Positions 1-64,000 of a stretch of 64,000 nucleotides of DNA are shown one piece after another. The notes under the pieces were generated by a model, which searched no databases, was not told the DNA's origin, and saw nothing but the letters and a program-made list of their open reading frames with translations. Within the stretch, counting starts at the first letter, position 1, and the number at the start of each line of letters is the position of its first letter. Made by a program: the position numbers and the translations under genes. Source of the DNA: an uncultured cyanobacterium (GTDB lineage: Bacteria > Cyanobacteriota > Cyanobacteriia > Phormidesmidales > Phormidesmidaceae); assembly GCA_963793265.1 (NCBI GenBank), contig CAWBZI010000006.1, forward strand, positions 192,001 to 256,000, read 5' to 3'.

Positions 1-1
1 G

Positions 2-538
2 AAAACGCTAGAGCCGATTACGGGAGACGATGGCATGGTGATTGTGCCAGATACCACGTTTGCAGACTGTCCGCCTGTCGATGTCATCTGTATCGGCGGC
101 GGTCGCGGGCAGAGCGCGATTATAGATGACGCTGAGATCCTTGATTTTCTGAAGGCGCAGGGTAACAGCGCCAAGTTCGTAACCTCTGTCTGCGGCGGCT
201 CTGAGTTTCTTGCCAAAGCAGGGCTGCTCGAAGGCTATCGCGCCGCCACTCATTGGGCAATGCGCCCACAGCTCGCCAAGCTAGGTATTGAAGTCGGCAC
301 GGAGCGCGTGGTTGTTGATCGCAATCGAACGACGGGCGGCGGCGTCACCGCCGGGATTGATTTTGGGCTGGCGGTTGCTGAAGCGCTCTATGGTAAAGAT
401 GTGGCCAAAATCAGCCAGCTTTTGATGGAGTACGATCCAGCGCCGCCTTATGACGTGGGTTCGCCTGAAAAAGCTGGGCCTGAGCTGGTAGAAAAAGCGA
501 TGCAGTACATGGCTCAGACTATGGGTGCAACGCTATGA
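2..538 (+). CDS. DJ-1/PfpI family protein (isonitrile hydratase-like), 5'-truncated by the window edge
   Basis: The frame is open from position 2 (KTLEPITGDDGMVI...). Motifs include DVICIGGG, TSVCGGS (nucleophile Cys), ATHW, GGGVTAGIDF and EYDPAPP. Confidence 0.9.
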   Translation, partial: KTLEPITGDDGMVIVPDTTFADCPPVDVICIGGGRGQSAIIDDAEILDFLKAQGNSAKFVTSVCGGSEFLAKAGLLEGYRAATHWAMRPQLAKLGIEVGTERVVVDRNRTTGGGVTAGIDFGLAVAEALYGKDVAKISQLLMEYDPAPPYDVGSPEKAGPELVEKAMQYMAQTMGATL

Positions 539-697
539 CGACTCATGGTTCTTCCTGTTACTTCTACAGTTCGTGACAGCGCATGTTCAACAGCCATTAC
601 CGCTAGGCATCCTACATCCGCTCACCGGGCTCATCTTGTTTACGACTTCTACAACGCTTATTCATTGAGCCATGCCATTTGTGATGGGTCACTTAGT

Positions 698-1010
698 CTG
701 ATGTTCTTAACTGAGCAGCCTCTACTTTTTTAAAGCGAGTGCGGATTGGCTATGCGAGATTGACTGGGGCGATCGCCGAATTGAAAGCTGGGAGGATAAG
801 GAATATGGTGCTGTATGGTCGCGCCATGCATATCTAGATGCTGATGCAGGTTGCATAGAAGTCGAACTTAGCTTTGGTCAGGCAGAGTGGGCCTCTATTG
901 CCCCGTTAGGTCCAGGTACTCAGCGAGTTGTACGCGACGGTTTCTGCATCCTTTATGATCCACAAGAAAGACTCACGCAGCTAGTGTGCTTTGTCTTGCA
1001 GCAAAGCTGA
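698..1010 (+). pseudogene. Remnant of a nucleotidyltransferase-domain (aminoglycoside adenylyltransferase-like) gene
   Basis: LMFLTEQPLLF is followed by a +1 shift in the T-run at about 726-731. The new frame reads KASADWLCEIDW...EYGAVWSRH...EVELSFGQAEWAS...GTQRVVRDGFCILYDP...TGA at 1008-1010. No N-terminal GS/DxD motif is present. Confidence 0.55.
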
Positions 1011-1089
1011 TAATTGAAAATTCATAGTGTATCAGCACACATAGACTGGCAGAATCAATAGGTTCAGCAATTTAGCGAGCTGCATTGTA

Positions 1090-1122
1090 TGTATTTACAA
1101 GGTAAATACACTTAGCTATACT
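1090..1122 (+). promoter_or_regulatory. Probable toxin-antitoxin operator/promoter
   Basis: Perfect inverted repeat TGTATTTAC-aag-GTAAATACA (1090-1110), then a -10-like TATACT (1117-1122) 7 nt before the toxin ATG. Confidence 0.65.
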
Positions 1123-1129
1123 GCTTCCT

Positions 1130-1426
1130 ATGGATGTGTCCTTCTCGCTCAACGGCATCACCTTTGTCTGGAACGACCAAAAGGCAAGCGCTAACCTGCT
1201 CAAGCACGATGGCATCACTTTTCCTCAAGCTGCCGAAGCTTTCTTCGACCCTCTTCTAGTTGTTGTCGATGCCAGCCGTAACGATGAAGCAAGGGACGCG
1301 ATCATTGCGCTAGATAAGAGATGGAACCTCTTATTCGTTGTGTTCGTTGAGCGAGAAGACGACTACATCCGAATTATCTCTGCTCGCAAAGCGACTCGAC
1401 AGGAGCGCGAATACTATGAAGCCTGA
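1130..1426 (+). CDS. brnT: BrnT family toxin (DUF497, RelE-fold ribonuclease)
   Basis: Signature FVWNDQKASANLLKHDGITF...A F.DP...IRIISARKATRQEREYY. Confidence 0.9.
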   Translation: MDVSFSLNGITFVWNDQKASANLLKHDGITFPQAAEAFFDPLLVVVDASRNDEARDAIIALDKRWNLLFVVFVEREDDYIRIISARKATRQEREYYEA

Positions 1427-1700
1427 TGCTCTCAAAAAAAGACTCAAACGCGATCGCCCGATGACAACGGTCACCATTCGGATGCCTGAAGATGTAATTG
1501 AAGATCTTAAACGAGTAGCACCCATTTTGGGATTCTCCGGTTATCAGCCGCTCGCACGGACTTACATTGGCCAAGGCTTACGCAGCGATTTAGAACGACT
1601 AGAAAACGACACTGTTTCTTCCTTAGTTGAGAGTTTGAAGCGACATGGTGTCGGAGATGATGTCATTCAAGAAGCACTCAATGAAGTCGTAAACGGATGA
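1416..1700 (+). CDS. Cognate antitoxin (BrnA/CopG-like ribbon-helix-helix)
   Basis: ATG at 1416 overlaps the toxin 3' end. The RHH-like segment reads MTTVTIRMPEDVIEDLKRVA..GYQPL.R.YI. Confidence 0.8.
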   Translation: MKPDALKKRLKRDRPMTTVTIRMPEDVIEDLKRVAPILGFSGYQPLARTYIGQGLRSDLERLENDTVSSLVESLKRHGVGDDVIQEALNEVVNG

Positions 1701-2596
1701 CTCTCCTACTTATCCATTCTTTTTGGAAGGTCACGATGAAGACAACAAATTTGCTGACTCTACCTGATAATCGGCAGTTAGCCTATGCAGAGTACGGCGA
1801 CCCCAACGGACATCCCGTTTTCTATTTTCATGGCGGCGGAAGTTCTCGTTTAGAGCCCTTGCTGTTAGGCGATGAAGTATTTATCCAATTAGGCTTACGA
1901 CTGATTGCGCCAGATCGCCCAGGAATAGGACGATCAGACTTCCAGTCGAATCGCGAATTTTCTGACTGGACGAAAGATGTCACGTTTCTTGCTGATGTCT
2001 TGGAGCTAGACAAATTTTCAGTGATGGGCGTTTCATCAGGCGGCGGCTATACCGCTGCCTGTGCTGCAAAGATTCCTCATCGATTATATTCAGCCGTGAT
2101 CGTCTCAGGTGCATGGGAATTTACAACGGCGGATTTGCTGAAGCACAAGCGTTGGGGTCTGATTTTAATCAAATATTTTCCCTGGCTGTATCAAGCCTCA
2201 ATGAGATTGACGCAGCGATCGCTCAATAGTCCTCCAGACAAACTATTAAACACCCTCAAAAACACACTTCCAGCAGCAGATTACGCGATATTAAAATCAC
2301 CCGGTCGGATAGAAAAAAGCTGTGAGGCTTTGAACGAAGGACTTCGTTCAGGAACGCAAGGAACTGCTTATGATCTTCAGCTTTACTCCAGAAAGTGGGA
2401 CTTTAGTTTAGATGAAATTCAGATGCCGCTGACACTGTTCTATGGCGAAGAGGATAAGAATGTTCCGCTTGAGTTAGTAAAGCGAACTGCTGCAACTCTG
2501 CCAACGGCAAAGCTAGTGCTGTATCCCAATGAAGGCCATATCTCAGTGGTTATAAATCAGATTGAAGCAATTGCCAAAGCGCTTCTCAGTGAATAA
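1697..2596 (+). CDS. Alpha/beta fold hydrolase (alternative start 1736)
   Basis: Motifs LAYAEYGDP.G.PVFYFHG, PDRPGIGRS, nucleophile GVSSGG, GEEDKNVP and EGHIS. Confidence 0.9.
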   Translation: MTLLLIHSFWKVTMKTTNLLTLPDNRQLAYAEYGDPNGHPVFYFHGGGSSRLEPLLLGDEVFIQLGLRLIAPDRPGIGRSDFQSNREFSDWTKDVTFLADVLELDKFSVMGVSSGGGYTAACAAKIPHRLYSAVIVSGAWEFTTADLLKHKRWGLILIKYFPWLYQASMRLTQRSLNSPPDKLLNTLKNTLPAADYAILKSPGRIEKSCEALNEGLRSGTQGTAYDLQLYSRKWDFSLDEIQMPLTLFYGEEDKNVPLELVKRTAATLPTAKLVLYPNEGHISVVINQIEAIAKALLSE

Positions 2597-2879
2597 TAGC
2601 CTTGTACTTGTGTTGGCGGTAGTGCGGTCTGACAATGCGGACTCATTCATTCTCATCAATATATATTTAATTATATATTTAATTGTCTATAGGAATCATC
2701 GAAAAAGCGCTTATGCCTATTGACTTTTTAATTAACATTCACGTTCGTATGCCTTTATGTTGATTAGGATCGGTTCTGATGCGCAATCGACTTCACTTAT
2801 TTGGTCAACACTTTGACAGCTAAGCTGATTTCTGAATGCCAGCATCACTTTTCCATGCGTCCATGAAAGACATTTTGTC

Positions 2880-5624
2880 ATGATTGAAAGAAAAGAGAAA
2901 AGTCAACCATCACCCTCGCCATTTCACGAGGTGGTTGTTTCTAAAATCGTTGCGCATCTAGGTAGCAACCTAGAAAAGGGCTTAAGCGCCGAAGCTGTTG
3001 TGAAGCGCTATGAAACCGATGGACGAAATGAACTCCCCGTTCAACCTGGAAAACCCGCTTGGCTCCAGTTTCTGCTGCAGTTTAACCAGCCGCTGCTTTA
3101 TATTTTGTTGATCGCAGGGGCGGTCAAAGCCGCTTTGGGTTCTTGGACAAATGCAGGCGTCATTTGGGGCGTGACGGTTCTCAACGCCATTATTGGCTAT
3201 GTTCAAGAAGCCAAAGCCGAAGATGCGATCGCCTCATTGGCTCAAGCTGTCACCACCGAAGCCACCGTGCTACGCGACGGGCAAACGCTGTCAGTCCCTT
3301 CGCGAGACTTGGTTGTCGGCGATGTCGTGCTGCTCACCTCGGGCGACAAAGTTCCTGCCGATGTCAGACTCTTCAAAACCCGAAACTTGCAGGTAGATGA
3401 ATCAGCCCTAACCGGAGAATCTTTACCCATTGAAAAAGGGGTTCATCCTCTCCCGTCAGAAACGCCCCTGGCAGAACGGTCAAACATGGCCTATGCCGGT
3501 AGCTTTGTCACTTTTGGGCAAGGCAGAGGCGTGGTGGTAGCGACAGCAGAAGCCACAGAAGTTGGTCAGATCTCTCGATCGATGAACCGTGGCGTCAATT
3601 TGAGTACGCCGCTCACCCATAAGTTTGCGAAGTTTAGCCGTCTGTTGCTCTACGCCATTTTGGCGCTAGCGACCCTTACGTTTGCAATTGGACTAGGGCA
3701 AGGCGAGTCTTGGGAATATCTGTTTGAGGCGGTCGTGGCGCTGGCGGTCAGTGCCATTCCAGAAGGCTTACCTGCGGTGGTCACCATCACCCTCGCAATT
3801 GGCGTTAATCGTATGGCGCAGCGCAACGCCATCGTCCGCAAGCTGCCAGCTGTAGAAGCGCTCGGGAGTACAACAGTCATCTGCTCCGATAAGACCGGGA
3901 CGCTGACGGAGAATCAGATGACCGTACAGGCAGTTTATGCAGGTAAGCAACACTATCGCGTGAGCGGCAGTAGTTACAGTCCCCACGGACAAATTGTTCC
4001 TTTGTCGGGTAAGAGGGCACATGAAAAAGAAAATCCATTCGAGGATGGACTGCCGAGTGCGCTAAAAGAATGCTTGACAGCGGGGGTGTTGTGCAACGAC
4101 GCTCAGCTCAACCACGACGGCGAGCAATGGTCTGTTGTCGGCGATCCGACCGAAGGGGCACTGCTCGCATCGGCGGTTAAAGCAGATTTAACACAGGTAG
4201 GGCTTGCCGCTCAAAAGCCACGCTTAGATTCGATTCCGTTTGAGTCGCAGTATCAGTACATGGCAACTTTGCACGATGCAGCGTTTCGGGTAATTTATGT
4301 CAAAGGTTCTGTTGAAGCTATCGTGAGTCGATGCGGGCAGATGCTGATGTCCCAAGGGAAAGCTGTCTCACTAGATAGAGAGGCTATTGAACAGGCGCTT
4401 GAGACGATGACAGATCAAGCGCTGAGAGTGTTGGCCTTTGCTTACAAGCAGGTCGATGCTCATACCCACGCGATTGAACATGACGACATCGAGACAGATT
4501 TGGTGTTTCTTGGCTTGCAGGGCATGATTGACCCGCCGCGGCCAGAGGCGATCGCTGCTGTTCAAGCGTGCCAAAACGCGGGCATCCGCATCAAGATGAT
4601 TACCGGCGATCATATTTCTACGGCGCGAGCGATCGCCCACCGTATGAATATTCAACAAACCGATGAGGTAATCGCCTTTGAAGGCCGCGCGTTAGTCTCT
4701 ATGCCAGACGATGAGCTGACCAGAGCCGTTGAATTGGGAGATGTTTTTGCCAGAGTCGCCCCTGCCCAAAAGCTACGGCTGGTGGAAGCGCTACAGGCAA
4801 AAGGAGAGATTGTCGCGATGACTGGGGATGGCGTGAACGATGCGCCCGCCCTAAAGCAAGCAGATATTGGCATTGCGATGGGCAAAGGCGGTACTGAAGT
4901 CGCCAGAGAAGCCGCCGATATGATCCTGACAGATGATAATTTTGCCTCTATTGAGACTGCCGTAGAAGAAGGCCGCACAGTCTATCAGAATTTGCGGAAG
5001 GCGATCGCGTTTCTACTGCCGGTCAATGGCGGTGAGTCCATGACCATTCTCATCAGTGTCTTGTTAGCAAGAGACTTACCTATTCTCTCGCTACAGGTGC
5101 TTTGGCTCAATATGATCAATTCTTTGACGATGACGGTGCCGCTGGCGTTTGAACCTAAATCCACAAGTTCAATGCAGCAGCCTCCCCGAAATCCAAAAGA
5201 GCCGCTAATTACAGGGCGACTGCTCAAACGAATTCTGTTGGTTTCTCTATTCAACTGGATTCTTATTTTCGGCATGTTTGAATGGGCAGAAGCGGCCTTT
5301 GGCAGTACGGTAGTGGCACGAACAATGGCGATTCAGGCATTAGTGGCGGCTCGAATTGTTTATTTGCTCAGCATTAGCCAGTTGGGAGCCGGACTGACAG
5401 GCTGGCTGCGCGATCGGTCGGTATCAGTGACAAATGCACCTTTTTTGCTCTGGGGGATTGCAGGTGCGATCGCCCTGCAAGTCGTTTTTAGCCAATGGCC
5501 CTTAATGAATACGCTCTTCGAAACCGCGCCGCTGACATGGGGACAATGGTTAATTTGTTTATTGCCGATGCTGCCGATGTTGCCCTTTGCCGTTTTAGTG
5601 GATCGAGTTGACTCACAGCATTAG
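2880..5624 (+). CDS. Cation-transporting P-type ATPase (type IIA, Ca2+/Na+-like)
   Basis: Motifs TGES, IPEGL, phosphorylation site CSDKTGT, KGS, DPPR, MITGD and [12 protein letters not shown], plus about 10 transmembrane segments. Confidence 0.95.
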
Positions 5625-5699
5625 GGGCAGTGTTGAGGGCGACCGTCTGTTCAAAGAAACTGATTCAATACGTTGTACTAAAAGTAATCCTTAGAGGTA

Positions 5700-6161
5700 A
5701 TGACTCAAATGATCAACAAGATTTTAGTAGCCCTGGACTACGGTGATACCTGTCAGAGCGTTTTTGAACAGGCCATAAGCTTGGCACAGGCAACGCAATC
5801 TGCGCTAAAAATGCTGAACGTTTTAGCTTTTGAACGAGATTACAGTTTGTCTTCTCCCTATTCCGATCAGGATTGGAGAACTTATCAAACGCAATACAAG
5901 GCGCTAGAAACCGGAAGCTCAAAACAACTAGAGGAGTTTGCTCAGCAGGCAAAAGAAGCTGGGGTCGCAGCTGAGGTTACGCAGAAGATTGGAAATGCAG
6001 GGCCAGTGATTTGCGAGTTGGGCAAAGCTTGGAAAGCAGATTTAATTATTGTAGGTAGTCATGGTCGAAAAGGATTAAGCGAAATGCTTCTAGGTAGCGT
6101 GAGTAACTATGTTGTGCATCACGCGACCTGTTCGGTTATGGTTGTTCACAAGCCAGACTGA
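5700..6161 (+). CDS. Universal stress protein (USP)
   Basis: KILVALD...ADLIIVGSHGRKGLSEMLLGSVSNYVVHHATCSVMVV. Confidence 0.95.
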   Translation: MTQMINKILVALDYGDTCQSVFEQAISLAQATQSALKMLNVLAFERDYSLSSPYSDQDWRTYQTQYKALETGSSKQLEEFAQQAKEAGVAAEVTQKIGNAGPVICELGKAWKADLIIVGSHGRKGLSEMLLGSVSNYVVHHATCSVMVVHKPD

Positions 6162-6212
6162 TATAAGTCTTGCAAATTGTGATCGCGCCTACAATTCCTA
6201 CCCCAAACTCAG

Positions 6213-7103
6213 TCACTTTCGATAGGCTTTGGGTGTCAGCCCTGTCATCTGACGGAAAAATTTTGTGAGATGGGTTTGATTTGCAAAGCCGCAATCTAAG
6301 GCGATGGTGCTAATTGTAATCGATTGATCTTCTAGTAATTGCTTGGCTCGCTCCACGCGTTGTTGCATCAAGTACCGATAGGGCGGGATGCCTGTTGACT
6401 GCTTGAAGGAGCGGCTAAAGTGAGATTCGCTCATGCCAGTTAGGGTCGCTAAATCCGAGATCGATAAATCTTGCGCCAAGTTCGCCTTCATATAGTCAAT
6501 GACTCGATTCAACTGTGATGGCGGTAACCCGTTGGCTTTGAACACGAGCGAAGGTTTGCTAGCTGCATAGTTCGACGCTAAGCGAGTAGCCAAGGCTGTT
6601 CCTAATGCCTCGCCATACAGCCTGCCGGACAGGCAGCCCGTTTGAATTTCTGTTTTGAGCGCGATCGCCAACTGCCGAATTACAGGATCATCAATTGAAA
6701 ACTGCGGAATCAGCTCTATTTCACGCTGCCTCAAGCCCTGAGTAGCTCGATTCAACAATGTCGGACAAATCGCAATCACCGAAAATTCGACTTCCCGATC
6801 CCAGTTTGTTGAATGATTCAGAAACGCTGGAATAATATCCACGCGACCGTTGCCATGAGCATATTGTCTAAATTTGCCGTCCAAACGACGTTCTGCCTTA
6901 AAGCAGCTTTTAGGATCTGTAATCACTAATGAATGCTGTAGAAGGCGATGCTCCATCGTTTCATGAGGAGGATGGCAGTAGTGAATGAAGGTCAACCCTT
7001 TCCATCCTGCACGATAGCTATCAACCAGGGGTGAGTGTGGAAGCATTCGCGCGGCTTCCTGTTGGTTTGTAAGATCAAGTGTGGCGGTTGCATGATTCAC
7101 CAT
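6213..7103 (-). CDS. AraC family transcriptional regulator
   Basis: C-terminal double HTH: LSISDLA...MSESHFSRSFKQSTG.PPYRY...IALDCGFANQTHL..FF...G.TPKAYR. Confidence 0.95.
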   Translation of the reverse strand: MVNHATATLDLTNQQEAARMLPHSPLVDSYRAGWKGLTFIHYCHPPHETMEHRLLQHSLVITDPKSCFKAERRLDGKFRQYAHGNGRVDIIPAFLNHSTNWDREVEFSVIAICPTLLNRATQGLRQREIELIPQFSIDDPVIRQLAIALKTEIQTGCLSGRLYGEALGTALATRLASNYAASKPSLVFKANGLPPSQLNRVIDYMKANLAQDLSISDLATLTGMSESHFSRSFKQSTGIPPYRYLMQQRVERAKQLLEDQSITISTIALDCGFANQTHLTKFFRQMTGLTPKAYRK

Positions 7104-7239
7104 AGGCTTTACACAATTAAAATTTCACAGTTCAAGATTTCATAGCCCAAGCAGGATTGGGATAGTTTTAGCAGAATTAGATGAGACGGCAGATTGAGGC
7201 TAAGTCTATTGTAGGGGTGCTCACTTCACCGAATCTCCT

Positions 7240-7622
7240 ATGCCAAATCAACCTGCACCAGAAATCGAGCTGCTACGCGGAGCGTACACGGCCTTTAACG
7301 CACGTGATATTGATGCGGCCCTTGCCCTCATGACGCCTGACGTGCACTGGCCGAGAGCTTTCAAAGGTGGTTTTGTCCGTGGGCCTGAAGAAGTCCGCGC
7401 TTACTGGACACAGCAGTGGAGTGAGATTAGCGGACACGTCGAGCCGGTTGCCTTTCATATAGAAAAAGATGGGCAGGTCTTAGTCGAGGTGCATCAGGTC
7501 GTGAAAATTTAGCCGGGGCTGTGCTTGCCGATGAGCACGTTGGTCATCGCTTCACCTTTGATCAAGGCTTGATTCAAGCGATGGAAGTTTGCCCGCTTTC
7601 GTCATCTAGCCAGGGTACATAA
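7240..7622 (+). pseudogene. SnoaL/NTF2-like domain protein, frameshifted (or sequencing indel)
   Basis: AYTAFNARDIDAAL..M.PDV.WP...VEVHQVV is broken at GTGAAAATTTAG (about 7504-7507). The -1 frame continues NLAGAVLADEHVGHRFTFDQGLIQAMEV to TAA at 7620-7622. Confidence 0.75.
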
Positions 7623-7680
7623 GCGCTTCTGATGACTTGCGCTACGCTGGCAGGTGCATGATAAAAGGCCAACATAGTCT

Positions 7681-8298
7681 ATGTTTTCAGGTCAAGTTGA
7701 ATTTGAGCCGACGGGTAATTCTCAAGCAGAAGGCTATCCGGCGCTGATTTGTCAGATTAGCGATCGCCGCCACCTCCGCCCGCTCAAACCTGAAGATGCC
7801 AGCGAATTATTTGCCCTAGTAGACGCCAATCGCAGCTATTTGCGACAGTGGTTACCCTGGCTAGACAGCAACCAAACTATAGATGATTCGCTCAACTTCA
7901 TTCGCACCTGCCTCGATCAAGCACAGGCAAAAAATGAATTTGTTTCAGCCATTTACGATGACGCCGAGCTTGTAGGGTTAATTGGACTTCATGCCACTAA
8001 CTGGGCCAATCGCTCCAGTGTTATTGGCTACTGGCTAGCCGAGCCCCAACAAGGAAAAGGAATTATCACCTGCGCCTGCAAAGCTATCTTGAATTACGGA
8101 TTTACCACCCTAAATTTGAATCGGATTGAAATTGCCTGTGCTACCCAAAATTTTCGTAGCCAGGCAGTTGCCAAAAGACTCGGGATCACATACGAGGGCA
8201 CACTGCGAGATGCCGAATGGCTCTACGACCATTTTGTAGACCATCGCATCTATTCAATGCTTCAGCGCGAGTGGTTCTCTAACCAACCATCTGCTTAG
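7681..8298 (+). CDS. GNAT N-acetyltransferase, RimJ/RimL family
   Basis: NRSYLRQWLPW, IGYWL...QGKGI, LNLNRIEI.CA..N.RS..VAKRLG..YEG.LR. Confidence 0.9.
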   Translation: MFSGQVEFEPTGNSQAEGYPALICQISDRRHLRPLKPEDASELFALVDANRSYLRQWLPWLDSNQTIDDSLNFIRTCLDQAQAKNEFVSAIYDDAELVGLIGLHATNWANRSSVIGYWLAEPQQGKGIITCACKAILNYGFTTLNLNRIEIACATQNFRSQAVAKRLGITYEGTLRDAEWLYDHFVDHRIYSMLQREWFSNQPSA

Positions 8299-8689
8299 CC
8301 TGCTGAATCCAAGCGGCCACCTCAGCCACACCCGGCGCTAAATCAGCCCGATTAAAAAGCTGAATTTGCAGCCGCAATAGCTGAGGATGTAGCCGCTGCA
8401 CGCTCATAATCGATAGCTGCTGTGGCGTACTCACCCCCGAATGAAGCAGTAGCCCGCAGTGCTGAGTGCCCACCCCCGGAATGCGGGCCAAATTAGCCAG
8501 CGCCGCCCACTTATTAATGTACTTAATATTGGTGTGCAGCCTTTGAGAAAGTTGCTGTCGCGCCGCGACGCTATTGCCCTGACGCAGCAAGTCGAATGTC
8601 GTGGTAATACCCGCTGCCGTAAGCTGGTCTACTTGCGGTTGGGTTAATCCAGGGAGCTTAGCGATGGAATGATTAGCAGATTGGAGCAT
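8279..8689 (-). CDS. DUF4332 (helix-hairpin-helix) domain protein
   Basis: LPGL...L..AGI.T..DLL...KW.ALA.L.RIPGVG.Q.CGLLLH.GV...WI.QA. Confidence 0.8.
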   Translation of the reverse strand: MLQSANHSIAKLPGLTQPQVDQLTAAGITTTFDLLRQGNSVAARQQLSQRLHTNIKYINKWAALANLARIPGVGTQHCGLLLHSGVSTPQQLSIMSVQRLHPQLLRLQIQLFNRADLAPGVAEVAAWIQQAKQMVG

Positions 8690-8880
8690 GGAGAGCGCGA
8701 TTAAAATTCAATAAAAAATAGATTAACTGTGCTTGTTTTGACGGCACGGTCGGGCACCATTTTTCTAACCTAGATGTCAGAAGCTAAATAGACGCTTAAA
8801 TAGATGCGTTCGAGTACGCGGCCCGAAACATTATGATCATCACGATAAAAGAAGCGATAGAAACATGTTACATTGGGGGC

Positions 8881-8954
8881 CGGGATGTAGCGCAGCTTGG
8901 TAGCGCGCCTGCTTTGGGAGCAGGATGTCGCAGGTTCGAATCCTGTCATCCCGA
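8881..8954 (+). tRNA. tRNA-Pro(TGG)
   Basis: Acceptor stem CGGGATG/CATCCCG, D-arm GCGCAGCTTGGTAGCGC, anticodon arm CCTGC-TTTGGGA-GCAGG and T-loop GGTTCGAATCC. CCA is not encoded. Confidence 0.97.
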
Positions 8955-9124
8955 TTTTTTAGCGTATTTATTCATAGCTTTTTAGTAGCTATCGCCAGGC
9001 AGGTCAATTTATTAATTGTCCACGTTCGCTTGAGTGAAGTTCAGCGGCTCGCCCATTATTAACTTGTCAAAAAGACAACAATCTACATACTTACGTTATT
9101 TCAAACCTGCCACTAGGAGGATCT

Positions 9125-9928
9125 ATGAAATCTTTCATCGGCCATTCAATGGCCCGCCTATCCACTGCGAAAGCAGCCCAAACGACCGCCCAAAAGATAT
9201 TACAGACCCTCACCAAAACAGCAGCTATTAGTGTGCTCGGTGCTAGCCTTCTTGGCATCGGTATCGCCACAAACCCCGCGCTTGCTCTCACCACAGAGCA
9301 GGTCGGCGAAAAACTCGCTAGAGTACCTGTTTACGTTTTAGGTAGCGAAAACGGCTTAGTGCTAATCTCTGCGAATACCGAAGGCGAAGAGAGTAAGCCT
9401 CGCCTGCTGGTCTTTATGGCCGAGCAAGACGCAACCGCTTTTTTAGCCAGAGAGAACGCTAATAATCCTGAGTTTGCACCTGACGCAGAAGTTTCACTTA
9501 TTAGCCTCGAAGCTCTTTATCAAGAAACTCAGGCCAACGCCGAGCAAGATTTTAAGCTGGCCTACGTTCCTGAAGCAAGCGAAGTGACTCAGGCTGCTGA
9601 GGTGAATGACGAGTATCAAGGCGGCGTGCCTTTGTTCTATGCTCAGTTTGAAGATGGCTCGCTGGTGCCTGCCCCTCAAGAAAACGGTGAGCCAGTTTAT
9701 CCGATGTTCTTTTCTAGCGCAGATTTAGAAGCTCAGCTCGATAACCTAGCAGAGCAAAATCCTGAAGTTCGCGCGACCGTGAGCATCGGCGTACTACCGC
9801 TAGAAAACATGCTGCTAGAGATGCAGAATAACGACTACGAAACGCTTGAGCGCATTCAGCTACTGCCTGATTCGCAGACAATAGAGGCGATTCGGAGTAA
9901 TCCTGAAGCGCAGCCGCAGCCGCAGTAG
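9125..9928 (+). CDS. Tic22 family periplasmic protein
   Basis: Signal peptide ending PALA, then LT.EQV.EKL..VPVY, GVPLFYA and YPMFFS..DL. Confidence 0.8.
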   Translation: MKSFIGHSMARLSTAKAAQTTAQKILQTLTKTAAISVLGASLLGIGIATNPALALTTEQVGEKLARVPVYVLGSENGLVLISANTEGEESKPRLLVFMAEQDATAFLARENANNPEFAPDAEVSLISLEALYQETQANAEQDFKLAYVPEASEVTQAAEVNDEYQGGVPLFYAQFEDGSLVPAPQENGEPVYPMFFSSADLEAQLDNLAEQNPEVRATVSIGVLPLENMLLEMQNNDYETLERIQLLPDSQTIEAIRSNPEAQPQPQ

Positions 9929-9958
9929 TAGGCGATCGCAACAATCCAATTTACCCCT

Positions 9959-10001
9959 CCCCTTAGCGAACAGCTCTCAAGCCAATTGCTAGGGGGTTTT
10001 T
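9959..10001 (+). terminator. Rho-independent terminator after the Tic22 gene
   Basis: Imperfect stem CCCCTTAGC.../TTGCTAGGGGG followed by TTTTT. Confidence 0.55.
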
Positions 10002-10018
10002 GATATTCAATCTATTAA

Positions 10019-10759
10019 TCAACAGGCGTCTTTGCTGCCAAAGACAACCGCAATCGTTTTAAGAATGATTCTGATATCAAGCAAAAGCGACCAGTTCTCC
10101 TGATAGTCCATGTCCATGCGGACAATTTCTTCAAACTCTTTGATGCTAGAGCGACCGCTGGTTTGCCACCTGCCGGTCATACCGGGCTTTACAGCGAGTC
10201 GCTGCCAGTGGTGAGGCTTGTACAAAGCAACCTCATTTAATACGGGCGGGCGTGTGCCAACCAAACTCATTTCGCCTAAAAGCACGTTCAAAAACTGGGG
10301 CAGCTCGTCCAGACTGGTGCGTCGCAAAAACCTGCCTACCCGAGTCACTCGCGGATCGGCGACGTTCTTAAATATCAGACCGTTTGCTTCATTCTCTACA
10401 GTATGCTTTTGGGCATCGGCATCTGGCACCATAGAGCGAAACTTCCAGATGTAGAAGGGCTCGCCCTGATAGCCATAGCGTATCTGTCGGAAGAAAAGCG
10501 AACCTGGACTGTCGATTTGGATGGCGATCGCAATCGGCACAATCAAAATACTCACAATCACCAGGCCCACAACCGCGCCCAGAATATCCATAACGCGCTT
10601 TGCTTTGCTATTGACCGCCGTGCAGGGCACACCCCACTGAACTGTTTGGGCCGTACTCGCCACAGCAGCAGCCTTACTCGAACTATCAGACGGTGCAATA
10701 GTAGCTGTCGAGCCTTTGCTAGAGAATCTAGTAACCACGGCCTTACTGTTAGACTTCAT
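10019..10759 (-). CDS. Bacterial sugar transferase (priming undecaprenyl-phosphate glycosylphosphotransferase)
   Basis: KRVMDI, F.IWKFRSM, DPRVTRVGRFLRRTSLDELPQF.NVL.GEMSLVGTRP, VKPGMTG.WQ. Confidence 0.93.
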   Translation of the reverse strand: MKSNSKAVVTRFSSKGSTATIAPSDSSSKAAAVASTAQTVQWGVPCTAVNSKAKRVMDILGAVVGLVIVSILIVPIAIAIQIDSPGSLFFRQIRYGYQGEPFYIWKFRSMVPDADAQKHTVENEANGLIFKNVADPRVTRVGRFLRRTSLDELPQFLNVLLGEMSLVGTRPPVLNEVALYKPHHWQRLAVKPGMTGRWQTSGRSSIKEFEEIVRMDMDYQENWSLLLDIRIILKTIAVVFGSKDAC

Positions 10760-11007
10760 ACGAATTTATTCAGGCGCTCTAGGCTCATTACTTAGAACTA
10801 ACAACATAATAAGGACACATGATTTGTAGTCGGTAGTTTCCCGGAGGGCATTCGTCTAATCTTTGAAATGTGCTTCGTTCGTGTGAAGCTAACAAGTAAA
10901 ATTGATGGAATGTCAGGACTCTCAAATAGGCTTGTTTAAGTAATTTTCCTGATATTGTCCGCAGATTAGAACGCTTATCCCCAAAAAGGTGCTGTCCGGG
11001 AAGTTAT

Positions 11008-12249
11008 TCAAGCGTTTTGCAATAAGAAATCGTAAAGTCGGTGAGCCAGGGCCAGCTTGCTACAGCTCTCTACACGAAGCTGCCTGTTGCCGGTAGCTAA
11101 TATCACAGCTTCATTCTGTGAGCTACCGAAGCCAGCGCCAGGTTTATCGATGGGATTAGCGACAATCGCATCTAGCTGCTTACGCTCAAGCTTGGCTTGA
11201 GCAGGGCCGATAATGTCACCCGTCTGGGCGGCAAAGCCAACGATAGTTTGCCCAACGGATTTACGAGCCGTAAGCTGCGCCACGATATCGGGTACAAACG
11301 CTAGCGGCAAGTGAGAAGGGAGTTCTTTTTTAGGCAGTTTGCCAGTTGTTGTTTGAGCCGGGCGCACGTCAGCGACAGCCGCGGCCATAATTACCCAGTC
11401 TGACTGCGGTAAATGAGTGAGCATCGCAGATTCCATCTCAGCAGCAGTGGCGATCACCACCTGTTGAATCTGCCCCGATATCGTCGCCGCCAGTTCTGAT
11501 GAGAGCGGGCCGTGTACCAAAGTAACGTCGGCCCCGCGATGCTGTGCGGCAGCGGCCAAAGCCAAGCCCATTCGCCCCGTTGATGGATTGCCAATGAAGC
11601 GAACAGAGTCTATGTACTCGTGTGTGCTGCCCGCGCTGATTAATAGCCGTTTGCCGCGCAAGTCCCGGCGACCTTCGGCGTGGAGCAATGAGGTGATGTG
11701 GCTGACAATTTCGACAGGTTCGGCCATGCGACCAGTACCCACGCGATCACACGCCAGCCGCCCCGAGCCTGGCCCTACCGAATGATAGCGATCGTCAGCA
11801 GCAAGCAGGTGCCAGTTACGCTGCACCGCCCTCTGCTGCCACATATCAGTATTCATTGCCGGAGCCAGCAGCACCGGACAAACCGAAGCTAGCACTGTAT
11901 TTGTGAGCAAGTTATCCGCTAGGCCATGCGCCAGCTTACCCAAGGTATTAGCTGTCAGTGGCGAGAGCACGAACACATCTGCCCATTCGCCCAGCTCTAT
12001 ATGCAGCGGACGGCCTTGAGAGGCTGACCAAAAGTCAGCATCGGTATGAACAGGCTGACGCGAAAGCGCCGCAAACGTCACCGCCGACACAAAGCTTTGG
12101 GCCTGCTCGGTCATAATCACCCGAACACTCACCCCAGACTTAGCCAGCGTAGAAACCACCTGACAAATTTTGTAAGCCGCTATGCCGCCCGTAACACCGA
12201 TCAGAACGTTCATCGAACCGTTTATCGAATCGTTCAATGGGTCGTTCAC
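11008..12249 (-). CDS. coaBC: Bifunctional phosphopantothenoylcysteine decarboxylase/synthase
   Basis: GVTGGIAAYK, P.TANTL.KLA.G.ADNLL, APAMN.DMW, G.LAC...G.GRM.EP, ID.VRFIGNPS.G.MG, AAAVAD, VGFAA. Confidence 0.95.
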   Translation of the reverse strand: MNDPLNDSINGSMNVLIGVTGGIAAYKICQVVSTLAKSGVSVRVIMTEQAQSFVSAVTFAALSRQPVHTDADFWSASQGRPLHIELGEWADVFVLSPLTANTLGKLAHGLADNLLTNTVLASVCPVLLAPAMNTDMWQQRAVQRNWHLLAADDRYHSVGPGSGRLACDRVGTGRMAEPVEIVSHITSLLHAEGRRDLRGKRLLISAGSTHEYIDSVRFIGNPSTGRMGLALAAAAQHRGADVTLVHGPLSSELAATISGQIQQVVIATAAEMESAMLTHLPQSDWVIMAAAVADVRPAQTTTGKLPKKELPSHLPLAFVPDIVAQLTARKSVGQTIVGFAAQTGDIIGPAQAKLERKQLDAIVANPIDKPGAGFGSSQNEAVILATGNRQLRVESCSKLALAHRLYDFLLQNA

Positions 12250-12259
12250 TGGGCGTTAG

Positions 12260-12520
12260 CTACGATTCGTCAAAGGCTTCTAAGTCGAGGAGATGCATAT
12301 AGGGTTCTACCAGCTCAGAGCGCTGAAATGCGACTGCTCTTAAGCGGTGCCAGTCCTTCAAACCCTCAAAGGCACTGCTGTATTCGTCCTGCTCTAGCCG
12401 CTGGGCAAGCTGAGCAACATCTTCAGGCGTCATTTGAGCGATTTCTTGCGTAGGAATCCGCGTGGGCTCGGGCGTGATTTCAGAAACAGGCGGAGCCTGA
12501 CGGGGTTCTGCTGATTGCAT
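12260..12520 (-). CDS. DUF2555 family small cyanobacterial protein (IsiD-like)
   Basis: VAQLAQRLEQDEY...FEGL.DWH.LRA.AFQR.ELVEPY..LLDLE.FDE, in its usual position between coaBC and an esterase. Confidence 0.8.
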   Translation of the reverse strand: MQSAEPRQAPPVSEITPEPTRIPTQEIAQMTPEDVAQLAQRLEQDEYSSAFEGLKDWHRLRAVAFQRSELVEPYMHLLDLEAFDES

Positions 12521-12714
12521 AGCCGATTACCTACCTAGCAGTGACATATTTGACATAACAAATTAACTCAAGATAGCTGCTGACGCACACAACCTCTTTA
12601 TTAGCTAGTTTGCTATTGCTAAATTTTAGTGTAAAGGGCGCTGAGTGCGTCACTAACCAGTCATAAATTAAACGTTAAAGACTGATACAAATCTGAACGT
12701 TTCGTCCGGTTGTT

Positions 12715-13350
12715 TCAGAGGCGCTGGCAAAAGTCACTAGCAACGCTTAGCGCGTCTAGAGAAACCTCGTGGCCCATGTCAAATTCTTGATAGGTCACCG
12801 TTTGTCCCCGCTGTTTGAGCTGAGCCTTGGTGTCTAAGGCTTTGGCTAAAGGCACGACCGGATCTTGCCGACCATGAAGCACTAGGACAGGGCGGGGCGT
12901 CACAAAAGGAGGAATCGGCGCGTGGCTATAGCTGCTCAAAATTAGCATGGCGGCTAAAGGAAGCTGCGGCCCGATGTCTAAGGTCATTGCGCCACCTTGA
13001 GAAAAGCCGCCCATGATAGTTTTTTCGAGCGGGACGCCGGTTTTCTCAGGCAGCGATTCCATCCAGTTTTTGAGCAGCTTGCGGCTTTCTATCAGGTCGG
13101 CTTGCTGGGTAAAATCGTGCGGGCGTCGGAAGTCGTAGTTAGGCGGAAAGCCATACCACTGCTTACCGCCTGGAGCCATGGGGTGATCGAACGGCGCATC
13201 CGGGATCATGCCTTTAAAAGGAATGGCGACCATATTGATCGCTTCGATTAGGCCAGCGACATTTTGCGCGTTTGCGCCCCAGCCGTGGAGCAATACGATG
13301 AGCTGGTCTGAGTCTGATTTTGGCGAAAGAGAGATCGCTTGAAGGGACAA
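12715..13350 (-). CDS. Phospholipase/carboxylesterase family alpha/beta hydrolase
   Basis: LHGWGAN, GGFSQGGAM, HGRQDPVVP, MGHEV. Confidence 0.9.
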   Translation of the reverse strand: MSLQAISLSPKSDSDQLIVLLHGWGANAQNVAGLIEAINMVAIPFKGMIPDAPFDHPMAPGGKQWYGFPPNYDFRRPHDFTQQADLIESRKLLKNWMESLPEKTGVPLEKTIMGGFSQGGAMTLDIGPQLPLAAMLILSSYSHAPIPPFVTPRPVLVLHGRQDPVVPLAKALDTKAQLKQRGQTVTYQEFDMGHEVSLDALSVASDFCQRL

Positions 13351-13433
13351 AAAGCACCTGCCTTAATTTGAATTAGAGATCAACTTCATCATCATATATA
13401 GTTGTAAATCTGACCTTTTGAGTGGCTCTTTTC

Positions 13434-15002
13434 ATGTCTCGCCTTGCCCTGTTGAGCGTTTCTAATAAAGCTGGTTTGGTTGAACTAGCGCGATCGCTCC
13501 ACCAAGACCTGAATTTTGAACTCGTCAGCTCAGGCGGCACAGCCAAGGCCATCAGCGAAGCGGGCATTCCGGTTACCAAAGTTTCAGACTACACAGGCTC
13601 ACCCGAAATTTTAGGCGGCAGGGTAAAAACGCTACACCCCAAAGTTCACGGCGGTATTCTAGCCCGGCCTGACCAAGCTGCCGATCAAAAAGACCTAGCC
13701 AATAACGGCATTCGCCCGTTCGATTTAGTCGTTGTAAATCTGTACCCCTTTGAGCAAACAATCGCAAAGCCGGGCGTGAGCTTAGCCGATGCGATTGAAA
13801 ATATCGACATTGGTGGGCCAACGATGATCCGCTCAGCAGCTAAGAACCATAAGTACGTAACGGTGCTGTGTGACCCCAATCAGTATGACGATTACCTTGT
13901 AGTCGCCAAAGCGAATCAGGGCGTACCGCCAATGTCATTTAGAGCCTCTTGCGCGCAGCAGGCGTTTTGGCATACGGCGAACTATGACTGTGCGATCGCC
14001 CAATACCTCACCCAAACCCAAACGCTGGCAAACCAGCCTGACGAAGCCGCCGCCCTCCCTGCCCATTACGCGCTCAGCGGGCAGCTCAAGCAAACCCTGC
14101 GCTACGGCGAAAATCCGCATCAGGCCGCAGGCTGGTACCAAAGCGGCGCAGTGACAAACGGCTGGGCCGCAGCCGAACAGCTTCAGGGCAAAGCGCTTAG
14201 CTATAACAACCTCGTTGACTTAGAAGCCGCTCGCCGCATCATTGCCGAATTTCCTAGCGACGACAGGCCCGCCGCCGCCGTGCTCAAACACACCAATCCC
14301 TGTGGCGTCTCAATCGGTGACTCGCTCGCGGTGGCCTATCAGCAGGCTTTTGATGCCGATAATATTTCAGCGTTTGGCGGCATTGTGGCTCTCAATCGGC
14401 CTATTGACGAAGCGACGGCTCAAGCATTGACCGGCACATTTTTGGAATGCGTCGTGGCTCCCGGATGCGATGAGGCGGCAAAAGCAGTGCTGAGTAAAAA
14501 GAAGAATTTGCGGATTTTAGTGCTGTCGGACTTGATGAGTGGGCCGAAGCAAACGGTGCGGGCGATCGCAGGTGGATTTCTTAGCCAGGCTTCAGACGAT
14601 CTCCGCGAAGACCCAAGCCAGTGGACGATTCCAACCAAGCTCAAGCCGAGTGAAGCAGAGCTGACCGAAATGCTGTTCGCCTGGCGAGTGGTTAAACATG
14701 TAAAGTCGAACGCAATTTTAGTCGTGCGTGATAATACGACGCTTGGGGTCGGGGCTGGGCAGATGAACCGGGTTGGGTCAGTGAAAATTGCACTAGAGCA
14801 GGCGGGCGATCGCACCCAGGGCGCAACGCTAGCCAGCGACGGCTTCTTTCCCTTCGACGATTCAGTCAAAACCGCCGCCGCCGCAGGTATCAAGGCCATC
14901 GTTCAGCCCGGCGGCAGCATTCGAGACGAGGATTCCATCAAAGCCGCAGACGAGCTAGGCATCATGATGGCCTTTACCGGAACCCGCCACTTCCTACACT
15001 AA
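13434..15002 (+). CDS. purH: Bifunctional AICAR transformylase/IMP cyclohydrolase
   Basis: ALLSVSNK.G, GGRVKTLHP, NLYPF, IDIGGP, LRYGENPHQ, KHTNPCG, GAGQMNRV, ASDGFFPF, TGTRHFLH. Confidence 0.97.
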   Translation: MSRLALLSVSNKAGLVELARSLHQDLNFELVSSGGTAKAISEAGIPVTKVSDYTGSPEILGGRVKTLHPKVHGGILARPDQAADQKDLANNGIRPFDLVVVNLYPFEQTIAKPGVSLADAIENIDIGGPTMIRSAAKNHKYVTVLCDPNQYDDYLVVAKANQGVPPMSFRASCAQQAFWHTANYDCAIAQYLTQTQTLANQPDEAAALPAHYALSGQLKQTLRYGENPHQAAGWYQSGAVTNGWAAAEQLQGKALSYNNLVDLEAARRIIAEFPSDDRPAAAVLKHTNPCGVSIGDSLAVAYQQAFDADNISAFGGIVALNRPIDEATAQALTGTFLECVVAPGCDEAAKAVLSKKKNLRILVLSDLMSGPKQTVRAIAGGFLSQASDDLREDPSQWTIPTKLKPSEAELTEMLFAWRVVKHVKSNAILVVRDNTTLGVGAGQMNRVGSVKIALEQAGDRTQGATLASDGFFPFDDSVKTAAAAGIKAIVQPGGSIRDEDSIKAADELGIMMAFTGTRHFLH

Positions 15003-15026
15003 TTTCGGCTCACACTAATTTCGACC

Positions 15027-15725
15027 TTAATTGCGCGTCAGCCACTTCTGCCCGTTCAACCGCTGTAGCGTATACAGCACCATCAAACCCAGCGTAATCC
15101 GACGCTCGTCGCCCATAAACTGCTCAATAGTACTGGGCGTTGCGCCGTTCTCCGTTAGCGTAAAGACCTTTTGGCCTTTGATATCTTCTTCAATAAAGAC
15201 AACATTAAACTGACGTAGCCCCTCACCGGGTTCGTCCCACTTGCCCTGCACCTGCCAGTAGTCCTCAACATCGGTCATACCCATCACCTCAATCTTGCGC
15301 TTGGCAAACTCAAGGTTCAGATCATCAATGCCTTCTCCGGCCATCGCTTCTTTGAGACTGGGCAGATAGTGCTGCTCCATAAATTCGTTAAAGGGCTTGT
15401 CTTCTAACTTTGGCGGCTTTTCCTTTTTCTTCGCCGCAGGTTTTTTCTCGGCAGGCTTCTTTTCGGCCTTATCTTCTGAAGGCTTCGCCGCTGGTTTCTT
15501 CGCCTTATCAACGCCCGCTGTTTTACCGGCCGGTACATTGCCCGTTTTAGCCTTACTTTCAGCGCCTTCTTCTACCTTGGCAACCGGCTCGCCTGTCTTT
15601 TTATCTTCAGACTTCTCCAGCCCTTTAGCATCAGCATCCGGCTTCGCGGTTTCTGCCACCGTGTCTTCAGGCTTCGCGCCCTCGACGATATCTCTTTCGT
15701 TCTCGTCCGACTTGTTTTGTGCCAT
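15027..15725 (-). CDS. ndhV: DUF2996 protein / NDH-1 associated subunit NdhV
   Basis: A Lys/Ala/Glu-rich N-terminus, then EDKPF.EF..QH.LP.L and C-terminal PSTIE.FM.DER.ITL.L.V..TLQRLNGQKWL..N. Confidence 0.8.
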   Translation of the reverse strand: MAQNKSDENERDIVEGAKPEDTVAETAKPDADAKGLEKSEDKKTGEPVAKVEEGAESKAKTGNVPAGKTAGVDKAKKPAAKPSEDKAEKKPAEKKPAAKKKEKPPKLEDKPFNEFMEQHYLPSLKEAMAGEGIDDLNLEFAKRKIEVMGMTDVEDYWQVQGKWDEPGEGLRQFNVVFIEEDIKGQKVFTLTENGATPSTIEQFMGDERRITLGLMVLYTLQRLNGQKWLTRN

Positions 15726-15924
15726 TTAGCTAAGTGCCCTCTATATGCCCTTCAGTTTGCCTTAAAAAGGCGAAAGCGCAGTGCAGACGGCGATTTTAGC
15801 ATCGCGGCCCAACTGCGCCCCAATTATAGAAGTTTTAAGGTTGATTTTTTGTCTTCTATAGACTTAATTTCGCTTAGCCATCGTATAGAAGCGCCTCTAT
15901 CCAAGGGCTAATAGCAAAAGATCC

Positions 15925-16878
<954 letters not shown>

Positions 16879-16992
16879 TCACCTTTTCGTGCACTTAACA
16901 TAAGCATTCATCAATAGCGCTGAACCCATAAACCGCGACCTAAAGCCTCCACTAGGCTCTCATCTTTGTACGACAAGAGCCCTATCAACGAG

Positions 16993-18066
16993 CTAAGCCA
17001 TAGAACCAATCATCTGACGGCGAATTGTCGCTATATCTAAGCCGCCTTCAGCCACACCAATCGGCTTTTGACCAATCGCTTCCAAATCAGAATCTACCAT
17101 CAGCTTCACCAGGCTCTCAAAGTCCACTTCAGGCTCCCAGCCCAGCTCCTTTTTGGCCTTAGCCGGATCGCCAATCAGCAAATCGACTTCTGCCGGACGC
17201 AAATAGCGCTCATCAAAGGCAACGTAGTCGTGCCAATCTAAGCCCACGTAGTTAAAAGCAGTCGTCAAAAAGTCTTTAATCGAGTAGGTTTTACCCGTTG
17301 CAATTACATAGTCGCCAGGCTTGTCTTGCTGGAGCATTAGCCACATCGCCTTCACGTAGTCTTTGGCATAGCCCCAGTCGCGCTGAGAGTCGAGGTTGCC
17401 AAGATAGAGCTTCTTTTGATCGCCAGCAACGATGCGAGCGAGAGCCCGAGTGATTTTGCGCGTAACAAAGGTTTCGCCTCGGCGCGGAGACTCGTGGTTG
17501 AACAAGATGCCGTTGGTGGCAAACATGTCATAAGACTCGCGGTAGTTGATGGTTTGCCAGTGAGCATATACTTTGGCGCAAGAGTAAGGAGAGCGGGGAT
17601 AGAATGGCGTTTCTTCAGACTGCGGCACGTGCTGAACTTTGCCAAACATCTCAGAAGAGCCCGCCTGATAAAAGCGCACTTCGTTACCCGTGCGTTTTTG
17701 ATAGTCGCGAATGGCCTCCAATAGTCGCAATGCGCCCATCGCCACAGTATCTACGGTGTACTCAGGAGAGTCGAAGCTGACGCGAACGTGGGACTGAGCG
17801 CCCAGGTTGTACACTTCATGGGGCTCTACCTGCTCTAGAATGCGGCGCAGCATGGTGCCATCATTGAGATCGCCGTAGTGCAAAAAAAGCTTGGCATCGG
17901 GTGCGTGAGGATCGACATAGATATGATCGATCCGGTCGGTATTAAACGTAGAGGTGCGACGGATGATGCCGTGTACTTCGTAGCCTTTCTCTAGCAGTAG
18001 CTCCGCTAAATACGACCCGTCTTGTCCTGTAATACCGGTAATCAGTGCACGCTTCGATTGCGTCAT
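16993..18066 (-). CDS. gmd: GDP-mannose 4,6-dehydratase
   Basis: [71 protein letters not shown]. Confidence 0.97.
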
Positions 18067-18458
18067 TACGTTAAATTCCTCTGCTAATAATATGTAGATG
18101 TAGCTCTAGGCGAAGGGCTCATCATTACTTTTAGGCGATCGCACACAAGGTCATCGCATGTTGGCGTATGGCTCGCAAATGAAGCGATCGCACACGTTGC
18201 CTACAGAATTCCCAAAAATGCCGACGAATCAAAAAAAGTTGATAGCACTCTGGCAGCTCACCATTTAAGTCGCCATAAAAGCGAACAGGGCCAGATTGCA
18301 ATCAGCTCTCAAACAAGTTCTGCTGTGATCTCGCACCTTATCTAAACACTACACAAAGGAGACAAAACGATCCGGCCAAACGCATCAAGAATGCGTGATG
18401 TATTTTAAAGAAGCGGTAGAATTTCCTTCATAAAGACCTCAGTTCGTCCTATTACTTT

Positions 18459-18770
18459 CTATGCTCTGCGATCGCGCTCAATATCATAAATTGCTTTCTC
18501 CCAGCACCACTGCTCAGGGCGACCAGGATTGCGAGCCTGCAAATCACTCACTAGCCGCTGTGCCACTGCCGCATTACCCCCGACCAGTCTTAAAAGCTGC
18601 TTGCGCGTATCTCTGGACACCCCGCGCGCGCGCGCTGGGCCTGAAGCACCTCGAATACTACCGCTCCGACCGCTTGCTTTAGGGAGTTGAATCGGCAATC
18701 GGTAGCCTGTGAGCCAGCTAGTAAGGGCCAGCAATAGGGCGATCGCAATCAGGATAGAGAAAAGAGACAT
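18459..18770 (-). CDS. Small membrane-anchored conserved cyanobacterial protein
   Basis: N-terminal transmembrane segment and C-terminal LL.LV.G....A.RL......PG..E.W..EKAI.D.ERDRR. Confidence 0.7.
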   Translation of the reverse strand: MSLFSILIAIALLLALTSWLTGYRLPIQLPKASGRSGSIRGASGPARARGVSRDTRKQLLRLVGGNAAVAQRLVSDLQARNPGRPEQWCWEKAIYDIERDRRA

Positions 18771-18909
18771 AGCAGTAGTCTAGAGCAGCAAAAAGGCCAA
18801 AGGAAAAGCCGAAAGAAAGCCAGGGAAGACCACTAGACAGGGCTTTAGCGCAAAGGATGGATTCAACCTACCCCATTTCTCTCAAAATACGACGTTAGGA
18901 GCCACATCT

Positions 18910-19560
18910 GTGACCTATTCATCTCACGATCCATTTTCTACTACCCGAACCCAGGATGTCCTTAACTTTTGGTTCGGCAAACCGAACGAACCCAGATACG
19001 GTCACTATCGAAAAGTATGGTTCGTCAAAGACGCTGCCTTTGACCAGCAGATTAGAGAGCGTTTCTTGACTGACGTAGAAAAGGCGGCGAGTGGTCAATA
19101 CGATAGTTGGCAGGTTGAAGCGCCTGAAGTTGAAGGACGTAAAGTCGAGGGATTTGGTTCAATCGCTCTTTTACTCCTCCTCGATCAGTTTCCTCGCAAC
19201 CTATACCGGGGTAGCGCCCAAAGCTTTGCCACCGACCATAAAGCACTTAAAATCGCACAGCATCTTGTTAGCACAGGCGCAGACCATTCCCTGCCACCCG
19301 CTCACCGTTTCTTTGGGTACATTCCTTTCGAGCACAGCGAGCGGCTGAGCGATCAGAACCAGTGCGTCGAGCTGATGGGGCAACTCATTAAAGAATTTCC
19401 TGACCTCGATAACGGGCTTAAAGGCGGCTTAGACTACGCCATCCGGCACAGAGATGCGATTGAGCAGTTTGGCCGCTTTCCGCATCGCAACGAGATATTA
19501 GGTAGGCAGTCTACACCTGAAGAAATTGAGTTTCTAAAGCAGCCAGGGTCGCGGTTTTGA
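18910..19560 (+). CDS. DUF924 family protein
   Basis: VL.FWFG, WF.KD..FD..IR.RF, LLDQFPRN.YRG, F.Y.PFEHSE, H...I..FGRFPHRN.ILGR.ST.EE. Confidence 0.92.
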   Translation: MTYSSHDPFSTTRTQDVLNFWFGKPNEPRYGHYRKVWFVKDAAFDQQIRERFLTDVEKAASGQYDSWQVEAPEVEGRKVEGFGSIALLLLLDQFPRNLYRGSAQSFATDHKALKIAQHLVSTGADHSLPPAHRFFGYIPFEHSERLSDQNQCVELMGQLIKEFPDLDNGLKGGLDYAIRHRDAIEQFGRFPHRNEILGRQSTPEEIEFLKQPGSRF

Positions 19561-19587
19561 GACTACTGGCGGTCAATCACACACCGA

Positions 19588-20148
19588 CTACTGGCGGTCA
19601 ATAACATACTGCAACCAAAGCGATATGCAGAGCCCAATAAAGTGAGCAAACATTGTGTTCACCACCGAAAACACCACCGCAATATCAGCGGCATTAATAA
19701 AAGCAGCCGTATCTTGAGAAATGCCGCCAAAAGTAGCGACCTGACGCAACGCACGTAGCCACAGCAAAGCCACAACTGCCTGAGCCGCCATAATCGTTAA
19801 AAACATGCCAATCAGGCTAATCAGCGTACCAATGCGTACTGCCTGAGCGGCATCCTTAGGCTTTGGTCGTAAATCTGGGTTGAGCGTCTTCAGCTTGCGA
19901 CCTAGCCGAACATAGCGAAAGCCCCAGAAGGCGCTTACAAATACCATCAAAACGCCCATCACCTGAAAAATATCAAAGCCAGCATTAGACAGGCTTTTGT
20001 CAGGCTCTAGCGCGTTGACTATAAACAAAAGGCTCGAAATTACCCCAATTACAACTTGCGACCACAGGCTAATCCAGCCCAATAGCCGAAAGTTGGTCGC
20101 TATCCGGCGAATAGCCGGAGGTAGGGAGTAGCCGAGTTCACCAGTCAT
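19588..20148 (-). CDS. DUF3611 family membrane protein (Tic21/PIC1-like)
   Basis: R..GWI..W.Q, F.Y.RL...L...P..RP, L.GM..T...AQA, D...V....NT..AHF.GL..SLWL. Confidence 0.85.
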   Translation of the reverse strand: MTGELGYSLPPAIRRIATNFRLLGWISLWSQVVIGVISSLLFIVNALEPDKSLSNAGFDIFQVMGVLMVFVSAFWGFRYVRLGRKLKTLNPDLRPKPKDAAQAVRIGTLISLIGMFLTIMAAQAVVALLWLRALRQVATFGGISQDTAAFINAADIAVVFSVVNTMFAHFIGLCISLWLQYVIDRQ

Positions 20149-20963
20149 GAGCGGATCTGCTTTGCTAGCAAGCGCGTAGGGGAGATAAGCCCTATGTTAG
20201 TACGTGGCGCTCCCACTCGGTAAAAATACGTCGATCACCTTGCGCTTAGAACATAAACTTTTCAGAAATTCCATCGACCTAAAGCCATAGCTAATTGACT
20301 CTAAAAGAAGAGATTTGCCGGAAAAGCAGCTTTACAACAGAAATTTACAACAGAATAGAAAATTCTCTTTGCAAGCAATAACAACAACCGTAACGAGTTC
20401 TCCAAAGCAGGCAATTAGCCGTGTATTTGCTGAAAACAAGGTGAGTATAAAGCAAATAAAAGAGAACTCACCGAACAAATACGCAAGGTAGTTTTATGAT
20501 GTGAAGGGCATCACTAAAACTTCATTAAATCACGGGCGCATCTCGCGATCGCTTCACACTATAATGCGGGCGCATGGAACGCATCTACCATAATTGATAA
20601 AGGGATCAGGAAACGAGCGCACCGACTGCGCCTTTTCGCATTTAGCTATCACTAGCCGCCAATACGAAATACCGCGTAGCGATCGCATCAATCGCATCTA
20701 ATCGCCGTGCGAAAAGTATTGACACAATACCGTTGTTAGTGTCTGTCTGAATCGTTGTACAGCTATCGAGCGGCGGCACACAAGCATCTGCTCCGCACCT
20801 GAGCTATTTTCAGAACCTTTACAGTTATTGGTAGCAACCATAAGATTTTTATTGGGCTGAGGTGCCATCAGCCGTTTAGGCTTGAGTAGTCAGCGCAAGA
20901 TCTCTAGGTTGCTACCTGCTAAATATTTACTAAGTCGTTTCACTCAAGGCTTCTCCTTAAATT

Positions 20964-22622
20964 TTGATGTTTTCGTCTTCAAACACATCGCACAGCTCCG
21001 ATCTTTTGGTTGATCTTTTTAACCTTGCAACCCGCTTCAGCACAGGCGACGGCCTATTTAACGGCCGCTCGTACAGAGGATTGGTTTCAGGCGTTGTAAA
21101 CAGCTTCTCAGAAGTCATCAGAACATCGGACACCATCGACTTTAATAGCCTTTTCAACAGCGCTACAGATGCGTCACAAGTCACTTTGTCGAGCTACGCC
21201 TCGGCTATCACCGCTATCAAAAGCTATGTGTCCTCTACCATAGCGGCTCAGCAGGCTTTCACACCTTCCACTTTCGGCAATTTCTTCAGTATTCCAGACA
21301 ATGCTGCTGCATTTGCCACCGTCGGCACTGGTGGAGAGCGAATTGACAATGGTCGCAACTTTAGCGCCGGTCAGCTCAAGTGGAATCGTTCTGATAGCAG
21401 CGGCGCGACCCTAGTCACCTACGCTTTTGACAACGACTTTGGCATCAATGGTATCAGTACTGACCGTGCCAAAGTGCTATTTGCCGAAGCGCTACAGACC
21501 TGGGCAACCTATGCGCCCCTAAACTTTCAAGAAATTGAAGATCCGGGTTCTGGCAGCCAGGTTGATATCCTTGCGCAAAGTGAAGCCATTGACGGCCCCG
21601 GTAAAACGCTAGCCTTCGCCTTTTTCCCTACGGTGGGCGATATCACCTTCGACACAGACGAGAACTGGCGCGAGTCTAGCTTTCTAGAAACCACCGTTCA
21701 CGAAATCGGCCATTCTCTAGGTTTAGACCACGAGAACGATACGGATGCCATCATGAACTCGGTTTTAGGCAACCGCTTTGAAGGTAATGATGCGTTCTTA
21801 TTTGAAGATGATATCAATGGTATTCGCAGTCTGTATGGCGCTGGCACCGGTTCAGTAAGAACGCTCGCTGGCACCCCTGTATCAACGCCCTCGCCGCCGA
21901 CCCAGCAACCAGCGCCCACTAATCTCGTCACCAACGGCAGCTTTGAAGACGTTCCGCTTCAGATTGGCGAATCTAACACGTATAGCAGCATCAACGGCTG
22001 GTCTACTATTTCTGGTAACGGTTTCCAGGCAGATAGACGGCCTAATTTGGTCGGTAGCGCCGCAGACGGAACGGCTTGGGTAGAGCTAGATGCCCTGGGT
22101 ACTAACAGCACGATTGGTCAAAATATAGATACGGTCACAGGAGAGGTGTATAACGTTTCTGTAGACTTCAGCGACGGCGGCAGACCTGAGAGCACAACGT
22201 CTATTCGGGTGTTTTGGGAAGGGAACGCCATCGATACGATTAGCGGCGGCGGCAGAGGCCAGTGGCGACGGTTTAACTACGAGCTGAGGGGCGGCGATCG
22301 CAGCGTTAGCACCCTAGCGTTTCGCGCGATTGGCCCGGCTGATAATGTGGGTGGCTTTATTGACAACGTGGTGGTCACGGCTGCTAGAGAATCTTTGGTA
22401 GCAGCAGCTACAGAGGATTATGGCTTAAGCCTATCGTCTCAAATAGCCCACAGCCACGGGCCACTTTCGGGCGCTCACAGCCATGGCAGTCTCAGTCATG
22501 GTTGTAGCTGCCATGGTTGTCATAATCATGGAGATCACGACCACGGCGACCACAACCATTTCGTCGCGAGTCGCTCCCTCAGCACGCCTTTCCCTAGTTC
22601 ACCAGAGTCGTTCCTAACCTAA
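20964..22622 (+). CDS. Matrixin (M10) zinc metalloprotease with a DUF642/galactose-binding-like domain and His/Cys-rich tail
   Basis: DGPG.TLAFA, HEIGHSLGLDH, Met-turn AIMN, DDINGI.SLYG, a Pro/Thr linker, NLV.NGSFE...GGFIDNV and a His-rich C-terminus. Confidence 0.85.
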   Translation: MMFSSSNTSHSSDLLVDLFNLATRFSTGDGLFNGRSYRGLVSGVVNSFSEVIRTSDTIDFNSLFNSATDASQVTLSSYASAITAIKSYVSSTIAAQQAFTPSTFGNFFSIPDNAAAFATVGTGGERIDNGRNFSAGQLKWNRSDSSGATLVTYAFDNDFGINGISTDRAKVLFAEALQTWATYAPLNFQEIEDPGSGSQVDILAQSEAIDGPGKTLAFAFFPTVGDITFDTDENWRESSFLETTVHEIGHSLGLDHENDTDAIMNSVLGNRFEGNDAFLFEDDINGIRSLYGAGTGSVRTLAGTPVSTPSPPTQQPAPTNLVTNGSFEDVPLQIGESNTYSSINGWSTISGNGFQADRRPNLVGSAADGTAWVELDALGTNSTIGQNIDTVTGEVYNVSVDFSDGGRPESTTSIRVFWEGNAIDTISGGGRGQWRRFNYELRGGDRSVSTLAFRAIGPADNVGGFIDNVVVTAARESLVAAATEDYGLSLSSQIAHSHGPLSGAHSHGSLSHGCSCHGCHNHGDHDHGDHNHFVASRSLSTPFPSSPESFLT

Positions 22623-22675
22623 AGCAGGCTGAAACGCCTGTAAAATGACGGGGTGAATTCTCTTGAGTGCGCTTT

Positions 22676-23372
22676 ATGCCCACTGGCTCATCCCCATCGC
22701 AACCTCATCTGCGGCTATATCTAGACTCCGCCGATGTCGTTCAGCTAAAGACACTGGTTGCCCACGGGCCTTTTTTACGGCGTTACCTGCAATCCGCTAC
22801 TGCTCAAACGTGCGCGCGTTCAGTGCTCGCCTGAGGCGCTTAAGCATTTGGCTTTAAGCGCCTTTGAGATGGGCGCGCGTGAAGTGCATTTGCAGGCGTG
22901 GGGCCATTCAGTAGAAAGTCTTGTCGCTGTTGGCCAAACGCTCAGCGGTATTGACCCGCGCATTGTCGTGAAGCTCCCTGCGACTCAAGTCGGCACAACG
23001 GCGGCAAAGATGCTGATTGATTCTGGCATTCCAGTTACTTTAACGGCTGTTTACGCGGTGCATCAGGTTCTCGTTGCAGCAGCGATAGGCGCGAGCTATG
23101 CGGCTCCGTACTTGGGCCGCATTAATGATATGGGTCGTGAAGGTAGAGCTGATCTGGCGGCTATGCAGCGATCGCTCCACGCTGTCCGTAGCCAAACGCG
23201 ACTGCTCACCGCCAGCATTCGAGATATTGAAGATATTTCTGTGCTGGCTACGCATGGCGTTGATACGTTTACGTTTTCTGAGGCGATCGCTCAAGCATTC
23301 TTCAACGTCCCCGCTACAATTAAGGCCACCGAGGACTTTGAAAGCGCAGCCCTCAGCACCCTAGAACAGTAA
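22676..23372 (+). CDS. Transaldolase/fructose-6-phosphate aldolase family protein, with an apparent +1 frameshift near 22748
   Basis: The ATG 22676 frame gives LRLYLDSAD (catalytic Asp motif). After an extra A in CTAAAG the other frame gives HWLPTGLFYGVTCNP...VVKLP...TLTAVY...YAAPYLGR...ASIR. Confidence 0.8.
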
Positions 23373-23380
23373 ACAGTCTC

Positions 23381-23818
23381 ATGAGTAACGTTTACGAGCA
23401 ATCTGTTTTTATTCGAGCGACGGCCACTACCGTAGAACGCTGCTTTACCGAACAACAGCTTATGAACCAGTGGCTAAACCCAGCTTTAGCGTGCGAGCCC
23501 GTTGGCGGCTGGCGCACAGCTGTCGGCAGCGAGTTTGACTTTAAGCTAAAAGTGCCGTTACTTGCGCCGACGCTGCGGAGTACGGTTATTGAACGCCAGG
23601 CGGGGCTGATTGTATGGGGCTTTGATGGTTTTTTTAAAGGGAGCGATCGCTGGGAGTGCCAGCCGGAGGCTCAAGGAACCACCCTCCTCAATCGCTTTGA
23701 ATTTACCATTCCTAATCCACTGGTGAGCTTTGGCTTTAAGCAGTTTGCCGCAAGCTGGACAAAAAAAGATATGGAGAGTCAGCTACAAAGGCTTAAGCAA
23801 ATTGCAGAGAGACTTTAG
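23381..23818 (+). CDS. SRPBCC (START-like) family protein
   Basis: EQS..I.A....VE.C.T...LM..WLNP.L.C, W.F.GFF.G.DRWE, NRFEF.IPNP. Confidence 0.8.
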   Translation: MSNVYEQSVFIRATATTVERCFTEQQLMNQWLNPALACEPVGGWRTAVGSEFDFKLKVPLLAPTLRSTVIERQAGLIVWGFDGFFKGSDRWECQPEAQGTTLLNRFEFTIPNPLVSFGFKQFAASWTKKDMESQLQRLKQIAERL

Positions 23819-23842
23819 GGCTTCTTTAGAGCCTGTAGACAT

Positions 23843-23880
23843 AAAAAAAGCCAGTACGCGAAGGTAAACGCATACTGGCT
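23843..23880 (-). terminator. Rho-independent terminator between convergent genes
   Basis: Stem AGCCAGTA/TACTGGCT with a 7-A run on the + side (U-tract on the minus strand). Confidence 0.65.
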
Positions 23881-23906
23881 GGAAATTCACGCGATCGCTC
23901 CAATCT

Positions 23907-24701
23907 CTACCAAAGATCGACGCGAGGGCCACCCCGATAAGTCCATCTAGCCGGTGACCCAGGACGCAAATCTAAGTGAACAAAGCCGCTGCCCACAGCT
24001 AGCCCGCCTCGGGGATGGTAGCTTTTGAGCTTGTAAAAGACATCTACCAAGTCCAAACCTTCTACCCAAAAGTCCACAGCATCTCCATACATATGTCTGG
24101 AGTCGCGCGCGCCGCCCACATAGCGGTTACTAACGGGGTCGCGGTAGCCAGAGGTAATTCTGATAGGCCGATTGCCCAAGAAAGCGCGCACTTCATCCAT
24201 GTACTTAGCAAGCCTGACGATACGCTGCGTCACGGTAGCACTGACAGGAATGCGCGAGCCGCCTTTTGTAAATTCGGCCCAGGTAAAGTTAGAGACACTT
24301 GGCTCAAAGTAGATCGGCTCGTAAATGCCCACAGGTCGGCTAATGCCTGGAATCGAAATTGTCGGCCCAAAGTCCTGCACTTTTTGCGGCTTAGGAATAT
24401 CAGGCTCAGGGGGATCTTGTTTAGGGTTATTGTCAGGCTCAGTGCCTTCAACTTTGGCGTGTAGCCCGTATAAAAACCAGCGAATGCCCTGAGAGCCCGC
24501 CATCGGTTTTTCTAGCTGAACAAACACATGATCGTCTGCTTCGCTATTTTTTTCACCTTCGTAAGGAAGATGATCGACAATCTCTAATGTGGTGCCCGCT
24601 TTAACCGTTACAAGCTGCTCGGGTATTTTTTTGTCCTTAAGCTTATTGGCCTGAGTAGGCAGCGCTTTTAGGAATGTATCGGTGGTAATGACGACCTTCA
24701 T
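23907..24701 (-). CDS. Peptidase M15A (D-Ala-D-Ala carboxypeptidase-type) protein
   Basis: NFTW.E.T, ITSGYR.P..N..VGGA..SRHM.GDAVD, GFVHLDLR. Confidence 0.88.
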   Translation of the reverse strand: MKVVITTDTFLKALPTQANKLKDKKIPEQLVTVKAGTTLEIVDHLPYEGEKNSEADDHVFVQLEKPMAGSQGIRWFLYGLHAKVEGTEPDNNPKQDPPEPDIPKPQKVQDFGPTISIPGISRPVGIYEPIYFEPSVSNFTWAEFTKGGSRIPVSATVTQRIVRLAKYMDEVRAFLGNRPIRITSGYRDPVSNRYVGGARDSRHMYGDAVDFWVEGLDLVDVFYKLKSYHPRGGLAVGSGFVHLDLRPGSPARWTYRGGPRVDLW

Positions 24702-24944
24702 AGTGCTCTTAAGATAGTGCTCTTGATGTGCTGAGGGAAGAAAAGAACTGGGGAACTAGACTGTTCTGATGTACATACAATTATGCCCATTACTGCCGCT
24801 TACCCGCAGGTAACAGTCGTGTTTACTCTACGGGCTGATACAGCAGTATCGGTTCCTCATCCGGCAAAATTCAGCCTAAATTAAGCAAAGAGTTGTTGCA
24901 ATATATTGCAGACAAATTCAGTCATTATCTATCACACTTCTATC

Positions 24945-24989
24945 GCGCTATGCGCAGGGGCGTAAGGCTTTGTGCCCTCCGCATAGCGC
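24945..24989. repeat. REP-like palindrome (copy 1)
   Basis: GCGCTATGCG...AGGGGC.../GTGCCCT...CGCATAGCGC; the core matches the copy at 57904-57930. Confidence 0.55.
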
Positions 24990-25681
24990 TACCACGGCAA
25001 AACTTCACCATTGGAATGCCAAAATGTACCCGTTGTCTCTAAGGTCAGCTCGTCAATTCTGGCAAGCAGTCCTTTCACTGATTCTTCAGGCGAGATACCG
25101 CTGCTATTAAAGTTCGTCATACCCGTGCTCACCAGCCCAGGGTGAAGAACAGCAACAGCGATCTTTTTAGATTTCAAGTCATGAGAAAGTGACTTCCCTG
25201 CCATTGAAACCGCTGTTTTTGACATGCGGTAGGCATACGAGCCGCCCGAAGTGTTGTCTTCAATCGAACCCATACGACTGGTCATAATGGCGACTTTAGC
25301 GCCGCCAGATAGCGTTGAGTGCTCTAAATTAGGCAGCAGGGCTTTTGTGAGTTTTAAAGGGGCGATCGCATTCACTTCAAACAGCGCTCGAATGCCCTCA
25401 ACGTTCAAATCATCTAAGCTCGACCGCTGATAGATCCCGGCGTTATTAATCAATACGTCTATCGGCTGCTGATCGAGATTTTTGACCAGGGAGGCGATCG
25501 CCCCATCGTCACTCACGTCAATCCCGCTTTCTACGCGTACACCGGCTGATTTTGAGAGCGCGTCTAGCTCATCAGAGCTTTGCCGACAGACCGCGATCGC
25601 CTCATCGCCGCGCGCCTGAAGCTGCTTACAGTACTCATAGCCAATCCCACGATTAGCACCAGTCACTAAGTAAGTTGCCAT
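24989..25681 (-). CDS. SDR family oxidoreductase (CsgA-like)
   Basis: TGANRGIG, INNAG, TSRMGS, YRMSK, HPG.V.T.M. Confidence 0.92.
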   Translation of the reverse strand: MATYLVTGANRGIGYEYCKQLQARGDEAIAVCRQSSDELDALSKSAGVRVESGIDVSDDGAIASLVKNLDQQPIDVLINNAGIYQRSSLDDLNVEGIRALFEVNAIAPLKLTKALLPNLEHSTLSGGAKVAIMTSRMGSIEDNTSGGSYAYRMSKTAVSMAGKSLSHDLKSKKIAVAVLHPGLVSTGMTNFNSSGISPEESVKGLLARIDELTLETTGTFWHSNGEVLPW

Positions 25682-25737
25682 TTATTTGCCTTCGCTTGTC
25701 TTCGTAAACTGCCACTGAATTCTACTCAACTTAAGGC

Positions 25738-26166
25738 TTATTCGATGGAGACAAGCTCTAGCTCAAACGTCAAATCCTGCCCGGCCAGCGGATGATTGCC
25801 ATCGAGGGTCACCATGTCGCCCTTAATATCAGTAATCGTCACAGCCATCGCCTCTCCATTCGGCACCTGCATCTCTAGCCTTTGGCCCACCTCTAGCTCA
25901 AAGTCAGCCGGTATATTTTGCTTTTCAATATCGGCAACCATGTCTTCGCGGTAGGGGCCATAGGCTTCGTCTACCGGAATCGTAGCTGTGACCGTCTCGC
26001 CAGGCGTAAGGCCGGTTACAGCCGCATCAAAACCAGGGATGACCATACCCGATCCCAGTTTAAACTCCAGCGGCGCACGGCTTTTAGAGGAGTCGAAAAC
26101 CTGGCCGTTGTTCAGTTTGCCGGTGTAATGAACTTTAACGGTGTCGCCTGATTTTGAGTGAACCAT
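25738..26166 (-). CDS. FKBP-type peptidyl-prolyl isomerase (SlyD/FkpB-like)
   Basis: VHYTGKL..G.VFDSS, PL.F.LG.G.VIPGF, AYG, LDGNHPLAG..L.F. Confidence 0.93.
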   Translation of the reverse strand: MVHSKSGDTVKVHYTGKLNNGQVFDSSKSRAPLEFKLGSGMVIPGFDAAVTGLTPGETVTATIPVDEAYGPYREDMVADIEKQNIPADFELEVGQRLEMQVPNGEAMAVTITDIKGDMVTLDGNHPLAGQDLTFELELVSIE

Positions 26167-26236
26167 AGTGAAAAACTAAAATCGATAGGGCAATGAAGAT
26201 CAAACGCTTTTAGAGTGAGCTGAGCGCTTTAGTATT

Positions 26237-26420
26237 GCTAGAAAGTTTAGACGGTTTTGACTACTCCTCCGACTGAAGTACGGAGGATTCCCCGGCTCGC
26301 GCATGGGGGTTTCTGCTTCAAAGCAACCGCCTTCAAAAGCTAGGCTCTATCGGGTCTTACGCTCGCTCCACAGACTAACACCGCACGCCCTGCGGCTAAT
26401 ACATTTATTGCTGCATTGAC
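26237..26420 (-). ncRNA. Predicted TnpB omega/reRNA (right-end scaffold plus flanking guide); 5' boundary uncertain
   Basis: Inferred from established TnpB biology. The right-end motif GAAGCAGAAAC...GGGAATCC...hairpin...TCAA is followed by the flank AACCGTCTAAACTTTCTAGC. Confidence 0.55.
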
Positions 26421-27612
26421 ATCCCTATCATGCTGACTACCGCAACTAGGACAAACCCATTCACGGATACTCAACGGCAGCTTTTCAACCGCGTGACCGC
26501 AAGAATTACAGCGCTTGGAGCTAGGGAACCAGCGGTCAATCTTGACCAGCTTGCGCCCGTACCATTCGCACTTATATTCGAGCTGCCTTACTAACTCACC
26601 CCAGCTAGCATCACTGATAGCCTGAGCGAGCGTATGGTTTTTCACCATGTTCTTCACAGCCAAGTCCTCGACGGCAATCAGTTGGTTTTCCCTGACCAAT
26701 CGAGTCGTCAGCTTGTGAAGCCTATCTTTTCGAGCATCGGCAATCTCAGCATGGACGCTCGCAACGCGCACTCTTGCTTTGTGCCGATTGTTAGAGCCTT
26801 TTACTTTGCGGCTAAGCGCCTTGTGCACTTTCTTCAGCTTGCGATACTTAGTCTTATACCCTTTCGGGTTTGCGACCTTTTCGCCGTCACTGAGCGTCAG
26901 CAGTGCGCTGATACCCAAGTCAACGCCTACCTGTTTTTCAACAGGCGGCAATGGCTCAATGTCAACGTCTACCAGCAGCGAGAGCGTCCATCTACCCGCA
27001 GGCGAAAGCTTCACCGTTACCGTAGACGGCGCAGCGCCAGCAGGCAGCAATCGGCTCCACCGAACCGGCAGCGGCGTAGCGCACTTAGCCAAAAACACTT
27101 GGCCCTCTGTGTACTTGAATGCCGACTTGGTGAACTCAGCGCTGCCGCCATGCCGCTTCTTTTTGAAGTTCGGATACTCAGCCCGCCCTGCCCAGAAGTT
27201 GCTAAACGCTTTTTGCAAATGGCGTAAGCCTTGCTGCAAAGGAACGCAGCTCACTTCATTCAAGAAGCTCAGCGGCTTTTCCTTCTTCCAACTTGTGAGC
27301 ATCGCAGAGCTTTCTTTGTACCCAATACGCTTTTGCCTCTCGTACCATGCTCTCGTCCTTTCGGCCAACGCTTTGTTATAGACCAAACGAGTGCAGCCCA
27401 ACGTTCTACGAAGCAAGCTTTCTTGCTCAGCAGTCGGATAAAAGCGGTACTTGAAGGCTTTTAGGCTCATGCTCACATTATAACATTCAGATTGTGAGGG
27501 GGTTAGGCTAAGTGGCTATGCATTCTGGATGTTCGCTAATGCTCACCTGAGAGATCGGCTATCCCTCCCCGTGCTAAAAGCACCGGGTTTCTCGACTTTC
27601 TCTCAGACTCTC
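26257..27612 (-). mobile_element. IS200/IS605-family element, tnpB only (IS1341-type); left boundary approximate
   Basis: The right end on the minus strand reads ...GAAT-CCTCCGTAC TTCA GTCGGAGG-AGTAG-TCAA, ending at 26257. The left-end hairpin CCCGGTGC TTTTA GCACGGGG lies at 27567-27587. No tnpA is present. Confidence 0.85.
26340..27470 (-). CDS. tnpB: RNA-guided endonuclease TnpB
   Basis: N-terminal KAFKYRFYPT.EQ...GC.R.VYN, RuvC-I VGVDLG, RuvC-II IAVEDL, zinc finger CNSC/CPSC and RuvC-III HDRDVNAA.N. A TATAAT lies just upstream of the ATG. Confidence 0.95.
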   Translation of the reverse strand: MSLKAFKYRFYPTAEQESLLRRTLGCTRLVYNKALAERTRAWYERQKRIGYKESSAMLTSWKKEKPLSFLNEVSCVPLQQGLRHLQKAFSNFWAGRAEYPNFKKKRHGGSAEFTKSAFKYTEGQVFLAKCATPLPVRWSRLLPAGAAPSTVTVKLSPAGRWTLSLLVDVDIEPLPPVEKQVGVDLGISALLTLSDGEKVANPKGYKTKYRKLKKVHKALSRKVKGSNNRHKARVRVASVHAEIADARKDRLHKLTTRLVRENQLIAVEDLAVKNMVKNHTLAQAISDASWGELVRQLEYKCEWYGRKLVKIDRWFPSSKRCNSCGHAVEKLPLSIREWVCPSCGSQHDRDVNAAINVLAAGRAVLVCGASVRPDRA

Positions 27613-28165
27613 TTAAACTTCGATGAGGCAATCAGGGGTGTGATCGCTAGGCCACTTCCCACTAGGGCTTTCAAAATACTGTATTTCTTGATACAATGTA
27701 TGAACATAGCGCCTGCAAAATAAGCTATTTGATGAGCTATCTAGTAAAGACAGAGTAGTCTTCAACCCTCTAAATTTTGGAAGCCAGCTTGAAATATCCA
27801 GCCTGGGAACCATCTTTAATGACCACCATCGCCTGACTGAAGTAGCTTCTTATAAGAGACTTTAGTCCAAGGCTTTTAAGCAGTAGAGTGCATAGCTTGT
27901 AGCGAGTGCTGAGTTTTGTTTTTTCCATTGATTCTAAGTGTCTTATCGTCGTCCTGACAATCTCACAAACACCCTTTCAAATAATCTATTAGTTCGCGCA
28001 ACTGGCATCGTAATACTAATCGTTATTGTCTACGGTCTAAAGCTGACAACAGACAACAAAAAATCTGATCACACCATTCTTTCTCGCGCTTCTATCGCAC
28101 AGCTAAATACACGACTAAAGCGAAGTAGCATAGGCTTGCATTAGTCTTTCGCAAAGGTCGGTGAC

Positions 28166-30178
28166 ATGAAGGTGCAAATCAAACCCTGGCAGATCGCAGT
28201 GCTGATAGCGCCGGTTGCAGCCATTGTAGTGTTTCTACTCATCGCTGCCGGTCAGCAGATTCGAGCGTGGGGCATTAACTGGATTTGGGCCGTTGTCATC
28301 TTTGTGCTGCTTGGGTGGCGCTGGCTGCTGGTTCGCTGGACAAGTCCAGCCATGGCCCAGGCGGAAGCGCTAGTGTCTGAAGTCACGGCTGAACTAGAAG
28401 TCGCTGCCACCGAAGCAGAAGCAGTGTATCAGGCTCAAGGAGACAGCGGCGCGCAGGCAGAAGCTGCTTTAGAAAATATCTTACGAAGCGCGCAGGACGA
28501 TCCGCCGGTTTGGGATGACTGGTCGCTGTTTTGGCAGCGCTGTTTGGCGCTAGTAAGAGCCATTTCTCAGGCTTATCATCCTGAAGTGAAGCGTCCGCTG
28601 CTGAGTATCTATGTGCCAGAAGCCTACGGCCTAATTAGAGGCACCGTAGATGATACCGATCGGATGATGCAAAAGCTTTCTCCGGTACTCAGTCAGGTTT
28701 CGATTGGGCAAATGGTAGAGGGTGTTGAGGTATATCGAAAGCTAGAGCCATCGGCTAAAAAGGTAATTAAGGCTTTTAACTGGGCGCAGTGGGCCTTGAA
28801 CCCGGCGGCGGCGATCGCTCGCCAGACCAGCTCTAAATATAGCGATCGCGCCAACCAGCAGATCTTACTCAACCTCAGCAACCTGCTCCGTGAAAGTGCC
28901 CTGCGCAATCTCGCCCAGCAGGCAGTCGCGCTGTACGGGGGCGGTGCTAAAGTCGCCTTCGAGAACATTTCGACGCAGACGACAGCGGCCATAGCCGAAG
29001 CTAAAACCCAAACGCTCAAAGAGATTTTAGAGCGCGCTGAGCCCGCTGAAGCGGTTGAACAAAAGCCCGTCAGCATTCTATTAGTCGGTCGTACAGGTGC
29101 AGGCAAGAGCAGTCTTATTAATACATTATTTCAGGCGAACAGAGCGGCAGTTGATGTGCTCCCGAGTACCGACAGAATTCAGAGCTATCAGTGGCAGCTT
29201 CCCGGACGACTTGCCACTGGACTTCCTACCACTGGACTTCCTAATGGTGATGCCCCTCGTGAAGCCTTAACACTGTGGGATACGCCAGGCTACGAACAAG
29301 TAAAGCGCGACGATTTGAGGGCTCAGGTCATTGACTATGCCAGCGAAGCCGATCTGCTGCTGCTAGTAACCCCTGCTCTAGACCCGGCCCTGCGGGTAGA
29401 CGCCGATTTCCTCAGAGAGATACGTCAGGAAATCGACGATGTGCCTATCATCGCAGCCGTGAGCCAGGTAGATAGGCTGCGACCTATTCGCGAATGGAGT
29501 CCGCCTTACCACTGGCGCACCGGGTCTTGGCCTAAAGAAACGTCTATTCGAGAAGCCGTAAACTATCGCGCAGAGCAGCTAGGTGAGTTTTGTGAGCAGG
29601 TGTTGCCGATTGTGACGCAAGATGCTCAAAACAGCGGCCAGAAGGGGAAAGAAAGGGCCGCTTGGGGAGATGATGAGCTGTCGGCGGCTTTGATGAGTGC
29701 GATCGCCCCAGCAAAGCAGCTTCGCCTGGCCCGGTTCTTTCGCAGCCGCAGCGCCCGCACAGCTGCTGCTGCTAAAATCATCGACCGCTACACCTTTCAA
29801 ATGACCACGACTGAAGGGCTTGCCAAGCTCTTAAAAAGCCCGATCTTACAGTTCATCTCCACAATGACAACCGGAACGCCTGCGCTGGGCGCGCTACTCA
29901 CTGAAAAAATTCCAGTTGAAGACGTGCCGATTGTGCTGGGTAAATTGCAAATGGCCTACGAACTGTTTTCTCTATTGAGTGAAGAAAGCGGTTGGAAGGC
30001 AACCGGCACAGCTAGTTTCGATTTGTTAGCGCTGTGGCCGCTGTTGCTCAGGAATAGTGATCGCGCTGCCGATAAGCAGGCATGGGCACTAGGCCAAGCG
30101 CTGGTTGAATATTGGAGTCAAAATATTCCGATTGATCAGGTAGAAGACAGAATTGTCTTTTACTTAAATAATCCGTAG
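28166..30178 (+). CDS. Membrane-anchored GTPase (MMR_HSR1/Era-like domain)
   Basis: Two N-terminal transmembrane segments, G1 GRTGAGKSS, G3 WDTPG and G4-like SQVD. Confidence 0.85.
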   Translation: MKVQIKPWQIAVLIAPVAAIVVFLLIAAGQQIRAWGINWIWAVVIFVLLGWRWLLVRWTSPAMAQAEALVSEVTAELEVAATEAEAVYQAQGDSGAQAEAALENILRSAQDDPPVWDDWSLFWQRCLALVRAISQAYHPEVKRPLLSIYVPEAYGLIRGTVDDTDRMMQKLSPVLSQVSIGQMVEGVEVYRKLEPSAKKVIKAFNWAQWALNPAAAIARQTSSKYSDRANQQILLNLSNLLRESALRNLAQQAVALYGGGAKVAFENISTQTTAAIAEAKTQTLKEILERAEPAEAVEQKPVSILLVGRTGAGKSSLINTLFQANRAAVDVLPSTDRIQSYQWQLPGRLATGLPTTGLPNGDAPREALTLWDTPGYEQVKRDDLRAQVIDYASEADLLLLVTPALDPALRVDADFLREIRQEIDDVPIIAAVSQVDRLRPIREWSPPYHWRTGSWPKETSIREAVNYRAEQLGEFCEQVLPIVTQDAQNSGQKGKERAAWGDDELSAALMSAIAPAKQLRLARFFRSRSARTAAAAKIIDRYTFQMTTTEGLAKLLKSPILQFISTMTTGTPALGALLTEKIPVEDVPIVLGKLQMAYELFSLLSEESGWKATGTASFDLLALWPLLLRNSDRAADKQAWALGQALVEYWSQNIPIDQVEDRIVFYLNNP

Positions 30179-30221
30179 CGCTGGCGTGGAAAATCAACAG
30201 CTTTCCTTTCAAAAAGACAAA

Positions 30222-31325
30222 TTAAAAAGGATGAATCCATGCGCGCTTAAAGAGTCGCTGCGACACATCCGGGAAGCCGCCATTAGTCCATGACTTAAGT
30301 AGCGTCATCGATCTAGGGGCCTGCAATCGAGGGAGGGCATAGCAGGAAGTGTGCGACCTAACGACAGGATCATCAGTTACCAGCACCGCAGATTGTAGAC
30401 AGGATTCAGCAACTTGAGTTCGCGATTGTGGGCAAGAGCGATTGTAAGGAAACGCTAGGTGTTTTGGTTGAACACCCGTTTGCTTAATCATGTGCTCAAT
30501 AGAAAGGGTCATCTCTTCAGCCGTTTGATCGCTATGGGTACATAGATCTATATGGTTGGAGGTATGCACGCCTAGCGTGATATTGGGGTACTGTTTCTGC
30601 AGCTGCCTGACTTCGTTCCAGTTCAGCGTGAGCCGAGGCGGATAAGCTGTTGGCGCTAGCTGTTGATCGATGTCAGCTAGGATTGTTTGTCTTTGAGCAA
30701 CACTGGCTTTGGTTAAGCAGTTAGCGATCGCACCATAGGCCGCTTGTTGTTGTTTGCTGGTCGCTAAGCTCCAACTGCCAATAGGCGGAATTGATAGATA
30801 ATCATTAGCGCGCGCTCTAAAAGCAGAATAGACAACATCAATCCACTGGTTTTCTTCAGCCTCTACATAACCAGTTGCAAGATAGATGGTTGCTGGCAAA
30901 TCATACTTTGACAAAATAGGAGCCGCTACCATAAGATTGTTGCGATACCCGTCATCAAAAGTTATGGCGACAGTGCCTCGATTAATCGGCTCACCTAATG
31001 CTAACTGTCCGATCAAATGTTCGATAGAAACAACCTGACGATACCGCGCCAAAAACTGCATCTGCTGCTCAAAGGCTTCAGCAGAGAGGCTATTACAGGG
31101 ATCTATCCACTGTTCTTCTTCAGTAGAGTGTACGCTATGGTACATCAAGATAGAAGCTACCGCTCCGCGCTGAAGACGGGCATACAATGAAGTAACTCCA
31201 AGCTGATAAGAGAGTAAGTGAAGGCGCTTGAGTATGTGTTCTTTAGGCGTATAAGAAGGTGTTGTATCGAATGGAAGAAGCGCTATAGGCAGCTGTGATA
31301 GAGAGGTTGTTGTAGATGATGCCAT
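30222..31325 (-). CDS. Polysaccharide deacetylase (CE4) family protein
   Basis: ILMYH, F..QM.FL, AITFDDGY.NN, P.L....LPAT.Y, G.HT..H..L, AFPY. Confidence 0.85.
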   Translation of the reverse strand: MASSTTTSLSQLPIALLPFDTTPSYTPKEHILKRLHLLSYQLGVTSLYARLQRGAVASILMYHSVHSTEEEQWIDPCNSLSAEAFEQQMQFLARYRQVVSIEHLIGQLALGEPINRGTVAITFDDGYRNNLMVAAPILSKYDLPATIYLATGYVEAEENQWIDVVYSAFRARANDYLSIPPIGSWSLATSKQQQAAYGAIANCLTKASVAQRQTILADIDQQLAPTAYPPRLTLNWNEVRQLQKQYPNITLGVHTSNHIDLCTHSDQTAEEMTLSIEHMIKQTGVQPKHLAFPYNRSCPQSRTQVAESCLQSAVLVTDDPVVRSHTSCYALPRLQAPRSMTLLKSWTNGGFPDVSQRLFKRAWIHPF

Positions 31326-31444
31326 AGCTCTCAAGCAAGTAATTTCTTGAATAAGCGGCCCTGTTTACTGAGTCCTTATCTCTCTACAGAGTCAGATGTC
31401 CTTTGATATGTTCCGTAGACCACTTTTCGAATTACCTAAAAAGG

Positions 31445-31474
31445 AAAAGGCGCAGCTTTCTAGTGCTTGCGCCT
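31445..31474 (-). terminator. Terminator downstream of the Rieske gene
   Basis: Stem AGGCGCA/TGCGCCT with an adjacent A-run on the + strand. Confidence 0.45.
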
Positions 31475-31524
31475 CTAGTTACTACGCCTCTGAATGACTA
31501 CGCTACAACCCGTGCGGGTTCGTG

Positions 31525-31983
31525 TTATGCCGCAGATACCAGTACAGAATCGCCTTCAACTTTTGCAGCATATGCTTTCAATGGAGCGTCTGCCGGGCCT
31601 TCAGCTACACTGCCGTCAGGATTGAACTTGGAACCATGACAGGGACAGGCGAACAGATCTTCTTGCCAGGCAACCGCGCAACCGGCATGGGTGCATTTTG
31701 CACTCAAGGCAATCAGGCTCTCTGCATTCGCAGGATCTTGAATCACAATAACCGGCTCGTCGAAAGTCGAATCGTCACTGAGATATCCCTGTTCTGATAG
31801 TTCTGCGGTGGTGCCAATAGCCGTGAAGTCCGCTGCAATGCTCGTAGGCTCAGCAGAGGTGGCTTCTGGAGTCGTGGCCGTCGTTTCTTCGGTTGCTTCG
31901 GGGGTGCAAGCAGCGATCGCAACCGGTAAAGAAGTCGCAATAGCCCCTACGCCCATCCAGTTCATAAAGTCACGGCGATTCAT
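31525..31983 (-). CDS. Small Rieske [2Fe-2S] lipoprotein (Tat-exported, PetC3-like)
   Basis: Tat motif MNRRDF, lipobox IAAC, and cluster ligands CTHAGC and CPCHGS. Confidence 0.9.
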   Translation of the reverse strand: MNRRDFMNWMGVGAIATSLPVAIAACTPEATEETTATTPEATSAEPTSIAADFTAIGTTAELSEQGYLSDDSTFDEPVIVIQDPANAESLIALSAKCTHAGCAVAWQEDLFACPCHGSKFNPDGSVAEGPADAPLKAYAAKVEGDSVLVSAA

Positions 31984-32133
31984 AAGTCAATCCTCTCAAA
32001 CAAAAATTCAGACAGAGAAAGTAGTTTAAGCAATATTGAGTAATTAATATTAGGATAGAAATAATGAAGCAAGATTGTTCATACTTCGCTATGCCACTGA
32101 CCTCCGTACCCCTAATCCAGAGGAAATCTATAC

Positions 32134-33012
32134 GTGTTGCCTAAGTCTTGGGTGTGGTGTGGTGCTTTGAGCATGGCGCTCTTATTAGCGACTGTTACGA
32201 TCAAAACGCAGGCCCAGCAGTCTGAGTCATCACCAGGATTCCTGGTTGGTGCCAAGGAACAAGCGACCAATAACGACATTCTAGAGACAGTGGTTTCGAG
32301 CGATGTGGTGTACTTAGCTGAAACCCATAGCGACCCTGCCGACCATGCCGCTCAGCTAGAAATCGTGCAGGCGCTTAGCGAAAAGCGCGACGTTGCCATT
32401 GGCCTAGAAATGTTTCAGCGGCCTTTTCAACCCGTTTTAGATAGTTACTTAGCCGGTAGCCTCACCGAAGCAGACCTGATTGAGCAAAGCGAATACGAAA
32501 CTCGCTGGGGCTTTGACTGGGAGTTTTATGCGCCTATCGTGCGCTACGCAAAAGCTAACGATATTCCTTTAATTGCGCTAAATACGCCCGCTGAAATTAC
32601 GCGCAAAGTAGCCCTCACTGGCTTGGAGAGTTTAGCCGGTGACGACCTCACCTACATTCCGCCTGTCGCTGATATTAGTACTGACAATGAAGACTATAAA
32701 GCTTCTATTGCAGAGGTGTTTAGCGCTCACGGTGATATGGGCCATAGCTTGAACTTTGAGAACTTCTTTGCAGCGCAAGTGCTGTGGGATGAAACCATGG
32801 CCGAGCGTGTAGCCACTCAGCTACAGACTGAGCCTGAACGACAGGTTATTGTATTAGCCGGTGAGGCCCATATCCTTTACGGCTACGGTATTCCAGATCG
32901 AGTTGCCCGGCGAGTGCCTGAAGTCGATCACGTTAGTGTATGGCTAGCGCCCGATTTTGAATCGACTAGCGAACCGGACGCGGCAGATTTTGTCTGGCTA
33001 ACATCCGAGTAA
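32134..33012 (+). CDS. ChaN family (haem-binding uptake, Tiki superfamily) protein
   Basis: Signal peptide, VVYL.E.H....[43 protein letters not shown]. Confidence 0.85.
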
Positions 33013-34106
33013 GTCTGCGCCTTAGACGCGCGAAGCTGACCGCAGGCGGCGTCCTTCTCAAGGCCGCGCGAATAGCGAACGCTGACGGCGATGCCCTTAT
33101 CTTTGAGCTGCTGCGTAAAGTCTTCTACCCGCTGGCGAGTCGGGCGCTTGTAGTCTACTTCGGTGATGGGATTATAAGGAATCAGATTCACGTGACTTTG
33201 GAAGCCGCGCAACTCACTGGCAAGCTCTAGGGCGTGCTCCGGCAGGTCGTTGAGATCAGCGAGCACAATGTACTCAAAGGTGACCCGTCTACCAGTGAGC
33301 TTAACGTAGTCTTTGCACTCGTCTAGCAGATCCGTTAGAGGGTAGTGCTCGGCGCTGGGAATGAGCTGAGTGCGGAGTGCCTGGTTGCTGGCGTGCAGGC
33401 TCACGGCCAAAGTGATTTGCAACTGCTGCTCGGCCAGGCGGCGAATATGGCCGGGGATGCCGACGGTGGACACTGTAATCGAGCGCTGACCAATGCCGAT
33501 GTCTTGATTGAGCGATCGCACCGCAGCCACCACATTCGTCGTATTCAGTAAGGGCTCACCCATGCCCATAAACACAATATTGCTCACCCGCCGCTCAAAG
33601 TCTTCTTGAACGGTAAGCACCTGATCGACAATTTCGTAGGTTTCTAGATTGCGTGCAAAGCCGCCTTTACCCGTGGCGCAAAAGTCGCAGCCCATCGGAC
33701 AGCCAATCTGCGATGAGACACATACCGTCAATCGCTTATCAGAAGGAATGCCGACTGCTTCAATAATGTGGCCGTCGGTCAGCTTGAGCAGGTATTTGAC
33801 GGTGCCGTCAGGCGACTCAGAGCGAAAGTGGATATGCGATCGCCCCACCGGAAAATTCTTTACCTCAGCCCGCCACTTTTTAGAGAACACCGTCACCTCA
33901 TCTAGTGACCGAATCCCCTTTTGATAAATCCACTGATGAAGCTGCTTGCCGCGGTAAGCGGGCTGGCTATGCTGCACCACCCATTCGGTCAGCGATTCGA
34001 CGGAGCGACCGAGCAAAGGCATCTCGCTGGCTAGGCTTGAGCCCCGCAGCATATCTGGTTCGGCAGAGACATCTGCTGCTAATGCGTTGGCCGTCGTTGC
34101 AACCAT
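32928..34106 (-). CDS. rlmN: 23S rRNA m2A2503 / tRNA m2A37 methyltransferase (radical SAM)
   Basis: [48 protein letters not shown]. Confidence 0.95.
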
Positions 34107-34267
34107 AAAACCTATAAACCAGGGCTAGAAATACTGATCAAAGAATACACGAGGTTCGATTGTAGCGACTATCGATACCAATCGTTTGTAGAACCAGTTT
34201 GCAAGAACAAATAGTAACAGCCGGAGAGCGTAAGGTCTTACGCCCTCCGACGCGGCAACGCCAAAGA

Positions 34268-35050
34268 TCACTGTCGAAGGTCACCATCGTTCATCAAATC
34301 AACCAAACCCTCAGTCAGCGCTTTGGGATCCATAAAGAGCACCTTAGAATTATCGCTCTCGCCAATTTTCTGATTAGCCGCCACGTAGCGCTGAGCTAGC
34401 AAATACTGCAATACTTCCTTGCCGTTACCTGTCGCTTCCAAAGCCTGAGAAAGCAACCGCATCGACTCTACGTCAGCCTGAGCCTCTGAAATTTTAGCGT
34501 TCTTCTCATACGAAGCCGCCCGCTCCTTTTGCATCGCATCAAGCACATTCTGAGGCGGATCAAGCTTTTGAATCTCAACTCGGTTTACCTTTAGCCCCCA
34601 GGGCGCAGTCGCCTCGTCAAGCACATCAAGCAGCGCGCGGTTGATATCGTCTCTCGAAGAAAAGAGCTGCTGAAAGTCCGTTTTACCCACTTCCGAACGC
34701 AGCGTCGTAATCACTAGCTCCTGCATTGCAAACTCCACGTCTTCAACGGCGTAGTAAGTGCGCTCCAGGTTGTAAATGCGCCAGTAGATAATAGCGTCTA
34801 CTTCGAGGTTAACGTTGTCTTTGGTAATCGCTCGCTGCGGCGGAATATCTAAGGTTTGCTCGCGCAAGGAGTCTTCGAGCACGACTGAATCTAGCAGCGG
34901 CACAATAATATTCAGGCCCGGTTCGAGCGTACTTCTGTACCGGCCCAGCCGCTCTACTAATGCGGCATTGCCCTCTTTGATAATGCGTACCGATCCGACA
35001 CCGTAGCCAACAGCGATAAACGCAAGGATGGCAATAATTGAAGAGAACAT
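34268..35050 (-). CDS. SPFH/band 7 (stomatin-like) protein
   Basis: N-terminal transmembrane segment, VERLG.Y...L.PGL, REQ.LD.PPQ..ITKDNV, T.LRS.VG, T.PWG.KV.RVEI. Confidence 0.92.
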   Translation of the reverse strand: MFSSIIAILAFIAVGYGVGSVRIIKEGNAALVERLGRYRSTLEPGLNIIVPLLDSVVLEDSLREQTLDIPPQRAITKDNVNLEVDAIIYWRIYNLERTYYAVEDVEFAMQELVITTLRSEVGKTDFQQLFSSRDDINRALLDVLDEATAPWGLKVNRVEIQKLDPPQNVLDAMQKERAASYEKNAKISEAQADVESMRLLSQALEATGNGKEVLQYLLAQRYVAANQKIGESDNSKVLFMDPKALTEGLVDLMNDGDLRQ

Positions 35051-35349
35051 GGGCGGTGGCTCTTGAAGTGTGCTCTCTACTTAGCACATCGGACTAAGAA
35101 AGTATAGATGAAAATATCAAGCTTCGTCCTAACGCATCGCAACGCTCCCGTGTGTTTCGCTAGAAACCCAATAATACCAGTGGGCACGTTAGTAACATCT
35201 GAACCTATTTTACACGCGACTTTGACGCGACTCGCTTTCTCTCGTTTTTATGGGCGATCGCAACCAAGTCTATTTGATTTCTGTCTAACTTTTGACTTCT
35301 GAACTCATTAGGTTCAATCGATATTACCCAGTTTTTTTGATATAAATTC

Positions 35350-36108
35350 ATGCGCGTACAAAATATTTTCACGTGGGGCGTGCTTGGCGCGCTATCAATG
35401 ACTTTCAGCGGCAGTTGGCTAATGCCCACCCAAACAGCATTAGCGAATGCTTCGACTACCACGGCCAGTTCCACAGCTGCTTTAGCCGCCGAGCCAGCGC
35501 CAAACACCGCCCGTCTGAATCTGGCTCAGATGCACATAGCTCAGGTAAACAACGCTGATTTGGCCTGCTATCTTCGTAGCTTAGAAGGCATTCAATACGA
35601 CTTGAGCGCGCTATGTGGTGGCTTCGTAGCGCAAGAAGTTGTGCTGCAAACCGGCGACGTGCAGGTAACGCTGCGCTGGGACACCTCCGATGATTTGGAT
35701 CTATACGTACAAGATCCTGCTGGCGACGAAGTATATTACGGCAACCCAGCAGTTGCTTCAGGTGGACTGCTAGACGTAGACGCGAATGCAGGATGCGCTC
35801 AACAGATGGCTTCGCCCGTAGAGAACATCTACTGGCCGACCGATGGCGGCGTGCCAGGAGACTACGTAGTCACCGTCGATTTGTTTAGCTATTGCGGTGA
35901 CGAAGTACCGATTAACTTTACGCTAACAACGCTGGTGAAAGGCGAAACCCAAACTCAAACCGGCACCGTTTCTAGCGATCAGCCCTCGGTTAGCTTCCCG
36001 TTTACATTCCCCGAAGCAGGCACAGCTCCCGCGGGGGCAGAAGCCGAAGCGCTACCAACAGTAGCACCAAGCGGCCAACCGGCTATGCCCGCGCCAGCAG
36101 CAAGTTAA
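35350..36108 (+). CDS. Secreted YfaP/DUF2135-like domain protein
   Basis: Signal peptide; GDVQVTL.WD...DLDL.V.DP.G...Y....G.LDVD...VENIYW...G.Y.V.V. Confidence 0.7.
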   Translation: MRVQNIFTWGVLGALSMTFSGSWLMPTQTALANASTTTASSTAALAAEPAPNTARLNLAQMHIAQVNNADLACYLRSLEGIQYDLSALCGGFVAQEVVLQTGDVQVTLRWDTSDDLDLYVQDPAGDEVYYGNPAVASGGLLDVDANAGCAQQMASPVENIYWPTDGGVPGDYVVTVDLFSYCGDEVPINFTLTTLVKGETQTQTGTVSSDQPSVSFPFTFPEAGTAPAGAEAEALPTVAPSGQPAMPAPAAS

Positions 36109-36145
36109 TCTTTAACAACCGTCAAAAAGATTCATTAGCAAGCGT

Positions 36146-36181
36146 AAAACAGCCGCTCTTTGCAAAGAGCGGCTGTTTTTT
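36146..36181. terminator. Bidirectional intrinsic terminator
   Basis: Palindrome AAAACAGCCGCTCTTTGCAAAGAGCGGCTGTTTT(TT) between convergent genes. Confidence 0.85.
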
Positions 36182-36206
36182 GATCAAACTTCCTGCAACC
36201 GAACGG

Positions 36207-37892
36207 CTACTTTGCGGGTAGCTCCAGAGGAATTTCCACAATAAAAGCCGTTTGATTATGGCTACTTTCTACTTCAATAGAGCCTTCTAAGTGGCTAATA
36301 AGCTTCTGGGCAAGCGCTAAGCCTAATCCCGTGCCGCCTTGCTTCCAAGGATCGGCGCTCGGCACCCGATAAAACTTGTCAAAAATGCGCTGACGCTCCT
36401 CTTCAGCAATTTCAACCCCCGTATTCACAACGCTAAAGCGCATACTGCTCGCGCCGCCTGACACTGAAATATGAATGCTGTGATTAGGCGGCGTGTATTT
36501 GCAGGCGTTATTGATTAGCTCTGCTAGGACGCGCTCAAGGCTAGCTAAATCAGAAATGAGTTCGGGCAAATTCTCAGGAACGGTAACTATAAGGGTCTGA
36601 TCCCGGCTCTTGGCACGTGGCTTGAAGCCATTGACCAAGTTGGGTAGCCAGTTGGTCAAGTCAATAGGCTGAAGCAGCATAGGATGGTTGCCGACATCGA
36701 GCCTTTGCAGATCTAGCAGATCGTTGATCAGGCTAATTTCCCGTTCACACTCTTCTTTTAGAATGCGGTAGTAGCGGGCGAGACGGCCCTGCTCTATTTG
36801 GGGCTTTTCTAGCTCGTTATCCAGGTCGTATTCCTGATTGAGCGTAACCCCCAGAAGCTGAAGCGCCACGCGCATACTGGTCACAGGCGTACGCAATTCG
36901 TGAGAAACCGTACTAAGAAAGTCGTCTTTGAGCGTGTTTACGCGCTCTAGCTCGCGGACTTGGGATTGAGATTCTTGATAGAGACGGGCCTGGCGAATGG
37001 CGATCGCACACTGATTGGTCACCTGCTCCACCAGGCGAATATCAATTTCAGTCAGGCAAGAATCGGCATCATTGATCAGCCACAGATCGCCTAAAACATC
37101 GCGATCGTCTCTAATTGGCGCAGCAAACATCGACACCAAACCGCGTTCAGGATTAGGAAAGGTCGAGCAAAACTGTAGATATTGTCCGGCTAGCAAAAGC
37201 TGGTATACCTCCGAGTAGGCTTCCATTTGCGAAACCCGGCCCCGCATCGGCGCAATCCCTGCCGAGCACTCATGCAGTACCGTCGAGGTGCCCTGCTCTA
37301 GGTCATATAGCGCGGTGTTTGCGGCTTTTATATTGAGCGCTTTTACCAGCTCGTCAACCGCTGTCTGTAAAATCTGCTGCTCGTCTAAGCTATCGCGAAC
37401 GCGATCGGTAATTCGCTTCAGCGTCGCCTCTAAATGCAGCGCCGTATCGAGCTTTTCTTGATTGGCCTGAAGCTGCTCGGTGAGCATTCTATTAGCCGCT
37501 TGGGTGCTGGCCAACTCGGTCACGTTTTGCAGGGTATTAATTAGCGCTGGCTGGCCGTCTATATCAATAAGCTGCCGGTGACCAATCACCTGACAGTTGC
37601 CATTAAACGTAAGCGGCTCGGTGCTAGGCTGCTGCGAGGCAAAAAAGAGATCGTCTTGCCCAGCAAGCTGATGAGCAATCTGCTGAGGCAAAAAGTCCGT
37701 TTCGCTACGACCGATAATGGCCTCTGCGCTTAAGCCAATCAAATCAGCGCCCGCAGCATTGACGTAGATCCACCGGTGCTGATTGTTTTTCACATAGACA
37801 GGCTGAGCCGAGTGGCTCGTGAGGGCTGAGGCGATCGCGCCTAGAAGATTGGACATAGCAATTGACCCGGACTGGCTAACTGAAAGGCTCAT
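36207..37892 (-). CDS. PAS-GAF sensor histidine kinase
   Basis: N-terminal PAS, GAF (LDEQQILQTAV...Q.AIAI.QA.LY), H-box VSHELRTP, N-box NACKY and G2 GGTGLGL. Confidence 0.92.
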   Translation of the reverse strand: MSLSVSQSGSIAMSNLLGAIASALTSHSAQPVYVKNNQHRWIYVNAAGADLIGLSAEAIIGRSETDFLPQQIAHQLAGQDDLFFASQQPSTEPLTFNGNCQVIGHRQLIDIDGQPALINTLQNVTELASTQAANRMLTEQLQANQEKLDTALHLEATLKRITDRVRDSLDEQQILQTAVDELVKALNIKAANTALYDLEQGTSTVLHECSAGIAPMRGRVSQMEAYSEVYQLLLAGQYLQFCSTFPNPERGLVSMFAAPIRDDRDVLGDLWLINDADSCLTEIDIRLVEQVTNQCAIAIRQARLYQESQSQVRELERVNTLKDDFLSTVSHELRTPVTSMRVALQLLGVTLNQEYDLDNELEKPQIEQGRLARYYRILKEECEREISLINDLLDLQRLDVGNHPMLLQPIDLTNWLPNLVNGFKPRAKSRDQTLIVTVPENLPELISDLASLERVLAELINNACKYTPPNHSIHISVSGGASSMRFSVVNTGVEIAEEERQRIFDKFYRVPSADPWKQGGTGLGLALAQKLISHLEGSIEVESSHNQTAFIVEIPLELPAK

Positions 37893-38103
37893 TACGCAAT
37901 TAAACGGTTGTCAATGTAGATAAGGTGCCCCACTTCGTCTCAAAATATAAGCCAATATTGATATATCCGCTGTGAGAGCCGTCAGCGCTAGAGAAATACA
38001 CATAAATACTTGTGAAGCCTTTAAGCAAGCCAGCATATTTACCAGCTTAGGATGACTTATCGAGACACCATTTGGCAGTTTCATCCTCTAGTCATTAACT
38101 TTA

Positions 38104-38796
38104 TTGCTTATGTCTTCAGCCGATTTAACCGGTTCTGGCCTGTTCTTAGTTTCGCCTGACGTTACAGCAAGCATCGAGAAAGCAGGCATCAAGCAGAATA
38201 GCGGCGCGCCGCTGAAGTTAGGCGTGATGGCCTCGGGCAGCGGTAGTAACTTTGAGGCGATCGCGACTGCTATCAATCAAGGCACCCTCAACGCGCGTGT
38301 CGAAATTGTCATCTACAACAATCCCAAAGCAAAAGTAGTCGAGCGAGCGAGTCGCCTAGGGATTGCCACAAAACTGCTAGACCACCGTACTTTTGAGTCG
38401 AGAGAAGCCTTAGACGAAGCTATTGTGCAGGCACTGACAGCAGCAGGCGTCGAATGGGTAGTGATGGCAGGTTGGATGCGGCGGGTCACACAGCGGCTAA
38501 TCTCAGCATTTCCCCGACGCATTTTGAACATTCATCCGAGCCTGCTGCCTAGTTTTCCGGGGGTAAGAGCAGTAGAGCAAGCCCTAGCGGCTAAGGTAAA
38601 AATTGCAGGCTGTAGCGTTCATTTTGTAGAGCTAATCGTCGATAGCGGGCCGATCATTATGCAAGCAGCCGTACCCGTGCTCGCTGATGACAGTGTAGAA
38701 ACGTTGCAGGCCCGCATTCAGGTACAGGAGCATCGGATTTTTCCGCTGGCCATAGCGATCGCCGCTCAGCAGGCAGCTAGCAATCCAGACAGCTAG
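38104..38796 (+). CDS. purN: Phosphoribosylglycinamide formyltransferase
   Basis: ASGSGSNF.AI, VMAGWMR, ILNIHPSLLPSFPG, GCSVH.V...VDSGPII.QA, EH.I.P. Confidence 0.95.
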   Translation: MLMSSADLTGSGLFLVSPDVTASIEKAGIKQNSGAPLKLGVMASGSGSNFEAIATAINQGTLNARVEIVIYNNPKAKVVERASRLGIATKLLDHRTFESREALDEAIVQALTAAGVEWVVMAGWMRRVTQRLISAFPRRILNIHPSLLPSFPGVRAVEQALAAKVKIAGCSVHFVELIVDSGPIIMQAAVPVLADDSVETLQARIQVQEHRIFPLAIAIAAQQAASNPDS

Positions 38797-39550
38797 CAAG
38801 CCAGACAGACAGCTAGATCAATATAGATAGATCAAACAGCAACCGTTTAAACCTAGAAAGCATAAAAACTCAACAACATAAATCAATGGCTTTCCCAATG
38901 TTTTATAAACCGTTGAGATACTGTAAAGATCAGGCGTAAGTATCAATGCGCTAGTGGATTCACTTAAGTGTTACTGATAATATTTTGAGAAGCGGATAAA
39001 GGCCAAGGCAAAGTATTAGTAATAACTAGCAAAGAGTTGACTTTCGGCTATTTTCTAGGCAGACACAATGCTTATTGACCTGCGTCATCTAACGCCCTCA
39101 GCAAACAACAGTTAAAGACAATTAAAAATAGTGATGACCTATCTATTTGCAATGCTAGCAACCGTCAGCTTGTACTATTTACTGGAATAAAGCTTATTTA
39201 CGCGATTAAGGTCTATAAACAAGGCTTTACGAGTATAATTAACGCTTTATCTGGCTTTATCAATTCCTCCTAACAGGCTAAAACTTAGCGGCTTATACGG
39301 ACAAGCGATCGTTACTTTGTAGAAGAGATATCAAATAATATAGTTCTTTTAACGGAGTTAACTATCAACATAAGTTGCTATGTTTTAGTTGCCACAAATA
39401 TGGCTCATGGGTGGACGTCAACTCCCTATTGATTGCGAACGTAATTGCGAGCGTTTGTTTTACTCTTTTTCGTCTTTTGATGAAGTTTTTATCCGGAGGA
39501 TAATAACAATTCAAAGAAGATAGAAATGTGAGTCATTAGGGTTCAACAAA

Positions 39551-39829
39551 ATGTTCGGAATGTCAAATTTTAAGTTATCGAGTGCTAAGTCAACTGCGAG
39601 ATCTAATGAGCTTGAATCGTTAGTGCGCACAGCAATGCTAAACGGTGAGCTTTCTCCCGGTGTGGCCGCGCAAGTAGAACAGTATCGCGCGGGCAAGCCT
39701 TCTTGTGAAGAAAGACGAATGCTCGCTATTTTAGATGATGCGATCGCCGATGGCTGCGTCATCCCAGTAGAGCTATCGGTAATGCCCTCACGTCGTCAGG
39801 TTGCCTACAGCTTTATCGAGCGGCGCTAG
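39551..39829 (+). CDS. Small conserved cyanobacterial hypothetical protein
   Basis: Coding-like composition after a long AT-rich spacer; pattern LV..A...G.L.......E...L..L.DAI..G.V. Confidence 0.6.
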   Translation: MFGMSNFKLSSAKSTARSNELESLVRTAMLNGELSPGVAAQVEQYRAGKPSCEERRMLAILDDAIADGCVIPVELSVMPSRRQVAYSFIERR

Positions 39830-40041
39830 AATAGCGCTACGACTAATAGGTGCTACAGCCAACAGGTGCTACGGCTATCAATTGCGATCAGGCAGTATCA
39901 GAAGGCATGGAGATGCGCTTTTAGGCAGATGGCGTCAGCGTTCACAACTTTTACACTTTTAAATAACTCCGTAGCCTATATATTCTTAGAGCTACAAACA
40001 AGACGGTTTTTTGCCGTCTTTTTATTTGCTGAGCGCGCTAA

Positions 40042-40761
40042 ATGTCATTGACCAGTCCCCTCGAAGTTTCTCGCTGGATGCTATTTTCTATGGGCATCCG
40101 CATCCGGCTGCATCATGCAGAGCGCCTGCCCACGTCGCCCTTTTTGATGATCTCAAATCATCGCAGCTTCTTAGATGCGCCTTTGTTAATAGCCGCCTCA
40201 GCTAAGCCCGTGCACTTTGCCTGCCATCACTACATGTCGCAGGTGCCAGTGATGCGTAATGTAGTCGATGCGCTGGGCTGCTTTCCGCTAGACGAGCCGC
40301 AGCAGCGGGGGCGTAAGTTCTTTAAGCAGGCAACTGAGTTTTTGCAATCACAAGAATCCATCGGCGTCTTCCCCGAAGGCACCGACCCGATGATTGAAGT
40401 CCCTAGTCCCTCTCAGGTTGGCCCTTTTCAGCGAGGCTTTGCACATCTGGCCCTGCGCGCGCCCGTAGAAGAATTAAAGATAGTGCCCGCAGCTATCTTG
40501 GCGCTAGAAGAAACGCAGCGTTCTGCTGTGCCGTTTCAGCTACTGAGCTGGTTTGATCCGACTGAGCCCTTATTCCAGCAGTCCGGGTTGCATCCGGCGG
40601 TGATTTATCGGAAGGTAGCAGTGGTGATTGGCGAGCCTATTGCAATTAGCGACTGGGTGAAGCAGGGCTACGGCGGCAAGCGCTCTGGAAAAGTCGCCAC
40701 CGAGTTGAGCGAGCAATGTCACGATAAAGTTCAAGCCCTGCTTAAGGCAGGCTGCTATTAA
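40042..40761 (+). CDS. Lysophospholipid acyltransferase (PlsC family)
   Basis: Catalytic NHRSFLD (HxxxxD) and IGVFPEG motifs. Confidence 0.9.
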   Translation: MSLTSPLEVSRWMLFSMGIRIRLHHAERLPTSPFLMISNHRSFLDAPLLIAASAKPVHFACHHYMSQVPVMRNVVDALGCFPLDEPQQRGRKFFKQATEFLQSQESIGVFPEGTDPMIEVPSPSQVGPFQRGFAHLALRAPVEELKIVPAAILALEETQRSAVPFQLLSWFDPTEPLFQQSGLHPAVIYRKVAVVIGEPIAISDWVKQGYGGKRSGKVATELSEQCHDKVQALLKAGCY

Positions 40762-40763
40762 CT

Positions 40764-41660
40764 GTGGTCGATGCCCAAAAACAAGCCAAAGATCAGGCCC
40801 AAGATCAGGCCCAAGACCAGGCTAAAAAACGAGCAGGCGAGGAGGTTTATGCCGACTATATTTCTAACCTTGCAGACAATGCGCCTGCTGCTAGCGCGGT
40901 TCGCCTGCAAGCGCCTAGACCCGCTCAGCCAAACAAGCCGCTATTTGTGTTTTTACCAGGGATGGACGGCACAGGCACACTGTTGCGATCACAGCTCGAT
41001 CGCTTAGTACCCTGGTTTGACATTCGCTGCGTCGCGATTTCGCCTCAAGACATGACGGGATGGGAGCTGCTAGCACGACGAGTAAGTCAGCTTATCAGCA
41101 AAGAAATTGGCGAGCGGCGGCGGGCGGTTTATCTGTGCGGCGAATCGTTCGGCGGCTGCTTGGCTATGAAAGTACTGACGCTCTCGCCCCATTTGTTTTC
41201 GCGAGTCATTTTAGTTAATCCAGCCTCTTCTTTCAGGCGATTGCCCTGGATGCAGCTAGGCTCGCTACTCACCCGGCGGCTGCCTAACATGGCCTACAGA
41301 TACAGTGCTAGGGGGCTCGTACCTTTTTTAATAGAGCCTTTTCAAGTTCCTCGGCGCGATCGCGAAGCCCTAGAAACAGCCATGGGCTCAGTGCCCGCCA
41401 AAACGGCAGCCTGGCGAATGGGCCTATTAGGGAACTTTGAAGTAGAGCGACTGCCGCTAGAGCGCATGATGCATCCGGTACTGTTGATTGCAGGTAGTAA
41501 CGATCGCCTGCTGCCTTCTGAGCGAGAAGCCAAAAGTTTGCAGGCCCGATTTCCTAACGCGCAGCTCACAATCTTGCCGGGCAGTGGCCATGCTTGCCTG
41601 CTAGAGCAAGGCATTAACCTCCAAAAAATACTGCGCCAGCATTCGTTTTTAGACGCTTAA
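40764..41660 (+). CDS. Alpha/beta hydrolase resembling the ELT/phytyl-ester-synthase hydrolase domain
   Basis: FVFLPGMDGTG.L, YLCGESFGGCLA, LVNPASSF, D.LLPS, SGHACLLE. Starts 2 nt after the acyltransferase stop. Confidence 0.85.
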   Translation: MVDAQKQAKDQAQDQAQDQAKKRAGEEVYADYISNLADNAPAASAVRLQAPRPAQPNKPLFVFLPGMDGTGTLLRSQLDRLVPWFDIRCVAISPQDMTGWELLARRVSQLISKEIGERRRAVYLCGESFGGCLAMKVLTLSPHLFSRVILVNPASSFRRLPWMQLGSLLTRRLPNMAYRYSARGLVPFLIEPFQVPRRDREALETAMGSVPAKTAAWRMGLLGNFEVERLPLERMMHPVLLIAGSNDRLLPSEREAKSLQARFPNAQLTILPGSGHACLLEQGINLQKILRQHSFLDA

Positions 41661-41755
41661 TCATGTAAGTTGCTAGGCAAGATAGGGCGTATTGCCTTTA
41701 TTATTTAAAAACCAAGCGTAAAGCCCAAAAGTAAACTTCTTTAACTCTAAAGCCC

Positions 41756-42475
41756 ATGTCAAAGTTCTTTGGCTGGCTTCATCAGCTAAGCCGTCAGTTC
41801 ATCTGTTTTTTAGCGATCGCTCTATTGGCGACCCAAGCCGTAGCGGCTCCCGCTATGGCTACCGGCCTCTACAGTATGCCAGCGACCGCCAGCGATCAAA
41901 CCTGGGTCATTGACGATGCCGACCAGATTTCCAGGCTCAATGAAGGCAAGCTCAGCAGCGCTCTAAAGCAGCTATCTGCCGACACGGGTAACGAGGTTCG
42001 CTTCGTCACCATCCACCGGCTGGACTACGGCGAAACTGCTCAGTCGTTTGCCGATAAGCTCGCAGAACGCTGGTTCCCAACGCCCGAAGCCAGAGCCAAT
42101 CAGACGGTTATCGTACTTGATGATGTCACCAACAATATTGGTATTAGCGTGGGCAAGAGCACTGCAAATGTGCTGCCAGAAGACATCGCTCAGAGCGTGA
42201 CAGACGAAACGATGAAGGTGCCTTTGCTGCGCGGCAATCAGTACAACCAGGCATTTTTGAACGCATCCGATCGTCTGGTTGCGGTGATTTCTGGTGAGCC
42301 CGACCCAGGCCCGCCAGAGTACGACAATACAATAGACACCGATAGAAACTACGCCACGGCTGAAGAAACAGAAGCCACTCGCGGATCGTCTACAACGCTG
42401 GTGATTGTGCTGCTGATTGCAGCGACTGTCATCCCTATGGCCACCTACTACTGGTACATATCAGCAGGCGGCTAG
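41756..42475 (+). CDS. psb32: TPM-domain photosystem II repair protein Psb32
   Basis: Signal peptide, ATG...P, WV.D.A..ISR..E, VTI.RLDYG, YNQA....DRL.AV.SG.PDPGPP, and C-terminal transmembrane ATVIPMATY..Y. Confidence 0.88.
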   Translation: MSKFFGWLHQLSRQFICFLAIALLATQAVAAPAMATGLYSMPATASDQTWVIDDADQISRLNEGKLSSALKQLSADTGNEVRFVTIHRLDYGETAQSFADKLAERWFPTPEARANQTVIVLDDVTNNIGISVGKSTANVLPEDIAQSVTDETMKVPLLRGNQYNQAFLNASDRLVAVISGEPDPGPPEYDNTIDTDRNYATAEETEATRGSSTTLVIVLLIAATVIPMATYYWYISAGG

Positions 42476-42499
42476 GTTCTTTTATTGACTATTAAAAAG

Positions 42500-42536
42500 A
42501 AAAAAGGGAGGCACCTGCTACGGGCCTCCCTTTTTT
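42500..42536. terminator. Bidirectional intrinsic terminator
   Basis: AAAAAAGGGAGGC-loop-GCCTCCCTTTTTT between convergent genes. Confidence 0.85.
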
Positions 42537-42559
42537 AATGGCGTGTTTTCTCAACGTTT

Positions 42560-42946
42560 TTACAGCAAGAGAATACCAACGATAACGGCAGCAGCAGCAA
42601 ACAATAGCGGCCCAGCTTTATCTGCTTCAGGAACGCTATCAATGGTATTAGCGAACTTTTGGCTAGGCTCTAGAGAATACGAGAGGCTGCGCTGACGCTG
42701 TTGAAAGCTTTTGAGCGGTGGCGACACCACAGGCGGGAGCTGCTTGTGAAAGTTGCAGTTAAGACAGTCGAAGGTATTAGGCGATCGCGTGATAATAGAG
42801 TACTTGCTGCACTTAGGACACTCTAAAGGCCCAGATACAGAAGGCGATCGCAATCGACCAGGCATGAGCGAGCTTGAGTCTAACAGGCTAGGCGATCGCA
42901 TATTGGGGTTGTGACGGGGCAAGCCTGATGTAGATGAGGTTTGCAT
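42560..42946 (-). CDS. Small zinc-ribbon protein with C-terminal membrane anchor
   Basis: CPKC...CLNC and a hydrophobic C-terminal tail. Confidence 0.7.
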   Translation of the reverse strand: MQTSSTSGLPRHNPNMRSPSLLDSSSLMPGRLRSPSVSGPLECPKCSKYSIITRSPNTFDCLNCNFHKQLPPVVSPPLKSFQQRQRSLSYSLEPSQKFANTIDSVPEADKAGPLLFAAAAVIVGILLL

Positions 42947-43330
42947 GATAGAACACCTGAAATAGTGAGAGAGTTGTAGATGATGGCGGTGAATTATGCG
43001 GAGAACAGCGCTGCTTTTAGTAGCACTGATGTCTCCGTACTATCACCGCCTTACTAATCTCATGGATAGGCAGACAGTTTCGTCCGAAGAATCACGCGAT
43101 CGCTGCTTTGCCTGCAAGAGATACCTGTAAAAAGGCGTAGATTTACTCAGACAGGATTTTGTTAGGGTGGGGAATATACCCAATTTATTCGCTAGGCTTA
43201 GCAGGAAGTGTTAAGTTGCGGCAGAGGGCTGTAAAAAGACTGCCATGAAAAGATTGCCGCGAAAAGATTGCTAGAGAAAACCTGCAAGTAAAAAGACCCT
43301 CAGAAGACTACCGTAGAGAGTAAAGAGAAT

Positions 43331-44467
43331 TTGATTGGGAACGCCTCACCTATGGACTGGTTGAATCGACTGCCGCGCTGGATGATTTGGGGTGTCGCTC
43401 TGCCCTTGGTGGCATTAAACGGGTGGGTGGCCCTGCAAATATTTTCTTTTTTCCAGTCGCAGCTCACTATTTTTTTAACGGCGACGCTGCTCTCTTTTGT
43501 GCTCAACTACCCAGTCGAGCTACTGTCGCGATTTCGGCTGAGGCGATCGCTAGCCATCGTCATCGTGCTACTCACATCGATCTCAATATTAGGTGTGTTG
43601 GGCGTATTGCTCGTACCGCCGCTAGTCGAGCAGCTTAACGAACTCACTGGCCGCCTGCCCTCCTGGCTAGACTCTGGCACCGCACAGCTCACAGCATTGC
43701 AAGACTGGGCAATTGGCCTCGACTTACCCATCGATCTCTCCCGGCTTTCGGTGCAGCTACAGGGCAAAATTACCACTCAGCTCCAAAGCTTGAGCGCGAG
43801 CGTCATCGGTTTGCTACCCGATGCCATTAGCGGAGTCATTGACCTGGGTCTAACTGTCGTTTTGACCTTTTACTTGCTGCTGCATGGCGATCGCCTGTGG
43901 GACGGCATTTATCAATGGCTCCCCGAAGGCTGGAACGAGCACGCTAGGCCGCTGATTAAGCGCAACTTTCAAAACTATTTTCTAGGCCAAATCACCGTCG
44001 CCCTACTGATGGGCACGGCTATGACGATTGCCTTTGTGGCTATTCAGGTACCTTTTGGCCTGCTCTTTGGGATTGCGGTTGGCGTTATGGCAATCTTCCC
44101 GTTTGGCCCAGCGCTTAGCATTACGGTGATTAGCTTTTTAACGGCGCTGAAGAGTATCTGGCTTGGTGTGAGAGTCGTCACGGTTGCAGCGGTAATAGAT
44201 CAGGTGGTGGAGAATGCGATCGCACCTCAGCTTATCGGTGGTTTTGTTGGCCTAAATCCAGTTTGGATCTTAGTTTCGCTGCTGATAGGAACCAAGATTG
44301 CAGGCGTACTAGGACTGATTGTTGCCGTGCCTGTGGCTAGCTCTATCAAGAACCTATTTGAAGACAGCCGCCTGCCGCCTTCAGGCGCTGGTGAAGTCTC
44401 TACAGCTAAGCAAAACGATTCTGAGCAGCCGCCTTCAGAAGGGACTACCGCAGTCGCTTCCGCGTAA
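43331..44467 (+). CDS. AI-2E family transporter (PerM-like)
   Basis: F.LNYPV..L, FYLL..G..LW, F.NYF.GQ, Q..EN.IAP.L.G...GLNP.W...SL..G....G.LG..AVP.A. Confidence 0.9.
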   Translation: MIGNASPMDWLNRLPRWMIWGVALPLVALNGWVALQIFSFFQSQLTIFLTATLLSFVLNYPVELLSRFRLRRSLAIVIVLLTSISILGVLGVLLVPPLVEQLNELTGRLPSWLDSGTAQLTALQDWAIGLDLPIDLSRLSVQLQGKITTQLQSLSASVIGLLPDAISGVIDLGLTVVLTFYLLLHGDRLWDGIYQWLPEGWNEHARPLIKRNFQNYFLGQITVALLMGTAMTIAFVAIQVPFGLLFGIAVGVMAIFPFGPALSITVISFLTALKSIWLGVRVVTVAAVIDQVVENAIAPQLIGGFVGLNPVWILVSLLIGTKIAGVLGLIVAVPVASSIKNLFEDSRLPPSGAGEVSTAKQNDSEQPPSEGTTAVASA

Positions 44468-44507
44468 CTAGCTTCTGCATAACTGCGAAATTCTGTCGCT
44501 GCAAAAT

Positions 44508-45767
44508 CTACAGCGTGCTGGGCAAAGACACCACGAACTCTGTACCCACACCGGGCTCGGAGTGGAAAGTCAGATGGCCGTGATGAACTTCAGTGATAAT
44601 CTCGCGAGCAACGCCAAGGCCAAGCCCTGTTCCTTTACCGACCGGCCTAGTGGTGAAAAACTGATCAAATATCTTAGTCTGAATTTCTTTGGGAATACCT
44701 GTGCCATTGTCTCGAATGCGAACAATTGCGCAGTCGTTTTCAAAAGCGGTAGAGATTGTAATCGCTGGATTGTCTCGGACGACACCTTCAGGGGGCAGGT
44801 CACAAAACTTTTCTTCTATCGCATCTATCGCATTCGCCATCAGATTCATCAACACCTGATTAAGCTGGCTAGGGTAGCATTCTATATCAGGAACGTCTCC
44901 GTACTCTTTGATAATTTGAATTTCAGGACGCGTCTCTTTTTGTTGTATCAAGCTCTGTAAAATCATCAGAATGCTCTCGATGCCATCGTGCAGGCTCGCA
45001 TACTTTCGCTCTGCTTCGTCCAAACGCGAGAATGTTCTGAGCGATTCAACAATCTTTTGAATACGACGCGTGCCCATACTCATAGAGCCTAGCAGCTTAA
45101 CGAAGTCTTCTTGAATAAATTCGAGATTGACTTCCTCAGCGAAGTCTTGAATTTCTAGAGAAGGGGCAGCGTTTTTTTCGTATAGCTGCACGAGCCCCAG
45201 CAAAGACTCTGCGTACTCTTGAGCGGGTGCCAGGTTGCCATGAATAAAGCTTACCGGGTTGTTAATTTCGTGAGCGATCCCCGCGACGAGTTGGCCCAAT
45301 GCGGCCATTTTTTCCTTCTGAACCAGGCTGGCCTGGATTCTACGCAGAGCCAAATGAGCTTTAATTCTAGCTAGGGTTTCGGCCTGATCAAAAGGCTTAG
45401 TGATGTAGTCTACTGCGCCTAAGTTAAGACCTTGAATTTTGTTGACGGTATCCGAAAGGGCCGTCATAAACAGCACTGGAATGTCTCGGGTTTTAGGATC
45501 TTTTTTGAGCTGACGGCAGGTTTCAAAGCCGTCGATGCCAGGCATCATGACATCTAGAAGAATGAGATTGGGAGAGACTTTTTGAACGTTTTTCAAAGCT
45601 TGTTCGCCGCTTTGAGCAATCACAACTCGGTAGTGACAGGTATGCAAAAAGTCGCACAGCACTTTAAGATTAACGGCGTTATCATCGACAACTAAGATAG
45701 TGTCTTGCTGAGAAAGCAGGCTTGCATCTATTCGATCAAGTTCTTTAGGCGCTACGGTTTCAGACAT
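44508..45767 (-). CDS. Hybrid receiver-histidine kinase (REC-HisKA-HATPase)
   Basis: ILVVDDN, LILLDVMMP, GAVDYITKPF, EKMA.LG.LVAGIAHEINNP, GKGTGLGL. Confidence 0.93.
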   Translation of the reverse strand: MSETVAPKELDRIDASLLSQQDTILVVDDNAVNLKVLCDFLHTCHYRVVIAQSGEQALKNVQKVSPNLILLDVMMPGIDGFETCRQLKKDPKTRDIPVLFMTALSDTVNKIQGLNLGAVDYITKPFDQAETLARIKAHLALRRIQASLVQKEKMAALGQLVAGIAHEINNPVSFIHGNLAPAQEYAESLLGLVQLYEKNAAPSLEIQDFAEEVNLEFIQEDFVKLLGSMSMGTRRIQKIVESLRTFSRLDEAERKYASLHDGIESILMILQSLIQQKETRPEIQIIKEYGDVPDIECYPSQLNQVLMNLMANAIDAIEEKFCDLPPEGVVRDNPAITISTAFENDCAIVRIRDNGTGIPKEIQTKIFDQFFTTRPVGKGTGLGLGVAREIITEVHHGHLTFHSEPGVGTEFVVSLPSTL

Positions 45768-45844
45768 CTTTATCGCTTTTTGATGGAGGTTTTCTTTAGT
45801 TTTCCCATTCCGCTTTTTAAGCGGAAGCGATTTTTGAAGTCATC

Positions 45845-45891
45845 AAAAAAAGTTCAAGGCCCGCCGAGTGAAGTGCGCTGACCTTGAACTT
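45845..45891 (-). terminator. Terminator downstream of the DUF928 gene
   Basis: Stem AAGTTCAAGG/CCTTGAACTT with a 7-A run on the + strand. Confidence 0.6.
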
Positions 45892-45968
45892 GTAAAAGAT
45901 ATTAGAGAATCTATAGCTGCTTTTTATCTAGTTCTTACCCTCTGCGCTACGGGCAGTTATTGCAAAAT

Positions 45969-46769
45969 CTAATTAAGAACAGCCTGAACAGTAGACACGG
46001 CAGGCGATAAAACGTCAGTCAAACCGGCTGAGGCTAGTAGCTGGTTCCACTCAGCGGCGATCGCCTCATTGTCGGGTTCAGCCTGGCGCAGTTCATTCAG
46101 CACAATTGCTGCATCGTGCCATAGATTAGCCTGCTGATACAAAAGCCTCGCCTCCATCAGCGGCTCGGCAATGGCTAGCTGCGTTGCAAAGCCCGTGGGC
46201 ACCGACTGCTGAGCAAACCAGTCAGAGGGCGCTACCCGGCGAATACTGCCATAGACAGTCGTGTCGTTTGAGCGATCGCTCACGTTAGGAACAATAGAAA
46301 AATACCACTGATAGTTTTCGTCTGGCGTTAGGGCAGGCATATCAGGCATATCAGCGATGCCCACCGTTACAAAGCCAGCTTCTTTGCTAACCTCAAAGGT
46401 TTTCTCGTAGACTAAAGCGTCGTTGCTATCGCGCAAAACAAACTCAGCGCTATTGTTAGATGCCATCTCAGGAACGTAAAACAATAGCGTAGGATGAGAG
46501 GCGGTGGTGATACTTAAAGGGGCAGGCGTCGTGATAGCAGTTAAAGCGCCGAGCGTATTAGCAAACACAGTTTCGCTGCGAGTGCCCCCGCCTATGCGTC
46601 GGCCAGGCACGCCGTATCGCGAGTCAGAAGCGTCTTCTTTAGCGCCAAGGTTGGATTCTAGAATGGACTGAGCACGGGCAGCCGGAGCGGCTATGCCCCC
46701 GATTACAAAACTACTTAAGCCAAGCAGCAAAAACGAACGAACGAATGGTGTAGTCATCATTATCTTCAA
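45969..46769 (-). CDS. DUF928 family secreted protein
   Basis: Signal peptide, PGRRIGGGTR, T...HPT..FYVP, AEF.L.D, Y.WYF.., LW.DA...L..LR...P.N.....W..LL...GL. Confidence 0.88.
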   Translation of the reverse strand: MKIMMTTPFVRSFLLLGLSSFVIGGIAAPAARAQSILESNLGAKEDASDSRYGVPGRRIGGGTRSETVFANTLGALTAITTPAPLSITTASHPTLLFYVPEMASNNSAEFVLRDSNDALVYEKTFEVSKEAGFVTVGIADMPDMPALTPDENYQWYFSIVPNVSDRSNDTTVYGSIRRVAPSDWFAQQSVPTGFATQLAIAEPLMEARLLYQQANLWHDAAIVLNELRQAEPDNEAIAAEWNQLLASAGLTDVLSPAVSTVQAVLN

Positions 46770-47270
46770 GTTTGATTGTTGTTTATGAACAGGACTACTT
46801 AAGAATGCTGAAACCTTCCGTTAGATGCCAGATAAAACGTCCTGTGTTTGTGTGCTTATATTCTAGGAAAACTGTCCGAATTCATAAATAGAGAAGATAC
46901 CGAATCTCCAAATGCAGATAGTTGTCTCTTAAGCCGTATTGTGCATAAAGACACTGTGCTGCGTGTGGCATGAATCAACCGAAGGTTAGAGTTTTTACGC
47001 CCATAGAAAAAGAAAAGTAAGAAAGCATATTTCTCACGATTACGACGCTTTGCTACTGATAGCCTCTGCAAGCAACGAAATAGAATCTTGAGAGCGTTTA
47101 CCACATCTTTATATCTATCAGTATGTATCTAATAGAAGTGCGTTTTTTTACATACCAAACACGCAATTACTGATTGCTCTTGAACCGAGTTCGTATTATT
47201 ATCCAAAGGAATTTAAAGAATACTTAATGTTTCTTTTAATTCAACCAACTAATTTTAGAGGAGTGTACGA

Positions 47271-47465
47271 ATGAAGTCTGTTATCAGTAAGTCGCTAACG
47301 ATTTCTTTGGCAGTTGCCGCTGCGCTTGCCCTGCCTACGGCTGTCAAAGCACAGGCAGATAGCATGGTAGAGAACGAGACAGCGATCGCGACTATCGAAG
47401 AGAATATTAATACTGAAACCAACTGGTGCTTCAGGGTTCCTGGCTACGGATGGGTATGCGGATAA
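47271..47465 (+). CDS. Small secreted pre-pro-peptide with a C-terminal Cys-X9-Cys core
   Basis: RBS AGAGGAG at 47257-47263, Sec-type signal peptide (VKA|QA), and a strong terminator 40 nt downstream. Confidence 0.8.
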   Translation: MKSVISKSLTISLAVAAALALPTAVKAQADSMVENETAIATIEENINTETNWCFRVPGYGWVCG

Positions 47466-47506
47466 GTTTAGTTTCTCTGTAGCATCTGTCTTTAGATACG
47501 CATTAG

Positions 47507-47545
47507 AAAGGGCCTTAAGTTCTAGTTAGCTTAAGGCCCTTTTTT
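47507..47545 (+). terminator. Strong intrinsic terminator after the peptide gene
   Basis: 13-bp stem AAAGGGCCTTAAG/CTTAAGGCCCTTT followed by further Ts. Confidence 0.85.
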
Positions 47546-47704
47546 GCGCGCATTGAAAAGTTACAGCAAAAGGGTGTTCAGTACAGATTCATATTGGGAA
47601 AACTTGATGGATCGTAGACGTTTCATTAGTTTAGAAACGCTATCAAAAGCTGGTAGGCATAGAAATACGCATTCATCAACCGTTTCAGAGTCCTGTGAGT
47701 TTTC

Positions 47705-49951
47705 ATGTTCAAAAAGTGTTCTTTTATACTTTTTTATTGGAGCAGTTTCTACGCTTTGTGGAGCGGCCCGTCGCTATCGGTAAAAGGTGAGCCCTCCGCT
47801 ATTTATACGGACGGAACAACCCAAACAAATATCACTGGAGACTCAACCTGCCTGTCAGGGTGCACTATCTCGGGCGGCACCCGTATAGGAGACAACCTGT
47901 TTCACAGCTTCAGCGAACTCAGCATACTTGAAAATACGACGGTCACCTTTGCAGATGGCGGTGCAGCTAATATTTTTGCCCGCGTTTCTGAGAGAGCCTC
48001 TTTAGTTGACGGTACGCTAGCGGTCGCTGGAAGCACAGATGCCAACTTCTTCTTAATTAACCCTCATGGAATTGTTTTCGGCCCTAACGCGGTGCTCGCA
48101 ACAGCCGGATCCTTTGTCGCGAGCACTGCTGAGAGCATCATCTTTGCAGATGGCGCGCAATTCAGCGCCACTATTAATACACTTCCTGTACTTATAGTGA
48201 GTGCGCCTATCGGATTACAGTTTGGCTCAAACCCAGGCAGCATCACGAATCGATCGCAGATCGCTCAGGCAGGATTTTCGACTGGGCTACAGGTCAGTAG
48301 CGGACAGACGCTATCGCTAGTGGGGAGCGGCGTCTATTTAGAAGGAAGTAGTCTCACAGCGAGTAGCGGGCAAATAGCCATTGGGAGTGTCAGTGCTCAC
48401 AGCAGCGTTTCTCTGCTGTCTGATTTGACAGTAGAATACTCGGATACATCGGGCTTTGAAGATATTTACCTAACGCCCAGAGCGCTAATAGATGCTAGTG
48501 GAAACGAAGGACATATCTTTATTCGGGGTCGTAATATCGTTTCAGAAGGTGCTGCAATCGCAAACATCACCGCTGCCAACGCGACTGCTGGCTCTGTAAC
48601 ACTTGTATCCGACGAGACTATAGACTTCACCGGAGGAGGAATTTTCCTTTCTCCTGCGTTCGGTAGCGCCAGCGATGGTGCAAACCTGGTGATTTCTACT
48701 AGCGAACTTGCGTTGAAAGGCGGCGCGATCATTTCAAGCGGTACGTTTGGCGCAGGCAATGGTGGAAGCCTAGCCATTGACGCCTCAAATTCTGTTGAGC
48801 TAAGCGGCACAGGGCTGAGCTTTCCTACGCTTATAACGTCCTCTACAGAAGGCAGTGGCACGGGAGGGCAAATCACTATTGATACAAACAGGCTAGCTAT
48901 TACAGATGGCGCTCAAATACAGGCCATTGCTTATAGTCAGGGAACCGGTGGAGATATCACCATCCATGCAGATGAACGCGTTGACATCGCAGGCACTGAG
49001 GAGACAGCTTCTATTGGCACATCTATCAGTGGTATCTCAGCAGCTTCAGGTATAGAAGGTCTGCCTTTTCAGCCCACAGGATCAGGAGGCAGCATATCTA
49101 TCACGACTGACAGACTAACGATTAGCGATCGCGCTCAGGTATCGGTTAATAGCTTAGGGCAGGGGAACGCAGGAGATTTGAATGTTACGGCTCGTACTGT
49201 TCGCCTGGACAACAACGCTCAGGTCACAGCGACAGCGGCCTTTGGCAACGGCGGGAACCTTTATTTAGAGGGGTTGGAGACGCTCTTATTGCGTCGAGGA
49301 AGCGTAATTTCTACTCAAGCAGGAATTAGCGATGGGCAGGGCGATGGCGGTAATATTTTTATCAATGCAGATTTTGTAGTGACTCGTTTGCTTGAAGATA
49401 GTGACATTGTGGCTAAAGCAGCACAAGGGCGAGGCGGCAATATTACGATTGATACAAGGGGTCTGTACGGGATTAGGCAGCGGCGGGCGATCGCAAACAA
49501 TCGAACCAACGATATTGATGCCAGCTCTGAGTTCGGCATTAGCGGCACCATTGAAATAAATCAGCTCGCCGCCGCCGCAGACCTAGAGGGTGCGATACTG
49601 GCAGAACGACCTTTAGAGACAGCGACAGTCGTTAGTAAGCGATGCGATGCTACTGGCAACCGATTTGTTGTAACCGGAAGAGGCGGCGTGCCAGCTTCTC
49701 CTAATAGCTCGGTAGAGATACATTCATTTTTAGATGACTTGGGAGAGAGCTTAGAAGGCGACACGGTAGCTATAGATAGTGAGGAAACTGCTTTTGAAGA
49801 GACTGTTTCTGAGACAATAGCCTCGGTAAAAGATGGCCATTGGGCAGAAGCGACCGGTTGGGGAACGGATGCAAATGGACAGGTCACACTGTTTTCAGCA
49901 AGATCGCAGGACAGTGCGGTGTCTCACATGGCAGGGCACTGCACAGGCTAG
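47705..49951 (+). CDS. Filamentous haemagglutinin N-terminal (TPS) domain exoprotein
   Basis: ISGGT..G.NLFHSF..., NIFARV, FLINP.GI.FG.NA.L..GSF.ASTA, and Gly-rich beta-helix repeats (G.GG.I.I). The cyanobacterial C-terminus reads DI.ASS.FG..G, C...N.F.VTGRGG.P, EA.GW....G.V.L. Confidence 0.9.
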   Translation: MFKKCSFILFYWSSFYALWSGPSLSVKGEPSAIYTDGTTQTNITGDSTCLSGCTISGGTRIGDNLFHSFSELSILENTTVTFADGGAANIFARVSERASLVDGTLAVAGSTDANFFLINPHGIVFGPNAVLATAGSFVASTAESIIFADGAQFSATINTLPVLIVSAPIGLQFGSNPGSITNRSQIAQAGFSTGLQVSSGQTLSLVGSGVYLEGSSLTASSGQIAIGSVSAHSSVSLLSDLTVEYSDTSGFEDIYLTPRALIDASGNEGHIFIRGRNIVSEGAAIANITAANATAGSVTLVSDETIDFTGGGIFLSPAFGSASDGANLVISTSELALKGGAIISSGTFGAGNGGSLAIDASNSVELSGTGLSFPTLITSSTEGSGTGGQITIDTNRLAITDGAQIQAIAYSQGTGGDITIHADERVDIAGTEETASIGTSISGISAASGIEGLPFQPTGSGGSISITTDRLTISDRAQVSVNSLGQGNAGDLNVTARTVRLDNNAQVTATAAFGNGGNLYLEGLETLLLRRGSVISTQAGISDGQGDGGNIFINADFVVTRLLEDSDIVAKAAQGRGGNITIDTRGLYGIRQRRAIANNRTNDIDASSEFGISGTIEINQLAAAADLEGAILAERPLETATVVSKRCDATGNRFVVTGRGGVPASPNSSVEIHSFLDDLGESLEGDTVAIDSEETAFEETVSETIASVKDGHWAEATGWGTDANGQVTLFSARSQDSAVSHMAGHCTG

Positions 49952-52588
49952 ATGAAAAAACAGCGGCGCGTTCTCAGGCTTTTATTTGCAGCGCTTTTAG
50001 GCGTGCTGTTAGAGATGGGGAGTGGAAACTATCTTTCTATCGATGATGCCGCATCAGCACAAGCTGCTGTTCAACAAAGGCAATCTCAGCAGATGGAGAA
50101 GCAAGCGGTTGAGCAGCAAGCGGCACAGGCTAGACAGCTATATATTAACGGCCAGTTTTTGGAGGCGATCGCCCAATGGCAGGCGATCGCGCAAACGTAT
50201 GCCGCTCAGCAAAACACACTCGCTCAAGCCAGCGCCCTTAGCAACCTTTCACTGAGCTACCAGCAAATAGGCCAGTGGGATAGCGCGCGCGGGGCAATCG
50301 AGCAAAGCTTGGCGCTCATTCAGTCTACGACAAACAACAGTCAGTCTCAGAGTCAGCAGTGGGCTGTGCTAGCTCAAGCATTAATGACCCAAGGCAGACT
50401 AAAGATGTCTGTAGGACAACCTGAGCAGGCGCTAGCCATTTGGCAACAGGCTACCGAAGCCTATCAAAAGAACAACAATACTATCGGTCAAAGTCGCGCT
50501 CAAATCAACCAGGCACAGGCGCTAAGAGAGCTTGGATTTTACCGGCAGGCGCTTGAGAAGCTGACAACAGTTACGGCTACGATAGACCCACAGCCGCCCT
50601 CACTGGTAAAAGCGATCGCACTTCGCCGCTTAGGAGAAGCCCTGCGGCTCAACGGCCAACTGTCCGAGGCTCAAACAACTCTTTTACAAAGCCTCGTGAT
50701 CGCTATTCAGTTAGAGAGCCCATCAGAAACTAGCGCAACACTATCAAGCCTTGGACATACCGCACGGGCTATAGGAGAGAATGACGCTGCTGAGACTTTT
50801 TACGCTAGAGCGATCGCAGCGCTTGGGCCAAACGCCTCAGCCAGGCAAAGCGTACCGATTCAGCTCGCTCAGCTACAGCTATATGTCAAAACTCAAAAAT
50901 GGACATTGGCGACCGAATTATTGCCCGCAATTCAATCGCAGTTTGACGAACTACCGCTCAGTCGAAAGGCTATTTTCTACGCGATAAACTGGGCAAACAG
51001 CTCAATAAAAATTATTCAGGCTAAGGCTCACACAGACATCAGCGCCGCCGGGTCAAAACCGGTCGCTCAGCAGCTCAAGCAGACAATCGAGCAGGCCCGC
51101 AGGCTGTCGGATATAAGCGCTGAGTCCTATGCGCTAGGCACGCTCGGCCAGCTATACGAACAAAATCAGCAGTGGGGTGAAGCCCAAGTCCTTACGCAAA
51201 AGGCGCTGAGCCTGAGCCTTGCAGGCAATGACGCAGAAATTTCCTATCGGTGGCAGTGGCAGACGGGCAGATTATGGCAGCATTCCAACAATCCCAAACG
51301 CTCTATTCCTAACGCGTTAGAAGCCTATTCTCAGGCGGTAGCAACCCTGTCACAGCTAAGAGGCGACTTGAGCAAAGCGAACAACACCATGCAGTTTTCG
51401 TTTTCAGAAGATGTGGAGCCGGTCTATAGGGAGTTTGTGAGCCTGCTGGTGCAGACTGATGATCTGTCGCCTGACTATCAAAAGAATTTAGCGATCGCTC
51501 AAAACACCATCGAATCTCTCCGGCTTGCTGAACTCGACAACTACTTTCAAGAAGCCTGTATAGACGTGCAGCCGGTAGATATCAGCCAGGTCGATCCAAA
51601 GGCAGCTATTATCTATACGCTCGTTCTTGACGATCACCTTTCAGTCATCTTGAAACTACCCAATCAGCCCTTACAGCATTTTTCAACAGATGTAGGCGCA
51701 CATGAGGTCGGCAAGCTAGCCAAACAAATTAGACAGCAGCTTGTTATTCGCAGCCGCAGGCAGTATTTCGAGCCTGCCAAAAGGATGTATGACTGGCTAA
51801 TTGCCCCTGCTAGAGAGGCGATTGAGCGCAGTGGTGTAAAGACATTAGTATTCGTGCTAGACGGGCCGCTACAGAGCATTCCGATGGCTGCGCTTTATGA
51901 TGGCGATCGCTTCTTAATTGAAGACTACGCTGTGGGCCTCACGTCCGGGCTAAAGCTGATTAACCCTCAGCCCTGGCAGCGCTCAAACCTGAAGGCATTA
52001 ATCGTAGGACTCACCGAGAGCAGGCAGGGATTAGTGCCGCTTCCTTATGTAGCGCAAGAAGTTGAACAGATTAAGGCTAATGTTAGAAGCAACAATCTTC
52101 TTTTAAATCAGAACTTCACCTATAAAGCCCTGTCTCGAAAGCTTAAGTCTTCGCTATACCCTATTGTTCATATAGCAACGCACGGTAGGTTTGGATCTAC
52201 GCCAGAAGAAACGTACTTAGTCGCCTGGGATGAACGGATTAACGTGCGCGAGGTGAATCGGATGCTTCAGGCTAATTTGGGTAGCAGGCAAGGCATAGAG
52301 CTATTAGTGTTGAGCGCCTGTGAAACCGCTAGCGGCGACCAAAAGGCAGCATTAGGGTTAGCGGGCGTCGCTATTAAAGCAGGCGCGCGCAGTACGTTAG
52401 GATCGCTTTGGGCCATTCAGGATGAAGCGACTGCTGAATTTGCAGGGCAGTTTTATCAGCAGCTTGCCCAGCCAGAGGCTACCCGCGCAGGCGCACTGCG
52501 AAAGGCGCAACTGAAGCTGCTAAAAGACCCAGAATATAAGCATCCTATCTACTGGGCACCTTACGTTTTATTAGGAAGCTGGATGTGA
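49952..52588 (+). CDS. Secreted TPR-CHAT domain protein (caspase-like cysteine protease)
   Basis: N-terminal hydrophobic signal, TPR repeats, LAEL.N.F..AC, His-Cys dyad HIATHG / LVLSACETA, and HP.YWAPY.L.G.W. Confidence 0.92.
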
Positions 52589-53796
52589 GGTGGCAAATTC
52601 TAAAGGGCTTTGGTCACGGCGGTGTCTGATGGGAATAGCTGGCCCCTGGCCATTGCCGACGAGAGCAGCGGTTTTTTCTAGGGCCGTTCGTAGCCGTTTG
52701 GCCGCGTAGATAGACATGTCACGGGGGACGCTAATGCGATCGCGCAAATACCGCAAACCCACATCGCTCCCACCAGGCGGCATACACACCTCTCCCGTCA
52801 TCATGCTAGTTAGGGCACACCGCAGCGCCTCATCAAACAGCGCTTGTCTAACGGATTGGCCCGCATAATATTTTGCCGATGCTTAAGCACCCGATGCAGC
52901 GCCTCAGCCTTAGAACTCTCCGGTTCAGGATAAGTCACATCCGGCATGTTCTCCCAGGGGCCTTCATCCACTCTCTTTTGATTGCCCGCCGTCTGCGGTT
53001 CGCTATTCTCGTAGCAGCCCCCCATTTGCGGCGGCAGGTCATGAGCGTGCGTATGAAAATCGCTCTGCGTGCCTCGATACGTAGAACGGCTCTCCATCGC
53101 ATCAAACCAGGCCGACAGACGAGGATTCTCTTCTCTAAGAGAATAGCCTTTGTAGTAGTACAAACTGGCGTTCATTCGCTCTACGTAGGGCGTAAAAACA
53201 ATATCTGCAATGCTGAAGTCTTCTAAAAAGTAAGGCCCTGGCGTATTGCTTAAAGCGGCCTCTACCTTAGCGACGACGGCTAAAAACTGCGCTCGATTAC
53301 TTTTCTCCTGCCCAAACCATCCGCTAGGCTGACACAGCCACCCGCACCAAGCTCGAAACAATTCTCTCTCTAGCTGCCGCATTGGCAACACTTTAGGATG
53401 CTGCATACTATAACCCAAAAGCGCTAACGGGCCAAAAGCATTCTCTAACGCCATGAGAATATCGTCGCTTTCTGTGATGACTCTTCCATCTAGCTCAAGC
53501 GCAGGCAGCATCCCAGAAGGCACCTTTTTTTTATACCAGTCTTCTTTTGTTCCATAACAGAACATCGTGACTTTTTTGATACGATAGGGAATTTGCTTTT
53601 CCTCTAGCCACAGCCATACCTTCTGGCAGTAAGGGCACCAGGCATGATTGTCTCGATAGAGCGTTACTCGCACATCTGACTCAGCTTTACCAAACAGACG
53701 CAGCCGGGCTTGGGCGTTAGTTGGGCCATTAACGGTATCAGTTTTAAAGTCGGTTAGAGCTTCTAGGTCTGACCATTCAAGCGGGGCAATAGGCAT
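52571..53796 (-). CDS. Glutathione S-transferase family protein, apparent 1-nt deletion near 52845
   Basis: [29 protein letters not shown]. The two listed ORFs join into ...[18 protein letters not shown]....[13 protein letters not shown]...AA..LR. Confidence 0.85.
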
Positions 53797-53883
53797 AGGT
53801 AACAATAGCTGCGAAATCGGGCTGCGAAATCGGGCGTTAAAGAATGCATTTCAGTATAGCGCTATGCCATAATCACAAGCTTT

Positions 53884-54864
53884 TTAGCGAGACTGAAAGA
53901 TGTTTTGAACGGCCTGTTTTGAACAAGATGACGAGGCAGTGTCTAGAGCCTGTACGTCTGCCTCACTTAATCGCCAGCCAAGCGCGCCCGTGTTTTGCTG
54001 CGCCTGACGAAGATTTTTCGCACCGGGAATAGGAATAGCGCCTTTGCAAATACACCAGTTAATAGCGACCTGAGCCATGGTCTTTGAACTGGCATCAGCG
54101 ACTTCTCTAAGGCAGCTCAACAAAGGCTGTACGCCCGGTAATAGCTGACCTAGCGCAAACCCTCGCAACCCCTTGGGTAAGTCTTCTTTAGTCGCATACT
54201 TGCCGGTGAGTAAGCCAAGCGCTAGCGGACTGTAGGCAATCAGTCGAATGTCTAGTTCGTCGCAAACGTCTTTAAGACCCAGTTCGGTGACAGGATAGGT
54301 AGAGAGCAAAGAGTATTGAACCTGAAGCGTTTGAATTTTGATACCTTGGGCAGATAGACGCTTGTGAGCTAGGCGCAGGCGCTTGGGGCCAAAGTTAGAG
54401 AGCCCAACGCCTTGAGCAACGCCCTGCTGACACAGCTCAGCTAGGCCGTCGAGAATGGGGCCCTCCTGCCAGGGGAGATAGTTTGCAGTAGACCAGTGCA
54501 TTTGCACCAAATCTAAATGTCCCAAACGCTGGGCGGACGCTTTACCTGCCGAAACGATGGACTGCTTGGTCAGCCGCCAGGGATAGGGAGCAAGCTTGGT
54601 CGCCAGGCAAATCTGGTCTTTATTTTGACCGTTGTAAGCAGTGTTGAAGCGGCCTAGCAACTTTTCACTTTGACCGCTGAGCTTGCCCGTACCGTAAGAG
54701 TCGCCAGTATCAAACAGCGTGACGCCACGGCTAACGCAGTGGTCAAACACCGCGTTCAGCGCCGAGTCCATGCTTTCTTGGTAGTCCCATAAAAGGCGGT
54801 TGCCCCAGGCCCAGGTGCCGCAGCCCATCTCAGGCAACTTAAGGATAGAAGAGGTAGGCTGCAT
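53884..54864 (-). CDS. Aldo/keto reductase
   Basis: MG.GTWAWG, FDTGDSYG, ATKL, L.Q.HW, GLSN, QVQYSLL, AYSPL..G.LTGKY, PIPGAK. Confidence 0.92.
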   Translation of the reverse strand: MQPTSSILKLPEMGCGTWAWGNRLLWDYQESMDSALNAVFDHCVSRGVTLFDTGDSYGTGKLSGQSEKLLGRFNTAYNGQNKDQICLATKLAPYPWRLTKQSIVSAGKASAQRLGHLDLVQMHWSTANYLPWQEGPILDGLAELCQQGVAQGVGLSNFGPKRLRLAHKRLSAQGIKIQTLQVQYSLLSTYPVTELGLKDVCDELDIRLIAYSPLALGLLTGKYATKEDLPKGLRGFALGQLLPGVQPLLSCLREVADASSKTMAQVAINWCICKGAIPIPGAKNLRQAQQNTGALGWRLSEADVQALDTASSSCSKQAVQNIFQSR

Positions 54865-54928
54865 GAATGAAGAAGCGCCGCTGAATGATGTAGCTATCTT
54901 CTCATATCGCACTGGGAATAAGAAAGGC

Positions 54929-54970
54929 AAAAAAAAGGTAAGGAAGCTGTGTAGAGACTTCCTTACCTTT
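54929..54970 (-). terminator. Terminator downstream of the small secreted protein gene
   Basis: 13-bp stem AAAGGTAAGGAAG/CTTCCTTACCTTT with an A-run on the + strand. Confidence 0.75.
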
Positions 54971-55056
54971 GGTGGTTCACGCTAACGCTGTTTTGTTTGT
55001 ATAGCTATGCTTGAATTTGGCTGTGAATGTTTTTTAGGTTGCTTGATGGGCTATGG

Positions 55057-55425
55057 CTAAAAGCCATAGTCAGAGGTGATAGAAACTGAACAGCCCGCAG
55101 CGCTCAGACAAGAGGGCATCGCAACTTTTACAACAAATGTGCCTTCGTAAGGCGCAGTCACGATGGGGAAAGAGTCGATTTGCTCGTCAGCAGCTACAAG
55201 CCTGCCGGTATCGTCATACAAGAACAAATCAAGATCTTGACAGTCTTCATTGCAAGTTGCATAAACATCTTCGCCTTGCAACAAATAGCCCGTCATGGTT
55301 GCAGATTCACTATTTCGCAGCCAGCTTGTGCGATCTTGGGCAACAGCAGCGCTGCTCATACTTGCCAGAGTCATTGCAGCAACAGCAGCACTAGCAACAG
55401 TTCGGAATTTAGCAGTTAAATACAT
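55057..55425 (-). CDS. Small secreted protein, PPC-like beta-sandwich with two Cys pairs
   Basis: Signal peptide AVA|Q; C.EDC.DLDL.LYD..G...A.D...D..P.V...G...V.V.M..C....C. Confidence 0.7.
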   Translation of the reverse strand: MYLTAKFRTVASAAVAAMTLASMSSAAVAQDRTSWLRNSESATMTGYLLQGEDVYATCNEDCQDLDLFLYDDTGRLVAADEQIDSFPIVTAPYEGTFVVKVAMPSCLSAAGCSVSITSDYGF

Positions 55426-55856
55426 ATAACAATCTTCTTGAATACAAATATGGCAATAATGATATTGGCCTTAGAGCGACCTGAGAAATAGCGCTCAAGA
55501 GCAAGGGCTTCTTCGGTCGCGCAGACTTAATCGTCTGAACCCAGAATTGACTAGACGGTGCAAAAGTTAACAAGGCGATCGCACACAGCTGGCGCACAAT
55601 CTCTTTAATTCAGCACGCACGTAAAAGAATGCACCTAGGCAAAAACAAAAACAGTGAAATGAATTGATACTGGCATATCGTTTTTGGAGACAGACTTTGA
55701 GAGACGATTGAATGACAGGTAGGCCCCACTGTTCTCTCTTACCCAGTAACAAATGTTGTTCTGGCAACAGAGTATGAAGTTTTTATGAATATGAAACCTA
55801 CCATAGTTGTTCTATTGTCAGTATATTTATCATAAATAGTGCCCTAGCCTCGATAT

Positions 55857-56168
55857 CTAACGACGAGGCTGACATACGCCATGCAAACCAATTGCGGCCA
55901 ATATGGCGCTTAGCAAGGCCCAAATGCCGTCGGCCATAAGATTAATTCGATGAATGTTTTGCTGGGCTTCAGCGACAAAAAGCGCCTCTAAGGTAGACGA
56001 CTGCTGGATTACTGCTGTGAAGTAGTCATAATCTTTCTGTAGCTGATCCCAATCTTGCAGAGCGTAATAGCCGAAAACAATGACGCCGATAACACCGGGC
56101 ACCGTAGTGAGCAGTAAAAGTAGCGCCGCTGAAATGAAAGATCGAAAAGAAGAAGCTGAATTTTTCAC
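55857..56168 (-). CDS. Small two-transmembrane hypothetical protein
   Basis: Two hydrophobic helices flanking DW..L...Q..HRIN..A.G.W.L. Confidence 0.65.
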   Translation of the reverse strand: MKNSASSFRSFISAALLLLLTTVPGVIGVIVFGYYALQDWDQLQKDYDYFTAVIQQSSTLEALFVAEAQQNIHRINLMADGIWALLSAILAAIGLHGVCQPRR

Positions 56169-56400
56169 GCTGTTATTTGCAGTAGTTGAGATTTTTTAAG
56201 GAGCTTAAGCAGATGGTCTTGAGCTGTATCGATATTAAAGGTACTTCGTTTTGCGACTGTTAAACCGGAGGACTGGTTACCGTATACAAGTTGCCTTGAA
56301 AGTCGCCTAAATATGTCTAATATATGGGAGGTGTCTGAAGCGTTACTGTTTGAGACATCATTCAGGGTTCTATCCGAGCTGAGAACACGGGCTAAACATC

Positions 56401-57874
56401 ATGGGTGATCATCCATCAACTGACACATCTGGCAGTGAAAAGGCATCTGAGCAAGCAGCAGAGAAGACAAGTGAGGAAATGTCTGAGCAGGCAGTCGAAA
56501 AGCTGGCCGGAGACACTCGCTGATAAAGCTAACCGAAAATCTGCTTGGAAAGGGGCGATCGCACGTTCAATTAGCGTATGGCAAAGTGCCCAGGAAAAAA
56601 TTTCCACTCAGCTTACCGATCGAATACCCACAAAATGGCTACCCACCGATTCTATACAGCTTCGCCAGGTGTATGCAGATGCTCAAAAAAGTGTGCAGAG
56701 CAATGTGCAAAGCAACACCCAAAATATTCTCAAAGCGTTCAGCGTTGACGATCAAAAAATTGTCGAGATTTTGCAGCAGGTACGCGCTGAGCTGCCCACA
56801 ACCGAAGCCCTTTTAATCGGCAAGCCGCAGGCAGGCAAAAGCTCAATCGTCAGAGGCTTAACAGGCGTATCTGCTGAAATCGTGGGTCAGGGATTTCGCC
56901 CGCACACGCAAAACACAGCCCGCTACGCCTATCCGTCTGAAGAGCTGCCGCTGCTGATTTTTACAGACACCGTTGGCTTAGGCGATATCACCCGAGAAAC
57001 CAGCGGCATTGTGCAAGAGCTAACTGACGAACTAAAGCCAGACAGCCGCGCCCAAATCCTGATCCTCACGGTAAAAATCAACGACTTCGCCGTCGATCGG
57101 CTCCGTCAGATTGTGCAGCAGCTTAGAAGCACCTACCCAGACTTGCCCTGCCTACTAGCGGTGACCTGCCTGCACGAAATCTATCCGCCTGAGTGGGAGA
57201 ATCATCCCAGCTATCCCCCTAAGCAGCCGGATCTACACAGAGCGTTTGAGGCTATCAAAGAAGCCTTTGCTGGCTGCTTCGACCGAGCGGTTTTACTAGA
57301 CTTTACGCTTGAAGAAGATGGCTTCGATCCTATTTTCTATGGGCAGACCGCACTGCGAGATACCCTAGCAGAGCTATTGCCTGAAGCTGAATCTAGCGCC
57401 ATCTACCAGCTCATAGACGATCAGGAAATGGCGAGCGCTCAGCTTGGCGATCTGTATCGAGACGTGGGCCGCCGGTATATTTCGGCCTTCTCGGTGATCG
57501 CAGCGACCCTAGCAGCGGTGCCGCTACCCTTTGCAACGATGCCGGTACTCACAGCGCTGCAAATTTCGATGGTGGGCGTGCTAGGTCAGCTATACGGGCA
57601 AAGGCTGACGCCTTCTCAGGCGGGCGGGGTGGTGAGTGCGATCGCGGGCGGTTTTTTTGCGCAAGCAATCGGGCGAGAGCTGATTAAGTTTGTGCCTGGC
57701 TTTGGAAGCGTTGTAGCGGCCTCGTGGGCGGCGGGCTATACCTGGGCGCTAGGGGAAGGAGCCTGCGCTTATTTTGGTGATTTGATGGGCGGGAAAAAAC
57801 CTGACCCTGAGAAAATTAAGCAGGTGATGGCTGAAGCGTTTGAATCGGCAAAAGAACGATTTCGTAATAGCTGA
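56401..57874 (+). CDS. YcjF/DUF697-domain GTPase (possible +1 frameshift near 56517)
   Basis: G1 GKPQAGKSS, G3 DTVG and a C-terminal DUF697-like segment (AVPLPFA..PVL..LQ..MV..L..LYG...KF.PG.G..AA). The ATG 56401 frame gives an acidic leader that stops at 56521. Confidence 0.8.
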
Positions 57875-57903
57875 GGATTGGATAGTCATAGGATTGCTGC
57901 ATT

Positions 57904-57930
57904 GGAGGGCATACGATCTTATGCCCCTAC
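57904..57930. repeat. REP-like palindrome (copy 2)
   Basis: GGAGGGCATA-CGATCT-TATGCCCCTAC, matching the reverse complement of the core at 24945-24989. Confidence 0.55.
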
Positions 57931-58420
57931 AGTTTTTTGTTTTTTCAAATAGGCTTCTCGTTTTGAGACGTTTTAGCAGCTGAGAGCGAATTTTAAAGCA
58001 TTTATAAAGAGATTTCTGGACATAGCTTAGAGAAGCTTTCTCAGTAGTGCTTAATTAACAAAACCGCCTAGTTATCTGCATAGTAGGCACCAATAGCAGC
58101 ACTAAGATGTCCGCTATGGAGCACTGCTAACCCTTGAGAAATCAGAACCATATCAACACAACTACTATTTATATAGCCGAATGTGAAGGTTCTGTGAATG
58201 TCTAAACAACCCCATAGCTATGACAGATCTGCCCGCTAAGCTTTACTAAATCAGCTGCGCTCAAGTCAATGCCTGCATACCTTTACGGCCTCTTAGCATT
58301 GATTACTTTATTTAATATCAAAACTTTCTCATAAGAAACGCGTAGGCAAGCTCTTGAAGCCCTCTTTTGATGGACTTTACTTAGGCGAGCTTTTTAGTCC
58401 TCAGGTTTCTTCTTCATTTT

Positions 58421-58891
58421 ATGACTTTACCAAACTCACTAAAAGCTACCGTCCGTAATAGGGCATCAGTCGCCACGAGACATCCGCTTGAGCGATCGCA
58501 CCTCAACAACATACTCAATCGATTCAACCCGACCGAGATTGAATTTCCGCCTGAAACTAGCGGCGTTTATACCGATTTAGCGATTGCTGAATACAAGCTG
58601 CGAATGTACGCGCTGGCGTGGACAGCGATAGAGGCAATAGTAGGGCCAAGCCTGAGCGTGTTTTTAATTTTGGAGCCGATTGAGGGCAGCTATCTGCCGA
58701 TGGATACTCGGCTGACGGTGAAAGAAAATAATTTACTGGTTGATGAACCTAACCTGCGCTGGACAAATCATCCGACATATCTGTATACGCAGGTATTCGG
58801 CGCACGAGAAGAGGAGTTTACGGTCGAGATTTTGCTGCCTAACGCACATCCCTATGAGCTGCCCTCGTTGATGTTTACTCAGCACAAATGA
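58421..58891 (+). CDS. Stand-alone DUF1822 C-terminal-like domain protein
   Basis: LR.YA..W, L.V.LIL....G..LP....L.V, YLY.QV.G...E.F.V.I.L...LP...F pattern. Confidence 0.55.
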   Translation: MTLPNSLKATVRNRASVATRHPLERSHLNNILNRFNPTEIEFPPETSGVYTDLAIAEYKLRMYALAWTAIEAIVGPSLSVFLILEPIEGSYLPMDTRLTVKENNLLVDEPNLRWTNHPTYLYTQVFGAREEEFTVEILLPNAHPYELPSLMFTQHK

Positions 58892-58944
58892 ATAGATTGA
58901 ATCGATAGAATAGAGCCTGAACGTTCAAGAGCGCCACAGGATCT

Positions 58945-59841
58945 ATGACCACATCCGTCGAATCATCTACGCTTTCACCAATCGAACAGCGGCTAGAGCC
59001 ACATATCCAAGATCTTGGCGGCTTTAAGGCACGACGCGCGCTGCCCCAAGACGACCGCACGCTTGTCGGCCCGTTTATCTTTTTTGATCATCTAGGGCCT
59101 GCCACGTTTCCGCCTGGTAAAGGCGTAGATGTCAGGCCGCATCCTCACATCAATTTGGCGACGGTGACCTACCTTTTTGAAGGGTCGCTGATGCATCGCG
59201 ACAGCCTGGGCACGGTGCAAGAAATCCGGCCTGGCGCAGTGAACTGGATGACGGCAGGCAAGGGGATTTCGCACTCTGAGCGATCGCCCGAAAGCACCCG
59301 CGATCAAACCGTCACGCTCCACGCCATTCAAACCTGGGTAGCCCTGCCTGAGTCTGACGAAGAGGTAGACCCCTCTTTTTATCACTACGCCTCAGACGAG
59401 ATGCCGCAGTGGCAAGAAAATGGAGCTACCGTCAAGCTGATTGCTGGTAAAGCTAACGGTCATCGTTCGCCTGTGCAGGTTTATTCGCCAACGTTGTATT
59501 TAGACGTGCAGCTAGAAGCAGGTGGCGCGTTTGAGGTCGCCGCAGACTATAGCGAACGCGCAATTTATAGCGTCACGGCTGGATTAAGCGTGGCGGGTGA
59601 GGCTTTGGAGCAGCATCGATTGGCGGTGCTGAGGGCAGGAGAGGCCGTCACTATTGAGGCGAGTGCGGCAGCGCGGTGCGTTGTGATTGGAGGAGAGCCA
59701 GTGGGCGATCGCATTAAATGGTGGAATTTTGTCTCTAGTCGGCCCGAGCGAATTGAGCAGGCGAAAAGAGACTGGCGCAGTAAAGAATTTGTACAAGTAC
59801 CTGATGATGATGAGTTTATTCCTTTGCCAGAGATCCTGTAG
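58945..59841 (+). CDS. Pirin family protein
   Basis: VGPFIFFDH.GP, PHPHI.LATVTYLFEG...HRDSLG, VNWMTAG.GI.HSE, Q.W.ALP, WWNFVSS. Confidence 0.95.
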   Translation: MTTSVESSTLSPIEQRLEPHIQDLGGFKARRALPQDDRTLVGPFIFFDHLGPATFPPGKGVDVRPHPHINLATVTYLFEGSLMHRDSLGTVQEIRPGAVNWMTAGKGISHSERSPESTRDQTVTLHAIQTWVALPESDEEVDPSFYHYASDEMPQWQENGATVKLIAGKANGHRSPVQVYSPTLYLDVQLEAGGAFEVAADYSERAIYSVTAGLSVAGEALEQHRLAVLRAGEAVTIEASAAARCVVIGGEPVGDRIKWWNFVSSRPERIEQAKRDWRSKEFVQVPDDDEFIPLPEIL

Positions 59842-60359
59842 GTAGAAGATAGGCATCAGGTATAGAAACGTAGCCTAAGCGATTTAGCTTAAGCTACTTA
59901 GCGTATGCAGCAGTAAAGTAAAGACACCTTTAGGCCGTTGTTGCTAATAACTAACCGTATATATAGGCCATAGCATCAGCTAACACGCTTATATGTACGG
60001 TTTTGCACTGTCTTAATTGCTGATATCAGGCGATCGCAACAATACTTCATTAAACATTATCTCAAGTTTTCCGGGTGTAGAAAGCAGCTTTTTATACCTT
60101 AGCAATATGAATTGCACGTGAGAAATCTCTAGAGATATCAACATCTTTGCAGCGGGATCATTCCCCTGACGCTCCCTACTTAAGTAGTCATCAGCAATAG
60201 GTACGTATCAAAAATATTAATTAGAGTGTGAATTTACTGTTTCAAACAGATCTTTTATTACTAGCCACTCCTATTATCAAGACCTAATTCTACGTAGATA
60301 TGGCAAAAAATTGCCGTATGTAGGAGATATCTGGTGTACCTACCTCTTGAAGATTCACT

Positions 60360-63300
60360 ATGTCTAATAGCAGTTTTGGCGCTCACTCTGGCCTGGGATC
60401 TGGCCTTGATGAGATACTTATTCCAGCCATTACCAATACAGAAATATCTAGCTCACCTTTAGCAGGCAGGCTCGCTAACAACCTGAACCAGCAGGGCAAT
60501 CATCTGGTTGTAATTGATTCGGCGGTAGACAATATCGAGCAGTTGATAGCCGGGATCGACTCAGCCCGAGTTGTGGTGTTGGATAGCGATCGCAATGGCA
60601 TTGAACAGATTTCAGAAGTTCTAGCAGAATACGTCAGAGTGCCGGGAGAAAGTGATCAAACAGCCCCAGGCACAGATGATTTAACGGGGGAACCACTCGA
60701 TAGCCTGCACGTAGTCTCTCACGGCGAGCAGGGCCAGGTTCAGCTAGGCAACACAACGCTAGACACTGAGGCGATCGCGCTTTACGAAACAGAAATATCC
60801 GGCTGGGGCGAGGCCATCTCTTCAGAAGGCGACATTCTGTTCTACGGCTGTAACCTGGCGGTCGGCACCGCCGGGCTTCAGTTTGTTGATCGGCTCTCGC
60901 AGCTAACCGGGGCCGATGTTGCCGCTTCTGACGATTTGACCGGGGCAGGCGGTGACTGGGATTTAGAGGTGACCACAGGCTCTATTGAAGCGCAGGCAAT
61001 TTTAGATAGTGTGACGCAAACCTCTTACTTAGGCACCCTAGCAAGCTACAACGGCAACGAATATGTGCTGACTGACGGGCCAAAAACCTGGGAAATTGCG
61101 CAGGCTGAAGCGAGAAACATAGGCGGCAACTTAGTTACCATTAATGATGCGGCTGAAGAAGCCTGGCTAAAAGAGACGTTTGGAACAGATGAGGGCTTTT
61201 GGATAGGGTTGAGCGATCGCGTTAATGAAGGTCAGTTCACCTGGGCCAACGGTGACGCGGTGACCTACACCAACTGGTTCCCTGGCGAACCCAACGACGC
61301 AGGCGGCGCTCAAGACTACGCCCGCATGAACTTTTTGGGCAGCAAACAGTGGGACGATGCAGGCAGCGGCAGCTTTTTTACAGGCATTATTGAAATCGAG
61401 CCCGTTCCTGTCAGCGGTGAAAAAACCTACAACGGCAGCACCTACGTTTTAACCGGCGAAAAAAGCTGGGAAGCCGCTCAAGCCGAAGCCGAAGCCAAAG
61501 GCGGGAACCTAGTGACTATCAACAACGCTGCTGAAGAAGCCTGGATTCAGGAAAACTTCGGCACCAACCGAGACTTTTGGATAGGCTTTAACGACATTGA
61601 AACCGAAGGGCAGTTTGAATGGGCCAGCGGCGAAGCAGTCACCTACACCAACTGGGCACCCGGAGAACCCAACAACGGTGCAGGCTTTGGCGAACAAGAC
61701 TATGGCCGTATGAACTTTGGCGCTAATAACGAGTGGGACGACCACTTTGCCAACATCTCCCTACAGGGTCTGATCGAAATTAAGGGCGATGTTCCGCCTG
61801 ATCCCGAACCGCCAATACCTGAGCCACCTAATCCAGAGCCACCCGATCCAGAGCCGCCAACAACAAATCCAGGCAACATTTCTATTAAAACCAATCTCAT
61901 CAATATTGGAGAGAATGCGGGCAGCGCTCGAATTAATATCGTACGCACAGGCGGGCGAGACGGCGATTTGACGGTAGACTATCGCACGTTTGATGAAAGC
62001 GCTGAAGTTGGAGAAGACTACGAGGAAACGACAGGCAGCGTTGTCTTCTTTAACGGCGAAATTCAAAAGAGCGTCTCGATACCTATCATCAACGACGATG
62101 AGTCAGAGAGCAACGAACGCTTCAACTTCACGATTGACAACGTGCAGGGCGGCGCTGGACTTGCGGCCCCTCGAACCGCTCAAATTACAATCGTCGACGA
62201 CGATGGTGAGCCCCCAATTCCGAAAAGCTTTGGTGGCAATCAATACGTCCTCACTAACGGCTCAAAAAGCTGGGAAGAAGCTCAGGTCGAAGCTGCAGAG
62301 AAAGGCGGTAACCTAGTCACTATCAACAGCGCTGAAGAGGAAGCCTGGCTACAGGCGAACTACGGCATTAACGAAGACTATTGGATTGGCCTGAACGATG
62401 TCGCCACCGAAGGGCAGTTTGAGTGGGTCAGCGGCCAAGACCTTAACTACACCAACTGGGCGGCAGGAGAACCTAACAATGGCGCAGGCTTTGGCGAACA
62501 AGACTTTGTACGCATGAACTTTGGCAGCACCAACGAATGGGACGACTACACGAACACCCTCACCTTACGAGGCGTCATCGAGATTGGCGGTGACAATACG
62601 CCCGATGACAATCCCAATCCATCCAATCCTCCAAATCCACCCAATCCCACTGGAGAGCCAACTGCAACAACCGTTTACAGCGGCCTCAACCGGCCTGTTG
62701 CAATTGAATGGACGCCGGACAGCTCCAAAATGTTTATCGCTGAAAAAGGAGGCGCGGTTAAAGTCGCTGAAGACGGCAACGTGCTACCAACAGACTTTAT
62801 CAATATTGCCGATCAGGTTAATACGGCCAACGATCGCGGCCTATTAGATATTGCCATTCACCCCAATTTCCCAAGCACGCCCTACGTTTACTTGCTCTAC
62901 AGCTACGATCCGCCAGAAGCAGCAGGCAACAGCGGTCTAGCCGGGCGAGACGGCGGTGGTAACAGGGCAGGCCGACTAACCAGGGTTACAGCGGATGCGA
63001 GCAACGACTATCGCACGGCGGTGAGCGGCAGTGAAGTTGTTTTGGTCGGCAAAAACAGCACTTGGGAGAACTTTAATGGCTTTGTAGATAGCACCGTCAA
63101 CTTCGACGAGCCGCCCGCGGGTATTTTGCCAGGCGGCGGCAATTTGCAAGACTTTATGGCCGCAGACAGTAATTCTCACTCGATTGGTTCAATAGAATTT
63201 GGCAGTGACGGATTGCTCTATGCCAGCAACGGTGACGGTACTTCCTACAATCGCCCTGATCCACGCACCAAGAGGGTTCAAGACGTTGACAACCTTTCTG

Positions 63301-63899
63301 GAAAGATTCTCCGTATCGATCCGATTACAGGGCAAGGCGTGAGCAGCAATCCGTTCTACAACGGCAATCCTGATTCTAACCAGAGCAAGGTTTATCAGCT
63401 AGGATTGCGCAATCCGTTCCGCTTTGTAATGAGCCCAACGACCGGGCAGCCTGTGATTGGTGATGTGGGCTGGAAGACATGGGAAGAGATTAATACGGGC
63501 GGTGCGGGTGCGAACTTTGGCTGGCCGTACTTTGAAGGAGAGAATCAGACGGGAGAATACAACACGCTACCGTCAGCGATAGAGTTCTATGCAAGTAACC
63601 CTGATGTGACCGATCCGAGCCTGTCGCTCAACCATAGCACTGGCATTAACGCGATTATTATGGGTGACGTTTATGACGGCAATACTTACCCAGATAAATA
63701 TGATGGCGACGTTTTCTTTAATGATGTAGGGAGAGGGATTGTGAGCCACGCCAATATAGATGGCGCGGGCAATATTACGGGTGCGGAGGAGTTTATTAGA
63801 GATAGTGTGTTTGTGGTGCAGATGCGAACCGGGCCGGATGGTGACTTGTACTATGTTGATTTGAATGATGGAGAGGTGGGTAAGTGGGAGTTTGCTTAA
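60360..63899 (+). CDS. Multidomain protein: DUF4347 + three C-type lectin domains + Calx-beta + PQQ-dependent glucose/sorbosone dehydrogenase-type propeller
   Basis: DUF4347: ID..V...L, H..SHG..G...LG, GDILFYGC..A, VAASDD.TG..GDW.LE. Three copies of W..A...A...GGNLVTIN...E..W...WIG..D...EG.F.W...Y.NW..GEPN. Calx-beta: G..F..GE..K...I.I.ND...E..E.F. Propeller: DRGLL.IA.HP.F, GKILRI, GLRNPFR, WEE.N...GAN.GWP. Confidence 0.88.
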   Translation: MSNSSFGAHSGLGSGLDEILIPAITNTEISSSPLAGRLANNLNQQGNHLVVIDSAVDNIEQLIAGIDSARVVVLDSDRNGIEQISEVLAEYVRVPGESDQTAPGTDDLTGEPLDSLHVVSHGEQGQVQLGNTTLDTEAIALYETEISGWGEAISSEGDILFYGCNLAVGTAGLQFVDRLSQLTGADVAASDDLTGAGGDWDLEVTTGSIEAQAILDSVTQTSYLGTLASYNGNEYVLTDGPKTWEIAQAEARNIGGNLVTINDAAEEAWLKETFGTDEGFWIGLSDRVNEGQFTWANGDAVTYTNWFPGEPNDAGGAQDYARMNFLGSKQWDDAGSGSFFTGIIEIEPVPVSGEKTYNGSTYVLTGEKSWEAAQAEAEAKGGNLVTINNAAEEAWIQENFGTNRDFWIGFNDIETEGQFEWASGEAVTYTNWAPGEPNNGAGFGEQDYGRMNFGANNEWDDHFANISLQGLIEIKGDVPPDPEPPIPEPPNPEPPDPEPPTTNPGNISIKTNLINIGENAGSARINIVRTGGRDGDLTVDYRTFDESAEVGEDYEETTGSVVFFNGEIQKSVSIPIINDDESESNERFNFTIDNVQGGAGLAAPRTAQITIVDDDGEPPIPKSFGGNQYVLTNGSKSWEEAQVEAAEKGGNLVTINSAEEEAWLQANYGINEDYWIGLNDVATEGQFEWVSGQDLNYTNWAAGEPNNGAGFGEQDFVRMNFGSTNEWDDYTNTLTLRGVIEIGGDNTPDDNPNPSNPPNPPNPTGEPTATTVYSGLNRPVAIEWTPDSSKMFIAEKGGAVKVAEDGNVLPTDFINIADQVNTANDRGLLDIAIHPNFPSTPYVYLLYSYDPPEAAGNSGLAGRDGGGNRAGRLTRVTADASNDYRTAVSGSEVVLVGKNSTWENFNGFVDSTVNFDEPPAGILPGGGNLQDFMAADSNSHSIGSIEFGSDGLLYASNGDGTSYNRPDPRTKRVQDVDNLSGKILRIDPITGQGVSSNPFYNGNPDSNQSKVYQLGLRNPFRFVMSPTTGQPVIGDVGWKTWEEINTGGAGANFGWPYFEGENQTGEYNTLPSAIEFYASNPDVTDPSLSLNHSTGINAIIMGDVYDGNTYPDKYDGDVFFNDVGRGIVSHANIDGAGNITGAEEFIRDSVFVVQMRTGPDGDLYYVDLNDGEVGKWEFA

Positions 63900-64000
63900 G
63901 AGGGCTGCGTTTCGATAATGTTCCGAGCCCCTCACCCTAAATCCTTGAAAGACACAGTTTAGTGACACCTTGGCAGCATAGGGCGTTTTCCCTGGGGGAG

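Follow-up and report, generated by a model that had tools for sequence, protein, structure and literature searches.

What does a 64-codon gene for a cysteine-loop peptide do beside genes for a DUF928 protein, a TpsA exoprotein and a caspase-like protease? In the window, the whole 64,000-nt stretch of cyanobacterial DNA that we analysed, the DUF928 gene lies on the minus strand (45969-46769; PF06051, E 4e-41). The plus strand carries the peptide gene (47271-47465), the gene for the TpsA, or filamentous-haemagglutinin-like, exoprotein (47705-49951; PF05860, E 6e-39; TIGR01901) and the gene for the TPR-CHAT protease (49952-52588; PF12770, E 1e-61; TPR repeats). An earlier note had proposed these four as one signalling locus, and all four proved to be real genes, by family matches or, for the peptide, by homologues. 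The divergence of DUF928 from the peptide gene and the abutment of the TpsA stop (ending at 49951) on the CHAT ATG (starting at 49952) were both borne out. Export signals, which the note had given to all four products, were judged from hydropathy alone (best 13-mer); they are clear for DUF928, peptide and CHAT (2.2-2.5) and weak for the TpsA of the window (1.26), with 14 of 25 TpsA orthologues above 1.8. A hydrophobic N-terminal stretch, an export or anchor segment, is present in 27/27 TPR-CHAT proteins.

The peptide gene and its family

The peptide gene is preceded by a ribosome-binding site, AGAGGAG (47257-47263, plus strand), 7 nt upstream of the ATG, and its GGAG is kept in the aligned intergenic regions of relatives. 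Downstream, a stem-loop followed by a U-run resembles an intrinsic terminator (47507-47545, plus strand). The RNA from 47466 to 47560 is predicted to fold at −33.6 kcal/mol (z −4.92; 0/200 shuffles), and a consensus terminator scan with a loop limit of 8 nt did not list the hairpin. In 7/7 close pairs of relatives, third codon positions carry most of the changes in the gene. Because of the ribosome site, the stem-loop, the homologues and these third-position changes, the reading frame is more than a chance one, and we regard the peptide as a real, conserved member of the locus.

The family architecture consists of a signal-like N-terminus (predicted signal, residues 1-27), an acidic variable spacer (28-52) and two terminal cysteines enclosing a loop (53-63), with pairwise identities of 0.57, 0.25 and 0.55, respectively. 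The core is thus semi-conserved and lacks the hypervariability that might be expected of a kin code. The Cys53-x9-Cys63 core with its PG[YFW]G turn (47427-47459, plus strand) is predicted to close as a disulfide hairpin. Two cysteines occur in 34/34 peptides, Cys53 is invariant, and the 9-residue spacing is found in 20/34; the mature peptide would be acidic (net −5). Of the "pre-pro" organisation that had been suggested, the signal-like part and the variable spacer exist, and the processing site is putative.

No Pfam or NCBIfam family matched the peptide above cut-off, so the family has no name in either collection. It was found in 22/172 related genomes. In a profile search of 401 genomes of the class that scored just 15 candidates in each genome, and may therefore miss distant members, full-length matches were confined to the source genus. 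One distant member (P0031) showed no further relatives and no genomic context. A DNA-pattern scan of genome contigs listed at least 119 loci; among those listed, three belong to members of the family that were already known, and none yielded a further peptide with a signal. Eight inspected loci (L018 and L041-L047) matched weakly to the signal part alone and were rejected as homologues, as were 4 of 26 representative matches that are long unrelated proteins (two by sequence, two by length). Look-alikes of the peptide in an atlas search scored <0.9. We also rejected a RiPP or double-glycine bacteriocin precursor, since no Pfam/NCBIfam leader matched and no modifying enzyme or peptidase-ABC exporter adjoined the gene in 21 loci, where the neighbours are DUF928, TpsA, CHAT, GST and an aldo-keto reductase.

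Genomic partners of the peptide

In 19 of the 21 relative loci the peptide gene lies directly upstream of TpsA and TPR-CHAT, and the other two are cut off by the end of a contig. Such counts overstate certainty, since related genomes do not count as independent. Four genomes of one clade have lost the peptide and kept DUF928, TpsA and CHAT intact, including the CHAT dyad. The peptide is therefore dispensable for the locus. Two genomes that retain the peptide have a damaged TpsA, one by a frameshift and the other by truncation (L244, L246), and peptide, TpsA and CHAT are jointly lost in at least three genomes (L269-L271), likely also in L243. In CHAT, a single alignment column varies with the presence of the peptide, and this column follows clade; the CHAT tree was a quick search tree. 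Between DUF928 and the peptide gene, a non-coding motif (46858-46906) shows near-invariant columns in 12 aligned intergenic regions, two of them from peptide-less loci, and is probably a DUF928 promoter or operator.

The TpsA of the window falls in a clade with TpsAs of other families (FastTree support 0.972, 135 sequences). By a mechanical test, an upstream, co-oriented Cys-tailed ORF precedes 22/28 best-matching TpsAs of another cyanobacterial family, f32, versus 5/105 other TpsAs, of which about three look spurious. The 28 are 30 loci minus two with short upstream sequence (L464 and L470); of 120 TpsA loci, two without a called TpsA ORF and three with short upstream sequence were left out. 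Controls gave 2/28 on the reverse strand, 0-4/28 in ten shuffles and 12/300 for random genes of the source genome. Of the 10 members of the TpsA clade in this separate sample of TpsA loci, just 3 scored in the upstream-peptide test. In the reverse direction, 65/72 matches to the f32 peptide profile are followed within 3.2 kb by a TpsA gene in the same orientation, as are 43/50 matches that were not used to build the profile.

The f32 peptides are not recognisable homologues of those at the window's locus (hhalign probability 0.3% between the profiles). Most lack an evident export signal, and they often have several cysteines; in several the core is joined to an export signal that is of the twin-arginine type or derived from TpsA. 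Since the profiles show no homology and export signals are mostly not evident, the two kinds of peptide may differ in job. One locus (L511) carries two tandem peptide-TpsA pairs with differing cores, and another (L515) has the layout of the window's locus plus CHASE2, with a peptide of a different family. PEP-CTERM-like genes, read by eye, occupy the slot upstream of TpsA at about 7/118 other TpsA loci. They also occur near other TpsA genes of the source genome.

TPR-CHAT and DUF928 stand beside the peptide-TpsA pair in 1/20 f32 loci. Judged from gene neighbourhoods, the tight partner of the peptide is TpsA, rather than CHAT or DUF928. Because relatives keep the pairing and other cyanobacteria fill the slot with different Cys peptides, the peptide is likely TpsA's own partner.

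The other proteins of the locus and neighbouring sensor genes

The 748-aa TpsA carries a TPS secretion domain (PF05860, 135 bits versus a cut-off of 33.5), a predicted beta-helix body with a conserved repeat-like Gly pattern, and a C-terminal domain enclosed between Cys647 and Cys746. C647, G660, G661, P666, E715, W719 and C746 are each conserved at ≥90% in 57 sequences, and the tail holds a conserved Arg-Gly-Gly stretch. Its PDB relatives (2odl, EtpA and HxuA) cover the secretion domain only. No TpsB gene adjoins TpsA; two ShlB-family genes lie on other contigs of the genome. CdiA/CdiI contact-dependent inhibition was rejected, as TpsA has 748 aa, its C-terminal motifs are conserved rather than swapped, and the downstream gene encodes TPR-CHAT.

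After the TPRs, the CHAT domain has its His744 (52181-52183) and Cys790 (52319-52321), both on the plus strand. This dyad, which the note had called intact, is so here and in 22/22 aligned orthologues (23/23), and activity is predicted. A PDB search with the protein gave no sequence relative at E 1e-5. The DUF928 model (mean pLDDT 83.8) suggests a signal-like N-terminus, a low-confidence and likely disordered stretch (residues 1-60, about 50), an Ig-like beta-sandwich and a helical domain. Residues 55-64 form a P-G-R-R-x-x-G-G-x-R motif (46578-46607, minus strand) conserved in 49 sequences, with P55 and R64 invariant and G56, R57, R58, G61 and G62 at ≥90%. HetF, a cyanobacterial CHAT protease, is described as cutting after Arg (available part of PMC9457339), and the arginine motif of DUF928 is a candidate CHAT cleavage site.

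A REC-histidine kinase gene (44508-45767, minus strand) does lie near DUF928, as the note had pointed out, but it is not a conserved part of the locus. An inversion of about 23.9-45.9 kb put it there; it adjoins DUF928 in 0/18 relative loci with sequence at that place, and its best full-length relatives, in five genomes, are just 44-45% identical. What usually accompanies the locus is a CHASE2-GGDEF-EAL gene, which lies beside DUF928 in 12/21 peptide loci and is missing from 6/21 as well as from the window's locus. The source genome has no such gene of this locus (best match 47%, a paralogue), so the note missed it. In other loci, the outputs joined to CHASE2 vary and include kinases. Cyclases of S. 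meliloti that carry CHASE2 are described as answering a proteinaceous signal via an outer-membrane receptor (PMC7529298).

Competing explanations and known systems

The anatomy of the locus is compatible with protease signalling outside the cytoplasm. Our preferred reading, held tentatively and at somewhat short of an even chance, is that the peptide is exported and is a TpsA ligand whose signal passes inward via TPR-CHAT and DUF928 to the CHASE2 sensor. The peptide would leave by Sec and close its disulfide, and TpsA would be exported by the product of one of the two TpsB genes on other contigs. The disulfide tail of TpsA might stay in the periplasm, by analogy with HMW1/HxuA, which are described as anchored by a C-terminal disulfide loop (part of PMC5422565). 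Surface TpsA would bind the peptide outside the cell, the TPR region would bind the TpsA tail and activate CHAT, and CHAT would cleave DUF928 after an Arg of its arginine motif. This cleavage may change c-di-GMP through CHASE2, in trans in the source genome. The peptide would then be an optional, self-made input and not a required core part. A quorum-sensing reading would draw on export predicted from hydropathy, and the adjoining kinase is not conserved.

The tie between peptide and TpsA would also be expected if the peptide, instead of signalling, served TpsA in structure or assembly, as a cap, a plug, a chaperone or a cargo exported along with it. Most f32 pairs stand without TPR-CHAT and DUF928, and the strong ribosome site, together with a terminator of the gene's own, suggests that the peptide is made in excess. 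We consider this unlikely, as intact TpsA persists after peptide loss in the four genomes and the cores diverge greatly between families and tandem copies. Less likely again is a co-regulated output, such as a secreted antagonist or metal-binding mini-protein, that shares the regulation of TpsA without touching it. The separate terminator of the peptide gene, the often signal-less, multi-Cys f32 peptides and the PEP-CTERM-like genes in the same slot agree with this; the link is nevertheless specific to one TpsA clade and valid in both search directions. Typical hairpin antimicrobials are cationic, unlike the acidic mature peptide.

The reading closest to the note's own, in which TPR-CHAT itself processes the peptide or is activated or inhibited by it, has become quite improbable. 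Disulfide loops are common among protease inhibitors, and the peptide's predicted loop would take that form; peptide, TpsA and CHAT are also co-oriented and jointly lost, although one deletion of a contiguous block could explain the latter. A direct link to CHAT or DUF928 is opposed by the analogous peptides, which go with TpsA mostly without either, and the link to CHAT by the dyad kept after peptide loss; the one CHAT column that tracks the peptide follows clade. Processing by CHAT is disfavoured since no conserved Arg precedes the core (the core Arg55 is in just 12/34), whereas HetF cuts after Arg (PMC9457339, in part). Least probable of all is inside-out adhesin control as in LapD/LapG/CdrA, where CHASE2-GGDEF-EAL would gate CHAT via DUF928, CHAT would free TpsA, and the peptide would be incidental. 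The CHASE2-GGDEF-EAL neighbour and the Arg-Gly-Gly stretch of the TpsA tail would suit it, and LapG is described as cleaving CdrA off the cell surface (part of PMC4694147). It leaves the peptide-TpsA link unexplained, and CHASE2 is missing from several loci and sits on other outputs elsewhere.

The ligand reading extends to a broader and doubtful proposal, that one TpsA clade serves as surface receptors for co-encoded, lineage-specific Cys-loop peptides, signalling via the TpsA tail, TPR-CHAT, a DUF928 tethered ligand and CHASE2. If true, cyanobacteria would have a peptide-pheromone or kin-recognition system that has not been described, the input of CHASE2 sensors would be named, and two-partner secretion would serve peptide sensing besides adhesion and the delivery of toxins. 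Single genomes hold up to 29 TpsA genes, and DUF928 matches occur in 116/151 sampled cyanobacterial genomes while the literature searched scarcely covers DUF928. A short, synthesisable peptide tied to one TpsA clade is a handle on what TpsA filaments bind, on what activates an exported caspase-like protease and on CHASE2 input. Our literature search found no paper on a peptide-TpsA-CHAT locus; supplementary tables of comparative genomics could mention such clusters.

Several known systems resemble parts of this locus. With HMW1/HxuA/FHA it shares the TPS secretion domain, the predicted beta-helix and a C-terminal Cys pair resembling a periplasmic disulfide anchor; it differs in having no adjoining TpsB, in its coupling to a TPR-CHAT gene and in the Cys-loop peptide gene upstream of TpsA, which the available part of PMC5422565 does not mention. 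The Pseudomonas CdrA/LapG/LapD system likewise combines a surface adhesin, a periplasmic protease and, in relatives of our locus, a GGDEF-EAL membrane protein (PMC4694147, as excerpted). Membership was rejected, as the protease is a caspase-like TPR-CHAT and not LapG, relatives have a CHASE2-like sensor domain, and DUF928 and the peptide are extra. The modelled DUF928 resembles MtxA of magnetotactic bacteria (PDB 4z29; Z 9.6, rmsd 4.3, 151 aligned residues) in joining a beta-sandwich to a helical domain, and 4z29 is the sole top match spanning both; an MtxA-like fold has TPR-like helices after the Ig-like domain. Identity is 11%, unrelated Ig-like folds that match just the sandwich reach an equal Z, and the function of MtxA is not transferable. 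HetF-PatU3 of Anabaena PCC 7120 also involves a cyanobacterial CHAT protease, but a membrane segment splits the periplasmic TPRs of HetF from CHAT, whereas here the whole TPR-CHAT would lie behind one N-terminal export segment (PMC9457339, in the portion available). DdvA/DdvS of Myxococcus xanthus offers a periplasmic TPR-CHAT with a His-Cys dyad and proposed allosteric activation; DdvA is a membrane anti-sigma factor (PMC11506125), and there is no match to our locus in ECF sigma, TpsA or peptide. In NsrA with CyaK/CyaD1/CyaD2 of Sinorhizobium meliloti, the signal is host-made, the receptor is not a TpsA and CHAT and DUF928 go unmentioned in the abstract of PMC7529298, but the components are similar: an outside protein signal, an outer-membrane-associated receptor and an inner-membrane CHASE2 enzyme.

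The peptide gene and its locus

The four genes of the locus, DUF928 (45969-46769, minus strand), the 64-codon peptide ORF (47271-47465), the two-partner secretion exoprotein TpsA (47705-49951) and the caspase-like TPR-CHAT (49952-52588), were borne out by the ORF list and family scans, the peptide ORF being taken from the ORF list. As the earlier note had read it, the TPR-CHAT ATG at 49952 directly follows the TpsA stop and the catalytic dyad is intact; all 23 orthologues aligned here keep its residues, His744 and Cys790. By hydropathy, the export signals that the note saw on all products are supported for DUF928, the peptide and CHAT, and that of the TpsA copy here is weak.

The peptide gene proved real: a ribosome site precedes it, a terminator-like hairpin accompanies it (z -4.9), homologues exist, and third codon positions hold most differences in all seven close gene pairs. 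Identity reached 0.57 in the signal and 0.55 in the core and was 0.25 across the spacer between them, and two terminal Cys occur in 34 of 34 aligned members. A search of 172 genomes gave full-length homologues in two genera, with 19 of 45 genomes positive in the window's own genus and 3 of 5 in the second. In a representative library, 22 of 26 matches were true members. Outside these two genera, a search of limited sensitivity across 401 class genomes returned no full-length member. One distant member, P0031, has a divergent signal, and a search for its further relatives found none. We call the window's group Phormidesmis-like, after the source label (Phormidesmis sp.) of a close homologue.

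The window's genome yielded a single peptide copy, versus nine of DUF928, eight further TpsA-like ORFs and several paralogues of CHAT; it gave 12 CHASE2 matches. Other DUF928-CHASE2 modules lie on its contigs C1 (215127-221668 and 604226-608680) and C5 (349586-357004), one with a TpsA-CHAT fusion. An intergenic motif at 46858-46906 is conserved, even in loci without the peptide, and further short conserved words lie upstream of the peptide gene. Elsewhere in the window, 55057-55425 encodes a 122-aa protein with a signal-like start and no Pfam family, conserved next to the aldo-keto reductase gene in relatives, and 60360-63899 a 1179-aa protein with DUF4347, three C-type lectin, Calx-beta and sugar-dehydrogenase-like domains.

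Gene order and losses in relatives

We compared gene order in 21 peptide-bearing loci of relatives. TpsA and CHAT lie downstream of the peptide in 19 and DUF928 is divergent from it in 20, all exceptions being contig ends. A CHASE2-GGDEF-EAL-like gene, called by full-length similarity to a CHASE2-GGDEF-EAL protein of the window's genome, converges on DUF928 in 12 loci, is absent from six and was unscored in three; for the locus gene, the window's own genome yielded at best a 47% paralogue.

Four genomes keep DUF928-TpsA-CHAT intact yet have no peptide ORF; in a quick tree they fall together in one nested clade (SH-aLRT 95), a single loss. In a fifth peptide-less locus TpsA is frameshifted. Three genomes retain DUF928 and CHASE2 and miss the peptide-TpsA-CHAT block, and two (L244, L246) keep the peptide with a broken or truncated TpsA.

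The REC-histidine kinase (44508-45767, minus strand), previously placed in the system, is not a partner: five relatives contain no close full-length orthologue, and in 4 of 4 tested DUF928 is followed instead by the block, oppositely oriented, that here starts at 23,907. Its M15 peptidase, SDR, FKBP-like and GTPase genes are the usual followers of DUF928, and compared with four relatives the stretch 23,907-45,900, about 22 kb, appears to be inverted. An IS605-family TnpB gene (26340-27476) lies within it.

Cys-tailed peptides beside TpsA in other families

In other families, a small Cys-tailed gene often lies directly upstream of the most similar TpsAs. In a tree built from the N-terminal regions of 135 TpsAs, labelled by eye beforehand, the window TpsA groups with 13 TpsAs of other families (support 0.972). 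For family f32, which we infer to be Nostocaceae-like from a Nostoc plasmid match, the best matches to one clade member were scored with a fixed rule for an upstream Cys-tailed ORF. It was positive at 22 of 28 f32 loci, whereas other TpsAs gave 5/105, reverse strands 2/28, shuffles 0-4 of 28 and random genes 12/300; in a separate sample, just 3 of 10 clade members were positive. With an f32 peptide profile, 65 of 72 matches (43 of 50 independent ones) lay at most 3.2 kb upstream of a TpsA.

Across about 19 kb at 20 f32 peptide-TpsA loci, TPR-CHAT, DUF928 and CHASE2 flank the pair once, in the window's layout (L515); DUF928 and CHASE2 without TPR-CHAT do so once (L523), and one more locus (L520) has a long CHAT protein at a distance.

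In the f32 peptides a helical leader is conserved, the cores are diverse and an export signal is usually lacking. They match no NCBIfam family, fall in unnamed Atlas clusters and show no detectable homology to the window's family. By eye, one core type, an acidic two-Cys hairpin, goes with all five top-ranked f32 TpsAs, which come from five genera; partners from the same genera that have other cores stand lower in the ranking. Some f32 peptides are fused to other signals: in hybrid small genes (L445, L450, L451, L454, L457, L458, L469), a Cys core is joined in frame either to the signal and N-terminus of a TpsA or to a twin-arginine signal, probably through tandem duplication and deletion.

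Near clade TpsAs, we also noticed a divergent double-glycine-leader peptide (L300:2698-2880) and, upstream of another, an exported SH3-containing protein with a Cys tail (L293:778-1212). PEP-CTERM-like genes adjoin other TpsA genes in the window's genome (C7:230907-232916, C2:155950-157824) and at L326, L332, L336, L381, L422 and L425, which suggests that exported partners of a second class also pair with TpsAs.

A possible relay and its comparison with known systems

Peptide and TpsA make up the minimal unit; CHAT, DUF928 and CHASE2 are a module that adjoins this pair here and in f32 usually lies at another place. We tentatively favour, at somewhat less than an even chance, a peptide that would act outside the cell as a ligand of TpsA, whose signal may pass inward through CHAT and then DUF928, with CHASE2 as the end of the relay; we infer all steps past gene linkage. 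The peptide could instead be a structural partner of TpsA, which we consider rather unlikely, or a co-regulated output, which is improbable. A direct CHAT substrate or regulator is more doubtful still: HetF cleaves after Arg (PMC9457339), and aligned family members have no conserved Arg before the peptide core. LapG-like release of TpsA (compare PMC4694147) seems the least likely.

In the titles and abstract openings surveyed, no DUF928/TpsA/CHAT/peptide system is described, and the locus is a real and apparently unpublished variant of two-partner secretion. New here are the separate peptide family, controlled counts that link peptides of this kind with one clade of TpsAs, the single peptide loss and the removal of the REC-kinase from the system.

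The ligand reading is favoured by the HetF specificity and missing peptide Arg taken together with three further features. Periplasmic TPR-CHAT domains are proposed to require allosteric activation (PMC11506125). DUF928 is modelled as an Ig-like plus helical, MtxA-like protein, and a segment modelled at low confidence carries its conserved Arg-rich motif. Cys647 and Cys746 of TpsA, kept in at least 90% of 57 sequences, resemble the periplasmic disulfide anchor of HMW1/HxuA (PMC5422565).
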